DNA of 11,548 nucleotides from Oligoflexus sp. (lineage in GTDB: Bacteria; Bdellovibrionota_B; Oligoflexia; Oligoflexales; Oligoflexaceae), in NCBI GenBank assembly GCA_041736305.1, contig JBGSTX010000223.1, forward strand, positions 1 through 11,548. Reading direction: 5' to 3'. Made by a program: the position numbers and the translations under genes. Positions 1-11,548 of this stretch are shown here, in pieces; the first letter of the stretch is position 1; the number at the start of each line of letters is the position of its first letter. Below the pieces are notes generated by a model, which was given only the letters and a program-made list of their open reading frames with translations, ran no database searches and had not been told where the DNA came from.

Positions 1-66
1 GGGTCCATAGGCCAAGGCCCAAGAATTCATTAATAAAGCCGTCAAAATTATGAAGAAAAATCGCAT
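1..66 (-). CDS. 5' end of a divergent gene encoding a secreted protein (runs off the left edge)
   Basis: On the - strand, AAGGAG (78-73) lies 6 nt before ATG at 66. The frame is open to the edge: MRFFFIILTALLMNSWALAYGP, a Sec signal peptide with an A-L-A cleavage site. It is not in the ORF track because it is truncated. Confidence 0.75.
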   Translation of the reverse strand, partial: MRFFFIILTALLMNSWALAYGP

Positions 67-133
67 CGTCGGCTCCTTCAAACGTTATGACTGCTCTATC
101 GGTCCATGCCTCGCGTATATCAAGCGCCCATCC

Positions 134-144
134 TATGATAAAAT
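134..144 (+). promoter_or_regulatory. Candidate sigma70 extended -10 element for the 191 gene
   Basis: TG-A-TAAAAT (136-144) overlaps TATGAT (134-139) in the 124-bp divergent intergenic region. No good -35 is visible. Confidence 0.35.
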
Positions 145-190
145 GTTCCCTACAGAACAATACCGACAACTTATGCCTTACGAGTGATCA

Positions 191-1045
191 ATGAAGCTTC
201 GGTTTCTCGTCTATCTCTGGTTACTCATCACAGGGTTCCTGGCTCACCAATACATGGTTCTTCATGATCTCATCCCAGGTCCTGATTTCACTCAGCTCGT
301 CCTTTGCAAAAAGTTTAAGCTCTGCGACTACGGCTCGCCCGCTCCCGGCCGGCCTCTCAGCTACGCTCTCGGTTGGTTGGGTTTCAGTGTGATGGCGCTG
401 ACCAATGTCTACATTCTAAGAAAGAAAATGCTTTCCCTGCAGAAGCTAGGCAATCTGCAGTCTTGGTTGAACTGGCACATTTTCTTTGGAATGTTGGGTC
501 CGACCTTTATCGTCTTTCACTGCGATTTTAAGGTGGGAGGCATCGTCAGCATCAGCTTCTGGAGTATGATCGTTTCCTTCAGTTCGGGGATCATCGGACG
601 CTACTTCTATATGCAGCTGCTGCAAGGCAAAGGCCTGCTGAAGCGAGAGATCGAAGTCCTAGAGTCGAGCTTTGACAAGTACATGCAGGCGTCGGGCCAG
701 AGGATACAGCCGCAGGCTTTACTAGCCGCTAAGGCCTATGCCTTCATGATGGTCGGGGGTGGGCCTGGGGGCACAGTCCGTGGGAAGAGTATCTTAGGAT
801 TCCTCTACTTCTCGACCTTAGGCAGCGTCCGTAGCAGTTTTCAGCTACCTCCGACTCCCTGGCCTGAAGGACGACCCTTCCGCTTGAAGTTGAAAGAGTG
901 GGCTCTCTTGAGAAAACGGCTTATTTCGATGCATTACTTTCAAATGCTCTTCGGTTACTGGCGCACCTTCCATACGCCTTTTGCCGTCTGGATGTATATA
1001 GTTGCTGTAATTCACATCATTTCATCCCTCATTTTCAAAGTATAG
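191..1045 (+). CDS. Inner-membrane protein, probable diheme cytochrome b (ferric-reductase-like transmembrane domain)
   Basis: Several hydrophobic helices. Two carry His pairs 14 residues apart: WLNWH96IFFGMLGPTFIVFH110 and WRTFH261TPFAVWMYIVAVIH275. The gene sits in a multiheme cytochrome cluster. Confidence 0.75.
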   Translation: MKLRFLVYLWLLITGFLAHQYMVLHDLIPGPDFTQLVLCKKFKLCDYGSPAPGRPLSYALGWLGFSVMALTNVYILRKKMLSLQKLGNLQSWLNWHIFFGMLGPTFIVFHCDFKVGGIVSISFWSMIVSFSSGIIGRYFYMQLLQGKGLLKREIEVLESSFDKYMQASGQRIQPQALLAAKAYAFMMVGGGPGGTVRGKSILGFLYFSTLGSVRSSFQLPPTPWPEGRPFRLKLKEWALLRKRLISMHYFQMLFGYWRTFHTPFAVWMYIVAVIHIISSLIFKV

Positions 1046-1087
1046 AGCCGCGTTAATGCCGTGAATATCGCGGCTTAAGTTCGCGAC

Positions 1088-1115
1088 TCAAGTTTAGGGA
1101 TCGACGCGCCGATGG
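1088..1115 (+). promoter_or_regulatory. Candidate sigma28 (FliA)-type promoter
   Basis: TCAAGTTT-N12-GCCGATGG versus consensus TAAAGTTT-N11-GCCGATAA, in the intergenic gap before the oxidoreductase. Confidence 0.4.
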
Positions 1116-1146
1116 AAGAGTGTCAACTCTATATCGGAATCTTGCT

Positions 1147-2499
1147 ATGCTCATGAAAATCTATTATTTAATTTCTCAATCGACCTGGCTTTTCGGGCTG
1201 GGATTTCTCATATTTCTTGCCTGGTACGGAACCCGGAAGCGCACCACTCATTTGATCGAAGCGCAAAAGCAGTGGGATGACGCCGTCGCCAAGAAAATGC
1301 ATGAGCCGCTGTCCTTACATCCAGAAATTGATCCGACTCTTTGCGGTGGCTGCGGGGCCTGCGTAGCAGCTTGCCCAGAAGGTGAGATCATCAAACTGAT
1401 CAATCATCGGGCCGTCCTCGTTGAGCCGGGCAAGTGCGTAGGTCACGGGCAGTGCGAGACAGCTTGCCCATACGATGCGATTCAACTGGTTTTTGGGACT
1501 AAAACGCGCGGTATGGAACTGCCCAGGATCGATGGAAATTTTCAGACCAATGTGCCGGGTCTCTATATCTCTGGCGAACTCGGCGGCATGGGCCTCATAA
1601 TCAACGCCGTGAAGCAGGGTCGCCTCGCTGCCGAACATGCAGCGAAGACAGTCAATCCAGGCGTGCAGGCTCAGTTCGATGTGCTAGTCGTCGGTGCAGG
1701 ACCTGCCGGTCTTTCCGCGGCATTGGCCTGCGCGGCAGCGAAACTGAAATACGTCTGCATCGAGCAAAATAAGTTCGGTGGTACCATCTATAACTTCCCA
1801 AAGCAAAAAGTGGTTATGTCCCAGCCTCTTGAATTCGCTTTGATGGGTCGCTTTAAATTCAGTAAAAATAAAGTCTCTAAGGAAGAGCTGCTCGGACTCT
1901 GGGGTCACGTTCGTCAGAAGGCTGGACTGTCCGTCAAAGAAGAGTGCCGCTTCATTAATCTGCAGAAAAAAGGCAGTATTTTTGAAGTTGAGACATCACT
2001 CGGAACCATGACCGCGCAGAAGGTGATTCTAGCCATGGGCGTGAGAGGCACACCGCGTAAGCTCGGGCTTAAAAATGAAGAGCTGAGCAAGGTCACCTAC
2101 AATTTGCTCGACCCCGAGCAGTATCAGCAGCGCTGGATAGCCGTCGTTGGTGGCGGTAACGCTGGGGTAGAGGCCGCTCAGTATCTATGTAAGGTAGACC
2201 TTCGCAATAGGGTCTTCCTCTTGGTCCGCGGGCCGACTTTCGATCGCTGCAATCAGGAAAACCAGGATATTATTTTCGACTATCAAAAGAAGGGATTGGT
2301 CACGATCTGCTTCAATTCTTCCATAGAAGAGATTCACACTGACCATCTTATAGTCAAAAAAGACGATCAACTTTTGCGCTTGCAAAACGACTTTGTCTTC
2401 ATATTTGCAGGAGCCATCATGCCCTTCGCGTTTTTGAAGAGCATAGGAGTCATGATCGAGACGAAATTCGGTGAAGCTGTTAAAAAAGCTAGCAGCTAA
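1147..2499 (+). CDS. Membrane-anchored 4Fe-4S dicluster / FAD-dependent NAD(P)H oxidoreductase (TrxR/FNR-like fold, circularly permuted)
   Basis: N-terminal TM helix (WLFGLGFLIFLAWYG followed by TRKR); ferredoxin motifs CGGCGACVAACP and CVGHGQCETACP; FAD motif DVLVVGAGPAG; NAD(P)H motif VVGGGNAG...LLVRG; motif TNVPGLYISGE. The start is uncertain (GTG 1120, ATG 1147 or ATG 1153). Confidence 0.88.
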   Translation: MLMKIYYLISQSTWLFGLGFLIFLAWYGTRKRTTHLIEAQKQWDDAVAKKMHEPLSLHPEIDPTLCGGCGACVAACPEGEIIKLINHRAVLVEPGKCVGHGQCETACPYDAIQLVFGTKTRGMELPRIDGNFQTNVPGLYISGELGGMGLIINAVKQGRLAAEHAAKTVNPGVQAQFDVLVVGAGPAGLSAALACAAAKLKYVCIEQNKFGGTIYNFPKQKVVMSQPLEFALMGRFKFSKNKVSKEELLGLWGHVRQKAGLSVKEECRFINLQKKGSIFEVETSLGTMTAQKVILAMGVRGTPRKLGLKNEELSKVTYNLLDPEQYQQRWIAVVGGGNAGVEAAQYLCKVDLRNRVFLLVRGPTFDRCNQENQDIIFDYQKKGLVTICFNSSIEEIHTDHLIVKKDDQLLRLQNDFVFIFAGAIMPFAFLKSIGVMIETKFGEAVKKASS

Positions 2500-2510
2500 G
2501 GGGAATACAC

Positions 2511-2936
2511 TTGCAAAAGCCGCGTTCTACTATCGGGCTCTTCGTCCTGCTTCTGCTCTTCCTAGAAGCTTGCGGAGGCAATACACCAGGTGTTACCACG
2601 CAGGCTTTCAAAGACCCCAGCACCCACGACCATGCGCTCTTCACCCAGCCCTGCTCCGCTTGCCATGAATATCGACGCTTGCCGCCGGCGCCCGAACTGA
2701 ACCTCGGGGCTCCGGTCTCAATACTCCATGGACTAGGTGGCAACTGCGCGGAAGCAGGCTGTCACGCCTATGCTAAAGCCGCTCCCGTCTGGAAACCGGT
2801 ATTTTTCAATCACACTCCTTATCCAAGCACCTGCTGGGGTTGCCACACTGTGACGGGTGAGAAGGCCACCCACGCGGCTCAAGGCGAATGCTCGGCTTGC
2901 CACTCCTTCCCCAAAGGTTGGAAAGGTTTGAAATAA
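2511..2936 (+). CDS. Tetraheme c-type cytochrome lipoprotein
   Basis: TTG start after AAGGGGA. Signal peptide with lipobox LEA-C21. Heme motifs CSACH, CAEAGCH (CX4CH), CWGCH and CSACH, with spare His residues available as distal ligands. Confidence 0.85.
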   Translation: MQKPRSTIGLFVLLLLFLEACGGNTPGVTTQAFKDPSTHDHALFTQPCSACHEYRRLPPAPELNLGAPVSILHGLGGNCAEAGCHAYAKAAPVWKPVFFNHTPYPSTCWGCHTVTGEKATHAAQGECSACHSFPKGWKGLK

Positions 2937-2997
2937 GCCAACCTTTTCCAAGCATCCAAGCAGCTAAGCTCAGTTTCCGACTCTCGGCATTCGGTGC

Positions 2998-3026
2998 TTG
3001 GGCCCTAGCTTTTAGCCTGCTACAAT
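2998..3026 (+). promoter_or_regulatory. Candidate sigma70 promoter for the porin and 33-heme cytochrome genes
   Basis: TTGGGC (2998-3003), a 17-nt spacer containing the extended TG (3018-3019), then TACAAT (3021-3026), 34 nt upstream of the porin start. Confidence 0.55.
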
Positions 3027-3060
3027 AAACTCTACGCATTTTTCAAAATGAGATAAAAGA

Positions 3061-4431
3061 TTGAAGATAATTTCTTTAGCAATAGAGGCTTCATTCTGTC
3101 TTTGTATCTGCTTCTTTGCTTTTGCTTTTGCCGCTGAAAGAGCCGAAGCAGTGGTGTCGCGAGGGCAGGTCCGAGCTGGGTACTACTCGCGCGGCGTCGA
3201 GTTCAAAGAGCCAGTGGCCGGCGAGACCAAGAACGACGAGCGCGTGATCTCAACCCAAGCTAAATTGGATGTCTCGGATTTCAACTCAACCGACGACAAA
3301 TTCCTCCTGGACGTACGCGATAAATACGATAGCTATGGCAAGCTCGAGCGCCAGAACCTACAGCTGAGCTCTTATAATCGGGTTATATTACGTACTGCAG
3401 CTTATCAGCGACCTTGGGAAGCCAATCGCCTCTACTTCACCGTGGGGCGTTTCTCGCTGCCCGAAGCCAACGTCATGGCCCACGATGGCGTTGATTTTGG
3501 CTATCGCTATAGTAGGAGCACGCGCATCGGCCTCTTCGGAGGGCAAGGCCCCGAAGATGTGCTCACTCCTCTCTATGTGGATCCCAATACTACCCAAGTG
3601 AAAAACGCTCAGCTGGGTTCTTACGTGGCTTATGAGAAAAAAGATGGAGTGGAAGACAGCACCTACATGACGAATGCTCTGGCATTGGCGCCTAGTTACT
3701 ACATCACGGATGCCGATAGCCATACCTATTTCTACCATCAAACCATGATGACCTTTACGCCGACGCATCGCGTGATGGCGATCGTGCATCAGGACCTTTC
3801 GCCAGCATCGAGTCTGCGCCGAGCCTATGCCTCCTATACCTATTTTAGCGAACGCTACCGAGGCACAGCCGCTCTCCAGCAGACCAACACCGAAGATTAT
3901 CTCATCAAGCAAATCGTTCAAGATACACTAGCGCCGAGTGCGGTGCGCAGTCTCGATCTCGATTTCCGTCAGCGGCTCAGCCCAACTTTGTCTCTCGACT
4001 ACAGTGCTAGCTATGGGACCCGCTCGGTCGATGGCAAAACGCGCACCGAGCTCGCCTTCGGGGTTTTGCTACCTAAGCTTTTTCTCGATACCGGTTCGGC
4101 TAAAGCCCAGCTCGGGGTACGTAATAACTTTGTCAGCAACGATAAATTCCTACGGGTCGGCTACGATTACTGGAGCAAGTCCTTCGGCGGTGGCTTCTCT
4201 CATCTGATCGTCAACGAAGAATATGCTAGCGGCGAAAAGAACAACCGTCAGATCACAACTCTAGATGGCGGATTTTTTCTCAGCGAAGAAATTCGAGGCT
4301 CGGTCGGGCTGCAAAGAGAACAGGATAATTCGGTCAGCGCTAACGCCTTATTTTTGATGCTAGGCTACCGCTTCGGATCCGGCTCGGTGTCTAGCGTTCC
4401 CAGCAAAACCCCTCGCTTCGAGAGTATTTGA
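3061..4431 (+). CDS. Outer-membrane beta-barrel protein (putative porin of a porin-cytochrome complex)
   Basis: Signal peptide probably ending AEA. Many amphipathic strands with aromatic residues (LYFTVGRF, DGVDFGYRY, LSLDYSASYG, FLRVGYDYW, LFLMLGYRF). No heme motifs. It lies between two cytochrome genes. Confidence 0.8.
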   Translation: MKIISLAIEASFCLCICFFAFAFAAERAEAVVSRGQVRAGYYSRGVEFKEPVAGETKNDERVISTQAKLDVSDFNSTDDKFLLDVRDKYDSYGKLERQNLQLSSYNRVILRTAAYQRPWEANRLYFTVGRFSLPEANVMAHDGVDFGYRYSRSTRIGLFGGQGPEDVLTPLYVDPNTTQVKNAQLGSYVAYEKKDGVEDSTYMTNALALAPSYYITDADSHTYFYHQTMMTFTPTHRVMAIVHQDLSPASSLRRAYASYTYFSERYRGTAALQQTNTEDYLIKQIVQDTLAPSAVRSLDLDFRQRLSPTLSLDYSASYGTRSVDGKTRTELAFGVLLPKLFLDTGSAKAQLGVRNNFVSNDKFLRVGYDYWSKSFGGGFSHLIVNEEYASGEKNNRQITTLDGGFFLSEEIRGSVGLQREQDNSVSANALFLMLGYRFGSGSVSSVPSKTPRFESI

Positions 4432-7221
4432 TTGAGCAAGCTCCTGAGACGATTTTGGATTTATATTCTGCTTCTGCTGCCATTCATGGCAGCTGCTCAG
4501 AGCCAGAAGGGAAACTTCGAAGGCCTCCTGAATAAACTTCTCGCGCCCGGTCCACTTATTCTGGGTCATGAAAATCTCGAGCACAAAGACTGCCTCAAGT
4601 GCCACGAGCCCGGCGGTGGTATCCCGAACCAGCTCTGTTCAGACTGCCACAAAGAGATTAAAGCCCATGTGAACGAGAAAGACCACTTCCATGGTCTAAT
4701 GGACGGTAAACCCTGCATTGAATGTCACCAGGATCACAAGGGCCGGAGTTTTGATTCTCTCAAGTTCGACACGAAGAGTTTCGAGCACGATAAGACTGGC
4801 TTCGAATTAGATGGAGCGCACATTAAGGTCGAATGTGCGAAGTGCCATACCGACACCCGAAAATCAAAGCCGATTCGCCAGAACGAAACTCGATACTTCG
4901 GTACAGTGAACTCCTGTAATAAATGCCATGTGAAAGATGATATTCACTTCTTTGAAGACAAGTTCAAAGCTAAAGAGTGTAGCACGTGCCACAGTACTGT
5001 TTCATGGAAAGATGCGATTCGCTTCGATCACAAGAAAGAAACCGGCTACGAGCTGATAGGGGCTCATGCCAAGCATTCTTGCAACAAGTGCCATGTGAGT
5101 GAAGGCAAAGACAATATTAAATACACCTGGCCCAAGCTGAAGACGCAGCAGTGTCTCAGCTGCCACAAAGATCAGCACGGCGACAATATGAGTCCCAAAT
5201 TTCGCGGCGGCAACTGCACGAGCTGCCATAGCCAAGACGCTTGGAAAATCCCCGACTTTGACCACTCGATTACGAGCTTCAATCTGCGGGCGAAGCACGC
5301 GCAGGTGCAATGCGTCGACTGTCATAAGCAGGGGCCAGCTACAAGCGGCAAGGGCCCAGGCTTCTATCGCTGGCGTGGTCTGCAAAAAACTTGCAATAGC
5401 TGCCACGCCGACTACCATGGCTACGGGCGCGAGCAGAGCGCGAAACTGAATGGGCCCCTTCAGGCCTGCGAAACCTGTCACACTGATTTAGGCTGGAAGC
5501 TCGAACTCCGTTTTGATCACAACACCCAAGCCGATTTCCCTATCACCGGCAAACATCGCGAAAATGCCTGCTTCGACTGTCACAGGCCCCAGTCGAATGA
5601 TAAGAAAGCGGTAGTTCCGAACATACTTCGGCGCTATGAATTCCCAACGCTCGAAACGAAGACCTGCGAAACTTGTCATAAATCATCTCACAACGCGGCC
5701 TTTCATAAAAAATTCAAAGGTGTCCCCTGCTCGCAGTGTCATACGACTGAAGGCTGGAAGCTGTCTTCTATGCAAACGCAGATGACGACGGACCGGGCCT
5801 TTCACGATAAGACTCGTTTCCCTCTGACGGGCGAGCATAAAGTGCAGCCTTGTAAAGACTGCCATATGCGCGATGGCAAAGAGAATTTCAAGTTCCCCAA
5901 CGCCGAGAAGAATTTCTGCGTCAACTGCCATGTTTCCGTGCATAAGAAGCAATTTAGCGAAAAGACTCAGGAGCAGCCCTGCTCCAAGTGTCACAGCACG
6001 AATAATTTTACCCAGCGGCTGCCTTTCGACCACGGCGCAACCACGGGATTTAAGATCACCGGAAAACACCAGAAATTTGAAAATCAGTGCGTGAAGTGCC
6101 ATGAGCCGACCAAGGAAAAGTTAGCGACTAAACCACCAAAAGTCATGCATCAGTTCAATTTTGATGAGCGAAAGGATCCCAATTTCTGCTCCTTCTGCCA
6201 CGTGACGGTTCACAAAGATCAGTTCAACCCCGCGACGCAGAAGCGCTCCTGCGGCGACTGTCATAATACCTCAGGCTTCCAGAAGCTCTCAGAGTTCGAT
6301 CATGATCAAACGCGCTTCAAGCTTACCGGGGCCCATGAGGACATCGGCAAGGATTGCAAGCAGTGTCACAAGCCAGGTGACATCACCTTGCCGACGAAGC
6401 CACCGCGGAAGGGTCATACCTTCATGTTTGAAGGGCAGAACCGCGGCTTCTGTGAAGAGTGCCATACCAACGAGCATAAGGATATGTTCCGCAAGGAATT
6501 CTCGAGTAGGCCTTGCGTGAGCTGTCACACGACGGAAACTTTTCAGAAACGCAAAGAATTCAATCACGAGGAGACCTCGTTTGAAATCAAAGGCAAGCAC
6601 AAGCAGGTGAAATGCGTTGAATGCCACAAGCCAACGCCGGCTCGCTACAAGCAGGAGCCACAAAATAGAAAGGGCGACTATCAGTTCCCGGAATTTAAGA
6701 CCAAAAACTGCATGACTTGCCATCGCGATGTCCACAACGGGTCGAACGGCTCTAACTGTAAAAAATGCCATAACGAAAGCGGCTGGAAATCAACGGGAGA
6801 CTATCACAAGGACTTTCTCCTCGAAGGGGTGCATCTCCAGATCGATTGCAAAGAATGCCATGTGAATGACCGCATCCTGCACGGATCGAGTCGGGAGTGC
6901 AGTCTCTGCCACGCGAAGGAAGATCCGCATAACGGACAGCTACTTCCCTGTCAGGAATGTCATACACAGAATTTCTGGAACCAGACAACTTTCGACCATA
7001 ATGTAACGAGATTCCCGCTGTGGGGAGCCCATCGGATCACCGATTGCCGCGCTTGTCATAATCAGGGTGTCTATCAGGGTCTGCCGACAGAGTGCCGTAG
7101 TTGTCATCTGCGAGATGCGGCGGGCGTCACGTCTCCTGATCATTCCCTGCCTAATTATTTTCGCTGTGAGCAGTGTCACACGCAGTATAACTTCCCGGGA
7201 GCTACACCTGGTCTCCCTTGA
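4432..7221 (+). CDS. Secreted/periplasmic multiheme cytochrome c, 33 CxxCH motifs
   Basis: Signal peptide (AAA-Q). I counted 33 CxxCH motifs by hand, from CLKCH (4591) to CEQCH (ends 7179). The TTG start immediately follows the porin stop codon. Confidence 0.96.
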   Translation: MSKLLRRFWIYILLLLPFMAAAQSQKGNFEGLLNKLLAPGPLILGHENLEHKDCLKCHEPGGGIPNQLCSDCHKEIKAHVNEKDHFHGLMDGKPCIECHQDHKGRSFDSLKFDTKSFEHDKTGFELDGAHIKVECAKCHTDTRKSKPIRQNETRYFGTVNSCNKCHVKDDIHFFEDKFKAKECSTCHSTVSWKDAIRFDHKKETGYELIGAHAKHSCNKCHVSEGKDNIKYTWPKLKTQQCLSCHKDQHGDNMSPKFRGGNCTSCHSQDAWKIPDFDHSITSFNLRAKHAQVQCVDCHKQGPATSGKGPGFYRWRGLQKTCNSCHADYHGYGREQSAKLNGPLQACETCHTDLGWKLELRFDHNTQADFPITGKHRENACFDCHRPQSNDKKAVVPNILRRYEFPTLETKTCETCHKSSHNAAFHKKFKGVPCSQCHTTEGWKLSSMQTQMTTDRAFHDKTRFPLTGEHKVQPCKDCHMRDGKENFKFPNAEKNFCVNCHVSVHKKQFSEKTQEQPCSKCHSTNNFTQRLPFDHGATTGFKITGKHQKFENQCVKCHEPTKEKLATKPPKVMHQFNFDERKDPNFCSFCHVTVHKDQFNPATQKRSCGDCHNTSGFQKLSEFDHDQTRFKLTGAHEDIGKDCKQCHKPGDITLPTKPPRKGHTFMFEGQNRGFCEECHTNEHKDMFRKEFSSRPCVSCHTTETFQKRKEFNHEETSFEIKGKHKQVKCVECHKPTPARYKQEPQNRKGDYQFPEFKTKNCMTCHRDVHNGSNGSNCKKCHNESGWKSTGDYHKDFLLEGVHLQIDCKECHVNDRILHGSSRECSLCHAKEDPHNGQLLPCQECHTQNFWNQTTFDHNVTRFPLWGAHRITDCRACHNQGVYQGLPTECRSCHLRDAAGVTSPDHSLPNYFRCEQCHTQYNFPGATPGLP
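4780..7179 (+). repeat. Ten tandem triheme protein modules (about 65-95 aa each) following an N-terminal triheme unit
   Basis: Recurring pattern F(D/E/N)H-x2-3-T-x-F-x-(L/I)-x-G-x-H...CxxCH...CxxCH-x3-4-H...CxxCH-x4-(W/F), with some degeneracy. Confidence 0.9.
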
Positions 7222-7242
7222 CTCGTGATCAGGGCTTTTCTT
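7216..7242 (+). terminator. Weak possible intrinsic terminator overlapping the cytochrome stop codon
   Basis: CCTTGA (7216-7221) pairs with TCAGGG (7229-7234) in a 6-bp stem with one G-U pair, followed by CTTTTCTT. Confidence 0.25.
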
Positions 7243-7289
7243 CGGCTGCAGATTCTGCGACGATAAGCAGCTTCAGCTGGAGGAAGCTT

Positions 7290-8192
7290 ATGAGCGTAGT
7301 TCTGCAGCAATTGACCGAACTTCTCAATCTTGACGCCATTGAGACCAATGTTTTTCTCGGCAAGAGTCAGGACCTAGGATTCGGCTCACTCTTTGGTGGC
7401 CAAGTCCTTGGCCAAGCATTAGTAGCCGCCGGGCGCACCGTCGAGCCTTCCCGCTCTTGTCATTCGCTTCACGGCTACTTTTTACGTGCTGGCAGTCCCT
7501 CTGAGCCTATCTACTACGAGGTCGACTTAATTCGTAGTGGCAAAAGCTTCTCGACTCGTCGCGTCGTCGCGAAACAGAGAGGCCTTGCTATCTTCAGCAT
7601 GTCCAGTTCATTTCAGGTCTTGGAGAAGGGTTACGAGCATCAAAGTGCGATGCCCATCGTCCCCCGACCGGAAACTCTCACTTCTGAACTTGAAATGGCT
7701 CGCCAGCATCGTGACAAGATTCCCTCTGCTGTACGCGAAAAGATGACCGCCGATCGCGCGATCGATATCAGACCCGTTGAGAGCGGCGACCCCTTTGCAC
7801 CCAGCCCAAGGCCAGCTCTTAAACATAGTTGGCTGCGAGCGATTGCAAGGATAGCTGACGATCCTATCTTGCATCAGGCTATGCTCGCTTATGCTTCCGA
7901 CTTTGGGCTGGCATCGACCTCACTCCTGCCCCACGGTGTGACCTTCTTTCAGTATTCAACCCAGGTGGCAAGTCTCGATCACAGTATGTGGTTTCACCGA
8001 CCCTTTCGCATAGATGAATGGCTGCTTTATACGAAGGATAGTCCGACGGCAAACGGAGCGCGCGGCTTCAATCGTGGGCAAATATTTAGCGAAAATGGGG
8101 ACCTCGTGGTATCGGTAGCGCAGGAGGCGTTGGTCCGGCGCTTGCGGCCTAAAACCGATGCGCCCGACAAGACCGGGGGTTTGGTCAACTGA
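7290..8192 (+). CDS. tesB: Acyl-CoA thioesterase II
   Basis: Motifs LFGGQVLGQALVAA, HSLHGYFLRAG, GKSFSTRRVVA, LAYASD, ASLDHSMWFHRPF and VAQEAL. GGAGG (7279-7283) precedes ATG 7290, which fits better than the TTG at 7218. Confidence 0.95.
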   Translation: MSVVLQQLTELLNLDAIETNVFLGKSQDLGFGSLFGGQVLGQALVAAGRTVEPSRSCHSLHGYFLRAGSPSEPIYYEVDLIRSGKSFSTRRVVAKQRGLAIFSMSSSFQVLEKGYEHQSAMPIVPRPETLTSELEMARQHRDKIPSAVREKMTADRAIDIRPVESGDPFAPSPRPALKHSWLRAIARIADDPILHQAMLAYASDFGLASTSLLPHGVTFFQYSTQVASLDHSMWFHRPFRIDEWLLYTKDSPTANGARGFNRGQIFSENGDLVVSVAQEALVRRLRPKTDAPDKTGGLVN

Positions 8193-8198
8193 TGAGAC

Positions 8199-9398
8199 CT
8201 ACGCGGCGAGAATTTTCCAGATTTCTCCTGGATGCTCAGGGTTTTCAATAAAGAGAGCCGCCTGCCCATCGGTGTCGGTAGCGACGAAGGCTCCTTCATA
8301 GTGCGGAAGCACGATCGTCCCTCTATCGGTATGCAATTCGATCTCACCCATGATCGCGATCGAATCCATGAAGTGGGGGCGTGGACTGGCATTGTCCTGC
8401 CAGTGGCTTTCCTCTGGCTGCGGGCCGGCTGACGCTACGAAAGTTCGCAGTATTTCCAGCTGCTGTTCCATCAGTCGCAACTGCTGTTCCATAATTCTTG
8501 TAATATCGGGCGAAGCTGGCATGGTGCGCGGCTGGCCAGCACTCATGGGGGGTTCTCCTTCGGAAGCTTGATGGGGTGCAAGCAAGAGTTCGCTTTCTAC
8601 CCAAGATTTTACAGTGTCGAGGAACTTCTGGCGGTCATCGAGCATCGTGAACAAGTGGTCGGTTTGGGGCCAGCGGAGAACCCGGATCGCCGGTCCGAAT
8701 TTCTGGGCGCCCAGCATCGCCGTAAACTGCTTTATGTGGGAAAAGTAGGCCGCAAAGCCTCCCGTGTAGATCACCAGCATTTTAATGCCCCGAGCCAGCA
8801 TTTGGTTCAGCCCCTCTCTGACCTCTTCGGGGGAAGGATAATTAGGCTCGAAGTAATCCCGCACTGATTCCAAAGACTCGCTCATGTCGCGCCTGAACGT
8901 GTGTTTTATACGGCGCAGCCAGCGCTGCAGACTGCTCACTCGTCGGAAGAAATAAAGGACGCGATGCGCAAGAGTAGGGTAAACGAAGGAGTCGACCATC
9001 ACGATACCCTTTATGCGAGCGTCGCTGCGGGCATAATAATAAGCGTCGACGGCACTCGAGCAGAGTCCGATAAGAAGTACGCGCGTAATACCATAGTCGC
9101 GAGCTAGTACTTCGAGAGCATCAGCGATGTCCAGGTTGCTTCTGTCCTGTATCGCGATCTTTTCACCGCTGTCATCGCTATCGCCGAGCCGAGAAAGATC
9201 AAAGCGTAGAGTCGTGACCCCTATGCTGGCTAGCGATTCGGCGACTTCTACATTGGCGCGAAAGGGTCCACAACGGTTTGAAATGCCCGTATTCCAAAGC
9301 AATGCACCGAGATTCGCCTTCTGACCTTCTCGTCCTTTTTCATGAACGACGCCGATAAGATGATCTTGGCGGCCAAAACGAAGGGCGCGCTTTTGCAT
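8199..9398 (-). CDS. Alpha/beta-hydrolase-fold protein (exosortase-system hydrolase-1-like) with a C-terminal extension of about 125 aa
   Basis: Motifs LRFDLSRLGDS, nucleophile elbow IGLCSSA and His motif TDHLFT. GGAGGG (9412-9407) lies upstream of the ATG. Confidence 0.85.
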   Translation of the reverse strand: MQKRALRFGRQDHLIGVVHEKGREGQKANLGALLWNTGISNRCGPFRANVEVAESLASIGVTTLRFDLSRLGDSDDSGEKIAIQDRSNLDIADALEVLARDYGITRVLLIGLCSSAVDAYYYARSDARIKGIVMVDSFVYPTLAHRVLYFFRRVSSLQRWLRRIKHTFRRDMSESLESVRDYFEPNYPSPEEVREGLNQMLARGIKMLVIYTGGFAAYFSHIKQFTAMLGAQKFGPAIRVLRWPQTDHLFTMLDDRQKFLDTVKSWVESELLLAPHQASEGEPPMSAGQPRTMPASPDITRIMEQQLRLMEQQLEILRTFVASAGPQPEESHWQDNASPRPHFMDSIAIMGEIELHTDRGTIVLPHYEGAFVATDTDGQAALFIENPEHPGEIWKILAA

Positions 9399-9402
9399 TT
9401 TT

Positions 9403-10197
9403 TTAGCCCTCCATCATGTTTTTTATGAGGCGAAGATGCTTGCTCGGAAAAGCTCTTCGCTTGACGAAGCGGTCGTCGAGCCAGTGCATGGCTTCTTCGA
9501 CCAGGTGCTCGCTTAATTTTACCTGCGTCGCCTGGCTTGAACGCAGCTGCTCGGCGAGTTCTGGGGTTCTAGTCTCGCTCGTTAGCAGGTGTATTTTCCT
9601 ACAGCTGACCTGAGTGTCGCTAAGCTTGATGGCAGCGATTTCCTGCTTGAATGCTGCAGAAAGGGGAAAGCCCCAGCATTGGTCCGGGCGCTGCGTGCTT
9701 TGTGCAAACGGGGGTTCGAGGGGATCGCGACGGAGCATGAGCTGGTGCGAGCTTTCGAGCTCTTTGAGATAAGCAGCTCCGTCAGTCAAAGGGTCCCAGA
9801 GTACAAGTAGCTGCGGTCCGATTTTGCCGCTCGCTCGCATAGCAAGAGTGGCTCCAAGGCGGGTGCCGAAGAGAGAAACCTGTGTAAAACCCGTTTTTTC
9901 CTTGAGCGCATTCGCAGCAGCGCAGATGTCTGCTTCCCACAGTTTTAAGGAAGCTTCGGCGCTAGCTCCATCCGAATCTCCCGTAGCTGTATAGTCAAAG
10001 CGAAGCACGGCATAGCCTAGCTCAGCCAGTTCTCGTCCAAGCTGCACATGAGTTTGATAGCTGCGCATCATTTCCTGCGGTGCCGGATAGCAGATAACGA
10101 TAGCTTCCTTGCGCTGCTGAGTCTCGGGTGCTTGAAAGAGGCCGAAGAGCGCCCGCTCGGCCGATGGGAAGTAGAAAGGCTCCGTGCGTCGTGTCAT
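9403..10197 (-). CDS. Alpha/beta-hydrolase-fold protein (exosortase-system hydrolase-2-like), probably non-catalytic
   Basis: Motifs LRFDYTATGDSDG, elbow FGTRLGA (Arg at the nucleophile position) and LVLWDP. ATGA overlap with the NRPS stop (10194-10197). Confidence 0.85.
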   Translation of the reverse strand: MTRRTEPFYFPSAERALFGLFQAPETQQRKEAIVICYPAPQEMMRSYQTHVQLGRELAELGYAVLRFDYTATGDSDGASAEASLKLWEADICAAANALKEKTGFTQVSLFGTRLGATLAMRASGKIGPQLLVLWDPLTDGAAYLKELESSHQLMLRRDPLEPPFAQSTQRPDQCWGFPLSAAFKQEIAAIKLSDTQVSCRKIHLLTSETRTPELAEQLRSSQATQVKLSEHLVEEAMHWLDDRFVKRRAFPSKHLRLIKNMMEG

Positions 10198-11548
10198 CGC
10201 CTATCTCCTGGGCTGCGGGCTAGAGGCTGCTCTGGGACATACAGAGCCGCGAGTTGAGCAAGACTGAGCAGGAGGAGATCCCGAATCTTCAGATTCATCG
10301 CAAGCTCTTCCTGACAGCGATGCAGTACTTTGATGGCTAAGAGAGAGTGACCACCAAGGTCAAAAAAGTTATCGCTTGCCTTGACGCTTTTCAAATCGAG
10401 CAGTTCGCAGAAAATAGCAGCGATTTTGCATTCAAGCGGATTGAGCCTCTCGACGATAGCCAGAGGCTGCACTTCTTGCCGTACGCTGAAGGGAGAAGGA
10501 AGAGCTTTGCTATCAACTTTTCCACTGCCCGTGAGAGGGAAACTATCGAGGACCAGCAAGTGCTGCGGTAGCATGTAGCGCGGCAATGAATGAGAAAGAT
10601 GCTGAGAGATAGCCGCCAAATCGAGTTTCTGAGCAGGCTTGAGGACGGCATAGGCGACGAGACGCTGGTCGCCTGGACTCAGCTCGCGCACCAGGCACAC
10701 GGCTTGCTGCACAGCGCTATGGGTCATCATAGAGGATTCAATTTCGCCGAGTTCAATGCGGAAGCCTCGCAGCTTAACTTGCTTATCGCGGCGACTGATA
10801 TATTCCAGTCGACCATCAGCTCGCAGACGTGCAAGGTCACCAGTGTCGTACATGAGGGCTTCAGCCTGGAAAGGATGCGGGATAAAACGATCACTGGTAA
10901 GATCAGGACGGCCCCGATAACCGCGTGCAAGAGCCGGACCTGCAAGATAGAGCTGCCCTATAGCACCTTGCGGAAGAGCCTGGCCCCGCGCATCGAGGAT
11001 ATAAGCTTCATAGGAAGGCAGCACGCTGCCTATACAGATAGGAGCTTCGGGATCGACGATGTGCTCGGCTGTGGCCCAGACTGTCGCTTCGGTAGGTCCG
11101 TAAACGTTCCAGAGCTGTCCCACGCGCGGAATAAGTTCACGTGCAAGATCGCGGCTGAGCGCTTCCCCACCGCTCAGTGCCCAGAGCGAACTCTTCCCTT
11201 GCCAACCACTAGCGAGGAGCAGTCGCCAGGTGGCGGGCGTCGCCTGCAGAAGATCGATAGCTTCCGACTGCAGAGCTTCGCTGATGTAAGCACCGTCGGT
11301 GATTCGCTCCGCTTCGACGAGAACTACTGTACCTGAGAGAGTGAGAGTCGAAAATATTTCGAGAACAGAGATGTCAAAAGAAATAGTCGTGATCGCGAGA
11401 GTCCGCAGACCTATGGGAAAAGCCAATTTTTCGCGGATGGCCTGCAAAAAGTAGACGGCAGCCCGATGCGAGATCTCCACACCCTTCGGTTTGCCGGTCG
11501 AACCAGAGGTGTAGATGATGTAGGCGAGATCTGCAGGATCAGGGCCTT
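10194..11548 (-). CDS. NRPS C-terminal module, 5'-truncated: adenylation domain (Gly predicted) plus terminal peptidyl carrier protein
   Basis: The frame stays open past 11480 to the edge and includes A3 LAYIIYTSGSTGKPKGV. Also FDIS, NVYGPTE, YDTGDL, QVKLRGFRIELGEIE and GSGKVD. PCP motif DNFFDLGGHSLLA. The gene stops with no TE or reductase domain. Confidence 0.95.
   Translation of the reverse strand, partial: GPDPADLAYIIYTSGSTGKPKGVEISHRAAVYFLQAIREKLAFPIGLRTLAITTISFDISVLEIFSTLTLSGTVVLVEAERITDGAYISEALQSEAIDLLQATPATWRLLLASGWQGKSSLWALSGGEALSRDLARELIPRVGQLWNVYGPTEATVWATAEHIVDPEAPICIGSVLPSYEAYILDARGQALPQGAIGQLYLAGPALARGYRGRPDLTSDRFIPHPFQAEALMYDTGDLARLRADGRLEYISRRDKQVKLRGFRIELGEIESSMMTHSAVQQAVCLVRELSPGDQRLVAYAVLKPAQKLDLAAISQHLSHSLPRYMLPQHLLVLDSFPLTGSGKVDSKALPSPFSVRQEVQPLAIVERLNPLECKIAAIFCELLDLKSVKASDNFFDLGGHSLLAIKVLHRCQEELAMNLKIRDLLLLSLAQLAALYVPEQPLARSPGDRR

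Follow-up and report, generated by a model that had tools for sequence, protein, structure and literature searches.

A PCC3-type gene cluster from Oligoflexus with a conserved ferredoxin-flavoprotein partner: a candidate trans-envelope electron conduit

Introduction

Could five adjacent genes of an Oligoflexus genome carry electrons across the cell envelope, and do they form a known kind of cluster or a new one? The window analysed here is an entire contig of 11,548 nucleotides (JBGSTX010000223.1). A sequence-only reading had proposed that its genes form a complete conduit fed by NAD(P)H, working in either direction and bypassing quinones. That reading also described the predicted cluster PCC3 as a combination of a periplasmic MHC, a porin, an extracellular MHC, as well as a protein of the inner membrane (IMP), which agrees with the PCC3 passages of PMC5566968. 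Set against the published descriptions, and judged from its gene set and motifs, the cluster is a Bdellovibrionota (Oligoflexia) version of PCC3, i.e., a known PCC3 kind with a fifth component unreported in those descriptions, not a new kind of cluster. We consider it moderately probable that the five genes would act as a PCC3-type trans-envelope electron conduit, with a dedicated flavoprotein as the cytoplasmic entry and with outward flow.

Gene content of the locus

Five forward-strand open reading frames fill positions 191–7221 of the window. The gene set read from the sequence was borne out protein by protein, with unchanged coordinates:

191..1045, forward strand: g1, 284-aa inner-membrane protein of the PCC3 'IMP' type, two hemes b predicted
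1120..2499, forward strand: g2, 459-aa ferredoxin-flavoprotein with membrane anchor
2511..2936, forward strand: g3, tetraheme lipoprotein cytochrome c, 141 aa
3061..4431, forward strand: g4, 456 aa, predicted outer-membrane beta-barrel of 22 strands
4432..7221, forward strand: g5, secreted 33-heme cytochrome c, 929 aa, 11 c7-type triheme modules

The intergenic gaps measure 74 nt (g1–g2), 11 nt (g2–g3), 124 nt (g3–g4) and 0 nt (g4–g5). Since the window is the entire 11.5 kb contig and the genome is in 392 contigs, the region upstream of g1 is out of view.

The inner-membrane protein g1

The PCC3 passages of PMC5566968 describe the IMP as roughly 300 aa long, having five membrane helices, an SGxxG motif on the fourth helix and a W-x3-H-x13-H motif on each of helices three and five. 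All of these signatures are found in g1 (284 aa), where the motifs at residues 92–110, 132–136 and 257–275 lie on the right helices:

464..520, forward strand: g1 W92-x3-H96-x13-H110, third membrane helix, motif described for the PCC3 IMP
584..598, forward strand: g1 SGxxG, S132–G136, fourth membrane helix
959..1015, forward strand: g1 W257-x3-H261-x13-H275, fifth membrane helix

Across an alignment of 81 relatives, the four His residues (H96, H110, H261 and H275) and W257 are invariant, as are G133 and G136, with S132 nearly so. The AF2 model (pLDDT 94.1) contains five long membrane helices. The family comprises 1817 representatives at E ≤ 1e-3, and searches of g1 against Pfam (E ≤ 0.01) and NCBIfam returned zero families. 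Neither the comparison of the g1 profile with solved-structure sequences, including NOX, STEAP and MsrQ, nor a Foldseek search with the model gave a significant match. A fold search independent of Foldseek placed CybB (Z 9.4), STEAP4 (Z 9.2, 155 residues aligned, rmsd 5.2), Dcytb (8.3) and cytochrome b561 (8.0) in its top rows, with DUOX1 at 6.8; all Z values were ≤ 10.1, a range that helical bundles commonly reach by chance according to the tool. CybB, STEAP4, Dcytb and cytochrome b561 belong to the class of two-heme membrane cytochromes b. We infer that g1 would bind two hemes b, with the four invariant His residues as putative ligands.

The ferredoxin-flavoprotein g2

Three regions can be distinguished in g2:

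1168..1227, forward strand: N-terminal hydrophobic anchor of g2, about residues 17–36, followed by R-K-R (hydropathy scan)
1318..1494, forward strand: two-cluster ferredoxin domain of g2, CxxCxxCxxxCP (C75–C85) and CxxHxxCxxxCP (C106, H109, C112, C116)
1675..2457, forward strand: FAD/NAD(P)H two-dinucleotide-binding domain of g2, GAGPAG at 192, GGGNAG at 344, R370 and R376

Pfam assigns Fer4 domains to residues 67–125 and Pyr_redox_3/Pyr_redox_2 to residues 186–446 (Pyr_redox_3 E 4.2e-37). The first ferredoxin motif is canonical, and the second, CxxHxxCxxxCP, fits either a His-ligated [4Fe–4S] cluster or a [3Fe–4S] cluster. Both motifs, including the His-for-Cys replacement, are present in 60/60 g2 relatives longer than 400 aa. 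Within the g2 alignment (52 sequences, mean column identity 54%), the residues of the ferredoxin motifs are invariant, as are G192, G194, G197 and G346, while R370 and R376 are nearly so.

The closest solved relatives of g2 are YpdA/Bdr entries (7a76_A, 7.7e-42; 7a7b_A, 4.9e-41), which we take to be NADPH enzymes. YpdA/Bdr and the ferredoxin–NADP+ reductases of the thioredoxin-reductase type (7a7b, 7a76, 3ab1) share the two-dinucleotide-binding fold and the FAD and NAD(P)H motifs of g2, and the g2 flavin domain, like theirs, has no CxxC. Beyond YpdA/Bdr, g2 possesses the membrane anchor and the two-cluster ferredoxin domain. The donor to g2 is probably NAD(P)H, with NADPH favoured. Two named assignments were rejected. 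A thioredoxin reductase would require a redox-active CxxC, which is missing from the NADPH domain; no CxxC occurs outside the ferredoxin domain, the only pairs lying at 75–81. For YpdA bacillithiol disulfide reductase, the nearest named family, the score was 145.7 against an equivalog cut-off of 339.9 (TIGR04018).

Partnership of g1 and g2

A g1 relative was found in 79 loci, with g2 in 65 of them, g4 in 63 and g5 in 63. Of the 35 loci flanked by 8 kb or more on each side of g1, 34 have g2 no farther than 10 kb from g1, and 33 combine g2, g4 and g5. The strand of g2 is forward in 55 loci and reverse in 10, and gene order varies too, so the g1–g2 linkage is more than inherited synteny. Throughout the phylum, the presence or absence of the two genes agrees in 129 of 131 genomes (29 with both, 100 with neither); in each of the two discordant genomes, the gene in question falls at a contig end.

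The two proteins also occur covalently joined. Three natural fusions (P0268, P0269 and P0270; 744–749 aa) consist of anchor, Fer4 and flavoprotein regions followed by a g1-like domain, and both W-x3-H-x13-H motifs are retained. Residues 39–447 of P0268 are 35% identical to g2 (E 6e-70), and hhalign aligned residues 483–740 with the g1 profile (99.4%, E 8.9e-22). Judged from the fusions, g1 has its N-terminus on the cytoplasmic side, and this predicted topology agrees with the K+R counts, e.g., 13 in the insert at residues 145–240. A further protein, P0238, joins a Fer4 dicluster domain to a g1-like domain. In a distant branch of the g1 family (≤ 30% identity), all 10 loci that extend at least 7.5 kb downstream contain a g2-like gene. 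In 19/45 loci of this branch it is the next gene after the IMP; 18/45 loci (at least 1.5 kb downstream) have no g2-like gene, most of these contigs being short. The same gene set is carried by a contig of Krumholzibacteriia.

Pairing is not strictly one to one. Six genomes, all of one family, have two g2 copies and a single g1, and the second copies, in 3/3 examined, stand with g4 and g5, and in two cases with g3, with no g1-type gene beside them. At locus L078, g1 stands by itself, and at L072 it is accompanied by g2 but by neither g4 nor g5. Absence of the flavoprotein from related clusters, which would have spoken against its being part of the system, was not what the loci, genomes, distant branch and fusions revealed: g2 is a conserved partner of g1.

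This partnership bears on how electrons would enter. In a quinone-linked PCC3, g1 would be a quinol/quinone-reactive cytochrome b connected to the quinone pool, and g2 would be accessory or regulatory. The PCC3 authors proposed such a link on the grounds that the His motifs resemble cytochrome b (PMC5566968, PCC3 passages), some clusters do have no adjacent flavoprotein or no adjacent g1, and a 2025 paper reports a ubiquinone cofactor in MsrQ, which it calls a membrane-bound flavohemoprotein. However, near-perfect co-occurrence and covalent fusion are hard to square with an accessory g2, and neither Pfam nor NCBIfam showed a quinone-binding family or motif in g1. We regard the quinone link as unlikely and favour a conduit in which g2 would feed g1 directly, independently of quinones.

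The 33-heme cytochrome g5

The 929-aa protein g5 has 33 CxxCH motifs, which gives one heme per 28.2 aa; it is built of 11 triheme modules and has 41 His residues outside the heme motifs. Pfam Cytochrome_C7 matches it in 8 stretches (1.3e-34), and TIGR04257 of NCBIfam gives a weak score of 16.4 vs. a cut-off of 40. A signal peptide is present, with no lipobox. Geobacter 'nanowire' cytochromes such as GSU1996 are tandem c7-type triheme polymers of 4 modules; g5 is like them in its tandem triheme modules and elongated heme chain, with 11 modules rather than 4. Comparison with solved chains yielded no sequence match. Assignment to the MtrA/DmsE, GSU2203 decaheme and MtrC/OmcA families was rejected on scores below the NCBIfam cut-offs (TIGR03508, 71.6 vs. 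192.2; NF041028, 54.1 vs. 325; TIGR03507, 36.8 vs. 209.3). Around its first heme, g5 carries a distinctive element:

4543..4605, forward strand: g5 N-terminal first-heme element, A38-P-G-x-L...H...L-E...CxxCH, conserved

Within the Bdellovibrionota loci, this element occurs in 45/56 g5-like cytochromes vs. 0/56 other cytochromes, and it recurs in 29/37 distant-branch cytochromes of 17–21 hemes.

An alternative role for g1 and g2 lies outside the wire: they could supply periplasmic reductant for cytochrome c maturation or redox repair, as DsbD/CcdA and MsrQ do, and be clustered with giant cytochromes since those need it. Clusters of the Bdellovibrionales type would fit this role, since ResB and two further proteins, one CcsA-type and one thioredoxin-like, are encoded there between g1 and g4 or next to g5; so would the thioredoxin-reductase-like character of g2. 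Against it, g1 has no conserved Cys in the 81-sequence alignment, where His, Gly and Trp make up the invariant positions; the window's own cluster contains no cytochrome maturation genes; and in the distant branch the cytochrome sharing the g5 N-terminal element directly follows the IMP. Reductant supply thus seems very improbable to us, and the conduit, with g5 as recipient of electrons from g1, is the reading pursued below.

Predicted outer-membrane components g3 and g4

After a lipobox-type Cys21, g3 has three CxxCH sites and one CxxxxCH, the latter aligning with an ordinary CxxCH in 12/12 orthologs. An alignment of 13 sequences shows no variation at C21, H41, H73, H101 or the four heme motifs, and H121 is nearly invariant. 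The N-terminal signature of g3 (hydrophobic-Cys-x3-4-P-x-V) is common to 36/56 companion cytochromes with 4–36 hemes. g3 may be exposed at the cell surface.

Searches of g4 against Pfam and NCBIfam found no match. Its AF2 model (pLDDT 89.6) comprises a signal helix at residues 2–24 and 22 beta-strands, and Foldseek retrieved outer-membrane barrels (best E 3.5e-10, probability 1.00; 369 matches at E ≤ 0.001), including OccAB4, the FimD usher and chitoporin, at E about 1e-10. MtrCAB with CymA in Shewanella and the porin-cytochrome complexes of Geobacter pair a cytochrome with a barrel and a lipoprotein cytochrome. The window is similar in having adjacent barrel and cytochrome genes and a lipoprotein cytochrome; the MtrCAB-type barrel, however, has 26 strands vs. 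22 in g4, and the window cluster, unlike MtrCAB/CymA, contains no quinol dehydrogenase of the CymA, ImcH or CbcL type.

Relationship to PCC3 and PCC4

The 'periplasmic' cytochrome of PCC3 is characterised in PMC5566968 (PCC3 passages) as secreted, very rich in hemes and low in residues per heme, and the Gallionellaceae passages of PMC9900912 give 21, 24 or 27 hemes; g5 corresponds to it in heme number and density. Heme counts in multiples of three are common to these proteins and to the g5 relatives, which have 21–36 hemes, mostly in such multiples. The 'extracellular' cytochrome has a median of 34 hemes in PMC5566968 and 10–35 in the Gallionellaceae of PMC9900912, according to the same passages. 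The heme count of this second cytochrome thus varies in PCC3, and the 4-heme lipoprotein g3 falls below the many-heme PCC3 range; g3 may nevertheless take the role of the larger proteins, although the copy in the window is small. PCC3 porins have up to 42 predicted transmembrane regions (PMC5566968, same passages), and g4, also a barrel, is smaller.

Four genes and a proposed quinone link make up PCC3 in the descriptions given by PMC5566968 and PMC9900912, whose PCC3 passages do not mention a flavoprotein, whereas the window cluster has a fifth gene, g2. Published carriers, as named there, are mostly Proteobacteria, in contrast to the Oligoflexia-type host here. In both cases, all parts are in one cluster with a predicted function. 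Inspection of Sideroxydans ES-1 showed that an annotated FAD oxidoreductase, Slit_0866, adjoins the type PCC3 cluster (Slit_0867–0870). Five listed Slit_0866 peptides match g2 at residues 123–129, 231–244, 302–309, 314–324 and 441–449, a by-eye comparison that is the sole sequence link to a reference PCC3. The second PCC3 cluster of ES-1 has no adjoining flavoprotein.

PCC4 subgroup II shows a parallel arrangement, in which an IMP bearing the His motifs of the PCC3 IMP either has a pfam13247 Fe–S gene upstream or is annotated as a fusion with it; as described in the PCC4 passages of PMC5566968, it has neither a flavin/NAD(P)H domain nor an extracellular cytochrome. P0238 is a fusion of this type.

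Proposed electron path and its direction

In the conduit we favour, g2 would sit on the inner membrane through its one N-terminal helix, facing the cytoplasm, and hydride would pass from NAD(P)H to FAD. Single electrons would then move through the two [4Fe–4S] clusters of g2, the second with its conserved His ligand, to a cytoplasm-side heme b of g1 (ligands H96/H261) and across the membrane to a periplasm-side heme b (H110/H275). From there, they would enter the 33-heme wire g5 at its conserved N-terminal heme, and g5 would span the periplasm and be either threaded into g4, the 22-strand barrel, or docked at it, with exit to the tetraheme lipoprotein g3 and/or an external acceptor. NAD(P)H has a potential of about −320 mV. 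Outward flow is favoured, as it would run downhill from NAD(P)H and be helped by the inside-negative membrane potential.

Electrons could instead move inward, with an external donor (Fe(II), mineral, cathode or partner cell) being oxidised and g1 and g2 feeding NAD(P)+. Passages of PMC5566968 and PMC9900912 discuss PCC3 as a possible iron oxidase in bacteria that oxidise iron, and the Slit_0866 protein is up on magnetite vs. Fe(II)-citrate at late time points (+2.35/+2.55 log2, marked significant). However, electrons from donors near 0 V would have to reach −320 mV and cross the membrane from its positive to its negative side. Each step would be uphill, with no coupling device in view. Both ES-1 PCC3 clusters are down-regulated on Fe(II) vs. 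thiosulfate, and the authors of that work saw no apparent involvement of either cluster in Fe(II) oxidation under the conditions they used. Moreover, the carriers of the present cluster are Bdellovibrionota, which to our knowledge are not known as lithotrophs. Inward uptake is therefore rather improbable. The proposal of an NAD(P)H-fed conduit is strengthened by the g1–g2 partnership in loci, genomes and fusions, but its 'either direction' clause is not retained, flow to NAD(P)+ being unlikely against both the redox and the membrane potential.

Comparison with flavin-heme b systems

NOX, ferric reductases, STEAP and the two-component Fre–MsrQ system pass electrons from NAD(P)H via flavin and two stacked hemes b to an outside acceptor, as the path proposed here would. 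His pairs with a spacing of 13 residues occur on two parallel helices in both g1 and the ferric reductase superfamily. However, the Pfam ferric-reductase-domain match is missing in g1, and the superfamily uses an FNR-like flavin module, whereas g2 is Pyr_redox_3/thioredoxin-reductase-like with Fer4. Compared with NOX and STEAP, two iron–sulfur clusters are interposed, a multiheme cytochrome would be the acceptor, and the flavoprotein comes first in the natural g2–g1 fusions. The likeness of g1 and g2 to NOX and ferric reductases thus looks like convergence, not membership. If flow is outward and downhill, the system would, like NOX and ferric reductases, dispose of or deliver reducing power rather than conserve energy.

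Gene content and organization

The window comprises one entire 11,548-bp contig of a 5.02-Mb, 392-contig genome with a completeness of 92.7%. The sequence-only reading had named five same-strand genes here, for a His-pair membrane protein, a transmembrane-anchored ferredoxin-flavoprotein, a tetraheme lipoprotein, a beta-barrel and a 33-heme secreted cytochrome, and this description is borne out in all particulars by the following open reading frames (ORFs), which are separated in order by 74, 11, 124 and 0 nt:

191–1045, + strand, ORF g1: membrane protein with two His pairs
1120–2499, + strand, ORF g2: membrane-anchored ferredoxin-flavoprotein
2511–2936, + strand, ORF g3: tetraheme lipoprotein
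3061–4431, + strand, ORF g4: predicted 22-strand barrel
4432–7221, + strand, ORF g5: 33-heme cytochrome

A tesB-like acyl-CoA thioesterase II gene, g6, lies at 7218–8192 on the + strand (NF007817, 7.5e-99, below the cut-off); its first 4 nt coincide with the last 4 of g5, and it is therefore probably co-transcribed with g5 here. As a sixth member of the cluster, g6 was ruled out, being found with the cluster in just 5 of the 35 well-flanked loci, all of the Oligoflexus type. The remainder (8199–11546, − strand) encodes two alpha/beta hydrolases resembling exosortase-A-associated hydrolases 1 and 2 (TIGR03100, 8.7e-22; TIGR03101, 1.2e-30; both below the cut-off), beside the 3′ part of an adenylation and carrier-protein gene which runs off the contig.

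The inner-membrane protein

No Pfam or NCBIfam family was matched by g1. Its model (pLDDT 94.1) shows five long helices in the membrane, the last two of them separated by a helical insert of ~95 residues. The accessible text of He et al. 2017 (PMC5566968) describes the inner-membrane protein (IMP) of PCC3 porin–cytochrome clusters as conserved and ~300 aa long, crossing the membrane five times; its third and fifth helices each bear W-x3-H-x13-H, and its fourth bears SGxxG. The other cluster genes in that description are those for a porin and for two cytochromes, one "periplasmic" with a median of 21 hemes and one "extracellular" with a median of 34, a composition that agrees with what the sequence-only reading had stated for PCC3. 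The exact signatures are present in g1, i.e., W92-x3-H96-x13-H110, S132-G-x-x-G136 and W257-x3-H261-x13-H275, and 81 relatives, the most distant at 22% identity, all keep the four histidines, W257, G133 and G136. The family numbers 1817 cluster representatives at E ≤ 1e-3, 805 at 1e-10 and 62 at 1e-30.

The g1 profile gave nothing significant against PDB sequences (best E 0.033, to a designed protein), and a Foldseek search of the PDB with the g1 model gave 0 matches at E ≤ 0.001. A Foldseek-independent fold search placed several two-heme membrane cytochromes near the top of its list, namely a designed di-heme bundle (Z 10.1), the E. coli superoxide oxidase CybB (Z 9.4), STEAP4 (Z 9.2), Dcytb (Z 8.3) and cytochrome b561 (Z 8.0), values which helical bundles reach through arrangement alone; the result is compatible with a di-heme protein rather than proof of one. 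In a protein atlas queried with g1, the second-nearest cluster (score 0.93, 460 members, 256 aa, no common Pfam) carries the automatic name "Pyridine nucleotide-disulfide oxidoreductase family protein", which may have been transferred from fused or neighbouring flavoproteins and serves as a lead only.

Partnership of g1 with the flavoprotein

Species-representative genomes were scanned with the g1 alignment, giving 80 loci, nearly all from Bdellovibrionota (Oligoflexus, Pseudobacteriovorax, Bdellovibrionales, Bacteriovoracales); L002 belongs to the cultured strain Oligoflexus tunisiensis Shr3; one locus, L081, has no g1 ORF and was left out, and 79 were counted. Within the available flanks, relatives of g2 lay near g1 in 65 of these, of g4 in 63 and of g5 in 63. 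When only loci flanked by 8 kb or more on each side are taken (n = 35), g2 is present in 34, and g2, g4 and g5 together in 33, the exceptions being L078 (lacking g2, g4 and g5) and L072 (lacking g4 and g5). The co-occurrence of the flavoprotein with the other genes, by which the sequence-only reading had proposed to judge itself, is thus seen in the neighbourhoods. Except for L078, all of the 14 g2-less loci end near g1 on at least one side. Gene order and strand vary, with g2 at most 300 nt from g1 in 43 of the 65 loci and on the opposite strand in 10.

A similar pattern was observed across the 131 genomes of the phylum set, given here as plain counts since the genomes are related and hence not independent: g2 occurs in 30 (E ≤ 1e-60) and g1 in 30 (profile, E ≤ 1e-10), both in 29 and neither in 100. 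In one genome (G071), the contig begins 650 nt from g2, and g1 would fall outside it; in another (G070), g1 is on a contig of 4.3 kb with 65 nt remaining past the gene. Six genomes of one family hold two g2 copies and one g1. All three of the second copies examined stand with g4 and g5 and have no g1-type gene beside them, and two of the three have a four-heme g3:

L162:4453–10673 and L163:4440–10681: flavoprotein / 4-heme lipoprotein / barrel / 36-heme cytochrome, with one g1 per genome
L164:1–3859: second module copy on a cut 5.8-kb contig, no 4-heme gene, 10 cytochrome hemes in view

It is conceivable that parts of the module are shared in trans.

Among longer g1 relatives, three proteins of 744–749 aa carry Fer4 and Pyr_redox domains. 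In the fusion P0268, residues 39–447 align with g2 54–447 at 35% identity (E 6e-70), residues 483–740 match the g1 family profile (99.4% probability, E 8.9e-22), and both W-x3-H-x13-H motifs are kept. In P0238 (562 aa), a Fer4 dicluster domain, including PF13247, is fused to a g1-like domain, which resembles the Fe–S/IMP pair of PCC4 subgroup II noted in the accessible text of the PCC3 paper (PMC5566968). The same text proposes that the IMP binds two hemes b and communicates with the quinone pool (PMC5566968), and it is possible that g1 likewise has a quinone site linking it to that pool. However, the conserved and partly fused g2 partner, present in 34 of the 35 well-flanked loci and joined to the membrane domain in P0268, makes NAD(P)H entry the likelier reading.

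The partnership extends to distant g1 relatives. An alignment of 36 relatives at most 30% identical to g1 was used to scan metagenome contigs, and the following counts refer to the best 80 of 574 confirmed relatives, which form one branch and are not dereplicated: the IMP is found in 80/80 loci; in the 45 loci where 1.5 kb or more follows the IMP, the next gene encodes a multiheme cytochrome 25 times, a g2-like protein 19 times and something different once; and a g2-like gene is found anywhere in 27 of these 45 and in 10/10 loci with at least 7.5 kb downstream. Two orders occur, namely IMP / 20-heme cytochrome / 19–73-heme cytochrome / ~550-aa barrel / flavoprotein, and IMP / flavoprotein / cytochromes. 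A cytochrome with 73 CxxCH in 1784 aa lies between the 20-heme cytochrome and the barrel at L099:5291–10645. In another phylum, a high-G+C Krumholzibacteriia locus (L079:8061–16191) holds a flavoprotein, an IMP, 20-heme and 22-heme cytochromes and a probable barrel of 572 aa whose last residue is F. Two overlapping long frames at this locus were considered as a g2–g1 fusion and rejected, as the frames read as two adjacent genes on a high-GC contig.

The flavoprotein and its predicted contact with g1

An N-terminal hydrophobic helix followed by R-K-R opens g2, which continues with a ferredoxin domain (67–125) and a Pyr_redox_3/Pyr_redox_2 domain (186–446). Both dinucleotide motifs are kept (GAGPAG at 192, GGGNAG at 344), with G192, G194, G197 and G346 invariant and R370 and R376, just past the second motif, nearly invariant. 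Since these two arginines occupy what we take to be the position that binds the 2′-phosphate of NADPH in thioredoxin reductases, the sequence favours NADPH as the electron donor. The nearest solved relatives are the YpdA/Bdr entries 7a76_A (7.7e-42) and 7a7b_A (4.9e-41), presumably NADPH-dependent, followed by thioredoxin reductases and thioredoxin-reductase-type ferredoxin–NADP+ reductases; against the YpdA model itself, g2 scores far under the cut-off. No CxxC is present in g2 outside the ferredoxin domain, so that it is no thioredoxin-reductase-type disulfide reductase. The second cluster motif is CxxHxxCxxxCP in 60 of 60 relatives. In [NiFe] hydrogenases, a surface His-ligated cluster serves as the exit cluster, and by this likeness the histidine of g2 would suit a cluster that hands electrons to heme.

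In the fusions, the C-terminus of the flavoprotein, which is cytoplasmic, continues into helix one of the membrane domain, and this places the N-terminus of g1 in the cytoplasm. Helices three and five would then both run from inside to outside, putting H96 and H261 close to the cytoplasm and H110 and H275 close to the periplasm, the arrangement that one would expect of two stacked bis-His hemes. The cytoplasmic parts of g1 would be the 145–240 insert, which is K/R-rich (13 K+R), and the 77–88 stretch that ends the second helix; the insert is a candidate surface for g2 docking. A complex prediction with g2 and g1 both given as alignments scored 0.15 and 0.22 against a mark of 0.32, and weighs neither for nor against the contact.

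Cytochromes and barrel

The g5 protein has a signal peptide and 33 CxxCH in 929 aa (28.2 residues per heme), grouped into 11 triplets that recur every 66–94 residues, and 41 further histidines; Pfam Cytochrome_C7 matches in eight stretches (1.3e-34), and a search of PDB sequences gave 0 matches. Genes g4 and g5 are neighbours in nearly all loci. Relatives of g5 carry 21–36 hemes, mostly in multiples of three, like the 21/24/27 hemes given for the "periplasmic" PCC3 cytochrome in the accessible text of the Gallionellaceae pangenome (PMC9900912). Around the first heme, right after the signal peptide, g5 has a conserved element, which is found in 45/56 g5-like proteins vs. 0/56 other cytochromes of the Bdellovibrionota loci. 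In the distant branch (best 80 of 574), it is found in 29/37 IMP-following 17–21-heme cytochromes vs. 12/45 others, some of which are over-extended ORF calls. We infer that g5 would be the ortholog of the IMP-adjacent cytochrome of the distant branch, and its first-heme element is probably a contact with g1.

The g3 lipoprotein has a hydrophobic N-terminus up to Cys21, three CxxCH and one CxxxxCH:

2745–2765, residues 79–85 of g3: second heme site, CxxxxCH

This odd site is CxxCH in 12/12 orthologs, which indicates a two-residue in-frame insertion in the window copy, and may be a real variant or an assembly error; four candidate distal histidines are conserved. The companion cytochrome is highly variable between loci. 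The g3-type N-terminal signature (hydrophobic stretch, Cys, x3–4, P-x-V), counted in place of a stricter lipobox pattern that matched 15/60, occurs in 36/56 companion cytochromes of 4 to 36 hemes and in 0/54 g5-like proteins. Many companions (among L002–L081, e.g., L054:7160–9937 and L069:7157–9937) have an atypical lipobox-like end such as F-Q-N-C and then a conserved G-x-x-Q-P-x-V-like element, possibly a sorting or docking signal. MtrC and OmcB are located on the cell exterior, and, going by these, g3 would lie on the outer side.

No Pfam or NCBIfam family was matched by g4, which is modelled (pLDDT 89.6) as a signal helix and 22 beta-strands, and its 369 Foldseek matches at E ≤ 0.001 are outer-membrane barrels only (best E 3.5e-10). 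In Bdellovibrionales-type clusters (L029:10834–14291, L024:2521–6166, L024:10380–10916 and similar), CcsA-type (PF01578) and ResB (PF05140) genes are embedded on the opposite strand between g1 and g4, and a thioredoxin-like protein is encoded 3′ of g5, which fits a module devoted to very heme-rich proteins.

Relation to published PCC3 clusters

The window cluster scores below the cut-offs of the Mtr and Geobacter families and thus does not belong to them. Compared by description, it is like PCC3 in its IMP, heme-rich cytochrome, barrel and proposed working, whereas its second cytochrome has 4 hemes and its barrel 22 strands, unlike those of published PCC3. The first PCC3 cluster of Sideroxydans lithotrophicus ES-1, as accessible in PMC8788666, consists of Slit_0867 (porin), Slit_0868 (17 hemes), Slit_0869 (21 hemes) and Slit_0870 (IMP), a mirror image of the distant-branch order in which the flavoprotein follows the barrel. 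Adjoining this porin is a flavoprotein, Slit_0866, which was found in the proteome according to the accessible supplement; its five detected peptides match, by eye, g2 residues 123–129, 231–244, 302–309, 314–324 and 441–449. With Fe(II)-citrate as the reference, the same supplement gives Slit_0866 as significantly higher at late time points on magnetite, both fresh and aged (+2.35 and +2.55 log2), a rise that is ambiguous as to direction. The second ES-1 cluster, Slit_1446–1449, has an IMP and no adjacent flavoprotein, being flanked by an HD hydrolase (Slit_1445) and an aldolase (Slit_1450).

PCC3 is presented as four genes, with no mention of a flavoprotein, in the accessible texts of He 2017, the Gallionellaceae pangenome, the Sideroxydans CL21 preprint and the ES-1 transcriptome paper. 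Full-text searches of an open-access library found no published link between PCC3 and a flavoprotein, and no mention of Slit_0866 in main texts. Relative to searchable papers, the flavoprotein partner and what follows from it are new.

Direction of electron transfer

With NAD(P)H at ~−320 mV and the cell interior electrically negative, electrons moving outward through g1 would run downhill twice over, whereas inward flow to NAD(P)+ would be uphill both by potential and by charge. No coupling device for such uphill flow is encoded in the cluster. In agreement with the outward direction, both ES-1 PCC3 clusters are reported in the accessible text of PMC8788666 as down on Fe(II) vs. thiosulfate. 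We therefore favour an outward, non-energy-conserving reductase, comparable to NOX and ferric reductases, whose electrons might pass to Fe(III), Mn(IV), humics or O2. Although g1 is not recognizable as belonging to the ferric-reductase-domain superfamily, its working principle is seemingly the same.

Implications

To our knowledge, all known outer-membrane cytochrome conduits are fed from the quinone pool, and PCC3 has been drawn as quinone-linked for nearly a decade with no test that we know of. It is seen as a candidate quinone-linked iron oxidase and serves as an "iron oxidation" marker in genome surveys. A conserved, at times fused NAD(P)H-type Fe–S flavoprotein at the inner end of PCC3 would shift the predicted flow to outward, make the energetics dissipative, as in NOX or ferric reductases, and alter the likely physiology of this marker cluster. 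The g1–g2 pair, or the natural single-chain fusion, offers a small, concrete unit with which to ask how cytoplasmic reducing power might leave Gram-negative cells without quinones.

We regard it as plausible, if somewhat short of probable, that PCC3-type clusters of many phyla are quinone-independent, NAD(P)H-powered trans-envelope reductases that have converged, in modular form, on the NADPH-oxidase/ferric-reductase principle and serve the cell surface in Bdellovibrionota. The chain would lead from a thioredoxin-reductase-like flavoprotein through iron–sulfur clusters and two hemes b to a 20-to-70-heme wire that passes through an outer-membrane barrel. The Bdellovibrionota are mostly aerobic and many are predatory; the one paper found in a literature search does not associate them with extracellular electron transfer, and the present cluster would bring such conduits into this phylum. 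Cytoplasmic reducing power would there be brought to the cell surface, where it might be used to acquire iron or manganese by reduction, to produce superoxide outside the cell, or to act on prey.

Follow-up and report, generated by a model that had tools for sequence, protein, structure and literature searches.

Two linked questions were raised by this locus of Oligoflexus sp.: whether a flavoprotein of the thioredoxin reductase (TrxR) type can carry the closing motif of its FAD domain ahead of the opening one, and what such a protein would do beside genes for multihaem cytochromes. The window, that is, the whole stretch of DNA analysed, comprised 11,548 nucleotides. The flavoprotein, which the preliminary description had taken to start at 1546, begins at the ATG at 1147 and ends with a stop codon at 2497-2499; an alternative GTG start lies upstream at 1120. 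The gene is present as a single copy within its own genome. The Pfam search detected Fer4 and Pyr_redox_3/2 in the protein, with PF00070 (Pyr_redox) at aa 340-408 of a 459-aa reading. The gene and its parts are the following:

1147-2499, forward strand: flavoprotein gene from the open reading frame list, 450 aa, the recorded protein starting at the ATG at 1147
1162-1230, forward strand: N-terminal transmembrane anchor (aa 6-28), a hydrophobic stretch followed by RKR
1342-1377, forward strand: first cluster motif, CxxCxxCxxxCP (aa 66-77), matched by Fer4 families
1435-1470, forward strand: second cluster motif, CxxHxxCxxxCP (aa 97-108), with His at the expected second Cys
1495-1656, forward strand: transposed segment (aa 117-170) with a strand, the motif T-N-V-P-G-L-Y-I-S-G-E and a helix, corresponding to the C-terminal ~50 residues in collinear TrxR/YpdA enzymes
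1546-1599, forward strand: core motif TNVPGLYISGELGGMGLI, a GD-type FAD motif with Glu
1693-1710, forward strand: GAGPAG, the FAD-binding first dinucleotide motif, which in alignments falls at the beginning of collinear enzymes, from YpdA residue 5 onward
2020-2049, forward strand: strand KVILAMGVRG (aa 292-301), modelled as the pairing partner of the strand in the transposed motif
2089-2112, forward strand: KVTYNLLD, cysteine-free at the site of the redox CxxC in TrxR, aligned to ...GISYCSVCDA... of 3f8p
2149-2232, forward strand: site for the second dinucleotide, NAD(P)H, with GGGNAG ... LLVRG where the aligned YpdA shows GGKNSS...VLYRG
2392-2496, forward strand: last strands (FVFIFAGA...IETKFGE) and new C-terminus, stopping at the equivalent of YpdA residue 274 of 326

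The order of domains was an anchor, a 2 x [4Fe-4S] ferredoxin domain, the strand-motif-helix piece and then the FAD and NAD(P)H domains. In both cluster motifs the ligand positions and the final proline (C66, C69, C72, C76, P77 and C97, H100, C103, C107, P108) were invariant in 24 sequences. The tDBDF hallmarks GAGPAG, GGGNAG and TNVPGLYISGE were all present, the last in a permuted position and with Glu for Asp, so that the motif ends in G-E and not in G-D as first described. The central observation of the preliminary description was confirmed at both positions: TNVPGLYISGELGGMGLIINAVKQGRLAA (from 1546) comes before GAGPAG (1693-1710), and the chain ends soon after its last segment, 17 residues past ...FLKSIG.

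The alignment to 3f8p was obtained as three pieces in swapped order (query 136-178 on chain residues 270-316, 177-218 on 9-48, and 281-448 on 95-265), with no collinear alignment, which agrees with the proposed permuted, CxxC-less fold of TrxR/YpdA type. The CxxC position read KVTY-NLLD in this alignment, as had been stated. The junction of the old termini fell at query 177-178, where residue 316 of the 3f8p chain abuts residue 9, and the old C- and N-termini are linked by about 9 residues. The coverage of family profiles was divided in the same manner. The body of the 450-aa protein covered residues 5-274 of 326 of YpdA (7a76, E 3.3e-24), positions 1-251 of 291 of Pyr_redox_2 and 2-246 of 300 of TIGR01292, while the early piece covered 258-291 of Pyr_redox_2 (E 0.1) and 258-299 of TIGR01292. 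The chain ends where the moved piece begins in collinear relatives.

When the early piece was searched alone against the PDB, late FAD-motif segments of collinear flavoproteins were found in 21 of 22 matches (E<=10), the best being 7jyp (residues 298-340 of 343, E 3.5e-4); adiponectin, the sole other match, was set aside as chance. A profile of 27 sequences recovered such late segments in 14/14 PDB matches (best E 0.014), and a search that included TIGR01292 did so in 9/9. These short matches are individually weak, also in Pfam, and their weight lies in their unanimity. The protein represents a circularly permuted two-dinucleotide-binding-domain fold that has become fixed throughout a large family, and both pieces of the protein are homologous to one collinear family. 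The order did not arise by chance: aa 134-151 form the most conserved stretch of the family, with 14 of 18 positions invariant across the 24 sequences (54-84% identity).

Among the matches listed, all 120 homologues were 405-473 aa long, and 594 of 601 pattern matches in species-representative genomes, from many phyla, encoded a relative. The motif occurred only before GxGxxG in 238 of 270 family proteins by regular expression, the other 32 having failed one of the two strict expressions, and every regex match of the motif (245/245) ended in GE. This invariant Glu for Asp could alter FAD binding. A second copy of the FAD motif after GxGxxG was found in none of the 270 by the same regular expressions, so that no duplication intermediate with the motif at both ends was seen. 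These counts also bear on the possibility that the order is an artefact, in which a misassembly or frameshift placed the 3' end of one flavoprotein gene ahead of the 5' part of a second. The window is an entire 11.5-kb contig of a draft genome in 392 contigs, a setting in which such errors might be suspected; nevertheless, the same order ran uninterrupted through single matches at 80/80 loci from independent assemblies, and none of the 270 proteins had it reversed. An artefact was rejected as having a negligible probability.

The predicted structures were consistent with the permuted fold. The full-length model was of moderate quality (pLDDT 77, pTM 0.53) and contained one long helix (2-48) in the anchor region and, in the transposed segment, a strand (139-141) and a helix (151-168). 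The structural aligner matched model residues ~174-442 to chain residues ~1-270 of targets of 300-330 residues in 49 of 50 rows; Foldseek and VIA-align are sequential and blind to permutation, and these rows confirm only the body against the first ~270 target residues. In a split-chain prediction with FAD, the early piece docked on the body with a score of 0.84 in each of three runs, compared with 0.00 for the best of three controls. In a calibration run without ligand, 58 of 80 solved complexes attained the mark for this test, as did 2 of 110 mismatched pairs. The runs had at least 89% of contacts in common, and the partner pLDDT was at least 81; the pass may nonetheless reflect the predictor's memory of solved TrxR-fold structures. 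The predicted contacts placed strand 138-141 on 292-295 (with the lowest error), the helix on 185-195 and 122-127 on 425-441, which we take to be the canonical place of the moved strand and helix in the TrxR fold. The models thus suggest that the moved piece sits in the FAD domain and that the fold is kept, in line with the proposal that the early segment completes this domain.

The neighbouring genes are the following:

191-1045, forward strand: upstream partner, a 284-aa membrane protein of the PCC3 'IMP' type and probable dihaem-b transmembrane relay
2511-2936, forward strand: small cytochrome c with a lipoprotein-like signal, three CxxCH and one Cx4CH
3061-4431, forward strand: probable outer-membrane barrel of 456 aa, with a signal helix and 22 beta-strands (AF2: pLDDT 75.3, pTM 0.67)
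4432-7221, forward strand: multihaem cytochrome c of 929 aa with 33 CxxCH

In this PCC3-like cluster, the flavoprotein gene follows that of a four-histidine membrane protein and precedes those of the lipoprotein cytochrome, the barrel and the 33-haem cytochrome. Neither the membrane protein nor the barrel protein gave a Pfam match. The former carries W-x3-H-x13-H twice (aa 92-110 and 257-275) and SGxxG at aa 132, and its residues H96, H110, H261 and H275 were kept in 95-100% of 61 homologues. The partner membrane protein was found at 61 of 80 loci, the 19 loci without a visible one being mostly on short or cut contigs, and a cytochrome with at least eight haems at 62 of 80. Restricting the survey to the 36 loci flanked on each side by 5 kb or more gave 34 and 35, respectively. 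Furthermore, the flavoprotein and the membrane protein were naturally fused in 40 of 150 representatives, with the membrane protein at the C-terminus in 36 and at the N-terminus in four, and further representatives were fused to cytochrome c domains. From the positive-inside rule, the anchor would be oriented N-out/C-in, which fits both fusion orders with a partner of five transmembrane segments.

The preliminary description had taken the protein for a ferredoxin-NADP+ reductase fused to its own ferredoxin. The N-terminal fusion of a 2 x [4Fe-4S] domain was borne out, while the membrane anchor, the invariant Glu of the FAD motif, the CxxHxxCxxxCP form of the second cluster motif and the gene neighbourhood, with its probable relay to cytochromes, had been missed. 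In a related reading, the protein would be a ferredoxin:NAD(P)+ oxidoreductase tethered to the membrane but working on its own with acceptors in the cytoplasm, and the cytochrome neighbours would be incidental. TrxR-like FNRs do stand among the closest solved folds, and the automatic cluster names (Atlas, generic names only) read 'Ferredoxin--NADP reductase family protein'; however, the linkage to cytochromes and membrane protein holds across phyla at 34-35 of the 36 well-flanked loci, and the fusions join the enzyme to the four-histidine protein or to cytochrome c domains. This reading was rejected as highly improbable. From synteny and natural fusions, the most likely role of the ferredoxin domain is to relay electrons to the probable dihaem-b membrane protein and the multihaem cytochromes.

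The whole is best explained, and rather probably so, by an anchored permuted ferredoxin-flavoprotein that passes NAD(P)H electrons via the partner membrane protein to the cytochrome chain. The function is most likely a transfer from NAD(P)H to FAD, to the two [4Fe-4S] clusters, to the dihaem b and to the cytochromes. The assignment of cofactors, nucleotide preference and electron direction in the family draws on sequence, models and context. In this scheme the flavoprotein would be cytoplasmic and tethered to the inner membrane by one N-terminal helix. Its FAD would be reduced by NAD(P)H, and the two clusters would relay the electrons to a stacked pair of b haems in the partner membrane protein, from which they would move on to the periplasmic lipoprotein cytochrome and through the 22-strand barrel to the 33-haem cytochrome, the whole path forming a quinone-independent, NOX-like electron outlet. 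The permutation would supply a new N-terminus on the FAD domain, to which the anchor and ferredoxin domain could be attached without disturbing the Rossmann core; it may also, as the preliminary description proposed, bring the Fe-S domain close to the FAD. A preference for NADPH is plausible, as judged from the alignment of LLVRG to VLYRG of the NADPH-dependent YpdA.

The same enzyme and partners could in principle work in the inward direction, with electrons from extracellular donors such as Fe(II) passing through the cytochromes, the membrane protein and the clusters to NAD(P)+. PCC3 clusters are found in Fe(II) oxidisers and are discussed as candidate iron oxidases (PMC5566968, PMC10734462, PMC12442390), and flavoproteins with a TrxR-type fold are reversible in principle. 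Against this, standard bioenergetics implies that electrons of Fe(II) have a potential well above that of the NAD(P)+/NAD(P)H couple and, moving inward, would also have to oppose the inside-negative membrane potential; a Pfam survey of the neighbours revealed no coupling subunit in the gene cluster, and members of the family are frequent among heterotrophic lineages, Bdellovibrionota, Bacteroidota and Myxococcota for example. Inward flow was considered unlikely.

With outward flow as the preferred reading, this membrane-anchored iron-sulfur flavoprotein appears to be the module, so far unrecognised, that serves a widespread multihaem cytochrome "wire" through the cell envelope on its cytoplasmic, NAD(P)H side. 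The broader proposal, that NOX-like machines made up of the permuted ferredoxin-flavoprotein and the four-His membrane protein feed cytoplasmic NAD(P)H electrons, independently of quinones, directly into PCC3-type haem wires in hundreds of species of many phyla, is put forward more tentatively, with slightly less than an even chance of being correct. The two-dinucleotide-binding-domain fold, to which thioredoxin, glutathione and ferredoxin reductases belong, is among the best-studied enzyme folds, and the present family is a naturally permuted, family-wide version of it. The literature searched held no mention of a permuted TrxR-type flavoprotein, nothing relevant on a flavoprotein tied to PCC3 and no paper on electron transfer in Oligoflexus. 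The module is a candidate answer to the question of what PCC3 haem conduits join at their cytoplasmic end. The quinone pool is the partner assumed in the literature; NAD(P)H is the one indicated by the conserved linkage and by the gene fusions. Such a link would change the expected direction and the physiological role of PCC3 conduits in iron-cycling and many other bacteria. If true, PCC3 would be an electron outlet, for extracellular reduction or redox balancing, and not an inlet for Fe(II) oxidation, and the permutation would be an innovation that wired a TrxR-fold enzyme, via an N-terminal anchor and an Fe-S domain, to a membrane haem relay.

The closest solved relatives were YpdA/Bdr and TrxR-like FNRs, as expected from the earlier placement in the CxxC-less FNR/YpdA branch. 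YpdA/Bdr (TIGR04018; PDB 7A76, 7A7B, 7APR) was the best match of the body in both sequence and fold (Z 21.4, rmsd 6.0, 266 aligned residues); CxxC is absent in both, and the YRG/VRG region of the NADPH site aligns. The YpdA enzymes are collinear, soluble and without an Fe-S domain, while here the last ~50 residues have moved to the front, Ala replaces Cys14 (Firmicute GGGPCG to GAGPAG) and the motif ends in Glu instead of Asp. A YpdA/Bdr-like reductase of low-molecular-weight disulfides with an accessory Fe-S domain would be in keeping with these best matches (TIGR04018, 1.4e-42, and that to 7a76). Nevertheless, the TIGR04018 score was 145.7 bits against a cutoff of 339.9, with only profile positions 1-265 of 316 collinear (YpdA chains have 316-326 aa); the Cys14 position of Firmicute YpdA is Ala, there is no CxxC, and a membrane anchor, Fe-S domain and cytochrome context are ill-suited to a thiol reductase. 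The probability of this reading was very low and it was rejected.

Low-Mr thioredoxin reductases (TIGR01292; 1TDE, 3F8P) and TrxR-like FNRs (3LZW, 6GAR, 5YGQ) have the fold in common with this protein (Z 17-19), and their C-terminal motif and helix align to its early segment. The redox CxxC of TrxR reads TY-NLL here, and the TIGR01292 score was 77 bits against a cutoff of 343.45. By analogy with TrxR-like FNRs, electrons probably pass between NAD(P)H and an Fe-S protein; the differences lie in the permuted order, the ferredoxin fused in cis and the membrane anchor. In YumC-type FNRs, the motif helix is followed by a C-terminal extension lying over the flavin. This extension is absent here: the chain ends at the equivalent of residue ~265-291, short of the FNR C-terminal subdomain, and the transposed helix runs directly into GxGxxG.

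The upstream neighbour (191-1045) has the signature of the published PCC3 IMP, matched on motifs, namely two W-x3-H-x13-H and SGxxG, for which five TM segments have been described (He, Barco, Emerson & Roden 2017, PMC5566968). The barrel and the 33-haem cytochrome compare with a published extracellular median of 34 haems, and the small lipoprotein cytochrome with four sites stands in place of a periplasmic one of ~21 haems, the likeness resting on gene content (PMC5566968). The same publication proposes a link to the quinone pool and remarks that the IMP resembles the ferric reductase domain; its text and seven supplementary files, as far as searched, do not mention a flavoprotein, ferredoxin or 4Fe-4S.

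As in NOX/FRE enzymes, the path of the present system would start from cytoplasmic NAD(P)H, whose electrons would reach a flavin and then two b haems, held across the membrane by two H-x13-H pairs. The flavoprotein folds are unrelated (TrxR type here, FNR type there), and two Fe-S clusters are interposed here. The parts are encoded by separate genes at this locus and are fused in the 40 of 150 representatives described above, and the acceptor here would be a cytochrome c chain instead of O2 or Fe(III) chelates.

The gene of the flavoprotein spans 1120–2499 if read from the first GTG; the ATG at 1147, which is the start in database copies and homologues, gives a product of 450 aa. Residue numbers refer to this 450-aa form, and "query" numbers to the 459-aa reading used in the Pfam, NCBIfam and PDB comparisons. 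In the preliminary description, the region 1546–2499 had been taken for a circularly permuted flavoprotein of the thioredoxin reductase (TrxR) fold. Its sequence statements were all confirmed, including the T-N-V-P-G-L-Y-I-S-G-E motif starting at 1546, GAGPAG at 1693–1710 and the end of the chain shortly past FLKSIG (17 residues further on), but the first 133 residues had been overlooked. These contain a hydrophobic anchor (aa 6–28) with RKR directly after it, and a ferredoxin domain for two clusters. In the second cluster motif, CxxHxxCxxxCP (window 1435–1470), which is invariant in 24 family sequences, a His occupies the place expected for the second Cys. Clusters with a His ligand are often located where electrons leave a protein, [NiFe] hydrogenases being an example, and this cluster may be His-ligated or otherwise atypical and may form the electron exit to the membrane partner. 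The flavoprotein gene is single-copy in the genome of origin.

At the sequence level, the flavoprotein is a circular permutant. Its body, comprising the FAD and NAD(P)H domains (query 186–451), matched the front parts of the collinear families and ended short of their ends: it covered positions 1–251 of 291 in Pfam Pyr_redox_2, 2–246 of 300 in TIGR01292 (thioredoxin reductase), 1–265 of 316 in TIGR04018 (YpdA) and residues 5–274 of 326 in the YpdA structure 7a76 (E 3.3e-24). The proposed permutation was borne out by the Sulfolobus TrxR 3f8p, which aligned in swapped order and with complementary ranges (chain 270–316 with query 136–178, 9–48 with 177–218, and 95–265 with 281–448). The end of the 3f8p chain abutted its beginning where the early piece (the region of aa 117–170 with the motif and its helix) stops, and in this alignment the C-terminus of the flavoprotein fell four residues short of the starting point of that piece.

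When the early piece (61 residues) was searched alone against PDB sequences at E≤10, the late FAD motif was matched in 21 of 22 cases, the best being 7jyp (298–340 of 343, E 3.5e-4); the other match, adiponectin, was attributed to chance. The piece also matched positions 258–291 of 291 in Pyr_redox_2 (E 0.1) and the late FAD motif of all nine NCBIfam families retrieved, including TIGR01292 (258–299 of 300). A profile built from 27 family members gave the same motif in 14/14 PDB matches (best E 0.014), and no other substantial match of the early piece was found in PDB, Pfam or NCBIfam. Owing to the shortness of the piece, each of these E-values is weak on its own; the argument for permutation is based on the unanimity of the matches and the complementary position ranges.

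The AlphaFold2 model of the flavoprotein was moderate (pLDDT 77, pTM 0.53), with a strand at 139–141 and a helix at 151–168 in the moved piece (block pLDDT over residues 131–170 of 90, 58, 81, and 93). YpdA/Bdr was ranked first by Foldseek and VIA-align (Z 21.4, rmsd 6.0, 266 aligned), ahead of thioredoxin reductases, AhpF and TrxR-like FNRs. The model range began at 172–177 in 49 of the 50 structure-match rows and spanned the first ~250–290 residues of the target. Because both tools align sequentially, they give no position for the moved piece, and a split-chain complex of residues 171–450, residues 117–170 and FAD was therefore predicted. This scored 0.84 in all three runs, compared with 0.00 for the best of three controls; in a calibration without ligand, 58 of 80 solved complexes attained the mark, as did 2 of 110 mismatched pairs. 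The runs shared at least 89% of contacts, with a partner pLDDT of at least 81. In the model, strand 138–141 lay against strand 292–295 (KVIL), the moved helix against 185–195 (the helix following GxGxxG) and residues 122–127 against the C-terminal hairpin 425–441. The early piece is predicted to complete the FAD domain, in the place that the motif strand and helix occupy in collinear TrxR-fold enzymes. This agreement may stem from the predictor having memorized TrxR-fold structures already solved; the result is a prediction, and what it expresses is similarity to those structures, the very question being asked. The permutation may make adaptive sense by giving the FAD domain a new N-terminus that can carry the anchor and the Fe-S domain; the preliminary description had suggested that it might set the Fe-S domain close to the FAD.

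The arrangement was conserved. All 120 homologues among the matches listed were of 405–473 aa (54–100% identity), at least 601 pattern matches were obtained in species-representative genomes, at least 594 of them encoding a relative, and a profile search retrieved 994 representatives at E≤1e-30. The 80 loci kept from the pattern scan belonged to Bdellovibrionota, Myxococcota, Alpha-, Beta- and Gammaproteobacteria, Bacteroidota, Ignavibacteria, Calditrichota, Nitrospirota, Gemmatimonadota and others. Fourteen of the 18 residues at 134–151 were invariant in 24 aligned sequences. By regex, the motif was found only before GxGxxG in 238 of 270 family proteins and after it in none; in the other 32, one of two strict expressions was not matched. 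The GD-type FAD motif ended in G-E (here G143-E144, window 1573–1578) in 245/245 regex matches across the family, never in G-D. Other architectures were carried by P0128, P0204, P0247, P0174, P0139 and P0141, among them a cytochrome c3/c7 domain at the C-terminus, a pair of FHA domains with a multihaem region and the flavoprotein, and long Pro-rich/TPR tails; in P0174 the point where the old termini are joined, after the moved helix and ahead of GxGxxG, is interrupted by an FHA domain. The fusions among representatives include some to cytochrome c domains and some to modules of FHA and cytochrome. The Pyr_redox_2 match stopped at position 240–254 of 291 in each of the six fusion or variant proteins scanned.

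The flavoprotein scored far under the TrxR and YpdA family cutoffs, and no NCBIfam model reached its cutoff. Whereas TrxR has a redox CxxC, TY-NLL is read at that position, so the claimed lack of this motif held. YumC-type FNRs have a C-terminal subdomain, which the flavoprotein lacks because its chain has already ended. The segment LLVRG aligned with VLYRG of YpdA, which is NADPH-dependent according to the YpdA structure preprint; this is only a hint of NADPH preference. The same source places Cys14 of Firmicute YpdA in G-G-G-P-C-G, a position occupied by Ala in the flavoprotein.

The neighboring genes (191–7221) were co-directional and tightly packed:

191–1045, plus strand, 284-aa membrane protein, no Pfam match
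1147–2499, plus strand, flavoprotein ORF
2511–2936, plus strand, small lipoprotein-like cytochrome with three CxxCH and one Cx4CH, and a lipobox-like signal (…LEAC)
3061–4431, plus strand, 456-aa protein, no Pfam match, modeled
4432–7221, plus strand, cytochrome with 33 CxxCH

The 456-aa protein was modeled as a signal helix and 22 beta-strands (pLDDT 75.3, pTM 0.67, alignment of 8), and is likely an outer-membrane barrel for the adjoining cytochromes. Its stop directly adjoins the start of the 33-haem cytochrome gene. The end of the latter overlaps by 4 bases with a TesB-like acyl-CoA thioesterase gene (7218–8192), which is more distant and on the opposite strand in Oligoflexus tunisiensis and therefore probably lies outside the system. 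On the minus strand, an NRPS-like adenylation and carrier-protein gene truncated by the contig end (10194–11546) is followed by two alpha/beta-hydrolase-like genes (9403–10197 and 8199–9398); these are unrelated to the flavoprotein finding.

The 284-aa membrane protein carries two copies of W-x3-H-x13-H plus SGxxG, its four His being kept in 95–100% of 61 homologues, and is predicted from these motifs to be a dihaem-b protein. An IMP homologue (the four-His inner membrane protein of porin-cytochrome c clusters, PCC3) was present in 61 of the 80 loci and a cytochrome with at least eight CxxCH in 62; where 5 kb or more flanked the gene on each side (36 loci), the figures were 34 and 35. Furthermore, natural flavoprotein-IMP fusions were found in 40 of 150 representatives (e.g., P0140, P0149, P0138, and P0167), with the IMP C-terminal in 36 and N-terminal in four. 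Both orders would fit a cytoplasmic flavoprotein, with its anchor running out-to-in, beside a 5-TM partner.

In such a system, NAD(P)H would reduce the FAD, and electrons would pass via both Fe-S clusters to the membrane partner's b haem on the cytoplasmic side, across the membrane to the cytochrome c chain and to the barrel. The inward direction, in which donors at the Fe(II) level would reduce NAD(P)+, is less favored, since electrons would have to climb in potential and move against a membrane potential that is negative inside, and the cluster has no visible coupling subunit. Outward flow is favored on the same grounds.

Databases gave only generic names for the flavoprotein. In the literature searched, limited to papers readable without subscription, the permutation was not described and PCC3 was given no flavoprotein partner. 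The words flavoprotein, ferredoxin and 4Fe-4S did not occur in the text of He et al. (2017; PMC5566968), nor relevant terms in the seven supplementary files searched, and two later PCC3 papers, in the passages searched, give four genes and no flavoprotein (PMC10734462, PMC12442390). In He et al. (2017), the IMP is likened to the NOX/FRE ferric reductase domain and proposed to be a quinone-linked cytochrome b. The 284-aa membrane protein shows exactly the IMP signature published there, whereas the place of the ~21-haem periplasmic cytochrome of the published PCC3 is taken here by the small cytochrome at 2511–2936.
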